This document shows positions 1 through 58,104 of a DNA stretch of 58,104 bases, piece by piece. The position numbers and the translations under genes were made by a program. The notes under the pieces are model-generated. The model saw nothing but the letters and a program-made list of their open reading frames with translations. It searched no databases and was not told where the DNA came from. How positions within the stretch are numbered: the stretch's first letter is position 1; every line of letters starts with the position of its first letter. Source of the stretch: Pseudomonadota bacterium (GTDB lineage Bacteria > Pseudomonadota > Gammaproteobacteria > Burkholderiales > JAJZQI01); assembly GCA_021847305.1 (NCBI GenBank), contig JAJZTZ010000001.1, positions 1-58,104 of the forward strand, in the 5' to 3' direction.

Positions 1-153
1 TAAGGGGCATCACGCCCGTGATGCGGTCTACGGACCCAGTCAGTCGACTGTATTTCCTGAAGTGAGAATCACAAAACCATCTTGGGAGTGAAGCGGAATC
101 GCCGCAGTGGGAAAAACGTGGCCTGCGAAAAATCTAAAAAGGGGTTTTTATAC

Positions 154-225
154 AGCTTGAACGTTTGAATTCAGCGGACGGCAAAAGCGCAGCTTTTGAC
201 GGTCCGCTGGAATGATTTGTTAGCT
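154..225 (-). repeat. attC site 1
   Basis: + strand reads AGCTTGAAC GTTTGAATTCAGCGGACGGC [AAAAGCGCAGCTTTT] GACGGTCCGCTGGAATGATTT GTTAGCT. It is an imperfect hairpin with a bulged G on the right arm. The right box GTTAGCT is complementary to AGCTAAC at 638-644. Confidence 0.75.
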
Positions 226-632
226 TACTCATCCTTGCGCATGGCCTCGGAAATTGGTGAGAAAAATGCAAGTGCAAGAATGGCACCGTCAGTTAAACCT
301 GTGAGAGAACCCACTAGGTTGTCTAATGGGACAGTGATGGCCATACCGCTAAAGGGAACAGAGGCAACGCTTACTACAACAATGGCGAGTAGCAGCCAAC
401 GCCCCCAAGACAAGAACAATAAAAGGCCAATAGAAGAGACAACTTTCCCAAGCCCAATGGATAGGTAAAAGAAGGGGTGTTGTGTCCATGAATGGGAGCC
501 ATACCCGCCCCACGCCAGGAGGTTGGACACTTCCTTGGGGAATGCTCGTGGCGAATAGGGCAAAAAGAACCAAAGCAGGTAGGAAACCAGCGAGGCCAAA
601 ACGAGTAATTGGAATATGCGAGTGCGCGCCAT
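225..632 (-). CDS. Hypothetical small polytopic membrane protein (135 aa), cassette A
   Basis: This is the C-terminal 135 codons of track ORF 225..1121. An ATG at 632 lies 5 nt inside the cassette. The sequence MARTRIFQLLVLASLVSYLLWFF... has 3-4 hydrophobic segments. The rest of the 298-aa ORF crosses two attC sites and is discarded. No clear SD. Confidence 0.55.
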   Translation of the reverse strand: MARTRIFQLLVLASLVSYLLWFFLPYSPRAFPKEVSNLLAWGGYGSHSWTQHPFFYLSIGLGKVVSSIGLLLFLSWGRWLLLAIVVVSVASVPFSGMAITVPLDNLVGSLTGLTDGAILALAFFSPISEAMRKDE

Positions 633-637
633 GTGAA

Positions 638-701
638 AGCTAACGTTTAAGCTCAGGCGCGGCGCGCTTTTGCGCCGTCGCGCTGGAGCGCAGGGTTGGG
701 C
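638..701 (-). repeat. attC site 2
   Basis: AGCTAAC GTTTAAGCTCAGGCGCGGCGCGC TTTT GCGCCGTCGCGCTGGAGCGCAGG GTTGGGC. The two boxes of this site are not complementary to each other, but each matches the box across the adjacent cassette. Confidence 0.8.
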
Positions 702-724
702 GTGAAGACAATCGGAGAGAGAGC

Positions 725-973
725 ATGAAACTTGAACAAGTTGAGGTAAATAAAGAACAACTGAAGCTGGCAGAAGAAGCGCTACGGCGAGCAGGCGCTG
801 AATTAAAAACTGCATGGACACTGCTGAAGCACAATGGGATGGAGCCGACGGCAAAAGAACTGGCAGACACTGTGCTTGATGTGGAAATTTCAGCGGATCA
901 ACTGCGCGAATTTTTGACGCCCAACGTTCAAGGTAACCGGCCTGCCGCGCTTTTTGCGGCAGGTCCGGGTTGA
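725..973 (+). CDS. Hypothetical 82-aa helical protein, cassette B (inverted relative to inferred attC polarity)
   Basis: ATG is preceded by GGAGAGAGAG. The sequence MKLEQVEVNKEQLKLAEEALRRAGAELK... is charged and coiled-coil-like. The ORF ends inside attC 3. The antisense 76-aa ORF is Ser/Leu-rich and looks spurious. Confidence 0.45.
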   Translation: MKLEQVEVNKEQLKLAEEALRRAGAELKTAWTLLKHNGMEPTAKELADTVLDVEISADQLREFLTPNVQGNRPAALFAAGPG

Positions 974-987
974 CCGCAGGGTTGGGC
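919..987 (-). repeat. attC site 3
   Basis: GCCCAAC GTTCAAGGTAACCGGCCTGCCGC GCTTTTT GCGGCAGG-T-CCGG-G-TTGACCGCAGG GTTGGGC. The right arm carries unpaired T and G. Confidence 0.85.
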
Positions 988-993
988 GTCGCG

Positions 994-1398
994 CTACCGA
1001 GAGAGGGCATACCGTAGGCCATAGCCACCAAGAGTGGGTACGAACACGAAGGCCGCTTTTGAGTACCAACGCGCATACCACATGGGCTCGTCGCCAAGCG
1101 AAAACCCGAATTGGATTTCACCGGTTGCTTGAGCGGACCAGTAATCGAGTGCAGGGAAGAAAGCCCAGACTAGACCACCTATCAGAGCTGGAATTACTTG
1201 ACCAAGGGACAACACGTCAAATTTCAGCAGCGCGATACAGACGGCAAGTACTCCTCCAACTCGAAGGAGAACAGAGAGGCTGGTTTCAAAATTGACGTTG
1301 ATTGCGCCGGAAAACTTCCAGACTCCGAGAGCCAGCAGGCCGACGACAACTACTGCGATTACGACAAAAGCGTTTTCATCATTTGAACTGTTGCTCAC
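994..1398 (-). CDS. Hypothetical small membrane protein (134 aa), cassette C
   Basis: A GTG at 1398 is preceded by AAGGAGG with a 7-nt spacer. The ATG used by the ORF track (1437) lies inside the attC 4 core box. The sequence ...AFVVIAVVVVGLLALGVW..., GGVLAVCIALL, ALIGGLVWAFF has several hydrophobic segments. Confidence 0.55.
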   Translation of the reverse strand: MSNSSNDENAFVVIAVVVVGLLALGVWKFSGAINVNFETSLSVLLRVGGVLAVCIALLKFDVLSLGQVIPALIGGLVWAFFPALDYWSAQATGEIQFGFSLGDEPMWYARWYSKAAFVFVPTLGGYGLRYALSR

Positions 1399-1425
1399 TG
1401 CAATGCCTCCTTGGAGAAATGAGAT

Positions 1426-1498
1426 GCCCAACGTCAAAGCTCAGGGGCAGGACAAAAGCGCAGCTTTTGGCCTGTCCCTCTGGAGCGCCGTGTTGGGC
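1426..1498 (-). repeat. attC site 4
   Basis: GCCCAAC GTCAAAGCTCAGGGGCAGGAC [AAAAGCGCAGCTTTT] GGCCTGTCCCTCTGGAGCGCCGT GTTGGGC. The extra bases are on the right arm. Confidence 0.85.
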
Positions 1499-1523
1499 GA
1501 CATTGACTCACCATGTACGCAGC

Positions 1524-1778
1524 TTATTTGATTACAGCTAACCAAGCCGCAACTGCACTTACAAGTGAGGCAACAGCAGAAAATACGGCCACCAGCCAAA
1601 GACGGTGCTCACGCAGGTGCCGTTCAGCTTCCAGTACCCGGCGTTGTAATTCATAGTCATCAGCAATTATCGGCACGTTCCCACGGCCTGGAACGACTAC
1701 CGACTGGTCTGTTTCCATGATGACACCCAATTGCTCAGCTCTTTTTCGTAGCGCATCGCCGACGAGAAGTTTTTTCAT
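1524..1778 (-). CDS. Hypothetical 84-aa tail-anchored protein, second gene of cassette D
   Basis: The ATG lies 2 nt after the stop of the upstream M48 gene. A soluble N-terminal part has a helical stretch (DYELQRRVLEAERHLREHR). A single C-terminal TM segment follows (LWLVAVFSAVASLVSAVAAWLAVI). Confidence 0.6.
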   Translation of the reverse strand: MKKLLVGDALRKRAEQLGVIMETDQSVVVPGRGNVPIIADDYELQRRVLEAERHLREHRLWLVAVFSAVASLVSAVAAWLAVIK

Positions 1779-1780
1779 CT

Positions 1781-3016
1781 CTATTCACCAATCAATTGAA
1801 CATAGACCGGGCGAATGGAAACTGAGCTGTACCGAATTTGCTTCAACGGAATGCCGAATTCCTTCTGTTCGTAGGGCTGCATGGGAGACCATGGAATTTC
1901 ATCTCTCATCAGGACCATCTGACCATTCAGATATTCCAGGGCGACAATAGCATGCGAGATTTGCTTCCCGGAGGTGTTGACCGCAACACCGAATAAACCC
2001 CGCCCCCCACCGCTTGCGTTTGCAACCTGCAACCTTAAAAATTGGAGTCTTTGCGCAGCAAGGCGTTGCTGTTCCAGTTGTTTCGTTTGGCGCTTAAGCT
2101 GTTCCGTCTTGGCTTCCGTTGCCTCTACATAGGAATTTGCAACTGTTTCGAGCAGGGCCGCAAATCCGCCTCCTTCGCCAGCCTTGGCCGTTGAAGGTTT
2201 GCTGTACGAATAAAGGGCATTGTTCGTCAGAAGCTTTTCGTGCTCCGGGTTGATTTCGCCGGGAACAAGATATTGCTGTACCGCAGAAGCGTATTTCACC
2301 ATGTTCTTGGCGCGATCATCGTTGAGCGGGTGATCGAACATCATGTCGCCTGTATAGCTCCCCATCGCTTGGTGCATGCGGTTCCATACCCGGACACCCA
2401 CTGAGGGGTCGTAACCCGCTAAAGCCAAATAAAGGGTGGAGTACTTGTCCGCTTCGGCTTCTTGGTTCGTGGTAAAGCTGGCGTCAAAGCCTTTTTCCTT
2501 TCTCAGCCCTTTGTCGGCGAGCTTGGCAATCGCCAACTTGCCTCCCTTCTCGCTAGCGTGGCGAGCGGACACATGGGCCATTTCATGAGCGAGAACAGCA
2601 GCCAGTTCGCTGTCATCTCTGAGGCCAACTTCGCCCTGAAAAATTCCGGAGAAAACAAACATTTTTCCTCCCCCAATTGTGAAAGCGTTCCATTCTGGAG
2701 AATCCAAAACGTGGACTTCCCAGGGTAGTTGCTTTCTATGCGTCACTGTTTTCAGGCGATTGAATACACGATTGACCCTCTCGTAGTAAGGCGTTTCTCC
2801 GTCAATTTTTATCCCTTTTTGCTTTGCTTGGGACAATATCTGTCGCTGCGCTTCTTCCGCTTGGCGGATTTCTTGCTCCTCAGAGACGAGATTAATCTGA
2901 CGCTGGCCGGTTACAGGGTCACGCGACGAGACGCCATCACTGACTGCCATCATGCCTTTATCGATTGAGGCGCATCCTGTGAGCGCGACGACCAGAACAA
3001 CAGAAAATAGCCGCAT
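1781..3016 (-). CDS. M48-family zinc metalloprotease-like lipoprotein with an uncharacterised C-terminal extension, cassette D
   Basis: The lipoprotein signal MRLFSVVLVVALTGC has lipobox LTGC. The HExxH motif is in LAHEMAHVSARH (His codon at 2585-2587). An SD-like AAGGTGG lies 6 nt before the ATG at 3016. The C-terminal ~150 aa (coiled coil plus beta-rich part) is not recognisable. Confidence 0.8.
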   Translation of the reverse strand: MRLFSVVLVVALTGCASIDKGMMAVSDGVSSRDPVTGQRQINLVSEEQEIRQAEEAQRQILSQAKQKGIKIDGETPYYERVNRVFNRLKTVTHRKQLPWEVHVLDSPEWNAFTIGGGKMFVFSGIFQGEVGLRDDSELAAVLAHEMAHVSARHASEKGGKLAIAKLADKGLRKEKGFDASFTTNQEAEADKYSTLYLALAGYDPSVGVRVWNRMHQAMGSYTGDMMFDHPLNDDRAKNMVKYASAVQQYLVPGEINPEHEKLLTNNALYSYSKPSTAKAGEGGGFAALLETVANSYVEATEAKTEQLKRQTKQLEQQRLAAQRLQFLRLQVANASGGGRGLFGVAVNTSGKQISHAIVALEYLNGQMVLMRDEIPWSPMQPYEQKEFGIPLKQIRYSSVSIRPVYVQLIGE

Positions 3017-3081
3017 GTCGAACCACCTTTCCTTACGTGTCCTGCCCTCAAATATTGCTTGCATAGAACGCCTCTCTTGTC

Positions 3082-3147
3082 GCCCAACGTTTGAATTAAC
3101 CGGCTGGCGCGCTTTTGCGCCAGTCCGGGTTGAATGATGGGTTGGGC
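3082..3147 (-). repeat. attC site 5
   Basis: GCCCAAC GTTTGAATTAACCGGCTGGCGC GCTTTT GCGCCAG-T-CCGG-G-TTGAATGATGG GTTGGGC. Confidence 0.85.
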
Positions 3148-3155
3148 ATAGCCGA

Positions 3156-4091
3156 CTACTCCATAAGCTGCAAAATGCCGAGAGCCTTTCCTGTTAACTC
3201 CCTTGTTGAGTTTGGCGTGATGTTGGAAACCCCAAGGCTTGCAAGGTCAGCCTTCACATCTTTCCAGAGGTAGTAGGTATCGTCAGAAGAGACTTCAAGG
3301 TAAAACCGTGTCCATTTGTCTTGGTCTTGGCGGTGGAGGATGGGAGCAGCTTGATATACATGAACGTATTTTCTGGTACCGCGTTTCTCAGTATATGCCT
3401 CGACAACCAAGTCACCCGGTTTTGCTTCTGATCGGAAGCGGGACTTGCCAGACCAACGAATTGAACGTACCTCATAGCCATCTTTTTCGACGTGCTTTTC
3501 TGCTTCCTCAAGCCCTTGTAGCTCGAATGACTCCTCGGCACTGGTGATTCGTTCGCTAAGCTGGCGCGTTGAAATAAACCACACGCGCGATTCACCAACA
3601 GTTATTTTCTTCTTGCTTTGGCGGCTAAAGCCGGAGGCGCGGACAACTGGCAGTGCTTCTATTCGCTGAAGAAACTCCTCAGTAACTTGGATGGACTCGC
3701 TCTTGACGTTCTCGATGAATCCTTGAACCAAGCCCGCAATTTGAGAGTCGTCTGTGAATAATGAAGCTTCGCAGGTGCCGACACCTGCATTTTCTGAAAG
3801 ATTCGCAGATCCAATTAACGAGTGGTTGTCGATGACGGCCACTTTAGAGTGCAATCCATCGAAGGAATAGAGTTCGGCTCCTTGATCGAAGAATGCTCGC
3901 AGAACTGAGGCCGATGTTAAGCCGCCTTTGATTGCATCATCGGATGCGTCACAGATAAGTAAATCGCCTTGGCGGAAATCAAGGTGTCGCGCTGTCACAT
4001 AAGAAATGGCGGCGCGTATGCGTTTGTGGTTTGCCGATTGCTGAGACAACTCAGCCCACAGGTCATCACTCAGGAGCGTTTTCATAGTCAT
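3156..4091 (-). CDS. Single-HKD phospholipase D-family (Nuc/BfiI-like) nuclease domain fused to an unknown ~170-aa C-terminal domain, cassette E
   Basis: The motif LHSKVAVIDNHSLIGSANLS fits HxK(x)4D(x)5GSxN (nt 3801-3851). The N-terminal ~135 aa resembles PLDc_2. The start is uncertain: TTG at 4103 lies inside the attC core, and ATGs occur at 4091 and 4085. No SD. Confidence 0.8.
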   Translation of the reverse strand: MTMKTLLSDDLWAELSQQSANHKRIRAAISYVTARHLDFRQGDLLICDASDDAIKGGLTSASVLRAFFDQGAELYSFDGLHSKVAVIDNHSLIGSANLSENAGVGTCEASLFTDDSQIAGLVQGFIENVKSESIQVTEEFLQRIEALPVVRASGFSRQSKKKITVGESRVWFISTRQLSERITSAEESFELQGLEEAEKHVEKDGYEVRSIRWSGKSRFRSEAKPGDLVVEAYTEKRGTRKYVHVYQAAPILHRQDQDKWTRFYLEVSSDDTYYLWKDVKADLASLGVSNITPNSTRELTGKALGILQLME

Positions 4092-4097
4092 AGAAAT

Positions 4098-4163
4098 GCC
4101 CAACGTGGAGTTGAGCGAGCGGAGCGCCGCAGGCGCGGAGTCCGCTCGAACGGAGGGTTAGAT
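4098..4163 (-). repeat. attC site 6
   Basis: GCCCAAC GTGGAGTTGAGCGAGCGGAGCGCCGC AGGC GCGGAGTCCGCTCGAACGGAGG GTTAGAT. The boxes are non-complementary within the site. Each matches its neighbour cassette box. Confidence 0.8.
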
Positions 4164-4458
4164 GCTGCACATTTACACAGCGAAGTTTCAATCGGCAACG
4201 GATTACCTTGACCAGTGCGGTGAGGTTGAATTCCGTGGCGGGTTTGAGCCGGAGAAGCTGATTTACGCCGACTGCTGCGGGAAACAACGGCCAGCAAAAG
4301 ACTGTGTTGTGCAGTGCTACTACGATGGCCAGAGCATCTGGTGCGCACCTGAAAAGGGCTGCAAAGACCCGCAAGTGATTGCGGCGAAGAAGGCACGAGA
4401 GTTTGCGAATCGGAGTGCAGGACAAAAGGCTCGATGGGCGAAGGCATCTAACGTTTAG
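4162..4458 (+). CDS. Hypothetical Cys-rich 98-aa protein, cassette F (inverted)
   Basis: The ATG overlaps the GTTAGAT box. Seven Cys fall within ~50 residues (DQCGEV, DCCGK, KDCVVQCYYDGQSIWCAPEKGC), followed by a basic C-terminal tail. The two 119-aa antisense ORFs cross attC 6 and look spurious. Confidence 0.45.
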   Translation: MLHIYTAKFQSATDYLDQCGEVEFRGGFEPEKLIYADCCGKQRPAKDCVVQCYYDGQSIWCAPEKGCKDPQVIAAKKAREFANRSAGQKARWAKASNV

Positions 4459-4509
4459 CTTAAGGGGCGCGCGGCTTTTCGCGCGTCCCGCTTGAAGCGC
4501 CTGTTAGGC
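4446..4509 (-). repeat. attC site 7
   Basis: ATCTAAC GTTTAGCTTAAGGGGCGCGCG GCTTTTC GCGCG-T-CCCGC-TTGAAGCGCCT GTTAGGC. The reverse complement reads GCCTAAC..CTTCAAGCGGGAC...CCCTTAAGCTAAAC GTTAGAT. Confidence 0.85.
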
Positions 4510-4524
4510 GCTATTGGAGGAAAG

Positions 4525-4716
4525 ATGAAACCGAAAGACATTATGTTTTCCGTGAACGAATACGACCGCGATGGTGATTGCACCGACAAGGGTGTATTCC
4601 TCCATTTCGGAGAAACGAAGGTAAAGGCTGCGGACGGCATCAAGGAATTTGCCGAGATCGTGCGCCACTTCGAGGCGATGGTGGAAGAAATTGAAACCAA
4701 CTATGCGGACGCCTAA
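4525..4716 (+). CDS. Hypothetical acidic 63-aa protein, cassette G (inverted)
   Basis: The ATG is preceded by GGAGGAAAG. The sequence is MKPKDIMFSVNEYDRDGDCTDKGVFLHFGETKV... The stop TAA lies inside the GCCTAAC box. The track ORF starts earlier (4492), inside attC 7. Confidence 0.45.
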   Translation: MKPKDIMFSVNEYDRDGDCTDKGVFLHFGETKVKAADGIKEFAEIVRHFEAMVEEIETNYADA

Positions 4717-4760
4717 CGTAAATTAGGCGGCGTTGGAAAAGTGGTGTCACGCCGCCTAAA
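4711..4760 (-). repeat. Degenerate terminal attC-like hairpin (half site)
   Basis: The sequence is GCCTAAC GTAAATTAGGCGGCG [17-nt loop] CGCCGCCTAAATCTA. The inner box is complementary to GTTAGGC at 4503-4509. There is no outer core box and there are no bulged bases. Confidence 0.55.
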
Positions 4761-5025
4761 TCTATTTATTAAATTTATATCCATTAAATAACAATAACTT
4801 AATAATCGCATTTGCTTTTAACCCAACCTAAAAAAATGCGGATGAAAGTTCATGTTCTACATAAACATCCTTGCCCTTCCTGCCATGATATGCGGACATT
4901 TGGATTATGACAAATGATTGGATTTATCACTTATTTTCACTTCAACAAGAGCGTGCCAAAAGACAAAACAGAGCCCGTGGCCTTAGGGTTCTGGTCGCGA
5001 AGGGATAAAACGGACTAACAGGAAT

Positions 5026-5079
5026 GGCGCAAAGCCGAGATACCGCATTAAACGGTATCTTGATGGCTTGCTTTGTGCC
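5026..5079 (-). terminator. Compound hairpin downstream of gltX (putative terminator)
   Basis: The inner stem is AGATACCG/CGGTATCT (5038-5060). The outer stem is GGCGCAAAGC/GCTTTGTGCC. Only a weak U-tract follows on the - strand. Confidence 0.4.
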
Positions 5080-5090
5080 CTAACCGAAGG

Positions 5091-6485
5091 TTAGGAAGCG
5101 GACAGGGCGTTGAGCTGGCGGCGCAGGCGGGTCAGCACTTCATCTTTGCCGATGAGTGCCAGAACGGCATCGATGGAGGGGGTTTGCGGTTCGCCGGTGA
5201 CCAGCACGCGCAGGGGCATGGCCACCTTGGGCAGTTTCAGGCCGTGTTCCGCGACGATGGCTTTCATCACGTCGTGAATGGCTTCGCGGGTCCAGTCGAT
5301 GGCTTCAAAGCGGTCGGCCACTTGTTGCATCACCGGCAGAATGTCTGCACCGACGTGCTGTTCGATGACGGCGGGTTCGGCATCCAGCGGTCGATAGAAA
5401 TACACGGCCGCATCGGCCAGTTCTTCAATGGTGTTGACGCGTTCTTTCAGCAGGTCGATGACCAGCGGCAGGGCCGGGCCATGGCTCGGGTCGCATTCGT
5501 CGCGCAGCAGAAAGGGGCGGACCAGTTCCGACAAACGGTTGCTGTCGGCCTGCTTCAGGTATTGCTGGTTGATCCAGTTGAGCTTTTCCGGGTTGAAGCG
5601 GGACGGAGAGCGGGAGATGCCTTCCAGATTGAACCATTCGGTAAACTGGTCCATGGTAAACACTTCTTCGTCGCCTTTGGCCCAGCCCAGGCGTGCCAGG
5701 TAGTTGAGCAGTGCCTCGGGCAGGTAGCCGTCTTCTTCATACTGCATCACGCTGACCGCGCCGTGGCGCTTTGACAGCTTTTCCCCGTCGTGTCCCAGAA
5801 TCATCGGTACGTGTCCGTACTTGGGCAAGGGGGCGCCGAGCGCCTTGAGGATGTTGATCTGGCGCGGTGTGTTGTTGACGTGGTCGTCGCCGCGAATCAC
5901 GTGGGTGATTTGCATGTCCCAGTCGTCCACCACCACGCAGAAGTTGTAGGTAGGTGAACCGTCCGAGCGGGCAATGATCAGGTCGTCCAGCTCGCTGTTC
6001 TGCACAATGATCTGCCCTTTCACCAGGTCGTCGATGACAACGGCGCCGTCGAGCGGGTTCTTGAAGCGGACAACCGGTGACACGCCGGTCGGGGGCGTGG
6101 CGGTTGAGTCGCGCCAACGACGGTCGTAGCGGGGTTTCTCGCCTTTGGCCATCTGCTCTTCGCGCATGGCATCGAGCTCTTCCTTGCTGGCGTAGCAGTA
6201 ATAGGCTTTGCCTTCGGCCAGCAATTGGTCGATCACTTCCTTGTAGCGATCCATGCGCTTGGTCTGATAGAAAGGACCTTCGTCGTAGTCGAGCCCAAGC
6301 CACTTCATGGCATCGAGAATGACCTGGGTGTTTTCCGGGGTGGAGCGTTCCAGATCGGTGTCTTCAATACGCAGAACAAAGGTACCCTTGTGCCGGCGAG
6401 CGAATGCCCAGGAGAACAGGGCAGTACGGGCGCCGCCCAAGTGCAGATAACCGGTGGGGCTGGGAGCGAAACGGGTGCGGACCAT
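5091..6485 (-). CDS. gltX: Glutamyl-tRNA synthetase
   Basis: 464-aa ORF. The N-terminus [20 protein letters not shown] carries the HIGH-type motif. KLSKR is the KMSKS-type motif. Confidence 0.96.
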
Positions 6486-6645
6486 GGCAGTGAGCTGAGT
6501 GAATCAAAGCCGCTATTTTACGCAATAACTGGCAATGCCGCCATGTTGCAGCCGAGGTAAAGAGGGGGCCAGTGCTGGCAGAAGTGGTTCTAGGTGGGCT
6601 GGGAGCGATCTGCTACCATGCGCCAGCTAGAGCGCTATATTGTTT

Positions 6646-7578
6646 ATGACAACACTGGTTAATACCGCCACACACCGGCAGGATGCATTCTGGGGAATTC
6701 TCTTTTCCCTGTTGGCCGCTATTGGTTTTTCCATCAAGTCCATTCTGGTCAAGCTGGCCTATGTATACGTGGTGGATGCAGTCACCTTGCTGACCCTGCG
6801 GATGGTCTTCTCCGTGCCGTTTTTTCTGATGATCGCCTTCTGGGCTGGGGCCCGCCAGCAGGAGCCGTTGCAAAAACGGAAGTGGCTGGTGATCGGTGCG
6901 CTCGGCTTGGGCTATTACCTGTTCAATTATCTGGATTTTCTCGGCCTGCAGTATGTTTCCGCCGGGCTTGAGCGGCTGATCCAGTTTCTCTACCCGACTT
7001 TGACGGTGGTGCTGGCGGCCTTGCTTTATCGTCGGGCTATCTCCTCCAAGGTGATTGCCGCCATGCTGCTCAGTTACGCCGGTATCGCCATGGTGTTCAT
7101 GCATGATGTGCGGGTCAGCGAGAGTGGAATTGTGCTGGGCGCGTCGCTGGTTTTTGCCAGTACGCTGTTCTACGCGATCTATCTGGTGGGGGCGGGGCAC
7201 TCGATTGCACGCATGGGAACGGTGAGATTCACGGCTTATGCGATGCTGATCGCCAGCACCATCAGCGTGAGTCAGTTTGCCCTGACACACCCGCTGACAG
7301 CGCTGGTGCAACCCGCGCCGGTGTATCAGCTGGCCTTTATGATGGCGATCTTTTCCACCGTTTTGCCGGTATTCCTGTTAACGGCCGGTATCCGCCGGAT
7401 CGGTTCCGGCGAGGCTTCTCTGATCGGCTCGATCGGCCCGGTGTTTACCATTTACCTGGCGCATGTGTTCCTTGATGAGCATGTTTCTGCCTTGCAAATC
7501 GGCGGGTCGCTTCTTGTATTGGTCGGTGTGGTTGCGGTCAGTCTGAGCAGCCGCAGCGATGTTCGGCCGATCAGCTGA
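6646..7578 (+). CDS. EamA/DMT-family transporter
   Basis: ~310 aa with about ten hydrophobic segments in a two-fold arrangement. ATG at 6646 (TTG at 6640 is also possible). Confidence 0.8.
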   Translation: MTTLVNTATHRQDAFWGILFSLLAAIGFSIKSILVKLAYVYVVDAVTLLTLRMVFSVPFFLMIAFWAGARQQEPLQKRKWLVIGALGLGYYLFNYLDFLGLQYVSAGLERLIQFLYPTLTVVLAALLYRRAISSKVIAAMLLSYAGIAMVFMHDVRVSESGIVLGASLVFASTLFYAIYLVGAGHSIARMGTVRFTAYAMLIASTISVSQFALTHPLTALVQPAPVYQLAFMMAIFSTVLPVFLLTAGIRRIGSGEASLIGSIGPVFTIYLAHVFLDEHVSALQIGGSLLVLVGVVAVSLSSRSDVRPIS

Positions 7579-7587
7579 TCTGCCCGA

Positions 7588-8106
7588 TTATCTCGCCTCC
7601 GGCGGACCATGACGTTTCTGTTCTGCCAATGGCAAGGTCAGCGTTTCCTTCACTTCTTCCATCACGATATAGCTTCTTGATTCCTGCGCGCCGGGCAGCG
7701 TGAGCAGAATGTCGCCCAGCAAAGTCCGGTAATCCGACATTTGCGGAATGCGCGCCTTGACCAGGTAATCAAAGTCACCCGAAACCAGATGACATTCCAG
7801 CACGCTGGGCAGTTTGATGATTGCCCGTTTGAACTTCTCGAAAATGGTCCCTGACTTGGCGGACAGCTTGATCTCGACAAACACCAGCAGGTTGAGGTCC
7901 AGCGCATTGGGGTCGATACGGGCGTAGTAGCCCAGAATGACGCCCTCTTTTTCCAGGCGCTTTATCCGCTCCCCGCAGGGCGTGACTGACAGACCCACTT
8001 TTTCGGCCAGATCGGTGATGGAAATACGGGCGTCTGTTTGCAGGATGGAAAGAATTTTACGGTCGATATTGTCCAGTTCGCGGACGGCATGGGTGCGGAT
8101 TCTCAT
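7588..8106 (-). CDS. lrp: Lrp/AsnC-family transcriptional regulator
   Basis: LDNIDRKILSILQTDARISITDLAEKVGLSVTPCGERIKRLEKEGVILGY...LLVFVEIKL closely parallels E. coli Lrp. It is divergent from dadA. Confidence 0.9.
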   Translation of the reverse strand: MRIRTHAVRELDNIDRKILSILQTDARISITDLAEKVGLSVTPCGERIKRLEKEGVILGYYARIDPNALDLNLLVFVEIKLSAKSGTIFEKFKRAIIKLPSVLECHLVSGDFDYLVKARIPQMSDYRTLLGDILLTLPGAQESRSYIVMEEVKETLTLPLAEQKRHGPPEAR

Positions 8107-8306
8107 AGGATTTTACTGTGTAGTTAAAATTGCTGGAATTTTTATGATTACATAATGAATATATATTGTCAGTCAAAAAATATGCAATTTTTTACTGGAT
8201 AATCTGGAAATATAGAAAATTCACCTGGCGGGTGAGGCGTACACTCTGGCCGTAATAGGGCTGTAAAAGGCCATTTATCGAGATGGGCTTCTTCTGGGGG
8301 TGTGGG

Positions 8307-9617
8307 ATGCGAGTTGTTGTTCTGGGTAGCGGGGTGGTGGGGGTGACCAGTGCGTATTACCTGGCGAAGGCGGGATTTTCCGTGACGGTGCTGGATCGCC
8401 AAAGCGGGCCGGGTATGGAAACGAGTTTTGCCAATGCGGGGCAGGTATCGCCCGGCTATTCGGCGCCCTGGGCCGCTCCGGGTATTCCCTTGAAGGCGGT
8501 CAAGTGGCTGTTCCAGCGCCATGCCCCGCTGTCGATCCGACCGGACGGCTCCTTGTGGCAGTGGCAGTGGCTGGGAATGATGTTGCGCAACTGCACGGAG
8601 GACCGCTATGCCGTTAACAAATCGCGCATGGTGCGGCTGGCGGAATACAGCCGCGACTGTTTGCGCGAGCTGCGGGCGGAGACCGGTATTCAATATGAGC
8701 AGCGTACGCAGGGAACGCTGCAGGTCTTTCGTACGCAACAGCAGCTGGATGCGGCTGGAAAAGACATTGCCGTGCTGGCCGAGTGCGGAGTGCCTTATGA
8801 GGTGCTGGACCGCGATGGCTGCGCGAGCGCGGAACCGGCGTTGGGCCTGGTAAAAGAAAAACTGGTCGGCGGCTTGCGCCTGCCGGGCGACGAGACGGGC
8901 GACTGCCAGCTCTTTACCACGCGTTTGGTAGAAGAGGCGCGTAAGCTGGGTGTCGAATTTCGCTACAACTTTCCGATCGAGCGCCTGCTGACTGCCAACG
9001 GCAAGGTGACGGGCGTTGAAGGCGGCGGGGAACGGATCGAGGCCGATCAGTTTGTGGTGTCTCTGGGCAGCTATTCGCGCGATTTGCTGCAATCGCTCGG
9101 CATGAAGATCCCAGTCTATCCGGTCAAAGGTTATTCCCTCACCGTTCCGATCACCAATCCGGCTGCGGCACCGGTTTCGACCATCATGGACGAAACGTAC
9201 AAGATCGCCATCACGCGTTTTGACGACCGTATCCGTTTGGGCGGCATGGCCGAACTGGCGGGCTTTGATTTGCAGCTGAATCCGAAACGGCGGGAAACGC
9301 TGGAAATGGTGGCCGGCGACCTGTTCCCGCAGGGCGGGGATATTCCGTCGGCCACCTTCTGGACCGGTCTGCGGCCGATGACGCCGGATGGCACGCCGAT
9401 CATCGGCGGCACCCCTTACGAAAACCTGTGGCTGAATACCGGCCACGGCACCCTGGGGTGGACCATGTCGTGCGGTTCCGCTCGCGTGTTGGCGGATCTC
9501 GTTGCCCGCCGCCGCCCGGCGATTGAAGCCCGGGACCTGGGGCCCTGTCGTTATGAGCCCGGCGTGCCCGATTGCAATCCGGCCGCGTCGATGGCGATGT
9601 CTGGCGCGACAAAATAA
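8307..9617 (+). CDS. dadA: D-amino acid dehydrogenase
   Basis: [32 protein letters not shown] is an FAD GxGxxG fold. It is DadA-like throughout. The ATG at 8307 lies inside track ORF 8283..9617. Confidence 0.93.
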
Positions 9618-9641
9618 TTAAGAATAGAAGGCATATGCAGT

Positions 9642-10727
9642 ATGAGTCGACCTACAACCGCGCGCGTCCGCCTGGATGCGCTGCGCCATAATTATCTTCA
9701 GGCAAAAGCGTTGCATGGCGAACGGGCGCTGGCCGTGGTCAAGGCAAACGCCTACGGTCATGGAGCGGTGCAGTGTGCCAAAGCCCTGGAAACCGTCGCG
9801 GATGGTTTTGCCGTTGCCGCAATCGAAGAGGCGCTGGCCCTCAGAACTGCCGGCATCAACGGACCGATTTTGCTGCTGGAAGGTTTTTTTGAAGCGAGTG
9901 AGTTGGCGGAGATTGTTGATCAGGATTTGTGGACGGTCGTGCATCATCCCTGGCAGCTTGAGGCTTTGCTTGCCAGCAAGCTTGATAAGCCCATTACCGT
10001 ATGGCTCAAGATGGACAGCGGCATGCACCGGGTCGGCTTTGATCCGGCCATGTTTCGACAGGCTTATGAGCAACTCAGCGCCAGCCCCAATGTGCGTCAA
10101 ATTGTCCTGATGAGCCACTTTGCCCGGGCCGATGAACCGAATGCGGCGCACCCCAAGCAGCAAATGGAAATTTTCCGTGCAACGACCGAGGGTATCGAGG
10201 CTCCGGTCAGTCTGTCCAATTCGGCGGGCATTCTCGGTTGGCCGTCGACGCATGTGAACTGGGGCCGACCGGGGATCATGCTCTATGGCGTGAATCCTTT
10301 CGATGGCCTGGAAGCCAGTCAAGAGGTGACCGGCGACTTGCGCCCGGTGATGCAGCTCGAGTCGGCTGTTATTGCCGTGCGCTCGATTGCGCCTGGAGAG
10401 CCCGTCGGCTACGGCGGAGCTTTCGTCGCCGACCGGCCGACACGAGTGGGCGTGGTGGCGTGCGGTTATGCCGATGGTTATCCACGCATTGCGCCAACCG
10501 GGACACCGGTTGCAGTGGATGGACAATTGACGCGTTTGATCGGCCGGGTGTCGATGGACATGCTGACCGTCGATTTGACCGATTTGCCCGCAGCCGGGCT
10601 GGGCAGCCGTGTCGAATTGTGGGGTGACACCGTGCCTGTCAGCCGGGTGGCCGGCCTGGCCGGCACGATCGCCTATGAAATTTTATGCAATGTGAAGCGT
10701 GCCCGTTTCCATTATTCCGATAATTGA
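9642..10727 (+). CDS. dadX: Alanine racemase (catabolic, dadA-linked)
   Basis: 361 aa with the PLP-lysine motif VVKANAYGHG. It lies immediately downstream of dadA. Confidence 0.93.
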   Translation: MSRPTTARVRLDALRHNYLQAKALHGERALAVVKANAYGHGAVQCAKALETVADGFAVAAIEEALALRTAGINGPILLLEGFFEASELAEIVDQDLWTVVHHPWQLEALLASKLDKPITVWLKMDSGMHRVGFDPAMFRQAYEQLSASPNVRQIVLMSHFARADEPNAAHPKQQMEIFRATTEGIEAPVSLSNSAGILGWPSTHVNWGRPGIMLYGVNPFDGLEASQEVTGDLRPVMQLESAVIAVRSIAPGEPVGYGGAFVADRPTRVGVVACGYADGYPRIAPTGTPVAVDGQLTRLIGRVSMDMLTVDLTDLPAAGLGSRVELWGDTVPVSRVAGLAGTIAYEILCNVKRARFHYSDN

Positions 10728-11355
10728 AGGAAATTCCGATGAAACAGATTCAAAATACATGCGGCCATGTCCAGTGGACAATGTGTGGTATTCGTCAAGA
10801 ATCAGCAGGCTGCCGTACTTAGTCGTCAATTGCCGCAGCTTTTCGATAAAGTTAGGTGGAGACGATCCATATCGCAATTTGCCAGGGCCAGTTCAAGCAA
10901 TGCGTAGGCGACTTCGGTTGCTAGTGCGTGTTCCATTGTTGCGACATCGGTGAAATCGACGGCAACGGTATTAAAGTCTCAGGGCGAACATCTGGTCGAG
11001 CAAAATGGTTCGGCGGAGAGTGTAGCCACGTTCGAGGTCAACTAGGGCGTCATCAATCGTGCCGTGGTAGCAACTGTCGAACACCAGCAGTTTTGATGAC
11101 GGCGCGCCCATTTCGGGTGTAAGCGCGTCGGAATGGCGTGTCTGGGCTGTGGCCAAAATGGCGCCATCAGATAATATTCAAAGTGGCTCTGTGGGTCATT
11201 TGTTGGGTTATCCGAGCGAAGAGATATCTGAAATGGCAAGTTTTCCTGAAGTGATTTTGCAGTCTGCTCCAAATTTGATTTGTTCCACGGCGTGCGCAAC
11301 GTTTTTCCTTTTGCCTGAACGACGACGATGATCGTCTGGCTGGAATTGCAATCAC
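10683..11355 (-). pseudogene. Decayed class-III (GSA-aminomutase-like) aminotransferase remnant
   Basis: Fragments lie in three - strand frames: ...SSKLLVFDSCYHGTIDDALV; VAVDFTDVATMEHALATEVAYALLELALAN; PPNFIEKLRQLTTKYGSLLILDEYHT. Frameshifts and stops interrupt them. The C-terminal third is missing and the remnant abuts or overlaps the dadX end. Confidence 0.6.
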
Positions 11356-11394
11356 CTATAGTGGATCAACTGAACTGAACGGAGTGGTACTCTC

Positions 11395-12339
11395 ATGAAT
11401 CATGCATTTGCTTATCTGTCTTCCGGCGGCTTCCTCGGCCTGCCCATCACCCACGGCGCAGCGGCGTCCGACTCATCCAAGACGTTCGCCATTGCCGGCA
11501 TCAACTGGGACGGCAGCGTAACGAACCGGCCGGGGGCGCGCCTCGGACCCAATGCCATCAGACAGTCCAGCCGGATGTTGTGCGATGCCACGCATCCGCT
11601 GTTCGACGTGTCGCCCTTCGATCAGTTGGTCGATCTGGGCGACTTGCTGCTGCCCAATACCGGACTTGAATCCATGCGCGCCGCATTGATGCCGCAGGCC
11701 CAGGCGCTGCTCGGCAAGCACGAAATGGCGTGGCTGGGCGGCGATCATTCCATCACCCTGCCATTGCTGCGTGCCTATCATGCGCATTATGGAAAACCGC
11801 TGGCCTGTATTCACTTCGACGCACATTGCGATACCTGGACCGACCATTTTGGCGAGCCATCGGGTCATGGCACCTGGGTGTATGAAGCGATTACCGAAGG
11901 ACTGGTGATGCCGGAAGCCTTTATTCAGGTTGGCATCCGCTCATCCGGCGTGCGTGAGGCGCGCGAGTTCGTCAATGACAGGGGCGGGCGCATTTTCACC
12001 GCCCGCGAATTGCGCGGCCGTGACGGCGACGCCTTGCAGAGCGTGATCAGCGAGGTGAAAGAGCGCCTGGCCAAGGCCGGCAATCCTCCCGTTTACCTCA
12101 CCTTCGATATCGATGCGCTGGACCCGGCCTACGCTCCGGGAACTGGCACGCCCGAACCCGGCGGCCTGACCACGGCACAGGCGATGACCTTGCTGGAGGG
12201 TTGGCATGATCTGAACTGGGTGGGAATGGATTGCACCGAGGTTGCTCCGCCGTTCGATTACTCCGAACTGACCAGCAACGCGGCGGCAACTCTGGTGTGG
12301 ACGTGGATGTGCGGACGCATGGCCGCCGGCATTAAATAA
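11395..12339 (+). CDS. Agmatinase-family ureohydrolase (SpeB/GbuA-like)
   Basis: 314 aa with the Mn-site motifs GGDHSITLPLL, HFDAHCDTW and TFDIDALDP. Confidence 0.88.
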   Translation: MNHAFAYLSSGGFLGLPITHGAAASDSSKTFAIAGINWDGSVTNRPGARLGPNAIRQSSRMLCDATHPLFDVSPFDQLVDLGDLLLPNTGLESMRAALMPQAQALLGKHEMAWLGGDHSITLPLLRAYHAHYGKPLACIHFDAHCDTWTDHFGEPSGHGTWVYEAITEGLVMPEAFIQVGIRSSGVREAREFVNDRGGRIFTARELRGRDGDALQSVISEVKERLAKAGNPPVYLTFDIDALDPAYAPGTGTPEPGGLTTAQAMTLLEGWHDLNWVGMDCTEVAPPFDYSELTSNAAATLVWTWMCGRMAAGIK

Positions 12340-12353
12340 GAAAGAGCCCTTGC

Positions 12354-13015
12354 TTGCCTGTGAACAAAAGCTGCGCCAGAACTCCTACTACACGGCCAGC
12401 GCTCATTCGCGTGCACCCGCTTCATCGCTGGGGGGATGTCAGCGCCGATGTTTGTGTCGTCGGGGCGGGCTTGGCCGGGTTGTCGTCCGCGATTGAGCTG
12501 GCCGAACGGGGTTTCGCGGTGGTTGTGCTGGAAGCGGAAACGGTGGGCTGGGGGGCGAGCGGCCGCAACGGCGGGCAGATTATCGCGGGGCTTGCTTGCG
12601 ATCAAGCCGTGATCGAGAAATCCCTGGGCATGGATGCGGCACGGCAGGCCTGGGATATCACGCTTGAAGCGCTGGATCTGGTGCGCGAGCGGGTCAAACG
12701 ATTCGATATCCGGTGTGATCTTACCGATGGTTTCCTGACTCCTGGGGCGGCTTCGTCGATATCACCATGAATCGGGCGCCGGACTTCGGCTGTGTGAGCC
12801 CCAATATCTACTATCTGCAGGGTTTTTCCGGGCATGGCGTGGCCTTGACCGGAATGGCCGGCAGGCTGGCGGCCGAAGCAATTGCCGGACAGGCGGGCCG
12901 TTTCGATTTGCTGGCGAAAATTTCCCACCATAATTTCCCCGGCGGCAAGTGGTTGCGTACCCCGGCACTCGTTCTGGGCATGGCATGGTACCGCTTGCGC
13001 GATGCCTGGGGCTGA
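12354..13015 (+). pseudogene. puuB: Gamma-glutamylputrescine oxidase-like FAD oxidoreductase (PuuB-like) with a large internal deletion and frameshifts
   Basis: The N-terminal part reads NSYYTASA (other frame) then DVCVVGAGLAGLSSAIELAERGFAVVVLEAETVGWGASGRNGGQ. At ~12735-12745 it joins out of frame to the C-terminal ~90 aa: WGGFVDITMNRAPDFGCVSPNIYYLQGFSGHGVAL...FPGGKWLRTP. The middle ~200 codons are absent. Confidence 0.75.
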
Positions 13016-13021
13016 ACGGGT

Positions 13022-14518
13022 TTAGTAGCTGAGCGCCGCCTGGATAACGTCCGCCAGAATGCGGCCGTAAGGCGCGATGCGTTCCGTGGCGGCGTAGGCG
13101 TAACCGACAATCAGGCCCTTTTCGACTTTGTCGCCGACACCATAGCTGGATAGCGGATAAACCCGTAATCCCTGTTCCGCCGCCAAATCGGCCACGCGCA
13201 CATCGTCGGCGTGGGGGGGGAGCTCTACCACCAGGTGCAACCCTGAGCCAGCCGGCGGCAATCGCGCACCCACCCGGGTTACCGGGGCGAGGGCCTTTTG
13301 CAGCAGGCGGCGGCGCTCGGCATAAATCTGTCGCAGCCGCCGGATATGGCTGGCAAAGTGGCCTTCTTCAATAAATTCGGCCAGAGCGGCCTGAATTACG
13401 ACTTGACCCGGGCGTTGCAACTCATACAAGCCGCGCTTGAAACTTTCCGCCAGATCCGGCGGGACCACCAGATAACCGAGTTTGATACCGGGGTACATGA
13501 CCTTGGAAAAGGTCCCCAGATAGAGCACCCGTCCATTCTGATCCATCCCCTGCAGGGAGGACAGCGGCCGCCCCTCGAAGCGGAATTCGCTGTCGTAATC
13601 GTCTTCCAGAATCCAGGAGTCCTGGCTGGCAGCATAATCGAGCAGCAAGCGGCGCCGACCATAACTCATCACGACGCCTTTGGGGTATTGATGCGAGGGT
13701 GTCGTGTAGATAAGCCGAGGCGGCCGGCGAAAGTCGGCGTTATTGGGCGCCATTCCTTCATCGTCCACCGTCACGGGATGCAGCTGCAGTCCGTTGACCT
13801 CCAGAAGGCGGCGGGCGCCCCAATAGCAGGGATTTTCCACCCAGACCCGGTCGCCGTGATCAGTCAGCATGCGCGCGCACAGGTCGATGGACTGCTGCGT
13901 GCCGGCGGTGATCAAGACTTGCTCAACGGTCAGATTGACGGCCCGTGACATGCGCAGGTAATTGGCAATGGCGCGGCGCAGGGGCAGGTGTCCGCCGGCG
14001 TGGCCATAGTCCAGATGGGCGGGCTGGGGCGCGCGCCACTGCTTGTTTAACAGACGACGCCATAATTGGGTGGGAAAAGTGGAGAAATCGTCTTCTCCCG
14101 GTGCGAAGGGTTGCACCTCATGGCTCGGATGGTCGGCCAGACCGGCGGCCAGCATGCCCCTCTTTGACAGACCCAGTGAACGGTGAAGCGCATCCATGCC
14201 GGCATTGCTTTGTGCATCGTCGAGTTCTATAAATCCTTCAGGCGGGGTGGTCGCGACACAGGTGCCGCTGCCGGTGCGGGAAACAATATAGCCCTCGTCG
14301 TGCAGCTGCTCAAAGGCGGCGAGGATGGTGTTGCGGGACAAGCTGAGCGCTTCGGACAGACTGCGGGTGGAAGGCAGCCGTGTTCCCGCGGTCAGGTGCT
14401 GGCTGGCGATGGCGCGACGGATCAATTCATACACGCGGCGATGCGCGGGCATGCCGGCAGGAAAGCGGTGCTGTTTCAGTTCGGTTAACAGCCACTCGGA
14501 TATGGTCAGTGATTCCAA
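13022..14518 (-). CDS. MocR/GabR-type regulator (GntR wHTH fused to an aminotransferase-like domain)
   Basis: 498 aa. The N-terminal wHTH is RLPSTRSLSEALSLSRNTILAAFEQLHDEGYI. A long fold-type-I aminotransferase-like C-terminal domain follows. TTG start, uncertain. Confidence 0.88.
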   Translation of the reverse strand: MESLTISEWLLTELKQHRFPAGMPAHRRVYELIRRAIASQHLTAGTRLPSTRSLSEALSLSRNTILAAFEQLHDEGYIVSRTGSGTCVATTPPEGFIELDDAQSNAGMDALHRSLGLSKRGMLAAGLADHPSHEVQPFAPGEDDFSTFPTQLWRRLLNKQWRAPQPAHLDYGHAGGHLPLRRAIANYLRMSRAVNLTVEQVLITAGTQQSIDLCARMLTDHGDRVWVENPCYWGARRLLEVNGLQLHPVTVDDEGMAPNNADFRRPPRLIYTTPSHQYPKGVVMSYGRRRLLLDYAASQDSWILEDDYDSEFRFEGRPLSSLQGMDQNGRVLYLGTFSKVMYPGIKLGYLVVPPDLAESFKRGLYELQRPGQVVIQAALAEFIEEGHFASHIRRLRQIYAERRRLLQKALAPVTRVGARLPPAGSGLHLVVELPPHADDVRVADLAAEQGLRVYPLSSYGVGDKVEKGLIVGYAYAATERIAPYGRILADVIQAALSY

Positions 14519-14537
14519 ATTCGTTCCAAAATAAAGT

Positions 14538-14579
14538 GGTACCAGTATATTTACTTAAATGGCTCTTGTATGCATACCA
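14538..14579. promoter_or_regulatory. Candidate MocR operator: direct repeat GTACCA / ATACCA plus palindrome GTATGCATAC
   Basis: GGTACCA lies at 14538-14544 and ATACCA at 14574-14579 (35 bp start to start). The perfect 10-bp palindrome GTATGCATAC is at 14568-14577. All sit in the divergent MocR / puuD intergenic region. Confidence 0.3.
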
Positions 14580-14751
14580 ATTTGAGGGAAGAATACTCCT
14601 AAAGCAAGTCGAATCGCAATAATATATTCATATAAAACAATATATTGAGTTTTTGTTTCGGTTTGCGGGGCGGCAATTCCAATTTGCTTGATGTCAGGAG
14701 ATGGCCGAAGTATCGGGGCCAATTCACAAATAAAGTCATAAATTTAATGCG

Positions 14752-15552
14752 ATGAATTTCTGTCGCCAGCATGGTGTGAAAGTGCAAAGTCGTAATGCCA
14801 AGCCGGTTGTACTGCTTCCGGCGGATAACAAGATGATCGGGGATCACCGTTTCCATGCGGTGGGCCATAAGTATGTCAATGCGGTGGTCGCGGCAATGGA
14901 TGCGTTGCCCTTGCTGATCCCGTCTTTGGGGGATGAGAGCGACATTGCCGCCCTGCTGGAGGTGGCCGACGGCATTCTTTTGCCCGGCGCGGTTTCCAAT
15001 GTGCACCCTGCGCACTTCGATCAAGCGGTCCACAACCCGGCCCTGCCATTGGATCCTGGGCGAGACGGCCTGACTTTGCGCTTGATCCGTGCGGCCGTGG
15101 AGGCCGGCATTCCGCTACTGGGGATTTGCCGCGGCTTTCAGGAAATCAATGTGGCGTACGGCGGCAGTCTGTACCAGGCGGTGCATGAAACGGCGGGCAT
15201 GGCCGATCATCGCGAACCGGCAGATCAACCGCTGGATGTCCAGTACGGCCAGATCCATCCGGTCAATGTGGTCGCTGGCGGACTGCTGGCCAGGATCACC
15301 GGCTGCGCTACGTTCAGGGTGAATTCCTTGCATGGGCAGGGTATTGATCGTTTGGGCGCCGGCTTGGTGGCGGAGGCCTACGCGCCCGATGGTCTGGTTG
15401 AAGCCATCAGCGTTGAGCAGGCAAAAAATTTCGCTTTGGCTGTGCAATGGCACCCCGAATGGAAAGTACTTGAAACGCCGGCATACCTGGCTATATTCCG
15501 CGCTTTTGCAGAAGCATGCAGGGCGCATGCAGGCGAACGCTTGCCTGGTTAA
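14752..15552 (+). CDS. puuD: Gamma-glutamyl-GABA hydrolase (peptidase C26 / class-I amidotransferase; SpuA/PuuD-like)
   Basis: Nucleophile motif LLGICRGFQEINVAYGG. The position before puuA/spuC matches the spu operon order. Start uncertain. Confidence 0.85.
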   Translation: MNFCRQHGVKVQSRNAKPVVLLPADNKMIGDHRFHAVGHKYVNAVVAAMDALPLLIPSLGDESDIAALLEVADGILLPGAVSNVHPAHFDQAVHNPALPLDPGRDGLTLRLIRAAVEAGIPLLGICRGFQEINVAYGGSLYQAVHETAGMADHREPADQPLDVQYGQIHPVNVVAGGLLARITGCATFRVNSLHGQGIDRLGAGLVAEAYAPDGLVEAISVEQAKNFALAVQWHPEWKVLETPAYLAIFRAFAEACRAHAGERLPG

Positions 15553-15595
15553 GCGTAGCGACAAGACAATAACAAAGAGGTTTTGGAGAACCGCA

Positions 15596-16966
15596 ATGTC
15601 AGAACGTAATGCATACACGCATACGGATATGGAACGGTGGTTGACAGAAAACCACGTAACTGAAATCGAATGCCTGGTGCCCGACTTGACGGGCGTTGCG
15701 CGCGGCAAGATTCTGCCGCGCGAGAAATTTTCTGCCGAACGGGCCATGCGCCTGCCGGAGGCGGTGCTCGGCGTGACCGTGACCGGCGAGTCGCCGGAGG
15801 GGCATGCCGGCTACGACAATGTATTCGGTTTTACCGACCGGGATATGGTGCTGATTCCGGATCCGACGACTGTGCGGCTGGTGCCCTGGGCGGTTGATCC
15901 GACGGCGCAGGTGATCATGGATTGCTTCTTCCATGACGGCACGGCGGTGGATTTTGCGCCGCGCAATGTGTTGCGGCGGGTGACCGGGCTGTACAAGGAA
16001 ATGGGCTTGGCGCCTATCGTCGCGCCGGAGCTGGAATTCTATCTGCTGGCGCGCAACGTGGACCCGAACCAGCCGCTGGTGCCGCCGGTGGGCCGCAGCG
16101 GCCGGTCGGAGACCAGCCGCCAGCTGTACAGCATTGATGCCGTGAATGAATTCGATCCGCTGTTCGAGGAAATTTACGATTATTGCGACTTGATGGGACT
16201 CGAGCTGGACACGCTGATTCACGAGTTCGGTGCCGGGCAGATGGAAATCAATTTCCTGCATGACGACCCGATGATCCTGGCCGACAAGGTGTTCTTCTTC
16301 AAGCGCACGCTCAGGGAAGCGGCCTTGCGTCACAACATGTACGCCACTTTCATGGCCAAGCCGATGACCAACGAGCCGGGCTCTGCCATGCATATTCACC
16401 AGAGCCTGGTTGATATGAAGACCGGCCAGAATATTTTCAGCAATGAAGACGGCAACGAGTCCCCGCTCTTCCTGAACTATATCGCCGGCCTGCAAAAATA
16501 TTTGCCTGCGGCGATGGCCTTGCTGGCGCCGTACGTGAATTCGTATCGCCGTATCGTGCGCCACGGCGCTGCGCCGATCAACATCGAATGGGGCTATGAC
16601 AACCGTACCGTGGGGATCCGGGTACCCATTTCCGGTCCGGAAGCGCGGCGAGTCGAGAACCGTGTCGTGGGCGCGGATGCGAATCCGTATCTGGCCATGG
16701 CCGTGACGCTGGCCTGCGGTTACCTGGGCATTGTGGAAAAACTCAAGCCTAGCGAGCCGACCACCGGCAGCGCCTACGATGCCAACTATCAGCTGCCGCG
16801 CGGTTTGTCCGAGGCGCTGCGGATGCTGGAAGGGGCCAAGCCGCTGCATGAGGTGTTGGGTAAAAACTTCATCGATGTCTATGTGGCGGTGAAAGAAACC
16901 GAGCATGACGAATTTATGCGGGTCATCAGCCCATGGGAGCGCGAGCATCTGCTGATGCACGTGTGA
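15596..16966 (+). CDS. puuA: Gamma-glutamylpolyamine synthetase (glutamine synthetase family; SpuB/PuuA-like)
   Basis: The ATG at 15596 follows GGAGA. MSERNAYTHTDMERWL..., PELEFYL, EFGAGQMEINF and NEPGSAMHIHQSL are GS-family motifs. The track ORF 15332.. has a spurious N-terminal extension. Confidence 0.9.
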   Translation: MSERNAYTHTDMERWLTENHVTEIECLVPDLTGVARGKILPREKFSAERAMRLPEAVLGVTVTGESPEGHAGYDNVFGFTDRDMVLIPDPTTVRLVPWAVDPTAQVIMDCFFHDGTAVDFAPRNVLRRVTGLYKEMGLAPIVAPELEFYLLARNVDPNQPLVPPVGRSGRSETSRQLYSIDAVNEFDPLFEEIYDYCDLMGLELDTLIHEFGAGQMEINFLHDDPMILADKVFFFKRTLREAALRHNMYATFMAKPMTNEPGSAMHIHQSLVDMKTGQNIFSNEDGNESPLFLNYIAGLQKYLPAAMALLAPYVNSYRRIVRHGAAPINIEWGYDNRTVGIRVPISGPEARRVENRVVGADANPYLAMAVTLACGYLGIVEKLKPSEPTTGSAYDANYQLPRGLSEALRMLEGAKPLHEVLGKNFIDVYVAVKETEHDEFMRVISPWEREHLLMHV

Positions 16967-17003
16967 GCGGGCGACAAATCAAGGAAACAGTCAGGAGAGC
17001 ATT

Positions 17004-18416
17004 ATGCCGCATACAACCCGCGAAATTCAGACGCTGGATTCGGCGCACTACATTCATCCCTTTACCGACCATAAAGCCCTTGCAGCGCAGGGTGCGCGCG
17101 TCATTGCCAAGGCGGACGGCGTGTATGTGTGGGATTCCGAAGGCAAGCAGATTTTCGACGGCATGTCCGGTCTGTGGTGCGTCAATGTCGGTTATGGACG
17201 GCAGGAGCTGGTGGATGCGGCCAGCCGGCAAATGTCGACGCTGCCGTACTACAACAGCTTCTTCAAAACGACCAATGTGCCAGCCGCGGAGCTGGCTGAC
17301 CGTATCGTCGGTCTGGCGGGAGACAATTTCTCGCACGTCTTTTACAGCTCATCCGGTTCCGAATCAAATGATACTAATGTGCGTATGGTGCGCCATTATT
17401 GGGCAAGTTTGGGTCAACCTGAGCGAAAAGTGATCATCAGCCGCAAAAATGCCTATCACGGTTCCACCATGTGCGGTGCGTCGCTGGGCGGCATGTCGGG
17501 CATGCACGCGCAGGGCGGCTTGCCGATTCCCGATATCGTCCATATCGAACAGCCCTATCACTTCGCGCTCGCACCGGCAAAGGATCGCGACGCATTCGGT
17601 CTGGAAGCGGCTTCCTGGCTGGAAGAGAAAATTCTCGCAGTCGGGCCGGAAAAAGTGGCGGCCTTTATCGGCGAACCCGTGCAGGGCGCGGGTGGCGTGA
17701 TTATCCCGCCCAAAACCTACTGGCCGGAAATCCAGCGTATTTGCGATAAATACGGGATTTTGCTGATCAGCGACGAGGTGATTTGCGGTTTCGGCCGTCT
17801 CGGTACCTGGTTCGGTTCTGAATTAATGGGAGCAAAGCCCGACCTGATGACCTTCGCCAAGGGGGTGACCTCCGGCTACATCCCGCTGGGCGGGGTGGTG
17901 GTGAGCAAGCGGGTGGCCGACGTCCTGATCAACAAGGGCGGCGAGTTCAATCACGGCTACACTTATTCCGGTCATCCGGTAGCTTGCGCTGTTGCCCTGG
18001 CCAACATCGACATCATTGAAAAAGAAGGGTTGGTACAGCGGGTGAAGGAAGAAACTGGCCCGCATCTTGCTGCGCATTTTGCGGCACTTTCCGATCATCC
18101 GCTGGTGGCTGGCGCTGAAACGTGCGGCATGGTGGGCGGTTTGGTCCTGATGCAGGATAAAAACAGGCATTTGTCATTTGATGAGGCTTTGGAAGTGGGC
18201 ATGATCTGCCGCGAGCATTGTTTCGCCAATGGACTGGTGATGCGGGCGGTGGGCGATCGCATGATTATTGCTCCGCCGCTGTCCTGCACCAAAGCCGATA
18301 TCGATGAAATGATGAAGCGGGTTCGTATTTGTCTGGATGCGACTTTGGCGGATGTTAGAACGCGCGGCTGGATGGGGGCGGAAGAGAGCGTACAAGCCTC
18401 CGCCGGCATGGCCTAG
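17004..18416 (+). CDS. spuC: Putrescine--pyruvate aminotransferase-like class-III transaminase
   Basis: 470 aa with SSSGSESNDT, SDEVICGFGRLG and FAKGVTSGY (PLP Lys). Confidence 0.9.
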   Translation: MPHTTREIQTLDSAHYIHPFTDHKALAAQGARVIAKADGVYVWDSEGKQIFDGMSGLWCVNVGYGRQELVDAASRQMSTLPYYNSFFKTTNVPAAELADRIVGLAGDNFSHVFYSSSGSESNDTNVRMVRHYWASLGQPERKVIISRKNAYHGSTMCGASLGGMSGMHAQGGLPIPDIVHIEQPYHFALAPAKDRDAFGLEAASWLEEKILAVGPEKVAAFIGEPVQGAGGVIIPPKTYWPEIQRICDKYGILLISDEVICGFGRLGTWFGSELMGAKPDLMTFAKGVTSGYIPLGGVVVSKRVADVLINKGGEFNHGYTYSGHPVACAVALANIDIIEKEGLVQRVKEETGPHLAAHFAALSDHPLVAGAETCGMVGGLVLMQDKNRHLSFDEALEVGMICREHCFANGLVMRAVGDRMIIAPPLSCTKADIDEMMKRVRICLDATLADVRTRGWMGAEESVQASAGMA

Positions 18417-18525
18417 GCATGATAGGATTGCTCACTTGCGAGTAGCGGACGGGCAGTTGGACGGCCAAAGCGCGCACGGTTTTGAAATTTGTCACTTAGT
18501 CACTTAACTGGAAGGAGAACTTCGC

Positions 18526-19644
18526 ATGAAATCGCCGTTCAAGAAGCGCCTGGCAGGTGTGCTGGCTGCAGTCATGGTTACGCTGGGTGTATCGGCCGTC
18601 GCATCGGCAGATGAGGAAAAAGTCCTCAATATCTATAATTGGTCCGACTACATCGCGCCGGACACGATTGCCAATTTCGAGAAAGAAACGGGCATCAAGG
18701 TGCGCTATGACAATTTCGACAGTAATGAAACGCTGCACGCCAAGCTGGTGGCAGGCAAGACCGGCTATGACATCGTGGTCCCCTCGTCCAACTGGGCGAC
18801 CATCCAGCTGCGTGGCGGACTGCTGCAGAAACTCGACAAGAGCAAGCTGCCCAACTGGAAAAACATCGATCCGACCATCCTGAGCCAACTGGGCACCCTG
18901 GACCCGGGCAATCAATACCTGGTTGACTGGCTGTGGGGCTACACCACCGTGGGCATCAACGTTGACAAGGTGAAGAAAGCCCTGGGCGGCATGCCGATGC
19001 CGGACAACGTGTGGGAGCTGGTGTTCAACCCGCAATACATGAAAAAGGTGAAGTCCTGCGGCGTTTCCTTCCTTGACGCGCCTTCCGAAGTGGTACCGGC
19101 CGCCCTGCACTATCTGAACAAGCCGATCGACAGCAAGAACCAGGCTGACTACAATGAAGCTGGCACCATGCTGGCCAAGATTCGTCCGTACGTGACGCTG
19201 TTCTCCTCTTCCGGCTACATCAACGACATGGCCAATGGTTCCATCTGTGTGGCCCTGGGCTGGTCCGGCGACATCAACATCGCCCGTCAGCGTGCAATTG
19301 CGAACAAGTCCGGTCAGAACATCGAAGCATTGATCCCGAAAAACGGCGGCCTGGCTTTCTTCGATACCATGGCCATTCCGGCGGACGCGCCACACCCGGA
19401 AAATGCGCACAAGTTCATCAACTACATTCTGACTCCGAAAGTCGACGCTTCGCTGACCAATACCGTGTTCTACGCCAACCCGAACAAGGCATCCCTGCCG
19501 TATGTGACCCCGGTTGTGGCCAACAACAAGACAGTGTTCCTGTCTGACGAAGACAAAAAGAAACTGGTGATGCCGGCCGTACAGACGAACGATGTTCGCC
19601 GTCTGGCTACTCGCGTATACACCCGCTTCAAGACCGGTCTGTAA
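18526..19644 (+). CDS. potF: Putrescine/spermidine ABC transporter periplasmic binding protein
   Basis: Signal peptide, then LNIYNWSDYIAPDTIANFEKETGIKV, typical of PotF/PotD. Confidence 0.92.
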   Translation: MKSPFKKRLAGVLAAVMVTLGVSAVASADEEKVLNIYNWSDYIAPDTIANFEKETGIKVRYDNFDSNETLHAKLVAGKTGYDIVVPSSNWATIQLRGGLLQKLDKSKLPNWKNIDPTILSQLGTLDPGNQYLVDWLWGYTTVGINVDKVKKALGGMPMPDNVWELVFNPQYMKKVKSCGVSFLDAPSEVVPAALHYLNKPIDSKNQADYNEAGTMLAKIRPYVTLFSSSGYINDMANGSICVALGWSGDINIARQRAIANKSGQNIEALIPKNGGLAFFDTMAIPADAPHPENAHKFINYILTPKVDASLTNTVFYANPNKASLPYVTPVVANNKTVFLSDEDKKKLVMPAVQTNDVRRLATRVYTRFKTGL

Positions 19645-19657
19645 TACCTGACGGTTG

Positions 19658-19701
19658 GGAGCCCGCGTAAAAGGCGGGCTCCTCCCTGCAGCTGCAGGGA
19701 G
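19658..19701 (+). other. Two adjacent GC-rich hairpins between potF and potG
   Basis: GGAGCCCGC-7 nt-GCGGGCTCC lies at 19658-19682. The perfect 20-nt palindrome CTCCCTGCAGCTGCAGGGAG lies at 19682-19701. No T-tract. Confidence 0.5.
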
Positions 19702-19726
19702 CCAAGTTTCACTAGGAGAATTTTGC

Positions 19727-20839
19727 ATGGCAGTAACCAAGGACACTCCAGTCCGGGAAGACTTATTGCGTATCGAAGGGCTGAGCAAGGTCTTCGATGA
19801 GAGTGTGCGCGCTGTTGATGACGTTTCCCTGCGCGTGGCAAAAGGCGAAATTTTCGCCTTGCTGGGAAGCTCGGGTTGCGGCAAATCCACCCTGTTGCGG
19901 ATGCTGGCCGGATTTGAAGCGCCCACCGCCGGAAAGATCTATTTGGCCGGTAAGGATATAACCAATCTGCCGCCTTATCAGCGGCCGATCAATATGATGT
20001 TTCAGTCGTATGCCCTGTTTCCGCACCTGAATGTGTGGGACAACGTGGCGTTCGGCTTGCGGCGCGACGGCATGCCCAAGGGGGACGTTGCCGAGCGCGT
20101 TGAATCGATGCTCAAGCTGGTGCAACTCACCAAGTTCGCCAAACGTAAACCGCACCAGTTGTCCGGCGGGCAACAGCAACGCGTGGCTTTGGCCCGCAGT
20201 CTGGCCAAGCGCCCGCAACTGCTGCTGCTGGACGAACCGCTGGGGGCATTGGACAAAAAGCTGCGGGAGTCGACCCAGCTTGAATTGGTCAACATTATCG
20301 AAGAAGTGGGCGTAACGTGCGTGCTGGTGACGCATGACCAGGAAGAGGCCATGACGATGGCTTCGCGCATCGCCGTGATGAGCGAGGGCAGCTTCAAGCA
20401 GGTAGGCTCGCCGAGTGAAATTTACGAAACCCCCAACAGCCGTCTGGTGGCGGACTTCGTGGGCAATGTGAACATTTTTGATGGTCAAGTGGTGGAAGAT
20501 GAGGCCGATCACGTGACGGTGAGCTGCCCGGAATGCATGCATTACGTGGGTCACGGCATTACCGGCACACAAGGCATGGCTGTCGGAGTGGCGCTCCGCC
20601 CGGAAAAAATCCAGCTGTTGCGCGAGCAGCCGCAAGGTCCGCATAACTGGTGTGAAGGGACGATCGAGGACATCGCCTATTTTGGCGCATATACCACTTA
20701 TCACCTCAAGCTGAAAACGGGCATGGTCCTCAAGGTGCAGCAGGCCAATCTGTCGCGCCACAATGTCCAGGACCCGACCTGGGGCGACAAGGTCTATGCC
20801 GAGTGGAGTGCAGACTCCATGGTCGTGCTGACGCATTAA
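19727..20839 (+). CDS. potG: Polyamine ABC transporter ATPase
   Basis: The ATG at 19727 follows AGGAGA. Walker A GSSGCGKST, signature LSGGQQQRVALARSL, Walker B LLLLDEP. Confidence 0.93.
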   Translation: MAVTKDTPVREDLLRIEGLSKVFDESVRAVDDVSLRVAKGEIFALLGSSGCGKSTLLRMLAGFEAPTAGKIYLAGKDITNLPPYQRPINMMFQSYALFPHLNVWDNVAFGLRRDGMPKGDVAERVESMLKLVQLTKFAKRKPHQLSGGQQQRVALARSLAKRPQLLLLDEPLGALDKKLRESTQLELVNIIEEVGVTCVLVTHDQEEAMTMASRIAVMSEGSFKQVGSPSEIYETPNSRLVADFVGNVNIFDGQVVEDEADHVTVSCPECMHYVGHGITGTQGMAVGVALRPEKIQLLREQPQGPHNWCEGTIEDIAYFGAYTTYHLKLKTGMVLKVQQANLSRHNVQDPTWGDKVYAEWSADSMVVLTH

Positions 20840-20851
20840 CGGAGCCGGTAG

Positions 20852-21763
20852 ATGCTTGCAAACCTCTTCCAGCGCATGCGCGGCCTGATCAGCGGCAAAC
20901 GACTGGTCATCTCCATCCCGATGATCTGGCTGTTCACTCTCGCCGCCGCGCCGTTGCTGATCGCGCTCGATTTCAGCTTCTCGCAGATGGATATTGCTTC
21001 GGTCGCCAGCCTGACGCAGTGGGCCGACAATACCCTGACGATCAAGCTGAATTTGGGCAACTACCTGTTCCTCGGCGACGACCCGCTGTATTTCAAGACG
21101 TATCTGTCGTCGTTGAAGTTCGCCGGCACAACCACGCTCTGGTGCCTCGTGCTCGGTTATCCCTTCGCCTACTTCATGGCGCGTGCCCGGGCGCATCTGC
21201 GGCCCATGCTGCTGATGTTGGTCATGCTGCCTTTCTGGACATCTTTCCTGCTGCGGATTTATGCCTGGAAAACCCTGCTGATCAGCAATGGTCTGGTGAA
21301 CAACGCGTTGATGGCGCTCGGTATTATCGACGCCCCCTTGCAGATGCTGAACACACCGTTCTCGCTGACCATCGGCATGGTGTACGCCTACCTGCCGTTC
21401 ATGATCCTGCCCCTGTATGCCAACCTGGTCAAAATGGACACCCGTTTGATCGAGGCGGCAGCGGACCTGGGAGCCAGTCCGTGGAAAACATTCTGGCTGA
21501 TCACCGTGCCGTTGTCCAAGCGCGGCATCATCGCCGGTTCCCTGCTGGTATTCATTCCGGCGGTAGGCGAATACGTCATACCCGAACTGCTGGGCGGTCC
21601 GGAAACCATCATGATCGGTCGCGTGCTGTGGGACGAGTTCTTCAGCAACAACGATTGGCCGATGGCATCTGCCGTGACGATCGTGATGATTCTGCTGATT
21701 CTGGTGCCGATGGCCATCTTCAACAAATACAGCGATGGCGGTCAGGAAGGGGAGAAGACATGA
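20852..21763 (+). CDS. potH: Polyamine ABC transporter permease
   Basis: 303 aa, multi-TM, with the EAA loop IEAAADLGASPWKTFWLITVPL. Confidence 0.92.
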   Translation: MLANLFQRMRGLISGKRLVISIPMIWLFTLAAAPLLIALDFSFSQMDIASVASLTQWADNTLTIKLNLGNYLFLGDDPLYFKTYLSSLKFAGTTTLWCLVLGYPFAYFMARARAHLRPMLLMLVMLPFWTSFLLRIYAWKTLLISNGLVNNALMALGIIDAPLQMLNTPFSLTIGMVYAYLPFMILPLYANLVKMDTRLIEAAADLGASPWKTFWLITVPLSKRGIIAGSLLVFIPAVGEYVIPELLGGPETIMIGRVLWDEFFSNNDWPMASAVTIVMILLILVPMAIFNKYSDGGQEGEKT

Positions 21764-22590
21764 AAAACCTCTTCGGCAGAAGCTGGCTGATTGCCGTTTA
21801 TACCTTCCTGTACATCCCCATCGTGACGCTGGTGGTGTATTCCTTCAATGCGTCTCCATTGGTGACCGTGTGGTCGGAATTCACCTTCAAATGGTATGCC
21901 GCGCTGGCGCACGACACGGAATTGACCGGCGGTCTGGTGCTGTCGCTGAAAGTGGCGCTCATGAGCGGCCTCATGTCGGTATTTTTCGGCACATTCACCG
22001 CCTTTGCCCTGGTGCGCTACCGGAAATTCCGCGGCCGCACCTTCCTGGCTTCGATGGCGAATGCGCCGCTGGTGATGCCTGACGTCATTGTCGGTTTGTC
22101 GCTGCTGCTCATGCTGGTCACGGTTCAGCGCTGGTTCGGCTTTCCGGAGCGGGGCATATTCACGATTCTGCTGGGCCATGCGCTCACCGGTACGGCGTAT
22201 GCGGCGGTGGTCGTGATGTCGCGCCTGCGTGAATTCGACACCCGGATGGAAGAGGCGGCCATGGATCTGGGCTGCAAACCCTGGCAGGTGTTCACTCTGG
22301 TGACCTTGCCGTTGATTGCGCCGGCGCTGATTTCAGCCTTCCTGCTGACGTTCACGCTGTCCTTCGACGACGTGGTGTTGGCGGCGTTCCTTTCGGGACC
22401 CGGATCGACCACCCTGCCGCTGGTGATTTTCTCGCGTGCTCGCTTGGGCCTGAATCCGTCCATTAACGCGATTGCGACGGCGATTATCACCGTGGTCAGC
22501 ATAGCCGTCATCGCATCGAGTATTTACCAAGCGCGGGCGGAACGACGACGCCAGCGTGAAATGGCTGAAGCATACGCGCAGGCCAATTAG
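21760..22590 (+). CDS. potI: Polyamine ABC transporter permease
   Basis: ATGA overlap with the potH stop. MKNLFGRSWLIAVYTFLYIPI..., EAA loop MEEAAMDLGCKPWQVFTLVTLPL. The first 319 codons of track ORF 20803.. are an out-of-frame artefact over potH. Confidence 0.92.
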   Translation: MKNLFGRSWLIAVYTFLYIPIVTLVVYSFNASPLVTVWSEFTFKWYAALAHDTELTGGLVLSLKVALMSGLMSVFFGTFTAFALVRYRKFRGRTFLASMANAPLVMPDVIVGLSLLLMLVTVQRWFGFPERGIFTILLGHALTGTAYAAVVVMSRLREFDTRMEEAAMDLGCKPWQVFTLVTLPLIAPALISAFLLTFTLSFDDVVLAAFLSGPGSTTLPLVIFSRARLGLNPSINAIATAIITVVSIAVIASSIYQARAERRRQREMAEAYAQAN

Positions 22591-22648
22591 TCGACTGAAG
22601 CTGCAACTTGATTTGATTTCGTTTGATGTAACTTAAAGGGAGAGAAAC

Positions 22649-23752
22649 ATGAAGCGAGGGAAAGAAAGTTGTTAACCTTGCCAAAACTCGGTGTTTTGGC
22701 AGTCGCACTGGCATTGGGCACCTCTGTTCCGGCTTATGCCGCCGGTCAGACGCCTGACCAAATGAAGCAGCGCATCGAGCAACTGGAAAGTCAGGTGCAG
22801 AAGCTGCAGGAACTGGTGGAAAAGGCCATGGCAAAAGCCGATCAAGCGGCGAATGCCACGGCCGCTACGGCCGATCAGACCGCCGAGGTCAACCGTCTCA
22901 GCGTCAAGGTCGACGCCATGGACGACGCTGCCGAGGCGAGCGGGTTCAAGGATCTCAAGATCACCGGCATGATCGACCCGACCTATATCTACAACAAGGC
23001 GCAGGACAGCTCCGGCTTCAACTTCCTGAGCAATTTCGACGGGCGTGATGGCAATGAAATTTATGCCTACGATAATTCCTTCTTCGGCCAGGCCATGGTG
23101 GAACTTGACAAGACCTTCGAGAACGGCACCCTGCTGAAATTGATTCTGGCGCCGCACAAGAGCACGGCTTCCGGCTACAACCTGCTGTTCGACTTCACCC
23201 TGCCGTCGTTCTACACCGGTGCCGGCGCCGAGCTCAAACGCGGTGATTGGGAATCAAGGCATTGGTGGCCAACCTGAACAAGGTAAGCCACCCGAGCGGC
23301 GAAAAGAATCCGATCGTGACCGTGCGCGCTGATTACTCCATCAATGAATTTGCCGGTTTCGGTTTTGCCGGTCAAACCGGTCAGCTGGATCACAACCAGT
23401 TGAACATGTTTGAAGTGGACGGTTTCCATACCCGTGGTGACTGGAACTGGAACGGCCAGATCGGCGCCGGTTACGTGTGATGGCACAAATTGCGGCCGGC
23501 GATTATCGCAACGGCTTCGGTCCGACTGCCCGGGATGCAACCGACTACGCCAACGGTGCGATCGACTCCATCAGCGGTGCCAATCGCAGTGCGTTGGCTC
23601 TGGGTCTGAACTACGCCCTGACAGCCAACTTGATGTTGAAAGCGGAATATCGTTTCGATCATACCGATCGCGACATGTTCTACTACGTGAAGGACGGTAC
23701 TTACAAGAAAGACAATCAGGTGTTCGGTGTTTCTACCGTCCTGAGCTTCTAA
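22649..23752 (+). pseudogene. Outer-membrane beta-barrel-like protein (possibly DUF3138-like) broken by 2-3 single-base frameshifts
   Basis: An RBS plus ATG sits at 22649 in frame 2. The signal peptide and coiled coil are in frame 1 (22669-~23240). The continuation LGIKALVANLNK... is in frame 3 (to 23480). Then AQIAAGDYRNGFG...VFGVSTVLSF (terminal Phe) is in frame 2. Confidence 0.6.
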
Positions 23753-23819
23753 AAGTATCGCCAGCAGTACAAGCGGGCCGTTCGGCCCGCTTGCAAATAC
23801 GTTTTGCCCTGGAGTTTTC

Positions 23820-25280
23820 ATGTCTATTCAGTTGAACCATCCATCATTGTTGAAAAAATCGTCGGCCTGGCTGGGCGGACAATGGGTGGGCGCCGATTCG
23901 GGCGCAAGCATCAAAGTTCGTAACCCTGCGACAGGTGAAATCCTGGCGGAGGTGCCGCTCATGGGGCGGGTTGAAACGGAGCGGGCCATTGTCGAGGCGG
24001 CTCTGGCACAAAAACAATGGCGGGCGCTGGCAGCAAAAGAGCGTTCGGCCCGATTGAAAAAATGGTTCAGCCTGATGCTGGAACATCAGGAGGATCTGGC
24101 GCACATTCTCACCGCCGAGCAGGGTAAACCGCTGGCGGAAGCGCGTGGCGAAATTGCCTATGGGGCGAGTTTTATCGAATGGTTCGCCGAGGAGGCAAAG
24201 CGCGTCTACGGCGAGGTGATTCCGGCATCGCAGACGGGCCGGCGGCTGCTGGTATTGAAACAACCCATCGGAGTGACGGCAGCCATTACACCGTGGAATT
24301 TCCCCGCTGCGATGATTACCCGTAAAGCCGCCCCTGCGCTGGCTGCGGGTTGCTCGATGATTGTCAAGCCGGCGGAACAGACGCCGTTGTCGGCGCTGGC
24401 CCTGGCCGTGCTGGCGGAAGAGGCGGGCATTCCCGGCGGTGTGTTCCAGGTGATTACCGGCGATGCAAAGGAAATCGGCGCAGCCATTTGCGCCAGCCCG
24501 ATCGTGACCAAGCTGTCGTTTACCGGTTCGACCGAAGTCGGCCGCATTCTCATGCGGCAAAGCGCCGACACAATCAAGAAACTGTCGCTGGAATTGGGTG
24601 GCAACGCGCCTTTCATCGTGTTCGACGATGCCGATCTCGATGCCGCCGTCGAAGGCGCAATTGCCAGTAAATACCGCAATGCCGGCCAGACCTGCGTCTG
24701 CGCTAATAGATTGTTCGTACAGGACGGCATTTTCGACGCCTTCGCGCAGAAACTGGCCGACCGCGTGGCGCAATTGCAAGTGGGTGACGGATTTTCTGAA
24801 GGCGTGACTCAGGGGCCGCTGATCGACGATGCTGCGCTGCAGAAAGTGGAAAGCCATGTGGCCGACGCGGTGGCCAAAGGCGCCAAGCTGGTGGTGGGCG
24901 GCCAGCGGCACGCACTGGGCGGCACATTCTACCAGCCCACGGTGCTGGCTGACGTGAGCCCGGACTCCATGGTCTTCCGCGAGGAAACGTTCGGTCCGGT
25001 GGCGCCGCTGTTCCGTTTCAAAACGGACGATGAGGTGATCGAGCTGGCCAACCGCACGGAGTTCGGTCTGGCCTCCTATTTCTTCAGTCGGGATGTCGGC
25101 CGCATCTGGCGTGTTGCCGAAGCGCTGGAATACGGCATGGTGGGGGTGAATACCGGCATCATTTCCAGCGAGGTGGCGCCGTTCGGCGGCGTGAAACAGT
25201 CGGGCCTGGGGCGCGAAGGGTCGCATTACGGCATCGACGAATATCTGGAAATCAAATATGTCGCCATGGCGGGTCTGTAA
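23820..25280 (+). CDS. gabD: Succinate-semialdehyde dehydrogenase
   Basis: 486 aa aldehyde dehydrogenase with LELGGNAP and QTCVCANR (catalytic Cys). The N-terminus is GabD-like. Confidence 0.9.
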   Translation: MSIQLNHPSLLKKSSAWLGGQWVGADSGASIKVRNPATGEILAEVPLMGRVETERAIVEAALAQKQWRALAAKERSARLKKWFSLMLEHQEDLAHILTAEQGKPLAEARGEIAYGASFIEWFAEEAKRVYGEVIPASQTGRRLLVLKQPIGVTAAITPWNFPAAMITRKAAPALAAGCSMIVKPAEQTPLSALALAVLAEEAGIPGGVFQVITGDAKEIGAAICASPIVTKLSFTGSTEVGRILMRQSADTIKKLSLELGGNAPFIVFDDADLDAAVEGAIASKYRNAGQTCVCANRLFVQDGIFDAFAQKLADRVAQLQVGDGFSEGVTQGPLIDDAALQKVESHVADAVAKGAKLVVGGQRHALGGTFYQPTVLADVSPDSMVFREETFGPVAPLFRFKTDDEVIELANRTEFGLASYFFSRDVGRIWRVAEALEYGMVGVNTGIISSEVAPFGGVKQSGLGREGSHYGIDEYLEIKYVAMAGL

Positions 25281-25312
25281 GCCCGGGCGCAAACAAGCTG
25301 TAAGGACAGGTT

Positions 25313-26800
25313 ATGACTACTATTGACTGGCATGCCAAAGCGGCGGCATTGAAAATCGACGGGCGCGCCTTGATCGACGGGCAGCGCGTATGGGCTCTGG
25401 ACGAAGCGACGTTTGAAAGCGTGTCGCCGGTTGACGGGCGCAAACTGGCGGATGTGGCGCGTTGTCAGGCGGCCGATGTCGATCGGGCTGTACTATCCGC
25501 CCGGGCTGCTTTTGAAGATCGTCGCTGGGCCGGCATGGCGCCGCGCGAGCGCAAACGCATCCTGATCCGCTTTGCCGATCTGGTGATGGAAAACCGCGAA
25601 GAACTGGCCTTGCTGGAAACCCTCGACATGGGCAAGCCGATCAGCGCCAGCATGAGCACCGATGCGCCGGCAACGGCCAATACCCTGCGCTGGTACGGCG
25701 AAGCGATCGACAAGGTGTACGACGAAATCGCGCCGACTGCCGATGACACGCTGGCTCTGATCACGCGCGAACCCATCGGTGTGGTGGCGGCCGTGGTGCC
25801 GTGGAATTATCCCTTGCTGATGGCTTCCTGGAAAATCGCCCCGGCTCTGGCGGCTGGTAATAGTGTGATTTTGAAACCGTCGGAAAAGTCGCCGCTGACT
25901 GCCCTGCGCCTGGGTGAGTTGGCGCTTGCTGCCGGTATTCCCCCCGGCGTGCTGAATGTGGTGCCTGGGTTCGGGCCGGAAGCCGGTTCGCCGTTGGCCT
26001 TGCATATGGACGTCGATTGCATCGCCTTTACCGGTTCGACCGGTGTGGGCAAGAAAATCCGGGTCATGGCGGGCCAGAGTAATCTCAAGCGGGCCTGGTG
26101 CGAACTGGGCGGCAAATCACCCAACATCGTGTTTGCTGATTGTCACGATCTGGACCGCGCCATCGAGGCGGCCGCCGGCTCGATTTTCTACAACCAGGGC
26201 GAGAGCTGCAATGCGCCGTCACGCCTGCTGGTGGAACGTTCCATCCGCGACGAGTTTGTGGAAAAGCTGAAAAAATACTCGCCGCAATACATGCCGGGCG
26301 ACCCGCTGGACCCGAACACCAAAATGGGCGCGCTGGTGGATGCCACCCAAATGCAGACCGTGCTCGGCTATATCGAAAGCGGCAAGAAAGAAGGTGCGCG
26401 TCTGTGCTGCGGCGGGCAGCAGGTGCGCACGGAAACGGGCGGTTACTACGTGTCTCCGACCATTTTCGATCAGGTTACCAATGACATGACCATCGCCAGC
26501 GAAGAAATTTTTGGTCCGGTCCTGTCGATCATTACCTTCGATACCCAGGAAGAAGCCATCCGCATCGCCAATGCAACCAATTACGGTTTGGCGGCCGCCG
26601 TGTGGACACGCGATATTTCGCGCGCGCATCGGGTGGCGCGGGCCCTGCGAGCAGGCACGGTGCATGTGAACAGTTACGACGAAGACGATATCACCGTGCC
26701 CTTCGGCGGTTTCAAGCAATCCGGCAATGGCCGCGACAAGTCACTGCACGCACTGGAAAAATACACGGAACTGAAAACCACCTGGATTCGTCTCGCCTGA
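25313..26800 (+). CDS. puuC: Gamma-glutamyl-gamma-aminobutyraldehyde / aminobutyraldehyde dehydrogenase-like aldehyde dehydrogenase
   Basis: 495 aa with ELGGKSP and GESCNAPSR. The N-terminal region is PuuC/KauB-like. Confidence 0.8.
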   Translation: MTTIDWHAKAAALKIDGRALIDGQRVWALDEATFESVSPVDGRKLADVARCQAADVDRAVLSARAAFEDRRWAGMAPRERKRILIRFADLVMENREELALLETLDMGKPISASMSTDAPATANTLRWYGEAIDKVYDEIAPTADDTLALITREPIGVVAAVVPWNYPLLMASWKIAPALAAGNSVILKPSEKSPLTALRLGELALAAGIPPGVLNVVPGFGPEAGSPLALHMDVDCIAFTGSTGVGKKIRVMAGQSNLKRAWCELGGKSPNIVFADCHDLDRAIEAAAGSIFYNQGESCNAPSRLLVERSIRDEFVEKLKKYSPQYMPGDPLDPNTKMGALVDATQMQTVLGYIESGKKEGARLCCGGQQVRTETGGYYVSPTIFDQVTNDMTIASEEIFGPVLSIITFDTQEEAIRIANATNYGLAAAVWTRDISRAHRVARALRAGTVHVNSYDEDDITVPFGGFKQSGNGRDKSLHALEKYTELKTTWIRLA

Positions 26801-26850
26801 ATGGGGCGGGAGAGGAAAACATCATGAGTACAAATTTGAGCAATGCATCT

Positions 26851-27045
26851 TTAGCATGAACGCCGTCTGGCGGCCACGCCGCAGGAAAACTCGCCGACCT
26901 CGATCCCGCGAATGATTTCGCCGCGAGCATCGTTGATGGTTTTGCCGTGTTCCAGTGTGATGGCTCTGGCCAGGTCGTCCATGTGCCGCTCGAGCAATTC
27001 CTTGAACTTGAACATGATGCGGTGCTCTTGTTGCGGGGTGGTCAT
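26851..27045 (-). pseudogene. Remnant (~60 codons) of a methylmalonate/malonate-semialdehyde dehydrogenase (MmsA/BauC-like)
   Basis: TPQQEHRIMFKFKELLERHMDDLARAITLEHGKTINDARGEIIRGIEVGEFSCGV corresponds to roughly residues 55-120 of MmsA-type enzymes. Both termini are absent. It lies directly downstream of the bauA-like gene. Confidence 0.65.
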
Positions 27046-27050
27046 GCTTT

Positions 27051-28472
27051 TTACTCCAGATTGGCCTGTTGTTGAATTTCCAGTTGATGGGCGGCCCATT
27101 GCTGTTCATTCTTGAGGTATTGGCTGATATCGAGACCGGCATCACCTTCCTTGGCAAGCGAGGTGAGCGCTTCGGCAATGGTGCTGAAAATCCGGTCGAT
27201 TTCATTTTTCTCGATGGTGAGCGGTGGGGAGATGGCGATGACGTCGCCGGTAAAGCGCACATGCACACCCATTTCGTAACACTTGAGGTAGGTGGCGAAA
27301 GCGCGGGCACCCGGTTTTTCCGGTGTCGGCTCAAGCTCAATGCCGGCTACCAGACCGATATTGCGGATGTCCTTAACGAACGGCAGGCCCTTTAAGGAAT
27401 GGGCGGCCTGTTCGAAATGCGAACTGAGCGAACCTGCACGCTCTTCCAGTTTTTCGCTGTTAAAAATATCGAGCATGGCGACGGCCGCTGCACAGGCGAC
27501 CGGATGCGCCGTGTAGGTGTAGCCATGAGGCAACTCGATCGCGTTCGGCGCGCTGTTGGCCATGAACGCGTCGTGGATTTCCGTTTTCACGGCTACGGCA
27601 CCCATCGGAATCGCCCCGTTGGTCAGCCCTTTGGCGCAGGTGAGGATGTCAGGCATGACGCCGAAGTAGTCCACACCGAACTTGGTACCCAGGCGGCCGA
27701 AACCGGTGATCACTTCATCGAATATGAGCAGAATGCCGTATTTGTCGCAAATCTCCCGCAGTCGTTGCAGGTATCCGGCAGGCGGCAGCACCACGCCGGC
27801 AGAGCCCTGCATCGGCTCAACAATCAGGGCGGCGATGGTGGACGGGTCATGCAGCGTCGTGATGCGTTGTTCAAATTCATTCGCCAGGGCGATGCCGCCA
27901 TCCTGCGGCACACCGCGGGTAAAGGCGTTGCGGCTGATATCAAGCGTGTGACGGAGGTGGTCAACGCCGGCCAGTCCATTACCGAAGGCTTTACGGTTGC
28001 CGGCAATGCCGCCTACCGAGACACCGCCAAAGTTCACCCCATGGTAACCGCGTTCGCGGCCAATCAGTTTATTGCGCATGGGGTTGCCGGTGATGCGGTG
28101 GTAAGCCAGGGCAATCTTGAGCGCGGTGTCGACGGATTCGGAGCCTGAGCCGGTGAAAAAAATTCTGTCCAGTCCCTTGGGCATGTAGTCGGCCAGTTTT
28201 TCTGCGGCTTCAAAGGCCAGTGGATGGCTGCACTGAAAAGCCGGCGCATAGTCGAGCGTACGCAGTTGGTGTGCAGCGGCGCTGGCAATCTCTTCCCGTC
28301 CGTGGCCGGCAGCGACACACCAGAGGCCGGCCGTCGCGTCGAGCAGTGTCCGGTCGTCGATGGTGGTGTAGTAATTGCCCTTGGCGGCCTTGAACAGGCG
28401 CGGCATGCTCTTGAACTGCCGGTTGGCCGTGAAAGGAAGCCAGTAATGCTGCAGGTTTGGCAGAGTGGCCAC
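27051..28472 (-). CDS. bauA: Omega-amino acid (beta-alanine)--pyruvate aminotransferase
   Basis: 473 aa class-III transaminase with YWLPFTANRQF, GSGSESVDTALK, FDEVITGFGRLG and CAKGLTNGAIP. GTG start. The C-terminal ~25 aa are atypical. Confidence 0.85.
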   Translation of the reverse strand: MATLPNLQHYWLPFTANRQFKSMPRLFKAAKGNYYTTIDDRTLLDATAGLWCVAAGHGREEIASAAAHQLRTLDYAPAFQCSHPLAFEAAEKLADYMPKGLDRIFFTGSGSESVDTALKIALAYHRITGNPMRNKLIGRERGYHGVNFGGVSVGGIAGNRKAFGNGLAGVDHLRHTLDISRNAFTRGVPQDGGIALANEFEQRITTLHDPSTIAALIVEPMQGSAGVVLPPAGYLQRLREICDKYGILLIFDEVITGFGRLGTKFGVDYFGVMPDILTCAKGLTNGAIPMGAVAVKTEIHDAFMANSAPNAIELPHGYTYTAHPVACAAAVAMLDIFNSEKLEERAGSLSSHFEQAAHSLKGLPFVKDIRNIGLVAGIELEPTPEKPGARAFATYLKCYEMGVHVRFTGDVIAISPPLTIEKNEIDRIFSTIAEALTSLAKEGDAGLDISQYLKNEQQWAAHQLEIQQQANLE

Positions 28473-28627
28473 GTGAGACTCCAGGAGGTTTAAATGTGGC
28501 GAGTTTCGAGGTGGTCGGGGCGGGCTGTCAAGACTGTATCTGGTACATTTTAAGTGACTGATTATATTGGGGTGTGCTAATGTGATGTTATTGAATAATT
28601 AACACTATAAACAGTTGGGGTAAGTAA

Positions 28628-29182
28628 ATGGATCAAGAGGTCGGTTTCCGGTTGCGGTTGGTAAGGCTGCGTTACCGTCTTTCGCAGCGTGCATTGGCAA
28701 AGCGGGCGGGTGTCGCGCATGCCACGATTTCATTGATCGAGTCGGGCAGAAGCAGTCCATCCGTCAGTGCGCTCAAACGCATTCTGGCGGCCATTCCGAT
28801 GACGCTGTCGGAATTTTTCTCGGATGAGCTGCCGCCGGCCGAGAGCGGGGTTTTCTTCCGGGCCGATGAATTGACCGAAATCAGCGGCGGCAACGGCATC
28901 TCGTATCGACAAATCGGTTCGGCCCGAGCCGGGCATGTGTTGCAGATACTGGTCGAGCGTTATGCCGCCGGGGCGGATACCGGCATGATCATGCTGCGTC
29001 ACGAGGGCGAGGAAGGCGGGGTGGTGTTGTCGGGGCAACTGGAGGTGACGGTGGGAGAATCCAGTCGGGTGCTGGGACCGGGCGACGCCTATTATTTCAA
29101 CAGTCGGCAGCCGCACCGCTTCCGTACCGTTGGCTCGGAGCCTTGTACCCTGGTGAGTTCGTGCAGCCCGCCGTCTTTTTGA
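28628..29182 (+). CDS. puuR: XRE-HTH plus cupin regulator (PuuR-like)
   Basis: 184 aa. The HTH is LSQRALAKRAGVAHATISLIESG and the C-terminal cupin is GEEGGVVLSGQLEVTV...YYFNSRQPHRF. Same architecture and size as E. coli PuuR. Confidence 0.8.
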   Translation: MDQEVGFRLRLVRLRYRLSQRALAKRAGVAHATISLIESGRSSPSVSALKRILAAIPMTLSEFFSDELPPAESGVFFRADELTEISGGNGISYRQIGSARAGHVLQILVERYAAGADTGMIMLRHEGEEGGVVLSGQLEVTVGESSRVLGPGDAYYFNSRQPHRFRTVGSEPCTLVSSCSPPSF

Positions 29183-29187
29183 TTCTT

Positions 29188-29235
29188 ATGTCTTATATAA
29201 GACATCATGGACGAGTATTTGTTCATTGTATATAC
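29188..29235. promoter_or_regulatory. Candidate GntR/HutC operators upstream of the GntR gene
   Basis: The perfect 18-bp palindrome ATGTCTTATATAAGACAT lies at 29188-29205. GTATATAC lies at 29228-29235. Both fit the GT-n-TA-n-AC flavour of HutC-subfamily sites. Confidence 0.4.
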
Positions 29236-29245
29236 TGCTTAAACA

Positions 29246-29992
29246 ATGATAGCCGACAATACAAAACCGAATTTCCTGCCGCTGTACGAACAAATCAAGC
29301 AATTGATAACACGCAGTCTGGCGCAAGGCGAATGGCAGCCGGGTGCGGCCATCCCCAGCGAAATGGAGCTGGCGCGCCGCTACGGTGTGAGTCAGGGGAC
29401 GGTGCGCAAGGCCATTGATGAGCTGGTGAAGGAAAACATGCTGGTTCGCCGTCAGGGTAAGGGGACGTTCGTTGCGACCCATTCCGATGCCGGCACGACC
29501 TATCGTTTCCTGCGACTGAAAAACCTGCAGGACAAACACGAGTATCCGCACAGTACATTTGTAGGCTTCCGTCGTGACAAGGCGGATGCCCAGGTGGCCA
29601 GGCGGCTGGAAATTCGCGGCGGCAGCGCCTTGGTTTGCATGCAGCGGGTGCTGGAGCTGTCGGGCCGGCCGGTCGTGTACGACGATATCCGGCTGCCGGC
29701 GGCGCTACTGAAGGGAATTTCCAGTGCGCTGGTGGAGGAGCACGTGAATGCCTTCAAGGGTACGCTTTACTCCCTGTACGAAAGTCATTATCAGATACGG
29801 ATCATTTCGGCGCATGAGCGTATCCGCGCGGCGTTGGCGGATGAGCAGTTGGCGGGCTATCTGAACGTGGCGGTCGGCACGCCATTGTTGGTTATCGAGC
29901 GGGTGGCGTTTACATACAAGAACAAGCCGGTTGAATGGCGTATGAGTTACGTCAGTACCGAGCACCATTACTATTTTGATGAACTGAATTAG
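29246..29992 (+). CDS. GntR/HutC-family regulator (wHTH + UTRA)
   Basis: 248 aa. The wHTH reads LPLYEQIKQLITRSL...PSEMELARRYGVSQGTVRKAIDELV, with a UTRA-like C-terminal half. Confidence 0.88.
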   Translation: MIADNTKPNFLPLYEQIKQLITRSLAQGEWQPGAAIPSEMELARRYGVSQGTVRKAIDELVKENMLVRRQGKGTFVATHSDAGTTYRFLRLKNLQDKHEYPHSTFVGFRRDKADAQVARRLEIRGGSALVCMQRVLELSGRPVVYDDIRLPAALLKGISSALVEEHVNAFKGTLYSLYESHYQIRIISAHERIRAALADEQLAGYLNVAVGTPLLVIERVAFTYKNKPVEWRMSYVSTEHHYYFDELN

Positions 29993-30000
29993 GAACTGAC

Positions 30001-31209
30001 ATGGACAATTTGAAGCAGCGGGCACTTGATTATCATGAATTTCCCAAAGCGGGAAAGCTGTCGGTCGATTCCTCCAAGCCCTGTGCCACTGCCGCCGAAT
30101 TGTCGCTTGCCTATACCCCGGGCGTGGCGGAACCCGTCAGGGAAATCGGCGCCAATCCGGAAAATGCCTACCGTTACACGAATAAAGGCAATCTCGTGGC
30201 GGTGATCTCCGACGGCACGGCCATTCTGGGGCTGGGCAATCTGGGTCCGCTGGCATCGAAGCCGGTGATGGAGGGCAAGGCGGTGCTGTTCAAGCGTTTT
30301 GCCAATGTCGATGTGTTCGACATTGAGGTAAACGCGCCCAGTGTCGAGGCGTTCATTGAAACGGTCGTCAACATCTCGCCCACCTTCGGCGGGATCAACC
30401 TGGAAGATATCGCCGCACCGCATTGCTTCGAGATCGAGCGCATTCTCAAGGAGCGGCTGGATATTCCGGTATTTCACGACGATCAGCACGGCACCGCCAT
30501 CATTATTTGCGCCGGGTTGATCAATGCGCTGGAACTGCAGGGTAAATCGCTGGCGGATGCAAAGATGGTCTGTCTGGGTGCCGGTGCGGCCGGTCTGGCC
30601 GGTATGCGCTTGTTGATCGCGATGGGCGCCAAAAAAGAGAACATGACCCTGGTGGACTCAAAAGGCGTGATTCATGCCGGCCGCACCGACCTGAACGTTT
30701 ACAAGCAGGAATTCGCCAAGGAAACCAGCATGCGCACGCTGGCAGACGCCATGACGGGGGCGGACGTGTTCATCGGCGTTTCCGGCCCGAATCTGGTGAC
30801 CGGCGACATGCTCAAGCTGATGGCGCCCAAGCCGGTGGTGTTTGCCATGGCCAATCCCGATCCGGAAATCCTGCCCAAGGATGCGCATGCCGCCCGGGAT
30901 GACCTGATCATGGCGACCGGCCGCTCCGATTTTCCCAATCAGGTGAACAATGTGCTGGGATTCCCCTATATCTTCCGCGGCGCGCTGGATGCCAGAGCCA
31001 GGAAAATCACCCGGAAAATGATGATCGCGGCGGTAAAGGCGCTGGCGGAAATGGCCAAAGAGCCGGTGCCGGAAGAGGTGTTGAAGGCCTACGGCGCGAC
31101 GGAAATGACCTTTGGCAAAGACTATATCCTGCCCAAGCCGTTTGATCCGCGACTGATCGATCGCATTCCGCCTGCTATTGCCGCGGCAGTTGAGAAAGAG
31201 GCGGATTAA
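30001..31209 (+). CDS. NAD(P)-dependent malic enzyme (short form, no PTA domain)
   Basis: 402 aa with LAYTPGVA, DGTAILGLGNLG, VFHDDQHGTA and LGAGAAG. Confidence 0.9.
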   Translation: MDNLKQRALDYHEFPKAGKLSVDSSKPCATAAELSLAYTPGVAEPVREIGANPENAYRYTNKGNLVAVISDGTAILGLGNLGPLASKPVMEGKAVLFKRFANVDVFDIEVNAPSVEAFIETVVNISPTFGGINLEDIAAPHCFEIERILKERLDIPVFHDDQHGTAIIICAGLINALELQGKSLADAKMVCLGAGAAGLAGMRLLIAMGAKKENMTLVDSKGVIHAGRTDLNVYKQEFAKETSMRTLADAMTGADVFIGVSGPNLVTGDMLKLMAPKPVVFAMANPDPEILPKDAHAARDDLIMATGRSDFPNQVNNVLGFPYIFRGALDARARKITRKMMIAAVKALAEMAKEPVPEEVLKAYGATEMTFGKDYILPKPFDPRLIDRIPPAIAAAVEKEAD

Positions 31210-31214
31210 CCGTC

Positions 31215-31589
31215 ATGCCGCCCCGTCGCCCGGTTTATCTCAATCTGTTCAAAATCAAGCTGCCGTTGCCGGGGCTGGTTTCCATCATGCACCGGGTCAG
31301 CGGCTTTGCCTTGTTTCTGGTTTTGCCCTGGCTGATTTACGCCCTGCAGCAGTCGCTAGCGTCCGAACAGGGATTTGAGCAACTGATGAGCTGGTTTGCT
31401 CAACCTCTGGTCAAGCTGGGCCTGCTGGCTGTCTTATGGGGTTACCTGCATCACTTTTGCATGGGGCTGCGTTATCTGGCGCTGGATATGGATATTGGCG
31501 TGGCGCTGCCGCAGGCTCGGTTTAGTGCAAAACTGGTGCTGGCTGTAAGCCTGACTGCCACGTTTCTGATAGGTATCCGCTTATGGTAA
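31215..31589 (+). CDS. sdhC: Succinate dehydrogenase cytochrome b556 subunit
   Basis: 124 aa, 3 TM, RPVYLNL...SIMHRVSG. Confidence 0.9.
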
Positions 31590-31933
31590 AGCGTATTGTG
31601 ACGGGAGCCCATTACGGGCTGCGCGATTGGCTCATGCAGCGCATCACCGCCGCAGTGATGGTGGTTTACACCCTGCTGCTGGCCGTCTACATTTTGTTTC
31701 ATCCAGTTGCGGATTATGCGGGCTGGAAGGCCATCTTCGGTCACGAGTTTGTCCGGTTGGCCACCCTGCTTTTCCTCTTGAGTCTGTTTCTGCATGCCTG
31801 GGTGGGGATGCGCGACATTTTCATGGACTACGTGCATTCCACCCTGGTCCGGCTTGCATTGCATGTCGCTGTGATCCTGGCGCTGGTCATGTACGCGATC
31901 TGGTCCGCGCAAATTTTATGGAGCATTCGATGA
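31583..31933 (+). CDS. sdhD: Succinate dehydrogenase membrane anchor subunit
   Basis: 116 aa, 3 TM. It overlaps the sdhC stop and the sdhA start. Confidence 0.9.
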
Positions 31934-33693
31934 GCTTCCCCAAGCGAACATTCGACGCCGTCATCATCGGCGGCGGCGGCGCAGGGTTGCGGGCCGCCCT
32001 GCAACTGGCGGAAGCGAATCTGAAAGTGGCCGTGGTGTCGAAGGTTTTTCCGACCCGCTCCCACACCGTTTCCGCCCAGGGGGGCATAGCGGCCAGTCTG
32101 GGCAATGTGAGCGAGGACAACTGGCACTGGCATATGTACGACACGGTCAAGGGTTCGGATTATCTGGGTGATCAGGACGCCATCGAGTTCATGTGCCGCA
32201 ACGCGAATGAAGCGGTCATTGAGCTGGAGCATTACGGCATGCCGTTCGACCGGCTGGAAAACGGCAAAATTTACCAGCGGCCGTTCGGCGGCATGACGCA
32301 GAACTACGGCGGTGCGCCCGCCGTGCGTACCTGTGCTGCCGCAGACCGCACCGGCCATGCGATGCTGCATACCCTGTATCAGCGCAACATCGCCGCGCGC
32401 ACGCAGTTCTTCGAGGAATATTTTGCGGTTGATCTGGTCATGGACGATCAGGGTTATGCCCAGGGCGTGGTCGCCCTCAGCATTGAAACCGGCGAGACAC
32501 TGTTCATCGAGGCGCGCGCGACCATCCTGGCAACCGGTGGCGCCGGGAGGATTTTCTCGGTCACGACAAACGCCCTGATCAATACCGGCGATGGCCTGGG
32601 CATGGCGCTCAGAGCCGGTTTGCCGCTGGAAGACATGGAATTCTGGCAGTTTCATCCAACCGGCATTCACGGCGCCGGCGTGCTGGTGACGGAAGGGGTG
32701 CGCGGCGAGGGCGGTTATCTGGTCAACAAGAACGGCGAGCGTTTCATGGAGCGTTACGCGCCCAATGCCAAGGATTTGGCCAGCCGCGACGTGGTGGCCC
32801 GCGCGATGGCGGTCGAGATTTACGAAGGGCGTGGCTGCGGCAAGGATGGCGATCATGTCCTGCTAAAACTTGATCATCTGGGCGCGGATGTAATTCAGCA
32901 ACGCCTGCCGGGCATACGTGAATTGTCCCTCAAATTCGCCCATGTCGACCCGTCCACGGCACCCATCCCTGTTGTTCCGACCGTGCATTACATGATGGGT
33001 GGCATCCCGACCAATTTGCGCGGCCAGGTCGTCACCCCGACGGCCACGGGGCCGGAGGAAGCCGTGCCCGGTCTTTATGCGATCGGCGAGTGCGCCTGCG
33101 TGTCGGTGCACGGGGCCAACCGGCTGGGCAGCAATTCCCTGCTCGACCTGATTGTGTTCGGCCGTGCGGCGGGCAACGATGTGATCGAATATTGCCGTGA
33201 AAACCCGTTTCCGCGCCCGGTGCAAGAGCCCTCGCTGGACAAAATCGCGGCACGCCTGGCACGCTGGGACAGGGCCGGCGACGGCATTACCGTTCCCGAG
33301 CTGCGTGAAGAAATGAGCAAAACCATGCAGTTGCATTGCGGCGTGTTCCGCCAGGAAGAGATGTTGCAGGAAGGCGTGAAAAAGATGCAGCAAATCGCCG
33401 CCAAGTTGCCCGATGTGGTGCTGCGCGATCACAGCAAGGTCTACAATACCGGTCGGATCGAAGCCCTCGAGCTGGAAAACCTGATGGGCGTGGCGTTGGC
33501 CACCATGACTTCCGCCGCCGCCAGGCAGGAGAGCCGCGGAGCGCATGCTCGCGACGATTTTACCGCGCGGGACGACAAGAGCTGGATGAAACACACCCTG
33601 TATTTTGCCGAAAATCACCGGCTGGATTACAAACCGGTCCGTCTAAAACCGTTGACAGTCGAGGCATTCCAGCCCAAGGCGAGAACCTACTAG
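31930..33693 (+). CDS. sdhA: Succinate dehydrogenase flavoprotein subunit
   Basis: ATGA overlap with sdh[18 protein letters not shown] and [10 protein letters not shown] (FAD-His). The N-terminal 101 codons of track ORF 31627.. are an artefact. Confidence 0.96.
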
Positions 33694-33702
33694 GAATTGA
33701 CC

Positions 33703-34398
33703 ATGCGTTTCTCGATTTACCGCTTTAATCCCGAAACCGACGCCAAACCGTATATGCAGGATTACGAGCTGGATCTCGAAGCCGAGGGCAAAATGCTGCT
33801 GGATGCGATCCTGCTGATCAAGGAGCAGGATGAGACACTGACGGTGAGGCGTTCCTGCCGCGAAGGGGTGTGCGGTTCCGACGGGATGAACATCAACGGG
33901 CGCAATGGCTTGGCCTGCGTCACTCCGTTACAGGACCTCAAGCAGCCGATCGAATTGAGGCCCTTGCCGGGGTTACCTGTAATACGGGATCTGGTGGTTG
34001 ATATGACTCAGTTCTACAAGCAGTATCGCTCTATCAAGCCCTACGTGGTCAACAATGATCCCGAGCCGGAAATCGAGCGTCTGCAGTCGCCGGAGGAACG
34101 GGCCGAGCTCGACGGCCTGTACGAATGCATTCTGTGCGCCTGTTGCTCCACCTCGTGCCCGTCGTTCTGGTGGAATCCGGACAAATTCGTCGGCCCCGCC
34201 GGTTTGCTGCAGGCCTACCGTTTCATTGCCGACAGTCGCGATCAGGCAAGCAATGAACGGCTGGACGACCTGGAGGATCCCTACCGGCTGTTCCGCTGCC
34301 ACAGCATCATGAGCTGCGCCGAGGTCTGCCCCAAGGGCCTGAGTCCGACACGCGCAATCGGCAAGATCAAGGAGATCCTGGTTAAAAGGACCGTCTGA
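33703..34398 (+). CDS. sdhB: Succinate dehydrogenase iron-sulfur subunit
   Basis: Cys clusters CREGVCGSDGM, CILCACCSTSCP and CHSIMSCAEVCP. Confidence 0.96.
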   Translation: MRFSIYRFNPETDAKPYMQDYELDLEAEGKMLLDAILLIKEQDETLTVRRSCREGVCGSDGMNINGRNGLACVTPLQDLKQPIELRPLPGLPVIRDLVVDMTQFYKQYRSIKPYVVNNDPEPEIERLQSPEERAELDGLYECILCACCSTSCPSFWWNPDKFVGPAGLLQAYRFIADSRDQASNERLDDLEDPYRLFRCHSIMSCAEVCPKGLSPTRAIGKIKEILVKRTV

Positions 34399-34400
34399 CT

Positions 34401-34652
34401 GTGCAAGCGGAAAAGAACGTGTCGCAGCCCGATCTGAATCGTTTGCGCTGGAAGTGTAGGCGGGGCATGCTCGAACTCGATCTGCTGTTGGCCCAATTTC
34501 TTGACTCAGGCATTGATCAGCTTACCGATGGACAGTTGCACGCATTCAGTCAGCTGCTCGACCTGGAAGACCAGGAGCTTTGGCAGAAGTTGCGCCGCGC
34601 GGGTGGTGAGAGCATGTCTGTACTGGCCGTGCTGATGCTGGCAAGTCGGTAA
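34401..34652 (+). CDS. sdhE: FAD assembly factor SdhE
   Basis: 83 aa with the RGMLELD (RGxxE) motif. It lies directly after sdhB. GTG start. Confidence 0.85.
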   Translation: MQAEKNVSQPDLNRLRWKCRRGMLELDLLLAQFLDSGIDQLTDGQLHAFSQLLDLEDQELWQKLRRAGGESMSVLAVLMLASR

Positions 34653-34667
34653 CAAGGACATACGGGC

Positions 34668-35852
34668 ATGCCGGGGTTGCCGCACTCAAGCAATGTAAAA
34701 TCTTCCTTACCCTGTCTGGCAGCCAGGGCCAAGAAGTGTGGCATTACCCTGAGCGAATCCCAATTGACTGCGGCAGGCGAGCTGCGCAGGCTGCAGGAGC
34801 TGTTGCAGCAGCCAACTTTCACCAGCCATTTCCGCTTCATGCGCCGTCTATGGCGCTCCCAGCCCGTCCGTGGCGTGTACCTGTGGGGCGGAGTGGGGCG
34901 TGGCAAAAGTTTTCTGATGGACAGCTTTTTTGCCTGCGTCGAATCACCACACAAAAAACGCGCCCATTTTCACCGCTTCATGCAGGAAATTCATGGCCGG
35001 CTGGAGCGGTTGAAGGGAAAACCCAACCCCCTGCGACTCATTGCGCGTGAAATCGCCGACCACGTTCGTCTGCTTTGTCTGGACGAATTTCATATTACCG
35101 ATATTGCCGATGCCATGTTGATGAAAGGGTTGCTGCAGGGCCTGCTGGACGAGGGAGTAGCCATTGTGGTGACCTCGAACGCGCACCCTGCTTCGCTCTA
35201 TCGCAATGGCTTGCAGCGCAGTCAGTTTCTGCCGACCATCGATTTGCTGGAAAAAAATATGGCAATCATCCATTTCGATGGGGATGAGGACTACAGAATG
35301 CGCAACATTGCCCGGGCAGGCGTTTACCACAGTCCAGTCGATGAAGCATCTGAAGGCGTTCTGGCCGAGCTTTTTAATGATCTTGCCAGAGGCGAAGTGA
35401 AAGAAAGCGGGACACTTGTTGTGGCAGGGCGCCCGATCCCTGTGCGAGGCCATGCCGACGGTCTGGTCTGGTTCAATTTCAAGGAATTGTGCGGTGGACC
35501 CCGTAATCAGGCGGATTACATTGAGCTGGCCAAACGTTTCCATACCATTTTGTTGTCCGGCATTCCGCAATTTGACGCTGGGCTGGAAACCGAGGCGCGC
35601 CGGTTTTTGTGGCTTGTCGATGTGCTGTATGACCACCGGGTACGGCTGGTTCTGACGGCTGCCGCGCCTTTGGCAAGCCTTGCGCCTGCCGGGCTGTTGC
35701 ACGGTGAATTTGAGCGAATCTTGAGCCGGCTGACGGAAATGCAGACGCATGCTTATCTGGCGCAGCCGCATCTGCCTGAACTACCGGCAGAAAAAACCCC
35801 CGGTCAAAGGGGAGAGAAACCGGGGGTTAAAAAAAGCCCTAATAAGGATTAA
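34668..35852 (+). CDS. zapE: AFG1-like ATPase ZapE
   Basis: 394 aa with Walker A GGVGRGKSFLMD and Walker B LLCLDEF. Confidence 0.85.
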   Translation: MPGLPHSSNVKSSLPCLAARAKKCGITLSESQLTAAGELRRLQELLQQPTFTSHFRFMRRLWRSQPVRGVYLWGGVGRGKSFLMDSFFACVESPHKKRAHFHRFMQEIHGRLERLKGKPNPLRLIAREIADHVRLLCLDEFHITDIADAMLMKGLLQGLLDEGVAIVVTSNAHPASLYRNGLQRSQFLPTIDLLEKNMAIIHFDGDEDYRMRNIARAGVYHSPVDEASEGVLAELFNDLARGEVKESGTLVVAGRPIPVRGHADGLVWFNFKELCGGPRNQADYIELAKRFHTILLSGIPQFDAGLETEARRFLWLVDVLYDHRVRLVLTAAAPLASLAPAGLLHGEFERILSRLTEMQTHAYLAQPHLPELPAEKTPGQRGEKPGVKKSPNKD

Positions 35853-35926
35853 GGCGCCCGCTCAGGGAGGAGAAGCGGGAGGCAGTCTCGCAACCACCTA
35901 CTCTTAAGATAGCAAATTAAATTTGA

Positions 35927-36991
<1,065 letters not shown>

Positions 36992-36997
36992 TGCTGT

Positions 36998-37771
36998 TCA
37001 GTGCCCGTGCTCTACCAACAGAGCCCGCCTTTCCCGCTCCAGTTTATTGATGTAGCGCTGGATCATGGCCTGGCTGTTGGCCGGCAGATCGATGAACTGG
37101 AAGCCGTAGCGCTTGGTGCGTGCGCCATTGCGCAATACCAGGTCAAACATGTTGCGCAGCTCCATGTCGCTGATAATGGGGCCGATTTCAGGCAGCACGA
37201 GCCGGCAGTTGTGAAAGATCAGTCCGGTGGAGAACTCCACTTCCGCCGGTAAGTTGGTCAGCCCTGCCCCGCCCACGCTGATATCCAGCAAAGTACCTTG
37301 CAAATGCCCCAGTTGCGGATGGTTGAGGGTGATGGCCAAGGGTTTGCCGCGCGGCGTCTCCACTCGGTAATAATCCCTGCGTTGCAGTTTCAGCAAGGTT
37401 TGCGGCATGGCGATGCGCAGGGCGTGCCCCTGCTGATACGGAACCTTTTGCGCGGCGTTGGCAGCAAACTGGATGCGTATCCTGTCTTGCCGCGTGGCAA
37501 AAATGATGTGATGACTGGCGCAGATCGCCTGATTGACCGCTTCGTTTGCATTGGTGTCGAGGTAAACCGCGCCCGCCGCATTGTCTACCCCAATGATGGA
37601 CGTAAGCAGCATGTCCTTCCCGCCATTGAAGTGGGCCGTCAGCAGGCACTTCTTGGTCATCAGGCTGCGCAGAAGATAGACGATCTCGGTCGGCGAATGC
37701 AGCAGAAACTTGCTGTAATCCTCGATGTTGACCGCGTCAGTTCTGTGTTCTGTTGCGTGATCAATTGGCAT
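36998..37771 (-). CDS. YcgR-like c-di-GMP-binding protein (PilZN + PilZ)
   Basis: 257 aa with the PilZ motifs RRDYYR (RxxxR) and DISVGG (D/NxSxxG). Confidence 0.82.
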   Translation of the reverse strand: MPIDHATEHRTDAVNIEDYSKFLLHSPTEIVYLLRSLMTKKCLLTAHFNGGKDMLLTSIIGVDNAAGAVYLDTNANEAVNQAICASHHIIFATRQDRIRIQFAANAAQKVPYQQGHALRIAMPQTLLKLQRRDYYRVETPRGKPLAITLNHPQLGHLQGTLLDISVGGAGLTNLPAEVEFSTGLIFHNCRLVLPEIGPIISDMELRNMFDLVLRNGARTKRYGFQFIDLPANSQAMIQRYINKLERERRALLVEHGH

Positions 37772-37819
37772 GTGGGATCAGTGCGGGTTGGGTCGGCACA
37801 TTCTCGCCCAAAGTGCCGC

Positions 37820-38431
37820 TCAAGCCAAGTCGTTCAGCAACAGCTCGAGCTGCCTGAGGGTTGCGCGTTCCATGATGCCTCCGTCGACCGGGCTGCGTAA
37901 CGCCAGGCGCTGCTGCTGTGGGGTGAATAGGGCACATTCGACTGGAATGTTTTCGCACTGCAGGGTCAGGGTGGGAATGGTCAAGGTGCGTTCGCCGCTG
38001 CGGAAACGTTTCTCGCCGTGCTCAAAAGTCATGTTCTTGTTGAGCAGGTCAAGCTCCACCGCTTTGCTGTCTTCGGCAAAAAGATGCAGGTTGATGTTGG
38101 CGTAGGGACCGGCTGTTCCGCTCAGTACTGAGCCGGTTAACAGGGGAGAATACTTCTCCAGCCGGCGCATCGCGTCAGCTGCAATTCTGCGCAGCTCGGC
38201 GACATGTTCTTGTTGCTGTTCGCCCAGATACAGCTGCTGATAGCTGCGCAAAGCCGCTTCGATCTGTTCGTTGGTCGGCAGGCAGTGCGTGTCGGTCGCC
38301 CCCAACTGGCGTGCCGCCTTGCGCTTGGCCGTGGCGAAATCGCTGGCGCCCTCCGCCATGAAGCGCGCCGCAGTCTGCGCGATCAACTCGCGCATTTGCT
38401 GTTGGTGACGTGGGCCGCTATTGCGAGACAT
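37820..38431 (-). CDS. Hypothetical protein (203 aa) downstream of mrcA
   Basis: The ATG at 38431 lies 17 nt after the mrcA stop. MSRNSGPRHQQQMRELIAQTAARFMAEG... has no motif I can name. The upstream 43 codons of the track ORF overlap mrcA. Confidence 0.6.
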   Translation of the reverse strand: MSRNSGPRHQQQMRELIAQTAARFMAEGASDFATAKRKAARQLGATDTHCLPTNEQIEAALRSYQQLYLGEQQQEHVAELRRIAADAMRRLEKYSPLLTGSVLSGTAGPYANINLHLFAEDSKAVELDLLNKNMTFEHGEKRFRSGERTLTIPTLTLQCENIPVECALFTPQQQRLALRSPVDGGIMERATLRQLELLLNDLA

Positions 38432-38447
38432 GTTGAATTTCGTGAGG

Positions 38448-40766
38448 TCAGAAAATCTGGTCCTGCACCGTTTCCTCGGTCGCCGGAGCGCTGGCGGCCT
38501 GCCCGGTTTCCGGCGGCTGCGCTTCCTGATAGAAATATTCCGGCACAGCGTCGCCGCCACTGCTGCGTGTGCCGGTGGTCGGGTCTATATTGACCGTTAC
38601 AACACCGTCCGGCAGGGGCAATTGGCTTGGCGGCGAATTTTTGATGGTCTTGTCCATGTAGTCGATCCAGATCGGCAAGGCGGCATGACCGCCGGTTTCG
38701 CTGCCGCCGAGAGAACGCGGCTGGTCATAGCCCATCCAGGCTATACCCACTACTTTGCGCGGCTGGAAGCCGCAGAACCAGGCGTCGAATTGGTCGTTGG
38801 TGGTACCGGTCTTGCCGGCAATGTCGTCGCGCCCGAGCGACAATGCTTTCATGGCTGTGCCGTGCCGGATCACGTCCTGCATCATGCTGGTCATGATGTA
38901 GGCATTGCGCGGGTCGATGATTTGTTTCGCTCCGGCGCCCGCCGTCTGCGGTTTCGCGGCGGCAATGATATGGCCTCGCGCATCGGTAATCCGGTCAATG
39001 AAGAACGGGTACACGCGGTAGCCGCCATTGGCAAAGGTCGAGTAGGCCGCCGCCATCTGGTACGGCGTAACGGAGCCTGCGCCCAGCGCCATCGTCAGGT
39101 AGGGCGGCTGACGGGCCGGATCGAAGCCGAAGCGGGCCGCATATTCCTGGGCGTAAGCCGGTGTAATGGCCTGCAGAATGCGGATGGAAACCAGGTTCTT
39201 CGATTTGGTCAGCGCCTTGCGCATACGGATCGGGCCGTCGAATTTGCCGTCAAAGTTTTTCGGTTCCCACTGCTTGTTGCCGGTTTCCGCCGGGTCGATC
39301 ACCAGCGGCGCATCGTTGATGATGCTGGCGGCGGTAAAGCCTTTGTCCAGCGCCGCGGAATAGATGAAAGGCTTGAAGCTCGAGCCGGGCTGGCGCCAGG
39401 CCTGGGTTACGTGATTGTACTTGTTGCGGTTGAAATCGAAGCCGCCTACCAGCGAGTAGATGGCGCCGTTCATCGGATTGACGGACAGGAACGCGGCTTC
39501 CACTTCCGGCAATTGCAGAACCTGCCATTCATGTTTGCTGTTTTGGGCCAGCCGGATCAGGCTGCCGCGGCGGATACGCCGGTCTTCGGCCGTTTTGTTG
39601 TCGAGGAAGCGCTGAATGTATTTGATGCTGTCGGCCGGCAGGCTGATCTGTTTGTCCTGTCCGATGTAAGCGGTGACCTGCCTGGGGCCGGCGGATGTCA
39701 CAACGGCCGGAAGCAGATGCCCCAGCTCCGGCAGGTTATCCAGCGCTTCGTCCATCTTGTCGCGCGCCAGGCCGGCGTCGTCCGGCAGTTGCAGGAAACC
39801 TTCCGGGCCGCGATAAGCATGGCGTCGCTCGAAATCCAGTATGCCCTTGTCAACCGCTGCGACAGCGGCATTCTGGTCCTTGCTGCGCAAGGTGGTGTAG
39901 ACCCGGAAGCCGCTGGTATAGGCGGCATCCTGATAACGGTCATACATATATTGGCGTACCATTTCCGCCACATAGTCGGCGTTCACGTCATAATGAGTTG
40001 CGCTGTGCATGACCTTAAGCGGTTCCTGCAAGGCGGCCTGATACTGCTCGGGCGTAATGGCGCGGACTTCCAGCATGCGGCGCAGTACATAGTGTTGGCG
40101 TAACTGCGCCCGCTTCGGGTTGGCGACCGGATTGTAGCGGGATGGCGCTTTGGGTAGACCGGCCAGCATGGCCGCCTCGGCAACGCTGATGTTCTGCAGC
40201 GGTTTGCCGAAGTAGGTTTGAGCGGCGGCGGCGAAGCCGTAGGCGCGTTCGCCGAGATAAATTTGGTTGATATACAGCTCAAGAATCTGGTCTTTGGTGA
40301 GATTCTTTTCTATTTTGAGAGAGAGCAGCATCTCCGAGACCTTGCGGGTCATGGTTTTTTCGCGCGACAGGAAGAAGTTGCGCGCGACCTGCATGGTAAT
40401 GGTGGAAGCGCCTTCCTTTGCGCCGCCGCTGCTCAGATTGGCCAGTGCCGCGCGCAAAATGCCCATGTAGTCGACGCCGCCGTGCTGGTAGAAGCGTTCG
40501 TCCTCGGCAGCCAGAATGGCTTGCTTCATGACGTCGGGGACATCCTGGATTTTTGTCAGGGCGCGGCGCTCTTCACCGAATTCGCCAAGCAGCTTGCCGT
40601 CGGCGGTGAAAATCCGCAGGGGAATCTTGGGGCGGTAGTCCGTCAGGCTGTCCAGCGACGGCAGTTGCGGGTAGATCATGATGGCCGTCAGGGCCGCAAT
40701 GGCGGCAACAAGTCCGGCTGCACTGATTGCCGCGGCGAGAAGGTAATGCCACCAACGCTTGAACAT
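38448..40766 (-). CDS. mrcA: Penicillin-binding protein 1A (bifunctional transglycosylase/transpeptidase)
   Basis: 772 aa with GT51 motifs EDERFYQHGGVD and GASTITMQ and transpeptidase motifs SSFKP and KTGTTND. Divergent from pilM. Confidence 0.95.
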   Translation of the reverse strand: MFKRWWHYLLAAAISAAGLVAAIAALTAIMIYPQLPSLDSLTDYRPKIPLRIFTADGKLLGEFGEERRALTKIQDVPDVMKQAILAAEDERFYQHGGVDYMGILRAALANLSSGGAKEGASTITMQVARNFFLSREKTMTRKVSEMLLSLKIEKNLTKDQILELYINQIYLGERAYGFAAAAQTYFGKPLQNISVAEAAMLAGLPKAPSRYNPVANPKRAQLRQHYVLRRMLEVRAITPEQYQAALQEPLKVMHSATHYDVNADYVAEMVRQYMYDRYQDAAYTSGFRVYTTLRSKDQNAAVAAVDKGILDFERRHAYRGPEGFLQLPDDAGLARDKMDEALDNLPELGHLLPAVVTSAGPRQVTAYIGQDKQISLPADSIKYIQRFLDNKTAEDRRIRRGSLIRLAQNSKHEWQVLQLPEVEAAFLSVNPMNGAIYSLVGGFDFNRNKYNHVTQAWRQPGSSFKPFIYSAALDKGFTAASIINDAPLVIDPAETGNKQWEPKNFDGKFDGPIRMRKALTKSKNLVSIRILQAITPAYAQEYAARFGFDPARQPPYLTMALGAGSVTPYQMAAAYSTFANGGYRVYPFFIDRITDARGHIIAAAKPQTAGAGAKQIIDPRNAYIMTSMMQDVIRHGTAMKALSLGRDDIAGKTGTTNDQFDAWFCGFQPRKVVGIAWMGYDQPRSLGGSETGGHAALPIWIDYMDKTIKNSPPSQLPLPDGVVTVNIDPTTGTRSSGGDAVPEYFYQEAQPPETGQAASAPATEETVQDQIF

Positions 40767-40950
40767 GGAATTATCTGTATCTGGACACTAAAGTTTCGGC
40801 CATTATAGGCGTAATTGAATCGAAACAGAATGCAGATACACTTGCAAAATCAAAAAAATCTTTACTTGCTAAATGCTTGTTGCTAGCATTTAATGTAAAT
40901 TATACTTAAATGAGCCTGGCACCATCGGCCTAAAGGAAGGGGAACAATCC

Positions 40951-42024
40951 TTGCAGTTCGATTTCTTGTCGCCCAAATTGCCGCCCCTGATCGGGGTGGA
41001 TATCAGCGCATCCTCGGTAAAACTGGTCGAGTTGAGCGAGGCCGGTAAGAACCAGTACAGGGTCGAGCGTTATGTTATTGAGCCGCTTCCCAAGGACATG
41101 GTGACCGATGGAAACATTACCAACGTCGAGGCTGTGGCCGAGGTGGTCGAGGCCGGCTGGAAGAAACTCGGCACACGCATCAAGCAGATCGCTCTTGCTT
41201 TGCCGCATGCGGCCGTGATTCAGAAAAAGATCATTTTGCCTGCCGGCTTGACCGAGCTGGACATGGAACAGCAGGTTGAGGCGGAAGCCAACCAGTACAT
41301 TCCTTTCTCGCTGGACGAGGTAAATCTGGATTTCCAGGTGCTCGGACCCTCGCCCAATTCGACGGAAGACGTCGAGGTGCTGTTGGCGGCATCGCGTAAA
41401 GAGAAGGTCGAAGAGCGCGTGGCGGTGGTCGAGGCGGCAGGTTTGAAGCCGCAGGTCATGGATGTCGAATCGAACGCCACCCAGACGGCCTTTGAACTCA
41501 TTGCGCACCAACTGCCCAATAATGCCCGCGACCAGGCTGTGGCGATCGTCGACATCGGTGCCAATGCCATGCGCATCAACGTGTTCCTCAACAATCAATC
41601 GATCTATTTCCGCGAACAGAATTTCGGCGGCAATCAGCTGACCCAGGATATCCAGCGCCGCTTCAATCTGTCGGCGGAAGAGGCTGAAGCCGGCAAGCGT
41701 AACGGCGGGTTGCCGGAGGCCTACGAAAGTGAAGTGCTGCAACCGTTCATGGATGCGCTGGGCCAGGAAGTTTCACGGGCTTTGCAATTCTTCTTTTCCT
41801 CCACACAGTTCAGTCGCGTCGACCATATTCTGTTGGCCGGGGGCTGTGCCATGATTCCCGGGCTGGACGAGACCGTCTCCAACCGTACTCAGGTCAGTAC
41901 CATGATCGCCAATCCGTTTGTAAGCATGGCGCTTTCGTCCAAAGTGAAGGCGCGTCAACTGGCGATGGATGCGCCGGCTCTGTTGGTCGCCTGTGGACTT
42001 GCCATGCGGAGGTTTGACGAATGA
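40951..42024 (+). CDS. pilM: Type IV pilus assembly protein PilM
   Basis: 357 aa, actin-like ATPase fold, LIGVDISASSVKLVEL. TTG start after AAGGAAGGGG. Confidence 0.92.
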   Translation: MQFDFLSPKLPPLIGVDISASSVKLVELSEAGKNQYRVERYVIEPLPKDMVTDGNITNVEAVAEVVEAGWKKLGTRIKQIALALPHAAVIQKKIILPAGLTELDMEQQVEAEANQYIPFSLDEVNLDFQVLGPSPNSTEDVEVLLAASRKEKVEERVAVVEAAGLKPQVMDVESNATQTAFELIAHQLPNNARDQAVAIVDIGANAMRINVFLNNQSIYFREQNFGGNQLTQDIQRRFNLSAEEAEAGKRNGGLPEAYESEVLQPFMDALGQEVSRALQFFFSSTQFSRVDHILLAGGCAMIPGLDETVSNRTQVSTMIANPFVSMALSSKVKARQLAMDAPALLVACGLAMRRFDE

Positions 42025-42608
42025 TACGCATCAACCTTTTACCGCACCGCGAGCTCAAGCGCGCCGCGCGCCAGCGAGTGTTCAATATTCTGGCGGGCGC
42101 CGTGTTTGCCGCTGCCGTGGTGATTGTGCTGATCGTGCATGTGTTCATTCAGAGCAAAATCGATCTGCAGAACGACCGCAACAATTACCTGAATGACGAA
42201 ATCGCCAAGCTGGATAAGCAGATCCAGGAAATCAACAAGCTCAAAGAACAGAAAGCCGTCATGCTGGCGCGCAAGCAGGTGGTGGAACAGCTTGAAAGCA
42301 ATCGTTCCGAAGTGGTGCGCCTGTTTGACCAGATGGTTCGGCAGTTGCCCGATGGCATGTACCTGAGCGGGATTGAGCAGCATGGCGCAAAAATCACCCT
42401 GAAAGGGTATGCGCAATCGAGTGCGCGCGTATCCACATTGATGCGCAATCTGGATGCGTCTCCCTGGCTGGAGAATGCATCCCTGATCGAGATCAAGGCG
42501 GCCAACGTGAATAACACTCGGCTCAATGAATTTGCAATGACAGTCGACATGAAGCGTCCGCAGTTGACGCAGGATGACGGCAAACAGTCGAAAGGTGCCA
42601 AGTCATGA
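42021..42608 (+). CDS. pilN: Type IV pilus assembly protein PilN
   Basis: MIRINLLPHRE..., single TM plus coiled coil. ATGA overlap with pilM. Confidence 0.92.
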   Translation: MIRINLLPHRELKRAARQRVFNILAGAVFAAAVVIVLIVHVFIQSKIDLQNDRNNYLNDEIAKLDKQIQEINKLKEQKAVMLARKQVVEQLESNRSEVVRLFDQMVRQLPDGMYLSGIEQHGAKITLKGYAQSSARVSTLMRNLDASPWLENASLIEIKAANVNNTRLNEFAMTVDMKRPQLTQDDGKQSKGAKS

Positions 42609-43234
42609 CACTAGACGATATCAATAAGCTCGATTTTAAAAATATCGGTAGTTGGCCCCTGATTGCCCGAGCTGTTCTGCTTGCCGTTGTTTTCGTGGTG
42701 GTGTTGGCGGCCGCGTACTGGTTTGACTGGAGCGATCAGATCGATACCTTGCAGACTGCAAGGCAGCAGGAGGCGCAGGAAAAAGAAACCTTCCTCAATA
42801 AAAAGCGGCAGGCCATCAATCTCGATACCTACAAGCAGCAGCTCAAGGAAATTGAGCAGTCGTTCGGCGCCTTGCTGAAGCAGCTGCCCAATAAATCCGA
42901 AATGGATGCGCTGATCACGGATATCAACCAGGCTGGTCTTGGGCGTGGACTGGAGTTCGATCTGTTCAAGCCGGCTGATCATGAGAATATGAGCGAATTT
43001 TACGCCGAGTTGCCGATTTCCATTAAAGTCAGCGGCGCTTACCATGATCTGGCTGCGTTTGCCAGCGATGTGTCGCAATTGTCCCGTATCGTGACGCTGA
43101 ACGATATCAGGCTTACGCCCAACAAGGATGGCAACTTGACCATGGATGCAACGGCCAAGACCTATCGCTATCTGGACGAAGACGAGATCGCTTCGCAGAA
43201 GAAAAGCGAAAAAGACAGGAAAGGAGGCAATTAA
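42605..43234 (+). CDS. pilO: Type IV pilus assembly protein PilO
   Basis: 209 aa, single TM plus coiled coil. Overlaps the pilN stop. Confidence 0.9.
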   Translation: MTLDDINKLDFKNIGSWPLIARAVLLAVVFVVVLAAAYWFDWSDQIDTLQTARQQEAQEKETFLNKKRQAINLDTYKQQLKEIEQSFGALLKQLPNKSEMDALITDINQAGLGRGLEFDLFKPADHENMSEFYAELPISIKVSGAYHDLAAFASDVSQLSRIVTLNDIRLTPNKDGNLTMDATAKTYRYLDEDEIASQKKSEKDRKGGN

Positions 43235-43732
43235 ATGAGACGCCTGCTTATATTGTCACTCGTTATTGCTCTGGCCGGTTGTGGCGGCAGCGGGTTGGAA
43301 GATCTGCAACAGTTTGTGCAGGAGTCCGGCAAGGACATGCGCGGCAAAGTGGAGCCTTTGCCCGATGTGAAACTGCCGGAGCAGTTTGTCTACAACGCAT
43401 TTGAATTGCCGGATCCGTTCAAGCCGCGCAAGTTGAAATCGGAGGCCGGCAGCGTCCGCCCTGACCAGGAAAACCGGGTGAAGGAAGCGTTGGAGGCCTA
43501 TCCGCTGGAAAACCTCAAGCTGATGGGTATGATGCAGCGAAAAGGGGTGAATTACGCCCTGATACTGGACCCCGATGGCAAGCTGCATTATGTGAAGGCG
43601 GGGAATTATATGGGGCAGAATTTTGGCCTGATCACCAAGATCACTCCCGAGAGCCTGACGCTGAAAGAGATCGTGCCCGATGGTGGGGACTGGGTGGAAA
43701 AAGAAACCGTGCTGTCCATGCCGCAAAGCTAG
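43235..43732 (+). CDS. pilP: Type IV pilus assembly lipoprotein PilP
   Basis: Lipobox LAGC in MRRLLILSLVIALAGCGG. 165 aa. Confidence 0.9.
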   Translation: MRRLLILSLVIALAGCGGSGLEDLQQFVQESGKDMRGKVEPLPDVKLPEQFVYNAFELPDPFKPRKLKSEAGSVRPDQENRVKEALEAYPLENLKLMGMMQRKGVNYALILDPDGKLHYVKAGNYMGQNFGLITKITPESLTLKEIVPDGGDWVEKETVLSMPQS

Positions 43733-43745
43733 GGAGTGAAAGATC

Positions 43746-45911
43746 ATGACAACAATCAAATTGCAAAAGGATGCGGTGATGGGTGTGCAAAGCGGGATCA
43801 AGTGGCTCGCCACGCTGCTATTGGGCCTGATGGCGATGATGGCGGTTATGGCACGGGCGGATGTTGCGCCGGATAGCGGCAACGAAGTGCAGCAAATCCA
43901 GTCGAGCAGCATGCCGGGGGGGGAGATGGTGGTCAAGATTACCATGAAGAGCCCCCTGACCGTTTTGCCGCCCAGTTTTGCAACCAATGTTCCGCCGCGT
44001 ATTGCCCTGGACTTGGCCAACACGATGAATGGCCTGAATAAAAATAATGTGGCCGTGGAAGAGGGGCCGCTGCGCAGCATTAATGTGGTCCAGGCAGGCA
44101 GCCGTACACGCCTGGTGCTGAATTTGAGCAAGGCCGCCAGTTATGAGACCAAGCTGGATGGCAATAATCTGATGATTTCGCTCAAGGCGAGCGACGTGCC
44201 GAATGTGACCAGCACCAGCGGTATGCGTTTTGCAGAAGCAGCGCGACCAGGCCTAACACGTAATGAAATCCAGAATGTGGATTTCCGCCGCGGCAAGGAT
44301 GGCCAGGGCCGCATTATCGTCGATATGACGCAAAACAACACGGCCGTGGACGTTCGTCGTCAAGGCAAGACCTTGGTGGTGGAGTTCCAGAATTCAAAGA
44401 TTCCTTCGGCACTCGAACGTCGCTTGGATGTGATCGATTTCGGCACACCGGTACAAGCGGTAGACGCAGTGAATCAGGGCAACAATGCCCGTCTGGTGAT
44501 TGAGCCGAAAGGGCAGTGGGAGCATTCGGCCTACCAGATCGATAAGCAGTTTGTTGTGGAAGTTAAGCAAGCAGCCGATGACAGCAGCAAATTGGGCAAG
44601 AAGGGATACTCGGGCGAGAAGATTTCCTGGAGTTTCTCTGATCTGCCGATCAAGGACTTCCTCAAGCTCATCGGCGAGGAATTCGGTATCAATATCCTCA
44701 TGAGTGAAAGCGTAACCGGCACGATTTCGCTGAATATCAAGGACGTTCCGGTCGACCAGGCGCTCGATATCGTGCTGCAGAAGAAAGGCTTGTCGACCCG
44801 CAAGACTGGCAACGTGCTGTATGTGGCGCCGACCGACGAATTGCTGACGAAAGAGAAGCTTGAACTGGAAGCGCGTCAGCAGATTTCCGAACTGGAGCCG
44901 CTGCAGACCGAAATGTTCCAGCTGAAGTATGCTCAGGTTGAAACGTTCAAGTCGATCTTTAGCGATGACAAAAACAAGATTCTGTCCAAGCGCGGCAGCG
45001 CCGTGTACGACACGCGCACCAACAGCCTGTTTGTCAACGATACGCCGACCAAGCTGGAGGAGATTCGCAAACTGATCGAGAAGACCGACGTGCCGCAGCG
45101 TCAGGTGATGATCGAAACCCGTATCGTTGAAGCGAACGATAACTTCAGTAAAAACCTGGGCGCACGCTTGGGTATTCATCAGCCCAACGCCAGTGGCGAG
45201 ACCTTTACCAGCAACAGCAACGACCGTGTTGTTTTGGGCGGGTCCCTGGCGGATACGGGGTACCATACCAACCAGTCCTCCACGACGCCGGACTTCCTGA
45301 CGCAGGCAATGAACGTGAACATGCCTGCTGCTGGTCTGGGTGGTTTTAATCCGGGCGCCTTGGCATTGACCTTGTTCCGTGCCGGCGCGGGACGTTTCCT
45401 GAACCTGGAGATTTCCGCTCTTGAGGCGGATGGCAATGGTAAGGTGATTTCCAGCCCACGCGTGGTGACCGCCAACAACGTTGAAGCCACAATCGAACAG
45501 GGTACTGAGATTCCCTATCAGCAGGCCAGCAGTTCGGGCGCTACATCGGTTGCGTTCAAGAAAGCGGTGCTGAGCCTGAAGGTGAAGCCGCAGATTACGC
45601 CGGATGACAACGTGATCATGGATCTGAACGTAACCAAGAACTCGCCGGACTACAGTCGTGTGCTGTTTGGCGCAGTACCGATCAATACCAAGCAGATCAA
45701 CACGCAGGCATTGGTGGAAAACGGCGGTACTGTGGTAATCGGTGGTATTTACACCCAGGATCAGGGTACTACGGTAACTAAAGTGCCGTTGTTCGGCGAC
45801 ATTCCGGTGGTGGGCAATCTGTTCCGCAATAAGGCTTCTACTAACAACAAGACCGAGCTGCTGATTTTCGTGACGCCGAAGATCCTGAAAGAAGATCTGA
45901 ACGTTCGCTAA
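43746..45911 (+). CDS. pilQ: Type IV pilus secretin PilQ
   Basis: 721 aa with a signal peptide, AMIN-like repeats and the secretin C-terminus VPLFGDIPVVGNLFR. Confidence 0.95.
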   Translation: MTTIKLQKDAVMGVQSGIKWLATLLLGLMAMMAVMARADVAPDSGNEVQQIQSSSMPGGEMVVKITMKSPLTVLPPSFATNVPPRIALDLANTMNGLNKNNVAVEEGPLRSINVVQAGSRTRLVLNLSKAASYETKLDGNNLMISLKASDVPNVTSTSGMRFAEAARPGLTRNEIQNVDFRRGKDGQGRIIVDMTQNNTAVDVRRQGKTLVVEFQNSKIPSALERRLDVIDFGTPVQAVDAVNQGNNARLVIEPKGQWEHSAYQIDKQFVVEVKQAADDSSKLGKKGYSGEKISWSFSDLPIKDFLKLIGEEFGINILMSESVTGTISLNIKDVPVDQALDIVLQKKGLSTRKTGNVLYVAPTDELLTKEKLELEARQQISELEPLQTEMFQLKYAQVETFKSIFSDDKNKILSKRGSAVYDTRTNSLFVNDTPTKLEEIRKLIEKTDVPQRQVMIETRIVEANDNFSKNLGARLGIHQPNASGETFTSNSNDRVVLGGSLADTGYHTNQSSTTPDFLTQAMNVNMPAAGLGGFNPGALALTLFRAGAGRFLNLEISALEADGNGKVISSPRVVTANNVEATIEQGTEIPYQQASSSGATSVAFKKAVLSLKVKPQITPDDNVIMDLNVTKNSPDYSRVLFGAVPINTKQINTQALVENGGTVVIGGIYTQDQGTTVTKVPLFGDIPVVGNLFRNKASTNNKTELLIFVTPKILKEDLNVR

Positions 45912-45932
45912 GGCAGTTTGGTGTAAGATACT

Positions 45933-45967
45933 CCGGCAAGGTAGGAATACCTTGCCGGATTTTTTTT
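45933..45967 (+). terminator. Rho-independent terminator after pilQ
   Basis: The stem CCGGCAAGG/CCTTGCCGG has an 8-nt loop and is followed by T8. Confidence 0.8.
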
Positions 45968-45977
45968 GATGGTATCT

Positions 45978-46520
45978 ATGAAAGAAAATATTGTTCTCGT
46001 GGGTTTGATGGGGGCCGGCAAAACCACCGTCGGGCGTCAGCTTGCGCGACAGCTGAACCTGCGTTTTGTTGACTCGGATCATGAAATAGAGGCGCGCACC
46101 GGAGTCACGATTCCCGTAATTTTCGAAATTGAGGGCGAAGAAGGGTTCCGCAACAGGGAATCCACTGTGCTGCAGGAGATTGCCGAGGAAGAGGGTCAAG
46201 TGATTGCAACCGGTGGCGGCGCGGTGCTGCGGCCGCAAAATCGCCGGCTGCTTAAGGCGCATGGAACAGTTGTTTATTTGCGTGCCACGGTCGATGAGCT
46301 GTGGCAACGCACCCGTCACGACCGCAACAGACCACTCCTGCAAACCGAAGACCCCAAAGCCAAGCTTGCCAGTTTGTATGGCCAGCGCGACCCGCTTTAC
46401 CACGAAGTCGCCGACATCGTGGTCGACACAAGCAGACAGAGCGTACAAAACCTGGTGCAGCAACTGCTGGAAAAGCTGGAGCACTTCGGTGTAACGAAAT
46501 TGAAGGATGCAAAAGCATGA
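45978..46520 (+). CDS. aroK: Shikimate kinase
   Basis: [23 protein letters not shown] carries Walker A. Earlier TTG/ATG at 45966/45969 are possible starts. Confidence 0.93.
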
Positions 46521-47607
46521 TGCAAACCTTGACGGTCGACCTGGGCGATCGCAGCTACCCGATTCACATCGGACCCGATCTGTTGCGGCAAGCCGGTCTG
46601 CTGGTCCCGCATCTGCAGCAGCCCAGGGTTGCGATCGTGACCAACACCACTGTTGCACCGCTGTACCTGAGCACGCTCCAGCAAGCATTGGAGCAAGCGG
46701 GGGTGCAAGTGCTACCTGTCGTGCTGCCGGACGGTGAGGTGTATAAGACCTGGGAAAGTCTCAACCTGATTTTCGATGCCCTGCTGCAACACCGCTGCGA
46801 AAGGAAAACGACCCTGATCGCACTCGGGGGGGGGTGATAGGAGATTTGACCGGTTTTGCCGCCGCCTGCTACCTCAGGGGAGTGCCATTTATCCAGATTC
46901 CCACAACCTTGCTGGCGCAGGTGGATTCATCGGTCGGGGGCAAGACCGGCATCAACCATCCGCTGGGCAAGAATATGATCGGCGCATTCTATCAGCCGCG
47001 TGTTGTGCTGGCGGATACGGCGACATTGAATACTTTACCGGATCGTGAGTTGTCTGCGGGATTGGCTGAGGTCATCAAATACGGCCTGATCCGCGATGCG
47101 GCGTTTTTTGCCTGGCTGGAGCAAAACATGACGCGCCTGGTCGAGCGGGACCCGGCCGCTCTGGCCGAGGCCATTGCGGTGTCGTGCCGCAACAAGGCGG
47201 AAGTTGTGGCGGCTGACGAGAAAGAGAGCGGGCAGCGCGCATTGCTCAACCTGGGGCACACATTCGGTCATGCCATCGAAGCGGGGATGGGCTACGGCAA
47301 CTGGCTGCACGGCGAGGCTGTGGCAGCCGGCACCATGCTGGCTGCCCGGCTATCGCTGGCCTTGGGTTGGCTAACTGCGGCCGATGTTCAGCGCATCAGG
47401 ACACTGTTTGTGCAGGCCGGATTGCCGGTCGTGTCCCCCGATCTGGGAGTGGACAGCTATATGGATATGATGGGGCTGGACAAGAAAGTGGAAGGCGGGA
47501 AGATCCGCTTCATTCTGCTGCAGGGCATTGGCAAGGGCGTGATCAGCGGGGATGTGCCGCCGGACGTGCTGAAACAGGTCTTGGCGCGAGCTGCCCTCGA
47601 TGACTGA
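46517..47607 (+). CDS. aroB: 3-dehydroquinate synthase, reading frame broken at a G9 run (pseudogene or homopolymer sequencing error)
   Basis: ...TTLIALGGG stops at TGA 46835-46837. The frame resumes at 46834 as (V)[10 protein letters not shown]...[11 protein letters not shown]...[11 protein letters not shown]. One additional G in 46826-46834 restores LGGGVIGDL. Confidence 0.9.
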
Positions 47608-48718
47608 GCATGTCGTTCCCTATGCGGTTAACCAAACGCGGGGACGGCGCCGTGGCGAGGCGGCTCCGACCGGGCGAACGGAATTTCAGCGTGACCGGGA
47701 CCGGATCATTCATTCGTCGGCATTCCGGCGTCTCGAATACAAAACCCAGGTTTTCGTCAATCATGAAGGCGATCTGTTTCGCACGCGTCTGACACATAGC
47801 CTGGAAGTGGCGCAGATCGGCCGCACGATTGCCCGCAGCCTGAAGTTGAACCAGGATCTGGTGGAGGCGGTCGCCCTGGCGCATGACCTCGGCCACACAC
47901 CTTTCGGACACGCCGGGCAGGATACGCTTAACGCCTGCATGAAGCCTTTCGGCGGTTTCGAGCATAATCTTCAGTCGCTGCGGGTGGTGGATGTGCTGGA
48001 AGAGCGCTACGCCGAGTTTGACGGCTTGAATCTGTGTTACGAAACGCGCGAAGGGATCCTCAAGCACTGTTCCGTGGCGAATGCCAGGGAGTTGGGCGAG
48101 GTGGGGGAGCGGTTCCTGAAAAAGCAGCGGCCATCCCTGGAGGCCCAGGTGGCCAATTTGGCCGACGAGATCGCCTACAACAACCACGATGTGGATGACG
48201 GCTTGCGCTCCGGTTTGATCACGCTTGAACAGCTGAGCGAAATCAAGGTGTATGCACGGCATGAGGCCGAGGTGGCCGCGCTTTATCCCGCCTTGCCGCA
48301 GCGCCGGCTGATCTATGAAACCGTCCGTCGCATGATCAATACGCTGGTAACCGATCTGGTGACGGAGTCGGGCCGGCGAATCGCCGAGGCCAACCCCCGT
48401 TCGGTCGATGAAGTCCGCTCTGCGCCGGCACTGATCGGTTTCAGTGAGGGGGTTGCCGCCGAACAGCACGAAATGAAGTCGTTTCTGCGCGAGGCGTTGT
48501 ACCGGCACTACCGCGTGATGCGCATGACGAGAAAGTCGCAACGGATCATCGAGGATTTGTTTGCCGCTTTTCTGGACGAGCCGCGCCTGATGCCGCCGCA
48601 ATATCAGGATAAGGCCAGAGAGGACAAGGCGCGCGCCGTGTGTGATTATATTGCCGGCATGACTGATCGCTATGCGATTGCGGAGCACAAACGGCTGTTT
48701 GCGGTGGACGAGGCCTGA
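47600..48718 (+). CDS. dGTP triphosphohydrolase-like HD-domain protein
   Basis: 372 aa with [17 protein letters not shown] and HSLEVAQIG...[10 protein letters not shown]. Overlaps the aroB stop by 8 nt. Confidence 0.88.
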
Positions 48719-48865
48719 GCGGGGCGGGTAACGGGGTGTCGTCGGGGCTGTCGCTGGCAGGGTATTTATGGCAATTTTAGAATGAAATGATGTCCTTGCA
48801 TTGAATCTATGACCGTAACCGGTTAAAATCCAAGCCTTTTCTCTTGAATTTTTAGGTCTAGAGGC

Positions 48866-54728
<5,863 letters not shown>

Positions 54729-54790
54729 GGTGCGAGGGGCGAGGTGACTTGCCCTTCTTCCTTCCCTCTTCCCCTTCTCACGGTACAACC

Positions 54791-55852
54791 ATGAAACCGA
54801 AGAACGATACCTTTTTGCGCGCATTGCTGCGCCAGCCGACTGAATACACTCCCATCTGGATCATGCGTCAGGCCGGTCGTTACCTGCCGGAATACAACCA
54901 GACGCGTGCCCGCGCCGGCGATTTTCTGTCGCTGTGCAAAAGTCCGGATCTGGCCACGGAAGTGACCCTGCAGCCGTTGGCCCGTTTCGGTCTGGATGCG
55001 GCGATTCTGTTCTCCGATATTCTGACCATTCCCGATGCCATGGGGCTGGGCCTGTACTTCGCTGCCGGCGAGGGTCCCAAGTTCGAGCGCCCGCTGCGCG
55101 ACGAATGGGAAATCCGCGATCTGGCTGCGCCCGATCCTGCTGACAAGCTGGGTTATGTGCTGGATGCCGTCAGCCAGATCCGCAAAGCGCTGGATAACAG
55201 CGTGCCGCTGATCGGTTTCTCCGGCAGCCCGTTCACCCTGGCCTGCTACATGGTCGAAGGCGGCGGCAGCGATGATTTCCGCCACATCAAGACCATGATG
55301 TACGCCCGCCCGGACCTGTTGCATCGGATTCTGGAAGTGAATGCGGAAGCCGTGACCAGTTATCTCAATGCCCAGATCGAAGCCGGTGCCCAAGCCGTGC
55401 AGATTTTCGATTCCTGGGGCGGCGCCCTGTCGCATGCGGCCTACCATGAATTCTCCCTGCCGTATCTGGAGCGCATCATCAGCGGCCTGACCCGCGAGAA
55501 AGACGGCCAGCGTATTCCGGTCATCGTCTTCACCAAGGGCGGCGGTCTGTGGCTGGAATCCATGGCCGATATCGGCGCCGATGCGCTGGGCCTGGACTGG
55601 ACCGTCGACATCGGCGATGCCCGCCGTCGCGTAGGCGATAAAGTAGCGTTGCAGGGCAATCTCGACCCGGCCGTGCTGTTCTCCAACCCGGAAACCGTGC
55701 GTGCAGAAGCGGCCAAAGTGCTGCAAAGCTACGGCAAGGGCACCGGTCACGTATTCAACCTGGGGCACGGCGTGTCGCAATTCACCTCGCCGGAGAATGT
55801 GGCGGCATTGGTGGACGCGGTGCATGAATTGAGCCGGGAAAATCACGGCTAA
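54791..55852 (+). CDS. hemE: Uroporphyrinogen decarboxylase
   Basis: [35 protein letters not shown] is the URO-D signature. Confidence 0.95.
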
Positions 55853-55979
55853 ATGATCGGGTAGGGTGCAATAACCGTAGGGCATTGCACCTGATTGGGT
55901 TTGTTCTTTCAGTAGGCCGGGGGCGTTCCCGGCCAAGCCATGGCAAAATAGCCACATTACCCGATTGCTTGTCGCTGAC

Positions 55980-58104
55980 GTGACCGAACACACTTCACTC
56001 CGCATCGCTCATATCGCCCTCGACGTGCCCTTGCCGGGGCCGTTCGACTACCTCATCCCGCCCGCCTTTGCCGGGCTGCAATTAGGCCAGCGGGTGGTCG
56101 TGCCCTTCGGGCGTCGGCGCATGGCCGGCATCGTTGTCGGGTTGGCAGACAAGAGCGCGTTCGCGCAAGATAAACTCAAACCGATCCAGGAAGTATTTTC
56201 CGCAGAATCTCCCCTGCCTGACGAGTTGCTGGCGCTGCTGCAGTTTGCCAGCCAGTACTATCATTACCCGCTGGGCGAAACGGTCATGCGGGCGCTGCCA
56301 GGTTTGCTGCGTGATGCTGAGTCTTTGCCGGAGCAGAAATTGGGCTGGCTGGCGCTGACGGATGCAGGACGCGAGGCGCTGGCCAATTTACCCAAGCGGG
56401 CGGTGGTTAAGCAGAAGCTGTTTGCCATGCTCAGCCATGCACCTGTCTGTTCCTACGATGCTTTGCGCGAGCAGGGCAGCAGCGCGGCGGCACAGGTGCG
56501 CGAGTGGCTGCAAAATGGCTTGCTGCTTGCGGCAGAGCCGCCTGCGACCGATTATGCCGCTTCTTCCATTCCCAAGCTGAACCACGAGCAAACTGCCGCC
56601 GTACACAGTGTTCTGGCCAGCCTGGGGCAATTCAAACCCTGGTTGCTGCATGGCGTAACCGGCAGCGGCAAGACCGAGGTCTACCTCAACATTGTGGCCG
56701 AGGTGCTGGAGCGCGGCGGGCAGGCGCTGGTGCTGGTGCCGGAAATCAACCTCACACCGCAACTGGAAGGGCGTTTCCGCAACCGTTTTCCCAATCATCG
56801 GCTGGTTACTCTACACAGCAACCTGGCCGAGGGCGAGCGATTGCGCAACTGGCAGGCTGCCGTCAGCGACAAGGCCGATGTGGTACTGGGCACGCGCTTG
56901 TCCATTTTTACGCCACTGCCGCGACTGGCTATCATCATCGTCGACGAGGAACATGACGCCTCTTTCAAGCAGCAGGAAGGTCTGCGCTACTCCGCCCGTG
57001 ATATTGCCGCGGTACGCGCACAGCGGCGTAACGTGCCCTTGCTGCTGGGCTCCGCCACCCCCTCGCTGGAATCCTGGTACAACGCCCAGAGCGGCAAGTA
57101 CGGTCTGCTGCAACTGAATGAACGGGCAGTGAACAGCGCCACCCTGCCCACTATCCGACGGGTGGATACCCGTGTTAACGAAGCCAATGAAGGGCTGACC
57201 GAGCCGGTTGTCGAGGCGCTGAAGAAGGCCGTCGCACGGGGCGAACAGGCGTTGGTGTTCCTCAATCGGCGCGGCTACGCTCCGGTGCTGTACTGCGGCG
57301 GCTGCGGCTGGAAGGCCGAGTGCCATCGCTGTTCCGCCGCGTTGGTGTGGCATGCCCGCCACAAGCGCCTGCGTTGCCACCATTGCGGCCATGAAGAGCG
57401 CCCGCCCGTTGCCTGTCCCAAGTGCGGCAATATGGACCTGCGTCCCGTTGGCGAGGGTACCCAGCGTATTGAAGACGTGTTGCAAAGCAGGCTGCCGCAG
57501 GCGCGCATTCTGCGCGTCGATCGCGACAGCACTCGCACCAAGGGCAGCTTCGATGCCATGCTGGAGCAGATACACGGGCGGGAGATCGATATTCTGGTCG
57601 GCACGCAAATGCTGGCCAAGGGGCACGACTTTCCCCGCGTGTCACTGGTGGTGGTGCTCAATGCCGATGGCGCCTTGTATAGCACCGATTTTCGCGCCGG
57701 CGAGCGGTTGTTCGCCCTGCTCATGCAGGTGGCCGGCCGTGCCGGGCGGGCCGAGTTGGCGGGCGAAGTGTGGATTCAGACGCAGTTTCCGGATCATCCG
57801 CTGTACCGCGCGCTGCAGCAGCACGATTACAACGGTTATGCTGCGGAATTGCTGACCCAGCGCAAAAGCGCAGGTTTCCCGCCCTACGAATTTCAGGCCG
57901 TATTGCGTGCCGAGGCGCATCAGGTACATCAATTGGAGCAGTTCCTGCAACAGGCCGCTAAACTGGCGATACCAATATCGCATGAGGTACTGGTGTTCGA
58001 CCCGGTGGAAAGCCTCATGCCGCGTGTTGCTAACCGGCATCGTTGGCAGTTGCTGATTCAGTCGGAGTCGCGTCAGGCCTTGCAGAAAATGCTCCAATTG
58101 ATGT
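55980..58104 (+). CDS. priA: Primosomal replication helicase PriA (3' end beyond the window)
   Basis: The frame is open from GTG 55980 to the window end and is not in the ORF track because it has no stop. Walker A HGVTGSGKTEVY, DEEHD, and four CxxC pairs (CGGCGW..CHRCS..CHHCG..CPKCG). Confidence 0.9.
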   Translation, partial: MTEHTSLRIAHIALDVPLPGPFDYLIPPAFAGLQLGQRVVVPFGRRRMAGIVVGLADKSAFAQDKLKPIQEVFSAESPLPDELLALLQFASQYYHYPLGETVMRALPGLLRDAESLPEQKLGWLALTDAGREALANLPKRAVVKQKLFAMLSHAPVCSYDALREQGSSAAAQVREWLQNGLLLAAEPPATDYAASSIPKLNHEQTAAVHSVLASLGQFKPWLLHGVTGSGKTEVYLNIVAEVLERGGQALVLVPEINLTPQLEGRFRNRFPNHRLVTLHSNLAEGERLRNWQAAVSDKADVVLGTRLSIFTPLPRLAIIIVDEEHDASFKQQEGLRYSARDIAAVRAQRRNVPLLLGSATPSLESWYNAQSGKYGLLQLNERAVNSATLPTIRRVDTRVNEANEGLTEPVVEALKKAVARGEQALVFLNRRGYAPVLYCGGCGWKAECHRCSAALVWHARHKRLRCHHCGHEERPPVACPKCGNMDLRPVGEGTQRIEDVLQSRLPQARILRVDRDSTRTKGSFDAMLEQIHGREIDILVGTQMLAKGHDFPRVSLVVVLNADGALYSTDFRAGERLFALLMQVAGRAGRAELAGEVWIQTQFPDHPLYRALQQHDYNGYAAELLTQRKSAGFPPYEFQAVLRAEAHQVHQLEQFLQQAAKLAIPISHEVLVFDPVESLMPRVANRHRWQLLIQSESRQALQKMLQLM

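Follow-up and report, generated by a model that had tools for sequence, protein, structure and literature searches.

The leftmost 4.7 kb of the window (the whole 58,104-nt stretch that we analyzed) consists of genuine integron gene cassettes, at least seven of them, each with its own attC site (Table 1). A unit of the array comprises one or two ORFs and one attC site. The array lies directly downstream of gltX, which points in the same direction as the array's top strand; the best relatives of this GltX are from Sulfurimicrobium and Sulfuricella metagenome-assembled genomes (75–84% amino acid identity). The window's left edge is only 155 nt left of attC s1 and the array continues past it. The GC content, which the first-pass annotation of this DNA proposed to compare, is 51.7% at 1–4760 and 58.3% at 5091–58104.

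Table 1. The cassette array and its chromosomal flank. A slash marks the crossover point; R1 is the covariance model built from the array's own sites.
Feature	Positions	Strand	Crossover	R1 (bits)	Content
Partial cassette	1-161	-			Cut by window edge; own attC beyond position 1
attC s1	156-225	-	161/162	59.9	Fold z -4.5
Cassette A, 482 bp	162-643	-			Canonical 135-aa membrane-protein ORF 632->225, then attC s1
attC s2	638-701	-	643/644	70.9	
Cassette B, 281 bp	644-924	-			attC s2 and inverted 82-aa ORF 725-973 (+)
attC s3	919-987	-	924/925	77.4	
Cassette C, 507 bp	925-1431	-			Canonical 134-aa membrane-protein ORF 1398->994, then attC s3
attC s4	1426-1498	-	1431/1432	79.8	
Cassette D, 1656 bp	1432-3087	-			Canonical M48 metalloprotease 3064->1781, 84-aa membrane protein 1778->1524, attC s4
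attC s5	3082-3147	-	3087/3088	78.7	
Cassette E, 1016 bp	3088-4103	-			Canonical 311-aa protein 4091->3156, then attC s5
attC s6, divergent	4098-4163	-	4103/4104	39.2	
Cassette F, 348 bp	4104-4451	-			attC s6 and inverted 98-aa Cys-rich ORF 4162-4458 (+)
attC s7	4446-4509	-	4451/4452	70.2	
Cassette G, 265 bp, first of array	4452-4716	-			attC s7 and inverted 63-aa ORF 4525-4716 (+)
Head site ("site 8")	4711-4770	-		8.4	R box GTTAGGC, TTTAC spacer, perfect 11-bp hairpin
Spacer, AT-rich, non-coding	4771-5090	.			Between array head and gltX stop codon
gltX (glutamyl-tRNA synthetase), chromosomal flank	5091-6485	-			Pfam tRNA-synt_1c

The first-pass annotation described eight palindromes, each bounded by RYYYAAC and GTTRRRY boxes. 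Seven of them (s1–s7) are complete attC hairpins of 64–73 nt, at the positions given there; the eighth is a hairpin that lacks the second box and the bulges. The box consensus also has two exceptions: the left box of s1 is CTTGAAC, and site 8 has ATTTATT where the right box should be. A strict pattern matched 5 sites, versus 0 expected in 100 shuffles. For all seven intervals, the right box of one site and the left box of the next are exact reverse complements, as claimed, and the match reaches 7–11 nt. The two boxes of a single site need not match: besides s2 and s6, which were already noted, they are mismatched in s1 and s7. The two loop subtypes are as described. When single-stranded, the + strands of the sites fold into hairpins in which the R boxes pair (AAC/GTT), the central spacer stays unpaired, and the 3' arm bears two or three bulged G or T bases (G bases in s1; T41, G45, and G49 in s2, on the + strand 3' arm, with the same bulges in s7). 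Folding is clearly better than for shuffled sequence in s1, s3, s4, and s5 (z = -4.5 to -5.0) and in s6 (z = -3.0), and is weaker relative to shuffles in s2 (z = -1.8) and s7 (z = -2.3).

We built a covariance model (R1) from the seven sites, and our assignment of the sites to attC and of the array to integrons rests on this model, used reciprocally, and on tblastn with IntI1. R1 gives its source sites 39–80 bits, and no other stretch of the 58 kb scores more than 11.2 bits (E = 1), whichever strand is read, so the repeats are not scattered across the window. It also recognizes bona fide attC sites: attC_aadA1 of R100/In2 scores 39.8 bits (E = 3e-9), and R1 matches two further attC sites in a Pseudomonas aeruginosa class 1 integron. 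All of these matches are on the strand opposite the cassette genes. R1 picks up metagenomic attC arrays that neighbor intI genes as well. When metagenomes are searched with a pattern taken from the sites, arrays appear with as many as 9 matches on one contig. In an alignment of 102 distinct sites, 90.7% of cells are paired, compared to 24–55% with the partner slid, and there are 202 compensatory cells versus 76 in shuffles; these pairing counts are inflated, because the structural alignment was fitted to the model.

Like class 1 attC sites (59-base elements such as attC_aadA1 of In2/R100), the window's sites have RYYYAAC...GTTRRRY boxes, an unpaired spacer of 5–6 nt, and an L box that carries a bulged G (CTTGAAC; TGGA, TTGA, or TCGA in the window), and they are about 60–73 nt long. 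They differ in having a regular ladder of 3 bp/bulge/3 bp/bulge/3 bp/bulge (G, G/T, T), GC-rich stems, and a TTTT or GCA loop, and the primary sequence is otherwise unrelated.

The first-pass annotation took the cargo to be entirely orphan, but among its products are an M48 peptidase, a protein of the PLD/HKD type, and a 98-aa protein whose family has over 100 homologue clusters. The metalloprotease of cassette D matches Pfam Peptidase_M48 (E = 6e-20), has a lipobox (LTGC) if translation starts at 3019, and has LoiP/BepA-like matches in NCBIfam that are under the curated cut-offs. The cassette E protein has a single HKD motif (HSKVAVIDNHSLIGSAN) and an uncharacterized C-terminal half; it matches Pfam PLDc_2 (E = 9.5e-8), with weak matches to DrmC and NucT that are far under the curated cut-offs. 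Profile searches gave no family match for the ORFs of cassettes A and G. The partial cassette at the window edge has a non-canonical core, TTCAAG, at its minus-strand start.

The ORFs are canonically oriented in four cassettes (A, C, D, and E) and inverted in three of the seven (B, F, and G), which is more than expected for integron arrays. The cassette B ORF, with a Shine-Dalgarno-like GGAGA 7 nt before its ATG, crosses the cassette boundary into s3. The cassette G ORF has GGAGG 4 nt before its ATG, and its TAA stop codon is inside GCCTAA. In cassette F, the bottom-strand spacer and R box of s6 (GGAGG GTTAGATG) are the Shine-Dalgarno sequence and ATG of the 98-aa ORF, so its translation would start from within its own attC site, and the stop codon is within AAC GTT TAG of the neighboring s7. 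Among the canonical ORFs, that of cassette C has a GTG start after AAGGAGG. Transcription of the four canonical cassettes could come from gltX, by read-through, or from a promoter-like site in the spacer (minus strand, 4913->4885, TTGTCA-17-TATCAT) that is directed into the array; the three inverted cassettes would have to rely on their own signals.

At least three cassettes (C, D, and F) recur as discrete units in other arrays, and in each case the identity breaks off right at the predicted crossover. Cassette D is 97.7% identical over its full length to loci L223–L226, crossover to crossover (from G/TTGGGC to the G/TT of its attC), with unrelated flanks; the identity of s4 with L223 stops at the G/TT of the R' box on the minus strand. 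In L223, an IntI fragment lies upstream of cassette D, in divergent orientation. Cassette C is 89% identical to L228 up to its exact end at 1431, and the L228 copy of its ORF carries a different attC. The cassette F unit is found at 79% identity in array L219 and at 87% in phage contigs L213–L218; identity with L219 and L213 stops exactly after ATCTAA, and the 3' arm of s6 is conserved together with the 98-aa ORF in both. Finally, contig L083 is 99.98% identical to the window except that it departs exactly at the AAC of s1, to the left of which it has a different cassette. The first-pass annotation was correct in its central reading, that these are attC sites bounding independently captured cassettes. 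The outcomes of all three refutation tests that it named support it: R1 recognizes known attC sites, the repeats are confined to the array within the window, and related genomes lack the locus next to gltX.

The window's + strand is the attC bottom strand and its minus strand is the cassette top strand. It follows that the cassettes read from right to left, with crossovers at the AA/C of the left boxes. The G/TT crossover that was proposed earlier applies to the minus strand; in + strand coordinates, the right-box GTT is not where it falls. The polarity also implies that the array's head is on the gltX side and that the integrase would be expected to the right of 4716. In all six metagenome contigs that match the pattern and also encode an IntI1 homologue, intI lies to the 3' side when the pattern strand is read, and all eight calibrating integrons have the integrase on the side equivalent to the window's right. 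There, the window has only 374 bp of AT-rich DNA (39% GC over 4761–5090) and then gltX. No IntI remnant was found in 4717–5090, and the spacer resembles neither the DNA downstream of gltX in relatives nor any of the loci retrieved for comparison. Within the 58-kb window, tblastn with IntI1 gave nothing below E = 5, and neither an IntI nor any other tyrosine recombinase turned up.

The head site is only a half-site. It has a GCCTAAC box on the + strand and hairpin arms TTAGGCGGCG ... CGCCGCCTAA, and R1 matches only its left part. It represents a simple site of the attI type or else a decayed attC. In environmental integrons, the attI junctions read ...AAC GT(T)AAAT or GTAAAGT and are followed by palindromes or repeats, and the GCCTAAC GTAAAT plus hairpin of the head site is similar. 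Conceivably, site 8 works as attI for an integrase whose gene is at another place in the genome; the array would then be part of a split integron and not a dead end.

We consider it very probable that 1–4716 belongs to the chromosome of a Sulfuricellaceae-like betaproteobacterium and is the integrase-proximal stretch of a cassette array of the integron type, and that by the definition of IntegronFinder it is a CALIN (cluster of attC sites lacking an integron-integrase). Because the array reads from right to left and the integrase gene is absent at its head, the element is an ordinary example of this known kind. As IntI-like sequence is absent across the window, it is a CALIN and not a demonstrated integron, unless a rearranged or non-canonical intI lies beyond the left window edge, which is conceivable. 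As in other CALINs (Cury et al. 2016, PMC4889954; Néron et al. 2022), there are at least two attC sites on one strand and less than 4 kb apart, there is no nearby intI or recognizable intI pseudogene, the cargo is mostly of unknown function, and the location is chromosomal. This array is larger than the average CALIN, which has about 5 attC sites (PMC4889954); the largest reported size class has only two (1362 of 2961 CALINs; bioRxiv 10.1101/2022.09.11.507474). It also differs in its distinct head site (R box plus hairpin) and in its inverted cassettes.

The array is now probably a mostly static store, and any reshuffling would require an integrase provided in trans. An integron integrase would bind the + strand hairpins and cut between the A and C of the left box, which on the minus strand is G/TT. 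Such cutting would release cassettes as circles and reinsert them at an array's head.

A sub-variant of the CALIN reading, and not a competitor to it, is that the array never had a local integrase: a foreign integrase might have seeded a secondary genomic site (attG, GWT) downstream of gltX, and the site 8 hairpin would be native chromosomal sequence. We view this as possible but doubtful. Insertions outside att sites that yield SALINs or CALINs are documented (Loot et al., bioRxiv 10.1101/2022.09.11.507474), and for 95% of CALINs there is no intI pseudogene close by (PMC4889954). Like SALIN/attG insertions, the array is outside a complete integron, abuts a housekeeping gene, and has no transposase or intI remnant, including in 4717–5090. 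Also, the L228 copy of cassette C abuts a housekeeping gene via an AT-rich spacer, without an integrase. However, at least seven cassettes is large for such a route, whereas SALINs are single cassettes, and the R box, spacer, and inverted L box of the head resemble an attI or attC simple site, not random DNA. There is no empty site for comparison, and the insertion site is beyond reconstruction.

The first-pass annotation described the attC sites as homogeneous, in the manner typical of sedentary chromosomal integrons. These sites are not homogeneous, being only 41–71% identical (mean 55%), so they do not support such a call. It is very improbable that the window holds the distal part of a complete integron of this kind, with the integrase and attI beyond the left edge, which is the implicit model of that annotation. 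In favor of this, the array runs past that edge, the attC sites are alike in length and architecture, and the locus is chromosomal, at the same position in five samples. The array also resembles the sedentary integrons of Proteobacteria (Vibrio, Xanthomonas, and others) in being a chromosomal array of small, mostly unknown genes with GC below the host's and a single polarity for all sites. But the polarity puts the integrase on the opposite side, as in the eight calibrating integrons; the boundaries of the three shared cassettes agree with this; the right end resembles an array head, with an R box and no full attC; and the identity of the sites is low for a large sedentary integron. No intI or attI is demonstrated, and at least seven sites compares to a criterion of over 19 sites or 100% frequency in the species (PMC4889954). 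Large sedentary integrons have attC bottom strands on the leading-strand template (PMC5371416, PMC11023631), while in the window these appear to be on the template of the lagging strand.

We also considered that the array–gltX junction might be a metagenomic assembly chimera, as contigs tend to end inside the array and one variant junction occurs at s1. This is very unlikely: contigs from five independent samples show the same junction, and the same succession of cassettes between gltX and s1, at 99.96–100% identity (ERZ27237461, ERZ27237159, ERZ27236955, SRR28285719, and SRR13221995), and the attC sites are shorter than the k of 141 suggested by ENA contig names (k141_...). REP/BIME-type intergenic palindromes, or terminators between small genes by chance, can be dismissed even though the hairpins between ORFs are GC-rich and some score as terminator-like, since there are none in the other 53 kb, box complementarity spans intervals and not single sites, R1 detects genuine class 1 attC sites, and whole units recur elsewhere with breaks at G/TT.

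The array is lineage-specific: among 80 related genomes, none has it downstream of gltX, and R1 has no matches near gltX in any of them. The cassette F family is widespread (103 homologue clusters at E ≤ 1e-3), and phages are included. As with reported phage attC sites and cassettes (PMC9892861), a likeness that concerns these related loci and not the window itself, the phage homologues are in early regions and are flanked by attC-like sites, which R1 scores at 38, 21, and 19 bits.

The left end of the window carries seven complete attC sites (s1–s7), which fold into imperfect hairpins with an unpaired central spacer and separate seven complete cassettes (A–G). We built a covariance model (R1) from the + strand of these sites, checked its structure by hand, and searched the window with filters off. 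In the 58-kb window, R1 matched the seven sites only (39–80 bits; the next best score was 11.2 bits, with E = 1). It had no match on the opposite strand of the sites and found no copy of the hairpins in 5091–58104; this argues against REP/BIME elements (short palindromes that are dispersed in intergenic regions genome-wide), which the first-pass annotation had also rejected. A strict IUPAC pattern matched five of the sites and had no matches in 100 shuffles. When folded as single-stranded DNA, five of the seven sites were much more stable than their shuffled controls (z = –3.0 to –5.0), and s2 and s7 folded more weakly relative to shuffles (z = –1.8 and –2.3). In an alignment of 102 distinct sites, standard pairs made up 90.7% of the pair cells, versus 24–55% if the partner was slid, and 202 cells were compensatory, versus 76 ± 6 in shuffles; these counts are biased towards structure because the alignment was fitted to the model.

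All seven sites contain the AAC ... GTT triplets. The first-pass annotation had given every site a RYYYAAC-type box and a GTTRRRY box. Nearly all of the boxes fit; the exceptions are both boxes of s1 (CTTGAAC on the left and GTTAGCT on the right) and the eighth site, at the array's head, which lacks a second box. Two more of its observations hold throughout: the right box of each site is the exact reverse complement of the next left box (7/7 pairs, over 7–11 nt), and the two boxes within a site may be unequal (s1, s2, s6, and s7). Its central claim, an integron-type cassette array, is borne out by the specificity of R1 within the window, by the model's matches to known class 1 attC sites, and by cassette boundaries that recur elsewhere.

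Sites and cassettes of the array, in window coordinates. Site hairpins are 64–73 nt for s1–s7. Crossovers lie between A and C of the left boxes, and a vertical bar marks the crossover. Orientation refers to the ORFs of a cassette. Cassette G is closest to the array's head, and A is the most distant.
Feature	Coordinates	Crossover	Content	Orientation
partial cassette	1-161
s1	156-225	161|162
A	162-643		135-aa membrane protein	canonical
s2	638-701	643|644
B	644-924		82-aa ORF	inverted
s3	919-987	924|925
C	925-1431		134-aa membrane protein	canonical
s4	1426-1498	1431|1432
D	1432-3087		M48 metalloprotease with lipobox; 84-aa membrane protein	canonical
s5	3082-3147	3087|3088
E	3088-4103		311-aa protein with one HKD motif	canonical
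s6	4098-4163	4103|4104
F	4104-4451		98-aa Cys-rich protein	inverted
s7	4446-4509	4451|4452
G	4452-4716		63-aa ORF	inverted
head site (site 8)	4711-4770	4716|4717	GCCTAAC box and hairpin

Rfam had no attC family match in the window, either at the gathering threshold or at E ≤ 10; attC is not an Rfam family, so this is uninformative, and we therefore calibrated R1 against known integrons. The 60-nt attC of aadA-type cassettes is found in 2515 plasmids. In R100/In2, it lies directly 3' of aadA1 and in the same direction, and intI1 is upstream and divergent. R1 matches this attC_aadA1 (39.8 bits, E = 3e-9) and also two attC sites of a class 1 integron from P. aeruginosa. All three matches fall on the strand opposite the cassette genes, and because of this, the + strand of the window is, by sequence comparison, the attC bottom strand, and the minus strand is the top strand. 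This is the opposite of the polarity that the first-pass annotation implied. Furthermore, each of the seven sites has its bulged bases (G, G/T, T) on the + strand's 3' arm, which is the R''-L'' arm. This fits the + strand being the bottom strand: in folded bottom strands, the R''-L'' arm holds the extrahelical bases (PMC5371416). attC_aadA1, whose top strand follows aadA1, has the same bulge asymmetry. When metagenomes were scanned with the pattern, arrays came up in which a contig had as many as nine matches, and within any one locus, all hits share a strand. Six of the returned contigs also encode a homologue of IntI1 (46–54% identity), and in each of the six, intI is divergent from the cassettes and sits to the 3' side of the pattern strand. 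We also considered that the + strand might be the top strand, which would give each unit the other attC. This is contradicted by the recurring cassettes described next, as well as by the class 1 calibration and the side on which intI lies in those six contigs.

The crossover positions agree with four independent comparisons. First, metagenome contig L083 is 99.98% identical to 160–7000 of the window and parts from it exactly at the AAC of s1. Second, cassette D is 97.7% identical over its full length to contigs from other samples (L223–L226); the identity runs from G|TTGGGC to the G|TT of s4, and the flanks are unrelated. Third, cassette F recurs in another array (L219–L222, 79% identity) and in phage contigs (L213–L218, 87% identity), as a conserved block that takes in the upstream attC and the ORF and ends at ATCTAA|. 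Fourth, cassette C recurs in L228 (89% identity), as far as the precise end of the cassette. The polarity and the boundaries were fixed from sequence comparison alone. They matter for counting and annotating cassettes: a reading made without tools shifts every boundary by one attC length.

In L223 (1–900; JGI metagenome 3300023208), the M48 cassette occupies the first position of an integron with an integrase: an IntI fragment is upstream and divergent, with 52% identity to residues 35–94 of IntI1 (E = 3e-13). The attI-side sequence of L223 (…CAATCAACTG|TTGGGC) bears no relation to the head site of the window. When 2857–3480 of L228 is compared with 925–1431 of the window, the 134-aa ORF is about 89% identical, and the attached attC is quite different. 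This cassette adjoins a DUF2062/Na-Pi cotransporter operon across an AT-rich spacer, with no integrase; it looks like a second integrase-less head beside housekeeping genes.

The cargo is largely uncharacterised, yet it is not orphan, contrary to the first-pass annotation. Pfam identified just Peptidase_M48 (E = 6e-20) and PLDc_2 (E = 9.5e-8), and the 98-aa protein belongs to a family of 103 clusters (46–80% identity), all of which are unnamed. NCBIfam and PADLOC gave weak, sub-threshold matches only (the HKD motif had a DrmC-like match, and a membrane segment matched ZorA); we do not call a defence gene in any cassette.

Nearly half of the cassettes (B, F, and G of the seven) have inverted ORFs, which are preceded by good Shine-Dalgarno sequences. 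Cassette F has its GGAGG and ATG inside its own attC, within the spacer and the R box, and this arrangement is kept in L219 as well as in the phage copies. Four of the seven sites have a left box and spacer that read AAC GTT followed by TGA, TAA, or TAG (160–167, 642–649, 3086–3093, and 4450–4458), so an inverted ORF that enters in that frame ends just past the crossover. The 98-aa ORF uses that stop; the 82-aa ORF meets GTT CAA in s3 and continues to 973. Contigs L213–L218 are phage-like (they encode DnaB, NinB, YbcO, an RNA ligase, and DNA methylases) and include a 110-aa homologue of the 98-aa protein (5690–6347 of L213; 74% amino acid identity). They have three attC-like sites on one strand (R1 scores of 38.4, 21.3, and 19.5 bits): two flank the gene for the 110-aa protein, and the third is upstream of an adjacent gene for a 95-aa zinc-binding protein. 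They have the appearance of cassettes that sit within the early region of a phage.

Given the polarity, attI and intI are expected to the right of 4716. Instead of an eighth complete attC, which the first-pass annotation had counted, we found a half-site there: a GCCTAAC box and a perfect 11-bp hairpin, with no bulges and with ATTTATT where GTTRRRY is due. It scores 8.4 bits against R1, over its left part only. It is followed by AT-rich DNA up to 5090 (39% GC; 374 bp from the crossover) and then the stop codon of gltX, which is in the same direction as the array. A tblastn search of IntI1 against the whole window had no hits below E = 5, and the same query readily recovered homologues of IntI from other loci. 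A single promoter-like match (4913 to 4885) is directed into the array; as a count it is not significant, since 3.7 are expected by chance in the scanned region. BLAST of 4717–5090 against all of the fetched loci gave chance matches of 20–25 nt only, and a check for tRNA or tmRNA integration sites found neither gene in the window.

With an R box and an inverted L box, the head is like a simple site. It reads GCCTAAC GTAAAT and then the hairpin, which resembles the attI junctions of the calibrating integrons (...AAC GTTAAAT or ...AAC GTAAAGT, followed by palindromes or repeats). From this resemblance, site 8 could be a former or current attI; it could also be a decayed attC. We rejected a rho-independent terminator: the loop is 15–17 nt, the T-tract is poor, and the scan did not flag it. 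Two independent Logan unitigs (L090 and L091) end inside the hairpin loop, at 4742–4743, which may reflect a break in coverage or a point of variation.

Long sedentary arrays are usually accompanied by highly similar attC sites, and the first-pass annotation described these sites as homogeneous. Their similarity is modest, with 41–71% pairwise identity and a mean of 55%, and it is not part of the PMC4889954 classification. There, a sedentary chromosomal integron has more than 19 attC sites or is in 100% of a species' genomes; the window shows at least seven sites and the contigs that we retrieved are essentially one strain. A complete integron has intI (a tyrosine recombinase gene with the insertion typical of IntI) beside the array head, together with attI and a Pc promoter, and no intI was found at the window's head. 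With no integrase there, the element as seen within the window fits the operational definition of a CALIN, a set of clustered attC sites without an integron-integrase (at least two attC sites that share a strand and are within 4 kb of each other, with no intI within 4 kb; PMC4889954): its seven sites are on one strand and at most 1.6 kb apart, there is no intI in the 53 kb to the right, and the array runs off the left edge. CALINs are common (2961 in 21,105 genomes; bioRxiv 10.1101/2022.09.11.507474), and 95% of them are without a nearby intI pseudogene (PMC4889954).

We also considered a joint reading, which we think is unlikely, in which the array is still active, 4711–4770 is an unusual attI for an integrase encoded elsewhere, and cassettes of the 98-aa type move back and forth between phage genomes and integron arrays. 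If so, then the variant junction at s1 within this population and the 97.7% identical cassette beside intI in another metagenome would be signs of ongoing exchange.

The + strand has a positive GC skew (+0.064 over 5091–58104; positive in 47 of 53 1-kb windows), which suggests that it is the leading strand and that the attC bottom strands would be on the lagging-strand template. That orientation is prone to recombination; it is avoided by large sedentary integrons, and experiments show that it favours cells in which the integrase is lost (PMC5371416, PMC11023631). If the strand assignment is correct, this placement fits an integrase-less array.

Contigs from five samples show the same gltX junction and the same order of cassettes, which rules out a chimeric assembly; at 99.96–100% identity, these contigs represent one strain. 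We scanned a genome collection, which did not include the source genome, for GltX. The closest homologue is from a Sulfurimicrobium MAG (84% identical), and GltX from other Sulfuricellaceae, Nitrosomonas, and Thiobacillus genomes is 63–82% identical. Because even the nearest relative is just 84% identical, no empty site was recovered. With a threshold of E below 0.1, R1 had no match close to gltX in any of 80 related loci, and the genes 3' of gltX vary, so the array is lineage-specific. It is also lower in GC (51.7% for 1–4760) than the rest of the window (58.3%).

To extend the array leftward, we searched public assemblies with the window's proteins. All of the long contigs were from the same strain and broke within ~300 nt of s1; only L083 reaches further, by 297 nt (13933–14229), and this extension may be another cassette or may have arisen by misassembly at the contig's tip. 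Its ORF begins 13 nt after GTTAGCC, and it runs into very GC-rich sequence at the end of the contig. The s1 of L083 differs from the window's by one base (C178T).

This locus adds a documented cassette array for the Sulfuricellaceae/Nitrosomonadales group of Betaproteobacteria. The biology of integron cassettes, of CALINs, and of phage-borne cassettes is already established, so the result is confirmatory, not surprising; the inverted cassettes with translation signals inside attC, and the cassette common to phages and the array, are small leads. Elsewhere in the window, the only Rfam match above the gathering threshold is to RF02837, the anti-hemB sRNA of Burkholderia (35789–35882 on the – strand; 69.3 bits, E = 3.5e-14).

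Follow-up and report, generated by a model that had tools for sequence, protein, structure and literature searches.

Why would an integron cassette carry a gene for an exported metallopeptidase and, 2 nt behind it, a gene for a very small membrane protein? This question is raised by one cassette, here called cassette D, on a 58,104-nucleotide stretch of a Pseudomonadota bacterium (order Burkholderiales; contig JAJZTZ010000001.1, assembly GCA_021847305.1), which we analyzed at its full length and refer to as the window. The initial annotation of this DNA proposed a protease with a membrane-anchored partner and considered for the partner the roles of substrate, inhibitor, immunity factor or anti-sigma-like sensor. 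Our analysis bears out the pairing and points to a different role for the small protein.

Borders and layout of the cassette

Since no attC model fired in an Rfam scan, we used our own strict pattern-plus-fold detector, which requires R''/R' cores of the form RYYYAAC ... GTTRRRY together with an imperfect hairpin. The detector overlooks degenerate sites, and several of the DUF4344 cassettes described below were judged by eye. The borders and genes of cassette D are as follows.

3082-3147, minus strand: upstream attC, belonging to the preceding cassette (R'' GCCCAAC at 3147-3141, R' GTTGGGC at 3088-3082)
1781-3016, minus strand: gene 1, predicted M48 lipoprotein metallopeptidase, 411 aa, MRLFSVVLVVALTGC
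1779-1780, minus strand: 2-nt spacer between the genes (TAG-AG-ATG)
1524-1778, minus strand: gene 2, predicted 84-aa tail-anchored protein (ORF and family conservation)
1426-1498, minus strand: attC of cassette D itself (R'' GCCCAAC at 1498-1492, R' GTTGGGC at 1432-1426)

Both attC sites form imperfect hairpins, the upstream one of 66 nt at -32.6 kcal/mol and the cassette's own of 73 nt at -39.7 kcal/mol. The cassette begins past the G at 3088 and, between the G/TT recombination points, runs from 3087 down to 1432; the unit 1499-3081 that had been proposed from the letters alone is the cargo between the two sites. Both ORFs point towards the cassette's own attC and end 25 nt short of its R''. 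They are spaced as first described, the TAG stop of gene 1 being followed by AG and then by the ATG of the 84-aa ORF. The same detector found no attC between the two genes, and the junction at 1779-1780 holds no attC, promoter-like or terminator-like site. With these hairpins at its borders, cassette D qualifies as a true integron cassette with two genes.

The array lies between gltX on one side and the contig end on the other, and the detector found no attC in the 52.8 kb of the window outside it. A neighbouring cassette encodes a PLD-type nuclease. Searching the 85%-complete assembly with the integrase profile TIGR02249 returned XerC/D-like matches only, none scoring above 83 bits (cut-off, 265); the array is therefore of the CALIN type, or its integrase was missed by the assembly. 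The association with intI/attI expected of an integron cassette was not found in the assembled genome. Sucellos and Toutatis of the Vibrio cholerae chromosomal integron likewise have two co-oriented genes kept together in one attC-bounded cassette, and one partner can be a membrane protein (bioRxiv 10.1101/2024.07.02.601686). Their proteins are unrelated to those of cassette D, and for the array described here no integrase was identified in the assembly.

Gene 1 encodes a predicted M48 lipoprotein peptidase with an additional C-terminal module

The longest ORF of gene 1 spans 1781-3064 (427 aa), and an internal start at 3016 gives the 411-aa protein. A Shine-Dalgarno-like motif is present for both candidate starts; the 16-residue N-terminal extension that goes with the start at 3064 is missing from distant homologues. 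The protein matches Pfam PF01435 over residues 79-240 with 72.4 bits (gathering cut-off, 20.3), has about 100 full-length homologue clusters, and its gene shows a dN/dS of 0.03-0.10. The features on which its assignment depends are these.

2972-3016, minus strand: signal peptide and lipobox L-T-G-C (Cys15), read from the sequence
2573-2587, minus strand: HEMAH zinc site, residues 144-148 (H144, E145, H148), inside the PF01435 match
2447-2467, minus strand: NQEAEAD, residues 184-190 (alignment A1)
2312-2332, minus strand: HPLNDDR, that is HPx4R, the M48 autoinhibitory plug motif (alignment A1)

In M48 alignment A1, the lipobox Cys15 is at least 90% conserved, and H144, E145, H148 and E186 are invariant, as are Q185, E188, A189 and D190 around the last of these. 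Glu186 is likely the third zinc ligand, a role taken from the M48 family. The HPx4R plug motif has been described for this family (bioRxiv 10.64898/2026.07.01.735768); here H229 and R235 are invariant, and P230 is at least 90% conserved. A Foldseek search with the model of the protein gave a probability of 1.00 to 3C37 and to BepA (6AIT, 6SAR) over about 210-260 aligned columns. By its motifs, Pfam score and fold, the gene 1 product is a member of the M48 family with HExxH, Glu ligand and HPx4R all intact. The M48 type, the LTGC lipobox, HEMAH and the acidic cluster noticed initially all stand. The Ala at +2 of the lipoprotein suggests outer-membrane sorting by the E. coli rule. Among phage families, PHROGs gave a match only to a family of unknown function, and PADLOC 2.0 returned nothing above noise level, the best match being to Lit at E = 0.003 and confined to the HExxH motif.

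The catalytic part is followed by a module with two elements, both seen in the AlphaFold2 model.

2048-2170, minus strand: predicted single long alpha-helix, residues 283-323 (41 residues)
1784-2047, minus strand: predicted six-strand Ig-like beta-sandwich, residues 324-411

The model has a pLDDT of 87 and a pTM of 0.81. It places six beta strands within residues 324-408; block pLDDT across residues 324-411 is 76-96, and N347 and Y362 of the sandwich are invariant. A coiled coil and a beta-rich module had been read from the sequence at this place, and the helix and sandwich of the model give them their form. In fold, the sandwich partially matches Cj0090 (4GIO, TM 0.55) as well as the cytoplasmic domains of Kir channels, which are Ig-like. 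PDB sequence profiles reach only residues 45-254, and matches of residues 270-411 searched alone are confined to this uncharacterised M48 subfamily; the extension is indeed foreign to BepA, LoiP and HtpX, as first claimed, and to YcaL. This subfamily-specific helix and Ig-like domain probably bind substrate or dock the enzyme.

How does the protein compare with the characterized M48 proteins of E. coli? With LoiP (YggG), YcaL and BepA it shares the catalytic family, the HExxH, Glu ligand and HPx4R motifs and a conserved N-terminal PVTG...SE..E segment; with LoiP and YcaL it also shares anchoring by a lipobox. In fold, its catalytic part agrees with the protease domain of BepA and with 3C37, the minimal M48 structure. 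It nevertheless falls far short of the NCBIfam cut-offs for LoiP (60.6 bits against 365) and BepA (61 bits against 570). BepA has a TPR domain, for which the cassette protein has no Pfam match, carrying the helix and beta-sandwich instead. LoiP and YcaL, at about 250 aa, consist of the M48 unit only, whereas the cassette protein has 411 aa and an extra conserved module of about 130 residues, and, unlike all three, it is carried on mobile DNA. In a limited literature search, we found no report of LoiP, YcaL or BepA being paired with a tail-anchored protein.

Gene 2 encodes a conserved protein with a predicted C-terminal membrane anchor

The 84-aa ORF had been described as having a soluble N-terminal part and a C-terminal TM segment, and both are seen in its sequence. 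The charged, soluble part takes up residues 1-60, and the hydrophobic helix at the C-terminus residues 61-83.

1596-1652, minus strand: near-invariant juxtamembrane charged helix ELQRRVLEAERHLREHRLW, residues 43-61 (alignment A2)
1530-1598, minus strand: predicted C-terminal transmembrane helix, residues 61-83 (alignment A2 and model)

In the model, a helix spans residues 41-83. Alignment A2 has ten invariant positions in the charged segment (E43, Q45, R47, V48, A51, E52, R53, R56, E57 and W61), and the TM helix has a conserved face of small residues (A64, S67, A68, S71, S74, A75, A78 and A81). The family comprises at least 325 representative clusters at E <= 0.001, with members of 80-90 aa that are predicted to be tail anchored. 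Against three relatives, the dN/dS of gene 2 is 0.11-0.12, indicating purifying selection; by this measure it is a real gene.

Four to five Lys/Arg residues directly precede the TM helix, and the 3-7-residue tail holds zero to two. From these counts, the protein is predicted to be oriented N-in, with its N-domain cytoplasmic and almost nothing in the periplasm. Sequence and model both fit a tail-anchored protein, and we infer the N-in topology from the positive-inside count. The small protein had no match in Pfam or NCBIfam (E <= 0.1) or in PADLOC and a single noise-level match in PHROGs, and a fold search with its model gave nothing below E = 2. A likeness of the N-terminal LL.G..L..RA..LGV to HeH/SAP/LEM domains was considered and dropped, the only such match being the emerin LEM domain at E = 9.9, which is noise. 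None of the longer family representatives has the small domain fused to a peptidase. In size, in lacking a signal peptide and in its helical, predicted cytoplasmic part, the protein is like the ElaB-type proteins, which also have a single C-terminal TM helix with a very short tail, as in our model (PMC6389858, PMC5525287). The two show no sequence relationship, however (Pfam/NCBIfam, E <= 0.1), and ElaB-type genes stand alone, as stress genes, and have no exported peptidase coupled to them.

The small gene is paired with two families of exported peptidases

Is the pairing conserved? It was suggested at the outset to look for co-occurrence of the two families, and the answer depends on the side from which one looks. 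From the M48 side, the pairing is kept among close relatives only, and there is none at M48 identities of 61% or less. We read four M48-linked lineages directly, all of the window's own clade (the window, L025, L027 and L028/L141-L150), and in these the small gene lies 2-3 nt after the M48 gene; the exact 2-nt spacing recurs in L025, L028 and L143. Among 20 loci with full-length or nearly full-length M48 homologues, the small gene of the closest clade is the only conserved neighbour, and 16 of the 20 tabulated loci have no small gene. It has been lost or has decayed in Sedimenticola, a remnant of about 45-60 nt is left in L013 and L026, and in L025 it is frameshifted. These losses make the partner dispensable. 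An intact M48 gene with no small gene anywhere (E <= 0.01, with a model that finds the window's own copy at 2.9e-44) occurs in four genomes, including one isolate, which argues against an obligate inhibitor or immunity role; in an effector-immunity or toxin-antitoxin pair, the toxic partner would not be kept without its antidote.

From the side of the small gene, whose contexts we sampled for about 15 of the at least 325 clusters, the nearest clades tell a consistent story. At 9 of 9 loci, which between them carry five different small proteins, a gene for an exported DUF4344 HExxH peptidase immediately precedes the small gene. The junctions measure 2 nt (L109-L111 and L113-L115) or 11 nt or are ATGA overlaps. 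The DUF4344 partners diverge down to 38-41% identity while their small genes are still 59-64% identical; the link is an old one. The refutation proposed at the outset applies by half: next to most M48 homologues the small ORF is not conserved.

DUF4344 (PF14247) proteins, which are the usual partners upstream of genes of this small family, are exported and have HExxH, ExxAAD and His-x5-Arg in the order of the M48 motifs (alignments A1 and A4). They have about 230 residues when mature and four conserved cysteines and, unlike the M48 protein, no C-terminal helix or Ig-like domain. The two families show no homology at the level of profiles (hhalign probability, 2%; no blastp match), so that the swap of one exported zincin for another looks function-driven. 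DUF4344 peptidases are uncharacterised apart from a listing of the domain among those of predicted bacteria-killing type IV secretion effectors (PMC6536674). The pair as such has no match in the libraries searched, and limited literature searches on DUF4344 and on integron, cassette and M48 together found no description of it.

A tree of the small proteins, built on 87 alignment columns, puts all protease-linked members in one clade (89/82). Within it, the M48-linked proteins and one DUF4344-linked group are intermixed (92/93), and the sister group is linked to DUF4344 wherever the context is known. DNA of L109 aligns with the window from the ATG of the small gene onward and not upstream of it. 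The downstream attC and flanks differ from locus to locus, so the small gene is not simply carried along by one attC. Among sampled genomes of the class, DUF4344 occurred in 14 of 400 and the small gene in 1 of 400, never together; the paired DUF4344 subfamily is therefore rare, and generic DUF4344 genes have no partner. In more distant clades, the small gene has no peptidase beside it; its locations there are a plasmid, a transposon, defence-type islands and a viral contig. A 123-aa neighbour in L007/L105, likewise predicted to be tail anchored, has no match in Pfam, PADLOC or PHROGs.

Because the small gene always stands behind an exported HExxH peptidase in the sampled contexts of the nearest clades, the sequences describe a conserved module with a swappable peptidase, in which the small gene is the constant part and the peptidase is M48 here and DUF4344 in sister lineages. 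The proposal that protease and membrane partner are mobilised together thereby gains strong support from a side that was not expected, the coupling of the small gene to two profile-unrelated families of exported zinc peptidases.

Proposed function and alternatives

What does the small protein do? The reading that we prefer, at a probability of roughly 0.5, is that an exported M48-like peptidase and a translationally coupled tail-anchored accessory protein of the inner membrane form a conserved cassette module. Gene 1 would give a lipoprotein peptidase that faces the periplasm and is probably anchored in the outer membrane. Gene 2, its translation coupled to that of gene 1, would give a protein whose N-domain and charged helix are turned to the cytoplasm and whose Ala/Ser-faced TM helix probably packs with other helices, either in self-association or with a membrane partner. 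The inner membrane is predicted to separate the mature peptidase from the soluble part of the small protein, and the peptidase also occurs by itself. From this we infer for the small protein the role of a dispensable accessory factor that works in the inner membrane or at it, and not that of an active-site inhibitor or periplasmic substrate. Its most plausible target would be the precursor of the peptidase, or the signal peptide, as the peptidase is exported and matured; this molecular step is speculative. We know of no precedent for a tail-anchored protein assisting a Sec/Lol-exported peptidase. Nor does this reading explain the conservation of the N-domain and of the juxtamembrane helix.

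A bolder form of this reading is possible but unlikely: the cassette may represent an unrecognised mobile two-component envelope system, in which a conserved, oligomerising tail-anchored protein of the inner membrane works with interchangeable M48/DUF4344 peptidases, either in cross-membrane control of export or activation or as a compact exclusion or defence device, carried on a cassette and directed at proteins in passage through the envelope.

Defence also figures in a separate explanation, in which peptidase and small protein are co-effectors at the envelope, for example against phage or against foreign proteins or DNA on their way across it, and are selected as a unit but need no contact with each other. 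Compact anti-phage systems of one or two genes abound in integron cassettes, and some of them include membrane proteins (bioRxiv 10.1101/2024.07.02.601686); the PLD-type nuclease is encoded next door. Stand-alone relatives of the small gene adjoin M78/DUF4411 genes, RmuC and AAA ATPases, a PIN-type toxin pair and, in a transposon, a large helicase, and one sits on a viral contig; in Methylophaga, a P4-like island carries an M48 homologue with an HNH_2 protein beside it. These contexts are only suggestive. PADLOC gave only the noise-level Lit match for the M48 protein and none for the small one, the PHROGs family is of unknown function, and the small gene occurs on just 1 of 2.9 million viral contigs. 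We regard this explanation as doubtful.

Two-gene cassettes of chromosomal arrays are often addiction modules. The small protein could accordingly be a harmful, oligomerising membrane protein that the peptidase or its precursor neutralises, the pair thereby stabilising the cassette. Protease-linked clades never show the small gene without a peptidase, although they do show peptidases on their own; in pairs that have come apart, decay has struck the small gene, and the small-residue face of its helix would suit pore-like self-assembly. Yet topology and lipobox predict different compartments for the small protein and the mature peptidase, distant small-gene clades exist without a peptidase, a conserved soluble domain of 60 residues is atypical for small membrane toxins, and there is no likeness to known toxin families. 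On balance, a toxin-antidote pair is improbable.

Equally improbable is that the genes have no functional link and stand together by shared descent and recombination, the 3' gene being selfish or neutral, or two cassettes having fused after loss of an attC. The history of the locus is mosaic: between the window and L028, DNA identity is 91% in the small gene (83% at third positions) and about 77% in the M48 gene (51% at third positions). An M48 homologue is the sole gene of its cassette in L014 and has an unrelated gene as its companion in L029, and the small gene is frequently lost. Against this, no attC remnant lies between the genes, and both peptidase families show the same kind of junction to the small gene, 2 nt or an overlap. 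The linkage outlasts divergence of DUF4344 to 38% identity, the small gene is under purifying selection, and the downstream attC and flanks vary. Moreover, of the thousands of gene families that could have taken its place, the replacement is another exported HExxH peptidase.

The roles named by the initial annotation fare worst. Tight coupling and the order of enzyme and then small partner do recall effector-immunity pairs, and the effector listing of DUF4344 (PMC6536674) implies that such peptidases can be toxic in the periplasm. A cognate inhibitor, immunity factor, cleaved substrate or anti-sigma-like sensor is still very improbable: the predicted N-in topology puts only 3-7 residues outside with the periplasmic lipoprotein, M48 stands alone in four genomes, one small protein for two profile-unrelated peptidase families would be unusual for a specific inhibitor, and no sigma factor or DNA-binding domain is nearby.

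Significance

For the thousands of integron cassettes whose function is unknown, there are few clues beyond homology, and here gene neighbourhood provides one. The pairing ties together DUF4344, an unnamed tail-anchored family of at least 325 clusters and an M48 subfamily with a new C-terminal domain. It predicts that, from the inner membrane, the small protein influences how the peptidase is exported, how it matures or how it acts. The control of M48-type envelope proteases is under active study, with BepA as a current example, and if the prediction is true, the small protein would be a new kind of regulator or co-factor for them.

Results

The contig, C170, is the longest of the 184 in an assembly that is 85% complete and 58% GC. 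Its attC array occupies the first 5 kb at 51% GC and reads on the minus strand; the left side runs off the contig end and the other abuts gltX at 5091, where the array end (4711-5090) adjoins gltX without an integrase or attI. Since we found no integron integrase in this 85%-complete assembly with the TIGR02249 profile, which gave XerC/D-like matches only, the array is CALIN-like or its integrase was not assembled. A custom detector that required paired RYYYAAC ... GTTRRRY ends and a strong fold located the attC sites listed here, and none in the remaining 52.8 kb of the window.

Features of the array around cassette D
919-987, minus-strand array, attC site
1426-1498, minus-strand array, attC site downstream of the cassette D genes
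1524-1778, minus strand, small ORF, 84 aa
1781-3064, minus strand, protease ORF; likely start 3016 (411 aa), alternative start 3064
3082-3147, minus-strand array, attC site upstream of the cassette D genes
4446-4509, minus-strand array, attC site

The initial annotation had described cassette D as a two-gene unit, and this is borne out: both minus-strand genes lie between attC sites 3082-3147 and 1426-1498, and their junction, TAG-AG-ATG, contains no attC, promoter-like or terminator-like site. All the motifs it named are present in the sequence.

The first gene encodes an M48 peptidase by every criterion that we could test, but neither a BepA nor a LoiP/YcaL by theirs. Pfam PF01435 matches residues 79-240 at 72 bits, whereas the NCBIfam models for BepA, LoiP and HtpX match weakly (≤61 bits against cut-offs of 245-570). 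Full-length homologues form about 100 clusters at 90% identity, from Sedimenticola, Methylophaga, Thiogranum, sponge and clam symbionts and many metagenomes. In an alignment of 23 of them (A1), the invariant or near-invariant positions are the lipobox Cys15, H144, E145 and H148 of HExxH, QE.EAD at 185-190 and H229-P-x4-R235; the C-terminal part adds N347 and Y362. For BepA, HPx4R has been described as the autoinhibitory-plug motif of M48 (bioRxiv 10.64898/2026.07.01.735768). An AlphaFold2 model (pLDDT 87, pTM 0.81) has an M48 core, a single long helix (283-323) and a six-strand sandwich (324-408). A Foldseek search of the PDB pairs the core with 3C37 and with the protease domain of BepA, and for the C-terminal part gives nothing beyond generic Ig-like sandwiches (Cj0090, Kir cytoplasmic domains). 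The initial annotation did not associate the extension with BepA/LoiP/HtpX-type proteins, and the searches agree: the PDB sequence profile match is limited to residues 45-254, and residues 270-411 as sole query return only members of the same M48 subfamily. Because fold, profile and sequence searches give no characterized architecture, we conclude that the protein belongs to an uncharacterized M48 subfamily whose C-terminal module is its own; within a known family, the architecture is a new variant.

How often the two genes travel together was surveyed at 20 loci whose M48 homologues are complete or almost complete in length.

Small gene beside M48 homologues (source; M48 protein identity to the window; state of the small gene)
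Window; 100%; intact, 2-nt gap
L025; 98%; present, frameshifted within the helix by an extra T
L028 and ten contigs from one abundant population with it (L141-L150); 86%; intact in all that were read (L028 and 7 of the 10 contigs; the remaining three have an 84-aa gene call)
L027; 82%; intact
Sedimenticola hydrogenitrophicus, isolate; 87%; absent
Sedimenticola MAG and L026; 81%; first 45-60 nt left, then unrelated DNA
L029; 74%; an unrelated 170-aa gene in its place, followed by attC
L014, sponge symbiont; 59%; M48 alone in its cassette
Methylophaga; 46%; M48 carried by a P4-like island, next to an HNH_2 protein
All other homologues; ≤61%; absent

Four genomes carrying an M48 homologue have the small gene nowhere. 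Judged from the M48 side alone, these results would refute the pairing proposed by the initial annotation. In the metagenome relative L025 (2353-2370) the extra T falls in the run that codes for the beginning of the transmembrane helix and gives a 120-aa product (P0133); it is either a sequencing error or early decay. The remnants in the Sedimenticola MAG and L026 (L013:5233-5420, L026:1515-1640) break off at DNA containing the inverted repeat GGGAGAC...GTCTCCC, which may be a small repeat element. On the Methylococcales sponge-symbiont contig (L014:960-4800), which has six attC-like sites, the M48 cassette lies between those at 2012-2108 and 3379-3470. The small Methylophaga integrative element (L002:1751-7466; also L003-L005, L035) carries an integrase, a Phage_GPA replicase and an AlpA-type HTH, and its M48 gene lies 22 nt upstream of one for a 281-aa HNH_2/DUF3427-like protein.

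The co-occurrence that the initial annotation had asked about depends on the side from which it is viewed. Beside most M48 homologues, including all at ≤61%, the small ORF is missing, but in all four look-ups of its own nearest clades (L108, L109-L111, L112, L113-L115 and L116; small proteins 58-79% identical to the window's in the loci compared) it stands immediately behind a DUF4344 (PF14247) gene, with a 2-nt gap, an ATGA overlap or 11 nt between them. With a signal peptide, four cysteines that are conserved, and HELGH and EEDAAD motifs, the paired DUF4344 proteins are predicted to be exported zinc peptidases. Several pairs are flanked by attC-like sequences, as judged by eye. DUF4344 partners diverge to 38-41% identity with small genes still 59-64% identical, so the linkage is old. 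DUF4344 is uncharacterized; the sole functional hint that we found is that type IV secretion effectors predicted to kill bacteria are listed with it among their domains (PMC6536674). Neither blastp nor a profile-profile comparison (probability 2%) relates M48 to DUF4344; the two share the motif order HExxH, ExxAD, H-x5-R (read from A1 and from the DUF4344 alignment, A4). In L113 (1526-1924; also L114 and L115), an LprI-type protein of the lysozyme-inhibitor family (PF07007) is encoded about 100 nt downstream of the pair on the same strand.

In a maximum-likelihood tree all protease-linked small proteins form one clade (89/82). Inside it, one DUF4344-linked group is mixed with the M48-linked sequences (92/93), and every member of the sister group whose context is known is linked to DUF4344. 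The DNA of L109 matches the window from the ATG of the small gene onward, not before. Between window 1524-3016 and L028:1191-2683, DNA identity is 91% in the small gene and about 77% in M48 (83% and 51% at third codon positions). This step near the gene junction implies recent recombination of the 3′ part of the module. Given the DUF4344-linked nearest clades, the intermixed tree, the L109 alignment and the greater similarity of the small gene than of M48, the peptidase has been replaced at least once, with the breakpoint at the gene junction. The replacement is again an exported zincin.

The small protein has 38 close clusters, and by profile its family comprises 325 representative clusters at E ≤ 0.001, nearly all of 75-110 aa; dN/dS is 0.11-0.12. 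Conserved features are an N-terminal L..G..L..RA..LG motif, a near-invariant charged helix (E-x-QRRV-x-EAER-xx-RE-x-RLW) and a small-residue face on the transmembrane helix (A64, S67/A68, S71, S74/A75, A78, A81). Its model has a short helix, a low-confidence hairpin and a continuous helix at 41-83, and a fold search found no relatives. Since 4-5 Lys/Arg occupy the 15 positions before the helix versus 0-2 in the 3-7-residue tail, the N-domain is predicted to be cytoplasmic and the protein tail-anchored, as originally proposed. It resembles ElaB/YqjD-type tail-anchored proteins in layout only. Neither the family nor the pair is in Pfam, NCBIfam or PADLOC, PHROGs gave only a noise-level match for the small protein, and a limited literature search found no description of either.

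The association has bounds. Among the about 15 clusters sampled for context, no peptidase adjoins the small gene in the more distant clades (50-61% identical); these lie on a plasmid beside a DUF433/PIN-like pair, in a TniB-type transposon, in an integrase island that also holds M78/DUF4411, RmuC and an AAA ATPase, on two short contigs and one viral contig, and in L118 (1435-3227). There, in the sole sampled genome of the class with a small-gene relative, the small-gene stop overlaps (ATGA) the start of a gene for a 487-aa protein with an F5/8 type C/NADase_transloc-like domain. Here too the partner is exported, but it lies downstream and is no peptidase. Beside generic DUF4344 genes the small partner is missing: 14 of 400 sampled genomes of the class have DUF4344, and the one with the small gene is a different genome. 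In two mobile contexts unrelated to each other, the transposon (L007:4348-4719) and an integrase/defense-type island (L105:3299-3673), a conserved protein of 123-124 aa is encoded about 20 nt behind a distant small-gene relative. It too ends in a single C-terminal hydrophobic helix, and neither Pfam nor PADLOC nor PHROGs has a match for it; the arrangement may be a second kind of partnering, free of peptidase.

Discussion

The pair is translationally coupled, its exported peptidase is exchangeable, and the small gene is constant, yet dispensable. We infer that the mature peptidase is periplasmic and lipid-anchored and that the soluble part of the small protein is cytoplasmic. The inner membrane would then be the sole meeting place of the two products, at the stage when the peptidase precursor is still embedded through its signal peptide, and the small-residue face of the tail anchor would suit helix-helix packing. 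Our best guess is that the small protein is an accessory factor acting at this precursor stage. We put the probability of a functional module with a non-inhibitor accessory partner at about 0.5, and have far less confidence in the exact step.

A rival reading, a two-part envelope defense or exclusion cassette, is suggested by the genomic context, but nothing in the PADLOC defense library matches. Other rivals are a toxin-antidote pair with the small protein as toxin, mere linkage of the two genes with no function, and the original suggestion of an anti-sigma-like sensor. The other roles first offered, those of an inhibitor, immunity factor or substrate of the protease, are rivals as well; the inferred opposite-side topology and M48 standing alone in four genomes argue against the first two and against a periplasmic substrate. 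The association between protease and small gene is clean and testable.

What the first reader, a model, noticed from the sequence alone, without database searches (positions are those of the whole stretch)
3088..4103. Cassette E: stand-alone single-HKD PLD-family nuclease fused to an unknown C-terminal domain - candidate defence or restriction-like effector
The 311-315 aa ORF has one HKD motif (LHSKVAVIDNHSLIGSANLS) in a ~135-aa PLDc_2-like N-terminal domain. Single-HKD proteins such as Nuc and the catalytic domain of BfiI dimerise to form a metal-independent nuclease site. In BfiI the C-terminal domain provides DNA recognition. Here the C-terminal ~170 aa (…RVWFISTRQLSERITSAEESFELQG…GDLVVEAYTEKRGTRKYVHVYQAAPILHRQDQDKWTRFYLEVSSDDTYYLW…) matches nothing I can name. 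The cassette contains no methyltransferase or immunity ORF. PLD-fold nucleases recur in phage-defence systems, and integron cassettes have been reported to carry compact anti-phage genes. A one-gene nuclease cassette with a novel specificity domain is therefore the most attractive candidate for a new function in this window.
Basis: partly seen in the sequence, partly recalled or inferred. Interest (0 to 1): 0.75.

Follow-up and report, generated by a model that had tools for sequence, protein, structure and literature searches.

The report
Integron cassette encoding modified-DNA restriction nuclease
This single-gene integron cassette encodes a metal-independent (phospholipase-D-type) nuclease fused to a previously unannotated domain whose predicted fold is that of "reader" domains for chemically modified bases. 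It is most likely a one-protein restriction enzyme that cuts modified foreign (phage) DNA: an uncharacterised family of a known kind.

Summary
An ORF at 3156..4091 on the minus strand (311 aa, or 309 from 4085) fills one integron cassette (4103->3088) bounded by two attC hairpins. The TTG at 4103 is part of the attC core, not a start codon.

- **N-terminal domain:** residues 1-148 are a single-HKD PLD domain (Pfam PLDc_2, 32.4 bits against a cut-off of 27). H79, K81, N95 and E106 are invariant in 43 homologues. The closest folds are SauUSI, NucT, BfiI, Zucchini and Nuc.
- **C-terminal domain:** it matches no Pfam, NCBIfam, PADLOC or PHROG model. Its model is confident (pLDDT 92) and has a PUA-like fold. 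The best match is the YTH-like DNA-binding domain of Thermococcus gammatolerans McrB, followed by ASCH, YTH, SRA and Lon-N.
- **Family:** about 550 clusters at 50% identity, almost always with this same two-domain architecture, spread patchily across phyla.
- **Context:** homologues sit inside type I R-M loci, beside McrBC, next to TIR/SLOG and toxin-antitoxin genes, and in other integron cassettes.

My best reading (about 0.6) is a homodimeric, single-chain type IV, modification-dependent restriction endonuclease. PLD-EVE/PUA fusions have already been predicted computationally, and PLD-sensor "END" nucleases have been validated experimentally. I therefore rate it a new member of a known kind. 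The modification it recognises is unknown.

The parts
3156..4091 (-). Gene for the PLD-nuclease/PUA-like-reader protein (311 aa from ATG 4091; alternative ATG 4085 gives 309 aa; stop TAG 3158-3156)
   Evidence: ORF list. The 309- and 311-aa forms are the ones on record. 110 full-length homologues.
3648..4085 (-). N-terminal single-HKD PLD nuclease domain (residues ~1-146 of the 309-aa form; HxK..GSxN motif at H79-S97)
   Evidence: Pfam PLDc_2 32.4 bits, above the gathering score of 27. H79, K81, G92, S93, N95, S97 and E106 are invariant in 43 sequences. Foldseek matches: SauUSI 7.6e-8, NucT 3e-7, BfiI 3e-6, Zucchini and Nuc 1e-5.
3588..3647 (-). Basic, poorly ordered inter-domain linker (…RASGFSRQSKKKITVGES…)
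   Evidence: The pLDDT dip to ~62 is the only low-confidence block in the full-length model. Net charge is +4.
3159..3587 (-). C-terminal PUA-like (YTH/EVE/ASCH-like) beta-barrel domain, the putative modified-base reader. Conserved residues: W169, R210, aromatic 211, G213, S215, F217, R218, G224, D225, R252, T259, R260, F261, W274.
   Evidence: AF2 model with pLDDT 92, pTM 0.84. Foldseek PDB: T. gammatolerans McrB N-terminal domain 6p0f/6p0g at E 2.7e-4, TM 0.52, then ASCH, YTH, SRA and Lon-N. BFVD: ASCH and DUF3850. A weak collinear hhalign match to EVE aligns RW.G…AKPGD with W.GVRN…MK.GD.
4098..4163 (-). attC of the preceding cassette. Its R' core GTTGGGC (4104-4098) marks the 5' boundary of cassette E and contains the spurious TTG 'start'.
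   Evidence: Core-site scan. Hairpin fold -17.8 kcal/mol, z = -2.4. The same junction, GTTGGGCATTTCTATG, is seen in L037 and L038.
3082..3147 (-). attC of cassette E (R'' GCCCAAC … R' GTTGGGC); its last base, 3088, is the 3' cassette boundary
   Evidence: Core-site scan. Canonical hairpin with R''/R' pairing and a central stem, -20.9 kcal/mol, z = -4.9. The homologous attC follows the gene in L037 and L034.

Best explanation
Cassette E encodes a single-chain, NTP-independent, modification-dependent (type IV) restriction endonuclease.

The proposed mechanism is as follows.
1. The C-terminal PUA-like barrel binds DNA and flips a modified base into a conserved aromatic/arginine pocket. This is how the YTH-like McrB N-terminal domain, EVE (VcaM4I) and SRA (MspJI, UHRF1) domains work.
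2. Two protomers bring their single HKD motifs together to form one PLD active site, as in Nuc and BfiI.
3. That site cuts nearby DNA without metal ions, through a covalent phospho-histidine intermediate on H79.
4. Host DNA lacks the recognised modification, so no methyltransferase or immunity gene is needed and the whole system fits in one ~1-kb integron cassette.

Shown here: the two domains, their invariant residues, the fold assignments, the cassette structure, and the association of homologues with restriction and defence genes. Inferred: dimerisation, DNA (rather than RNA) as substrate, base flipping, dependence on modification, and anti-phage or anti-plasmid function. Which modification is read is undetermined.
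For: - **Nuclease domain.** PLDc_2 scores above its cut-off and the HxK/N/E residues are invariant. The nearest structures are nucleases, including the type IV enzyme SauUSI and the type IIS enzyme BfiI.
- **Reader domain.** The model is confident. Its only significant PDB match is the YTH-like DNA-binding domain of a type IV enzyme (TgMcrB, 6p0f/6p0g, probability 1.0). Below it come other PUA-superfamily readers: ASCH, YTHDF2, SRA and Lon-N. BFVD independently gives ASCH and DUF3850.
- **EVE-like motifs.** A collinear hhalign match to canonical EVE domains aligns the aromatic-x-G and AKPGD motifs. The aromatic in W-x-G lines the base pocket in EVE (PMC7897488).
- **Gene content.** There is no methyltransferase or second ORF in the cassette.
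- **Type I R-M neighbours.** L017 is hsdR-gene-hsdM with overlapping ORFs. L022 is WYL-gene-hsdM-hsdS-TIR-SLOG. L027 is integrase-gene-hsdM. L019 (Massilia) is hsdR…gene-UDG. P0131 carries an HsdS-like tail.
- **Other defence neighbours.** McrB(EVE)-McrC in L023 and L031, PIN toxin-antitoxin pairs in L001/L013, HEPN_AbiU2 in L036 and Schlafen/AlbA_2 in L039.
- **Distribution.** It is patchy and crosses phyla, with many pseudogenised copies, as is typical of defence genes.
- **Precedent.** PLD N-terminal domain plus sensor C-terminal domain single-gene 'END' nucleases restrict hypermodified phages (PMC12191111). EVE-PLDc fusions are predicted type IV enzymes (PMC7641849). Integron cassettes are known to carry defence systems (bioRxiv 10.1101/2024.07.02.601719).
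Against: - There are no functional data.
- The C-terminal domain fails every sequence model of EVE, YTH, ASCH and SRA.
- Its hhalign probability against EVE is only 18-34%. The best TM-score is a modest 0.52 with rmsd 6 Å. The pocket could not be inspected in 3D.
- The C-terminal domain is not basic (net charge -1).
- The same reader was not found fused to other nucleases or to McrB. The same PLD domain was not found fused to other readers. The domain shuffling typical of modification-dependent enzymes is therefore not seen for this family.
- About half of the homologue contexts are housekeeping genes.
- One homologue lies 1.4 kb from a C5-methyltransferase-like ORF and four lie next to N6-adenine HsdM.
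- The cassette has no own promoter or Shine-Dalgarno sequence (only 6-12 nt separate attC and ATG), so expression in this host is uncertain.
Confidence: 0.6

Rival explanations
1. It is a ligand- or RNA-sensing abortive-infection nuclease. The PUA-like domain would bind a free modified nucleotide or a modified RNA base (for example in a tRNA anticodon loop) rather than modified duplex DNA. That binding would switch on the PLD nuclease, which degrades RNA or cellular DNA non-specifically. In type I R-M operons it could act like PrrC or RloC, as a back-up that fires when restriction is inhibited.
For: - ASCH, PUA and YTH relatives of the fold are mostly RNA binders.
- The PLD nuclease Zucchini, among the structural matches, is annotated as acting in the piRNA pathway (established knowledge).
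- In L017 the gene sits inside a type I R-M operon with overlapping ORFs, and it also neighbours HsdM in L022 and L027. This is the position PrrC occupies in EcoprrI (established knowledge).
- A PUA-Cal-HAD system senses free m6-dAMP (PMC12871103).
- CoCoNuT type IV-like systems are predicted to target RNA (PMC11090510).
Against: - The best structural match (the TgMcrB N-terminal domain) binds DNA and has little affinity for RNA (PMC7544203, summarising Hosford 2020).
- The gene is usually stand-alone, with no partner that could hold a toxic nuclease in check.
- No conserved neighbour exists across loci.
Confidence: 0.17
2. It is a modification-independent nuclease. It would be either a BfiI-like sequence-specific type IIS enzyme whose methylase is elsewhere, or a non-specific Nuc-like DNase used for DNA uptake, nutrition or plasmid exclusion. 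The C-terminal barrel would serve only as a DNA clamp.
For: - BfiI, NucT and Nuc are close structural matches to the N-terminal domain.
- A weak RE_NgoFVII hit was found (21.2 bits).
- Several homologues sit next to methyltransferases.
Against: - The C-terminal domain gives no B3/EcoRII-type pseudobarrel hit in its top 50 structural matches.
- The RE_NgoFVII score is below its cut-off of 23.8.
- There is no signal peptide. Nuc and NucT are ~155-180 aa secreted single-domain proteins, whereas this protein has a conserved second domain.
- There is no cognate methylase in the cassette or in most loci. The neighbouring methylases are HsdM of complete type I systems.
- A sequence-specific enzyme without its methylase would be lethal and could not move as a one-gene cassette.
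Confidence: 0.07
3. It is a non-defence housekeeping enzyme. It could be a DNA-repair phosphodiesterase in which a PUA-like domain recognises damaged bases and the PLD domain acts like Tdp1. Or it could be a lipid-metabolising PLD or cardiolipin-synthase-like enzyme.
For: - The JGI automatic name for fragments is 'phosphatidylserine/…/cardiolipin synthase-like enzyme'.
- There is a weak ClsB hit (14.6 bits).
- Some homologues lie among housekeeping genes, and one lies next to a UDG-family gene.
Against: - The ClsB score is far below its cut-off of 281.
- There is one HKD motif, no transmembrane segment, and the structural neighbours are nucleases.
- The distribution is patchy, the gene is carried on integron cassettes and IS-rich plasmids, and pseudogenes are frequent. 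All of this argues against a core function.
Confidence: 0.05

Closest known systems
PUA-superfamily/nuclease fusion MDREs (EVE-HNH VcaM4I/TspA15I, SRA-PD-(D/E)XK MspJI/PvuRts1I) and the computationally listed EVE-PLDc fusions (Bell, Wolf & Koonin 2020, PMC7641849; Lutz 2019, PMC6765204)
   Same: A one-polypeptide, NTP-independent architecture with a PUA-like base-flipping reader plus a nuclease. There is no methyltransferase. The genes occur in defence islands.
   Different: The nuclease is PLD (metal-independent and obligately dimeric for catalysis), not HNH or PD-(D/E)XK. The domain order is nuclease at the N-terminus and reader at the C-terminus. No PLD-PUA enzyme was found characterised in the searched literature.
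END nucleases (END-PaCF1; bioRxiv 2025, PMC12191111)
   Same: A single-gene defence system with an N-terminal HxK PLD nuclease related to BfiI and SauUSI and a C-terminal modification sensor. It is missed by PADLOC and DefenseFinder. That paper explicitly notes sister fusions of this PLD domain to EVE/PUA.
   Different: The END sensor is an inactivated EndoIII/OGG-like helix-hairpin-helix domain. Here the sensor is a PUA-like beta-barrel.
[quoted passage not shown]
   Same: It is the best structural match to the C-terminal domain (E 2.7e-4, TM 0.52). It is a YTH-like reader in a type IV restriction system that flips a base and prefers N6mA DNA (PMC7544203).
   Different: It is fused to a GTP-dependent AAA+ motor and works with McrC. 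There is no detectable sequence similarity. Specificity cannot be transferred.
SauUSI (PDB 7clg)
   Same: It is the best full-length structural hit. It is a type IV enzyme with an N-terminal PLD nuclease that cuts 5mC/5hmC DNA.
   Different: SauUSI has an ATP-dependent helicase and a DUF3427 target-recognition domain and is ~950 aa. This protein is 311 aa with no motor.
BfiI / NgoAVII (type IIS, PLD + B3-like pseudobarrel)
   Same: A single-HKD N-terminal domain that dimerises to form one active site, with a C-terminal DNA-recognition domain.
   Different: The C-terminal fold is not B3-like. There is no cognate methyltransferase. The RE_NgoFVII score is below its cut-off.
PLD-wH fusion endonucleases Aba4572I/CbaI (PMC11037411)
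   Same: A small PLD nuclease with a C-terminal methylation reader, sometimes next to type I methyltransferases, giving Dam-dependent toxicity.

Membership tests
PLD superfamily, single-HKD nuclease clade (Nuc/BfiI/SauUSI-type) | HxK(x)4D(x)6GSxN motif with conserved downstream Asn/Glu; PLDc_2 profile match above cut-off | tested here: met
   PLDc_2 scores 32.4 bits against a gathering score of 27. H79, K81, G92, S93, N95 and E106 are invariant in 43 sequences.
PLD superfamily, single-HKD nuclease clade (Nuc/BfiI/SauUSI-type) | Fold closest to nuclease members rather than lipid-metabolising members | tested here: met
   The top Foldseek hits are SauUSI, NucT, BfiI, Zucchini and Nuc (E 8e-8 to 1e-5).
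PLD superfamily, single-HKD nuclease clade (Nuc/BfiI/SauUSI-type) | Homodimer forms the active site; metal-independent cleavage via phospho-histidine | not testable with these tools
   No multimer prediction or assay was available. This is inferred from there being only one HKD motif per chain.
Type IV modification-dependent restriction endonuclease with PUA-superfamily reader | Reader domain of PUA-like fold (SRA/EVE/YTH/ASCH) | tested here: met
   The AF2 model has pLDDT 92. PDB hits are the TgMcrB N-terminal domain (probability 1.0), ASCH 3iuw, YTHDF2 and SRA. BFVD gives ASCH and DUF3850. This is fold-level evidence only.
   No Pfam hit even at E<=10. hhalign against EVE gives 18-34% probability.
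Type IV modification-dependent restriction endonuclease with PUA-superfamily reader | Conserved aromatic or hydrophobic pocket for a flipped base | tested here: inconclusive
   W169, aromatic 211, F217, F261 and W274 plus R210, R218, R252 and R260 are >=90% conserved. The aromatic-x-G motif aligns with the EVE W-x-G. Model coordinates could not be inspected.
Type IV modification-dependent restriction endonuclease with PUA-superfamily reader | No cognate methyltransferase; stand-alone gene | tested here: met
   The cassette holds one ORF. No neighbour is conserved across 20+ loci.
Type IV modification-dependent restriction endonuclease with PUA-superfamily reader | Cleavage depends on a modified base; restricts modified phage or plasmid DNA | not testable with these tools
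   This needs biochemistry and phage assays.
Integron gene cassette | A single ORF followed by an attC (R''-L''…L'-R' imperfect hairpin) and preceded by the R' core of the previous attC | tested here: met
   attC sites lie at 3082-3147 and 4098-4163. Five consecutive attC sites were folded.
Integron gene cassette | The same cassette is found in other arrays or sites, with homology ending at the cassette boundaries | tested here: met
   In L037/L038 the gene is flanked by attC sites and has different neighbours. Homology to L034 is limited to 4107->3086.
Integron gene cassette | Adjacent intI integrase and attI | tested here: not met
   gltX abuts the array. A crude box-II motif scan found no tyrosine recombinase in the window. 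The array looks like a CALIN-type cluster or a degraded integron.
BfiI-like type IIS restriction enzyme | C-terminal B3-like DNA-binding pseudobarrel and a cognate methyltransferase | tested here: not met
   No B3, EcoRII or BfiI C-terminal hit among the top 50 matches. No methylase in the cassette. RE_NgoFVII scores 21.2, below its cut-off of 23.8.
DISARM DrmC | Equivalog score and co-location with drmA/drmB/drmMI | tested here: not met
   NF038319 scores 27.2 bits against a cut-off of 133. PADLOC DrmC hits are limited to the HKD region. No DISARM genes lie nearby.
SauUSI family | PLD + SF2 helicase + DUF3427 target-recognition domain | tested here: not met
   The protein is 311 aa with no helicase or DUF3427 hit.

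The most novel reading that the evidence does not exclude
The C-terminal barrel may be a new PUA-like reader family with a specificity not yet seen among restriction enzymes. Candidates are a hypermodified phage base, a damaged base or a free modified nucleotide. In that case the protein would be the smallest metal-independent modification-sensing nuclease. Alternatively it may be a PrrC-like back-up effector wired into type I R-M systems, rather than a simple type IV enzyme.
Probability: 0.2. Interest if true: 0.7.

Novelty: new member of a known kind. Interest (0 to 1): 0.45.

Why it matters
If confirmed, this family (about 550 clusters at 50% identity, annotated only as 'phospholipase D family protein' or 'hypothetical') would add a compact type IV restriction enzyme to the defence catalogue. 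It would be EDTA-resistant. PADLOC and current profile libraries miss it. It would be the first characterised PLD + PUA-like modification-dependent endonuclease.

Such enzymes are useful as epigenetic mapping reagents, as MspJI and AbaSI are, and as probes for modified phage genomes. The finding also gives a concrete example of a restriction function moving as a one-gene integron cassette in environmental (Nitrosomonas-like) bacteria. That supports the view of integrons as defence biobanks.

The concept itself (nuclease plus modified-base reader) is well established, so a specialist would find it plausible rather than surprising.

Tried and rejected
- **Sequence searches of the C-terminal domain.** Pfam at E<=10, NCBIfam, PADLOC, PHROGs, PDB phmmer and profile hmmsearch all returned nothing meaningful. 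The only hit was ribosomal L14 at E 0.85.
- **Domain shuffling.** The C-terminal profile against 1.84 billion representatives and the N-terminal profile against the 5.8-billion set returned only the same two-domain family, plus fragments and frameshifted copies. No alternative fusions were found.
- **A conserved partner gene.** The ORFs overlapping the start of the gene in L004 (282 aa) and L036 (264 aa) are unrelated. All-against-all BLAST of 132 neighbours gave only HsdM, McrB/McrC, AAA and WYL pairs. I therefore rejected a two-gene system.
- **BfiI-like type IIS reading.** Rejected because there is no B3-like fold and no methylase.
- **DrmC/DISARM, SauUSI, Nuc/NucT and ClsB membership.** Rejected on scores and architecture.
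- **attC sites beside distant homologues.** A strict regex found none. Only close relatives (>=74% identity) are cassettes.
- **Phage genomes.** No homologue in INPHARED.
- **Rfam on 1-12000.** No hits.
- **Base-binding pocket.** It could not be inspected because model coordinates are not exposed.
Full report
**1. What is in the sequence.**
The minus strand carries an ORF that ends at 3156. Its most upstream possible start is TTG 4103 (315 aa). That TTG is part of the sequence GTTGGGC at 4104-4098, the R' core of an attC site. Integron recombination occurs between the G and the TT of this core, so the TTG is the first triplet of the cassette rather than a likely initiation codon. Database gene calls and homologues start at ATG 4091 (311 aa, 'MTMKT…') or ATG 4085 (309 aa, 'MKT…'). 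I number residues from the 309-aa form.

The gene is bracketed by two attC sites, at 4163..4098 and 3147..3082. Both fold as single-stranded hairpins with paired R''/R' boxes and a G+C-rich central stem (-17.8 and -20.9 kcal/mol; z = -2.4 and -4.9 against shuffles). Three further attC sites in the array fold equally well.

**2. The cassette is a mobile unit.**
- The closest relatives are also cassettes. In L037 and L038 (85% protein identity) the gene is preceded by an attC with the identical junction GTTGGGCATTTCTATG and followed by a homologous attC. The neighbouring cassettes differ.
- Against a Nitrosomonas MAG (L034, 74% identity), DNA similarity runs from window 4107 to 3086, within 2-4 nt of the cassette ends. 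There the cassette lies between mgtE and an FMN-reductase gene.
- The array in this window has no integrase next to it. gltX (5091..6485, minus strand) abuts it, and a crude scan for the tyrosine-recombinase box II motif found nothing in 58 kb.
- A sigma-70-like site at 4913-4885 on the minus strand could drive the array. The cassette itself has only 6-12 nt between its boundary and the ATG.

**3. N-terminal domain.**
- Pfam PLDc_2 matches residues 49-127 at 32.4 bits (gathering score 27). Weaker hits are to the PLDc active-site motif and to RE_NgoFVII, both below their cut-offs.
- PADLOC and NCBIfam give only sub-threshold DrmC, NucT and ClsB hits on the HKD region.
- In an alignment of 43 full-length homologues down to 33% identity, L78, H79, K81, G92, S93, N95, S97 and E106 are invariant. 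From my knowledge of Nuc (not tested here), these correspond to the His/Lys/Asn/Glu catalytic set.
- The AlphaFold2 model has pLDDT 92.3 and pTM 0.76. Its best matches are SauUSI (7.6e-8), NucT (3e-7), BfiI (3e-6), Zucchini and Nuc (1e-5).
- There is one HKD motif per chain, so catalysis requires a dimer, as in Nuc and BfiI. This is an inference.

**4. C-terminal domain.**
- By sequence it matches nothing: Pfam at E<=10, PDB by phmmer or by profile, and PHROGs.
- Modelled alone with 36 homologues it is confident (pLDDT 92.0, pTM 0.84). It forms a six-to-seven-stranded barrel with a two-helix insertion after strand 1 and two C-terminal helices.
- Foldseek against the PDB gives two significant hits. 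Both are the N-terminal domain of Thermococcus gammatolerans McrB (6p0f and 6p0g; E 2.7e-4 and 4.8e-4, probability 1.0, TM 0.52/0.47).
- Below threshold come ASCH (3iuw), YTH of YTHDF2 and YTHDF1, SRA of UHRF1 and SUVH6, Lon N-terminal domains and the PUA-like domain of APS kinase. All belong to the PUA-like superfamily.
- BFVD independently returns ASCH ('activating signal cointegrator') and DUF3850 proteins.
- The TgMcrB domain is a YTH-like reader that flips a base and prefers N6mA DNA, with little RNA binding (PMC7544203, summarising Hosford 2020).

**5. Sequence-level link to EVE.**
I built a small EVE profile from five PDB EVE domains, recovered, plus the EVE domain of the McrB in L023. 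hhalign against the C-terminal profile gives a collinear 97-column alignment:
- 'RW-G-S..RFR-eAKPGD' aligns with 'eW-GVRNyqArn-mrAMK-GD';
- 'kWTRFY' aligns with 'kW..vDv';
- 'STRELT' aligns with 'Sv.pvT'.

The probability is only 18-34%, with pairwise E about 1e-3. [quoted passage not shown]

Here the residues conserved at >=90% are W169, R210, G213, S215, F217, R218, G224, D225, R252, T259, R260, F261 and W274. Position 211 is W, F or Y in most of the sequences shown and C in two. This is compatible with an aromatic/arginine nucleotide pocket, but I could not inspect coordinates. The fold-level assignment is well supported. Membership of the EVE, YTH or ASCH sequence families is not met.

**6. 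The family.**
- The full-length search found 110 proteins, nearly all 305-330 aa with both domains.
- The C-terminal profile found 548 clusters at 50% identity (347 at E<=1e-10). In the 150 listed, the domain sits at about 158-312 of ~310-aa proteins. Shorter entries are fragments, and longer ones still have PLDc_2.
- The N-terminal profile found only the same family, including many truncated or frameshifted copies.
- The two domains are therefore an obligate pair.
- Distribution is patchy: Thiolinea, Nitrosomonas, Massilia consociata CCM 7792, Verrucomicrobiota, Acidobacteriota, Planctomycetota, Bacteroidota, Myxococcales and Actinomycetota. In addition, 59 Rhodococcus plasmids carry 25-29%-identical copies among IS elements, annotated 'phospholipase D family protein'.
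- No copy was found in the phage genome collection.

**7. Genomic company.**
No neighbour is conserved, so this is a one-gene system. Restriction and defence genes nevertheless recur nearby:

| Locus | Arrangement |
|---|---|
| L017 | hsdR (EcoEI_R_C) - gene - hsdM, with overlapping ORFs |
| L022 | AAA - WYL/WCX - gene - hsdM - hsdS - TIR - SLOG |
| L027 | integrase - gene - hsdM … hsdM |
| L019 (Massilia) | hsdR … gene - UDG-superfamily protein |
| P0131 | read-through into an HsdS-like tail |
| L023, L031 | EVE-McrB + McrC (immediately upstream of the gene in L023, nearby in L031) |
| L001-3, L013 | between two PIN toxin-antitoxin pairs |
| L036 | HEPN_AbiU2 upstream, Prim-Pol element nearby |
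| L039 | Schlafen/AlbA_2 ATPase |
| L009 | AAA_15/AAA_23 ATPase and a PIN protein |

Across 106 neighbour ORFs the most frequent Pfam families were N6_Mtase/HsdM_N (4), PIN (3), McrBC (2), AAA_5 (2) and WYL/WCX (2). Roughly half of the loci show only housekeeping neighbours. This resembles the placement of Mrr and McrBC beside hsdRMS in the E. coli 'immigration control region' (established knowledge).

**8. Mechanism proposed.**
I propose a single-chain type IV (modification-dependent) restriction endonuclease. The PUA-like domain reads a modified base in incoming DNA. Two chains then assemble one PLD active site, which cleaves nearby DNA without metal ions. Host DNA lacks the mark, so no immunity gene is needed, and this explains the one-gene cassette.

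The modification cannot be named:
- The nearest structure prefers N6mA, while EVE and SRA readers prefer 5mC and 5hmC.
- Four homologues lie next to N6-adenine HsdM (NPPF/NPPY motifs), and one lies 1.4 kb from a C5-methylase-like ORF (GGPPCPDFS…ENV).
- Any specificity must therefore be context-restricted, or directed at phage-type hypermodifications.

**9. Rivals.**
- An RNA- or nucleotide-sensing abortive nuclease, possibly PrrC-like when embedded in type I operons, cannot be excluded (0.17).
- A modification-independent nuclease (0.07) and a housekeeping or lipid enzyme (0.05) are disfavoured by the fold, the lack of a methylase or signal peptide, and the mobile, patchy distribution.

**10. 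Comparison with what is known.**
- Modification-dependent enzymes built from a PUA-superfamily sensor and a nuclease are well established (PMC6765204, PMC7897488).
- EVE-PLDc fusions were listed as predicted type IV enzymes (PMC7641849).
- PLD-wH fusions show Dam-dependent toxicity (PMC11037411).
- The 2025 END-nuclease preprint showed that a single PLD-N-terminal/sensor-C-terminal protein defends against hypermodified phages, and it noted PLD-EVE/PUA relatives (PMC12191111).
- A literature search for PLD-EVE, PLD-PUA or PLD-YTH enzymes returned nothing.
- Integron cassettes encoding defence systems are documented (bioRxiv 10.1101/2024.07.02.601719; PMC12614218).

This is therefore a new, uncharacterised member of a known kind. 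Its reader domain is missed by current profile libraries and by PADLOC.

**11. Verdict.**
Novelty is moderate: the family is unannotated and untested, but the concept is established. Interest is 0.45. The candidate is worth cloning, because the assays are simple and the enzyme could be useful.

Noticed in passing
window 1-4830 (minus strand) and 4830-5090: The attC array has no adjacent integrase: gltX (5091..6485, minus strand) abuts it. A crude box-II motif scan found no tyrosine recombinase anywhere in the 58-kb window. A sigma-70-like site (TTGTCA-17-TATCAT) at 4913-4885 on the minus strand lies where a cassette promoter would be. This looks like a CALIN-type cluster or an integron that has lost intI.
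   Followed up: partly
window 4162-4458 (+) and 4492-4716 (+): The two cassettes upstream of cassette E carry their only sizeable ORFs in the orientation opposite to their attC sites. One is a 98-aa Cys-rich protein and the other is 74 aa. Neither function was examined.
   Followed up: no
window 1781-3064 (-): The next cassette downstream encodes a 427-aa protein with an HEMAH zinc-protease motif and a lipoprotein-like N-terminus. A cluster member is named 'predicted Zn-dependent protease'. This is unusually large for a cassette.
   Followed up: no
L034 5985-7007 (Nitrosomonas MAG JAEUNG010000322.1): A homologous cassette sits alone between mgtE and an FMN-reductase gene. An attC follows it, but no attC is visible upstream. 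DNA homology to the window ends at the cassette limits. It may be a secondary-site insertion or a one-cassette remnant.
   Followed up: partly
L022 3786-11510 (Bacteroidetes MAG): A dense defence island: AAA ATPase, WYL/WCX regulator, the PLD/PUA gene, hsdM, hsdS, a TIR-domain protein and a SLOG (LD_cluster3) protein. The AAA + WYL pair recurs in L023 beside an EVE-McrB/McrC system.
   Followed up: partly
L019 7252-8049 (Massilia consociata CCM 7792): A UDG-superfamily protein lies immediately downstream of the homologue and of a type I hsdR. It could be one of the recently described defence DNA glycosylases. This strain is a cultured isolate in which the gene could be studied.
   Followed up: no
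L018 3513-4622 (Planctomyces MAG): A C5-cytosine-methyltransferase-like ORF (motifs GGPPCPDFS and ENV) lies 1.4 kb upstream of a homologue.
   Followed up: partly
P0258, P0265, P0272, P0262, P0090 and others: Many database copies of the family are truncated or frameshifted within the C-terminal domain, even on long contigs. This suggests frequent pseudogenisation. P0322 from Rhodococcus jostii has HxN in place of HxK.
   Followed up: partly
L004 7156-8004 and L036 2755-3549: In two loci an uncharacterised ORF (282 and 264 aa, no Pfam hit) overlaps the start of the PLD/PUA gene by 4 bp. The two ORFs are unrelated to each other.
   Followed up: yes

Follow-up and report, generated by a model that had tools for sequence, protein, structure and literature searches.

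Clusters of attC sites lacking an integron-integrase are known as CALINs (Cury et al. 2016, PMC4889954), and loss of intI is one origin proposed for them. An intI pseudogene is recognisable near 5% of CALINs, the other 95% being without one, and for most cassette arrays that lack an integrase it has yet to be settled how they arose (PMC4889954). Beyond a few classes, attI is unknown for most integrons, and it was not searchable in that survey (PMC4889954). The class 1 promoter Pc is found within the 5' portion of intI1, at codons 30-32 and 38-39, 223-252 bp from the crossover (PMC2791841, PMC8876359). Decayed integrons of Xanthomonas with an inactivated intI are described in a preprint (bioRxiv 10.1101/2025.06.18.660453).

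The array on contig C170 fits the definition of a CALIN and, as regards its origin, is a decayed chromosomal integron; elements of this kind are known. It resembles CALINs in having at least two attCs (seven here), no nearby intI and cassettes mostly of unknown function; it differs from them in keeping a recognisable attI, the intergenic region and a candidate cassette promoter. Its likeness to the class 1 platform (Jove et al. 2010, PMC2791841; PMC8876359) lies in a G/TTRRRY core (here and below the slash marks the crossover), in inverted and direct IntI boxes, which are putative here, and in the placing of a promoter, on C170 a candidate, that has a 17-nt spacer and falls early in the integrase gene; its distance from the crossover is 168-196 nt on C170 and 223-252 bp in class 1. 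Unlike class 1, C170 has an attI without sequence identity to attI1, a long perfect inverted repeat and no intI. The decayed integrons in the Xanthomonas preprint (10.1101/2025.06.18.660453) are likewise arrays fixed beside a housekeeping gene whose integrase has been lost or inactivated; the differences are that intI is almost wholly deleted here, not mutated, and that three such platforms occur in one small genome.

Layout and polarity of the array

The window, meaning the whole stretch of DNA analysed (58,104 nucleotides), is the entire contig C170 of a MAG (G000) that has 184 contigs and is 85% complete and 5.9% contaminated. At position 1, on its distal side, the array is truncated by the end of the contig. 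GC content is 0.375-0.46 across window positions 4701-5100, against 0.58 for the MAG. The features around the other end of the array are as follows.

4446 to 4509, + strand (bottom strand on +): attC closest to the integrase end, 71.6 bits with covariance model R1
4510 to 4716, - strand: first cassette, starting TTAGGC (4716 to 4711), with bounds set from box complementarity
4711 to 4717, - strand: composite core site G/TTAGGC, crossover between 4717 and 4716
4715 to 4726, + strand: attI signature AAC/GTAAATTAG, where relatives read AAC/GTAAAGTAG
4723 to 4759, no strand: 11-bp inverted repeat with a 15-nt loop, arms 4723-4733 and 4749-4759
4790 to 4803, no strand: conserved AT-rich block (ATAACAATAAC.TTA), kept in C170 and C160
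4814 to 4835, + strand: palindrome-like site TTTTAACCCAACCTAAAA, directly before ATG 4836; in relatives, before the intI start codon
4836 to 4995, + strand: putative former intI start codon (ATG 4836) and possible decayed stub of about 50 codons
4913 to 4885, - strand: sigma-70-type promoter candidate TTGTCA-17-TATCAT, Pc-like, aimed into the cassettes
5026 to 5079, - strand: hairpin 3' of gltX, candidate weak terminator, -13 kcal/mol, z = -3.2
5091 to 6485, - strand: gltX (glutamyl-tRNA synthetase), domains tRNA-synt_1c and Anticodon_2

All seven complete attCs in the window lie on the + strand, and covariance model R1 was built from them. When R1 was searched in loci of same-order relatives with a full-length intI, all matches at E <= 0.01 had intI 3' of the model strand. 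Because the window's R1 matches are on +, intI and attI should be sought rightward of 4760, which agrees with the polarity proposed in an earlier note on this DNA; by attC strand polarity the junction site is the integrase-proximal end of the array. An intI just left of the window, which that note had allowed for, is not compatible, since beyond the left contig end the polarity would be wrong. The complementarity that it had pointed out is read directly: GTTAGGC at 4503-4509 pairs, as reverse complement, with the junction box GCCTAAC at 4711-4717. The first cassette contains a 63-aa ORF (4525-4716, + strand) that is inverted relative to the array and had no match in a Pfam search. With seven attCs, and with the 58-kb contig free of any tyrosine recombinase (no match to PF00589), the array is of CALIN type and integrase-less within its assembled extent, as the earlier note had also read it.

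The 3' end of gltX does come next, and the gene is transcribed toward the platform, as previously described. The DNA between the two (4761-5090) had been called AT-rich and non-coding with ORFs of at most about 24 codons; the composition holds, but the longest ORFs in 4740-5090 are 34 codons. Similarly, the weak hairpin reported at 5026-5079 folds, but like every other site in 4400-5300 it lacks the GC-rich stem, short loop and T run of an intrinsic terminator. A search of positions 1-7000 against Rfam returned nothing relevant and no RNA family in the AT-rich junction.

A probable attI site at the array head

The rightmost repeat forms a stem without bulged bases, as the earlier note stated; by folding it has 11 perfect pairs, against the 10 bp given there: TTAGGCGGCG(T) pairs with (A)CGCCGCCTAA (-14.3 kcal/mol, z = -2.8). 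The core site is split, G being the attI side and TTAGGC the cassette side, and a 5-nt spacer separates the crossover from the inverted repeat. The two arms are probably the putative IntI-binding boxes of attI, an inverted box and a direct-repeat box, to which IntI would bind. The AT-rich block at 4790-4803 resembles an IHF site and may be one.

The relatives compared share only the order with the MAG, and none of the species genomes searched is closely related to it. Most of them read xxxxAAC/GTAAAGTAG at the first cassette, followed by ACACCCTAAA-type boxes, and beside an intact intI their attI motif is AAC/GTAAA.TAG. In most of them a TTTAGGGCA.CCTAAA site stands 107-116 nt past the crossover, directly before the intI ATG; in the window, the spacing from crossover to the palindrome-like site is 109 nt, and ATG 4836 is placed as the intI start codon is in relatives. 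The same-order sedentary chromosomal integrons with intact intI (L017-L029, L126-L149) thus have the crossover motif of the window and share its spacing to the intI-side site, its R1-type attCs and its polarity. They differ in keeping a 315-aa IntI (>400 bits against TIGR02249), where the window has no intI, and in most of them the box ACACCCTAAA takes the place of the window's GGCGGCG hairpin.

Position matrices were derived from 29 relatives only and scored over 4.75 million MAG positions. The attI 12-mer and its C160 copy were the only two of these positions to reach >= 19.4 bits. For the intI-proximal matrix, C183:2197 ranked first, C160:5000 second and C170:4814 46th (13.3 bits). When the two motifs had to occur together, 100-125 nt apart, exactly three matches in the MAG remained against 0.12 expected (C170:4715, C160:4901 and C183:2088), each of which heads an attC array. 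In an nhmmer search with a whole-platform profile of the 29 relatives, C183 was the best match (E = 2e-8); C160 came at rank 2 (0.23) and C170 at rank 4 (0.8), and all three align colinearly from profile position 1. Homology to attI regions beside an intact intI is therefore carried by the 12-mer and by the joint motif and spacing; by the profile alone, and with its palindrome ranked 46th, the C170 platform would be a marginal match. The case for attI is one of motif, spacing, position and paralogy combined.

Nine of the 29 relatives, and 1.7% of shuffles, have a perfect inverted repeat of 8 bp or more no further than 70 nt from the crossover. In two loci (L017 and L132) repeats of 11-12 bp begin at +4/+5, and the repeat of the window begins at +5. 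Since repeats of this kind recur near the crossover, the hairpin is, by this comparison, a normal feature of attI sites in these integrons.

The sole other homologue of the hairpin-type attI is at G217:C6:223095-223240 (L151; E = 1e-9), which first appeared as a weak BLAST match and was later confirmed as homologous; it has no adjacent intI and no attC detected within 1.5 kb. The intact integron of the same genome has a related box, TTAGACGG, after the crossover. No copy of the hairpin-type platform was found beside an intact intI. Apart from G217, BLAST of the 210-nt element against 400 genomes of the order gave AT-rich chance matches only, a denser scan of the family of G217 gave two chance matches, and an exact 18-mer gave five chance matches in JGI metagenome contigs.

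From this evidence we conclude that 4711 to about 4835 is most likely an intact attI together with the attI-intI intergenic region, the rest of intI being gone. The earlier note had proposed a deletion of intI, attI and proximal cassettes. Loss of intI stands; attI appears to be retained with its intergenic region, which leaves no sign that proximal cassettes were lost.

The TTTAGGGCA.CCTAAA palindrome directly precedes the intI start in many integrons (for example L018, L135 and L139, at about 110 nt), and in L022, L026, L131 and L134 it is absent and a LexA-box-like CTGT-N8-ACAG is present in the intergenic region. Such a palindrome could be an operator of an alternative kind, or else a site for IntI. 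As another candidate, 4717-4917 was considered as an ORF-less cassette and rejected, there being no inverse core or attC at the far end of either copy.

Three platforms without intI in one MAG

BLAST of 4700-5095 against the MAG aligned 4713-4854 with C160:4899-5040 at 74% identity (E = 9e-19), and conserved blocks extend to 4917 (4715-4917) in platforms that differ by 26% overall. The homology begins exactly at the C of 4717, the crossover. On the cassette side the bases differ (GCCTAA in C170, ATCTAA in C160) and the cassettes are unrelated. Array-head homology that starts at the crossover next to unrelated cassettes is the behaviour of attI and not of a cassette site. The hairpin stems of the two copies are identical and their loops differ.

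The C160 platform (L058, 4897-5103) heads a complete array of five attCs (1498-4346). It adjoins a gene for a 159-aa protein (5134-5613, - strand), followed by urea ABC transporter and urease genes, with ordinary genes on the opposite side of the array; on the long contigs of other assemblies, no intI was found within 10 kb of this array. A third platform, on C183 (L059, 2084-2380), is of the canonical type TAGACACCCTAAA and has at least one cassette, with an attC at 1594-1666 on one side and the lysS terminator on the other. In all three, the cassette-side box is complementary to the attC box of the first cassette itself. Aminoacyl-tRNA synthetase genes (gltX at C170, lysS at C183) have their 3' ends directly beside two of the three platforms.

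The junctions are reproduced in independent assemblies: L119 is identical across the C170 junction, L121-L125 cover the C160 junction and L150 is 99.9% identical to C183. The junctions are thus not products of misassembly. The cassette order is identical in L119 and L120.

Absence of the integrase gene

An adjacent divergent intI with the IntI-specific domain is absent at the C170 platform. Across the MAG, TIGR02249 matched only XerC/D-like proteins, on C79 and C16, far below the cut-off, and neither intI nor fragments of it were found on the 184 contigs with TIGR02249, tblastn of 13 IntI proteins, or protein and DNA profiles. The genome-wide search that the earlier note had called for was therefore negative in a MAG that is 85% complete. 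Around all three platforms, tblastn and the protein and DNA profiles detected no flanking IntI remnants. In none of the relatives did gltX adjoin intI.

Past ATG 4836, one frame has colinear traces of an IntI N-terminus, namely HDMRT (4884-4898), DWI (4916-4924) and FH.K..PKD (4935-4964), which were not significant in a shuffle test (p about 0.10). They would be consistent with a decayed intI stub reaching to about 4995.

A candidate cassette promoter

The site at 4913-4885 is the only promoter-like site in 4400-5300 and has 10 of 12 consensus matches; one promoter-like site is expected by chance in an interval of this length. All three MAG platforms combine TTGTCA with a TAnnAT -10 box at a 17-nt spacing, 168, 168 and 215 nt from the crossover, and a TGACAA block is among the few conserved platform blocks. 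Among 29 relatives, eight have any consensus-like promoter, and these are at scattered positions. Since it is not general in relatives with an intact intI, we treat the promoter candidate as a feature of the lineage and not as ancestral. As in class 1, the promoter would lie roughly over matching codon remnants (HYS.RT, Y.DW), a likeness that depends on the non-significant stub.

Promoter activity is predicted for 4913-4885. The earlier note regarded read-through from gltX as the only obvious external promoter for the colinear cassettes. With a cassette-directed candidate common to three platforms, read-through from gltX is not the only possibility and would not be needed. Cassettes colinear with the candidate (a PLD-type nuclease, an M48 protease pair and others) are probably still expressed, and the inverted cassettes G, F and B would need promoters of their own.

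Recurrence in the order

IntI scored over the cut-off in 164 of 400 sampled genomes of the order. A survey with the strict two-motif pattern, which is a sample and not a census, gave 27 places in genomes other than the MAG. A full intI is adjacent in 14 of them, two retain nothing of IntI but residues 1-41 or 16-46, and the remaining 11 lack it, two to four of these looking like chance matches. Nine intI-less places, in at least seven other genomes, head attC arrays with the right polarity. Every such genome (seven to nine genomes) has an intact intI above the cut-off elsewhere, which makes it likelier that the incomplete MAG also contains one.

Five intI-less platforms of relatives, in other genera, keep decayed intI codons to just past the HGKRHP motif; in their profile matches, homology to intact platforms runs for 106-127 nt and no further. 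The deletion ends in these loci (L161, L167, L169, L179 and L178) appear to be clustered. In L161 (G075), L167 (G340), L169 and L179 (both G304) and L178 (G182) the stub stops no more than about 25 nt past the HGKRHP codons, at a point just upstream of the promoter-like site TTGCCA-17-TTTAAT of the cassette strand.

Alternative explanations

The earlier note had read 4711-4760 as an attC halved by a deletion that took intI, attI and the proximal cassettes, with the array driven by read-through from gltX. The missing outer box (there is no GTTRRRY past the right arm), the lack of bulged bases and the failure to find intI are all as that reading has them, and the first two were correctly described. 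However, the attC model R1 scores the repeat at only 10.3 bits, and reaches even that by leaving out about 50 of its positions, and the spacer after AAC is GTAAA, as in the attI of relatives, and not the GTTTRA of the window's attCs. What would be a half site is, moreover, conserved with about 200 nt of flank at the head of a second array (C160), where the similarity stops at the crossover; a palindrome site follows at the spacing typical of attI; and a conserved promoter candidate is present. We regard a halved attC as highly improbable. Still more improbable is that the hairpin and the AT-rich DNA have nothing to do with an integron and belong to the gltX terminator or intergenic region, or to a REP-like palindrome. 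The stem motif alone does occur in 53 unrelated palindromes from other phyla (among all GTDB species genomes), but none of the 53 shares the flanks, the C160 copy is not beside gltX, terminator features are lacking and every place that passes the joint motif test is an array head.

A retained attI platform is also compatible with a different account of its present state, to which we give close to an even chance: intI lies in the unassembled 15% of the genome, and the three platforms are satellite arrays recombined in trans and not frozen. The nine other genomes with such platforms all have, at another locus, an intI that scores above the cut-off, intI is often at contig ends in draft genomes, the MAG is incomplete (85%, with 5.9% contamination), and the C170 and C160 platforms have conserved blocks despite a difference of 26%. 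Against this stand the lack of any intI fragment on the 184 contigs, by protein or DNA profile, and the same cassette order in L119 and L120. A further possibility, tentative and on balance unlikely, is that platforms of attI and promoter stripped of intI are a maintained state, as selected expression modules or landing pads, with the integrase elsewhere if anywhere. It would draw on the three platforms without intI in the MAG, on the blocks conserved between platforms that differ by 26%, and on the clustering, in several genera, of deletion ends upstream of a promoter-bearing intI stub.

Proposed history and significance

Under the retained-attI reading, a chromosomal integron would have lost intI, with attI and the attI-intI intergenic region left behind as a platform. 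The deletion would have removed intI beyond its start codon and, at most, a decayed stub, up to the gltX terminator region, and the first cassette would have been placed by an ordinary attI x attC insertion. The predicted promoter at 4913-4885, in the stub region, would transcribe through attI into the array, and colinear cassettes would stay expressed without read-through from gltX. Without IntI the array could not change; were IntI supplied in trans, by an unassembled integron or an incoming element, attI might still accept cassettes.

The C170 array and the two other arrays of the MAG would offer a direct view of an origin by deletion of intI alone, in which attI is recognised by comparison with related intact integrons and an expression and insertion platform is left in place. 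The value of the C170 case lies in its clarity as an example and in the attI signature. The two-motif signature finds similar cases in the order, which permits a simple sorting of CALINs by origin and lets one ask whether CALINs stay targets of a trans-acting integrase.

Elsewhere on the contig, the window is identical to the independent assembly L119 over 3469-5800, and nearly all of the 74 differences between the two fall in 7200-7735 (one is near 5800), a locally hypervariable stretch that covers the end of an EamA-type transporter gene and the next ORF. A short intergenic AT-rich island (GC 0.37-0.38) lies at 8001-8300.
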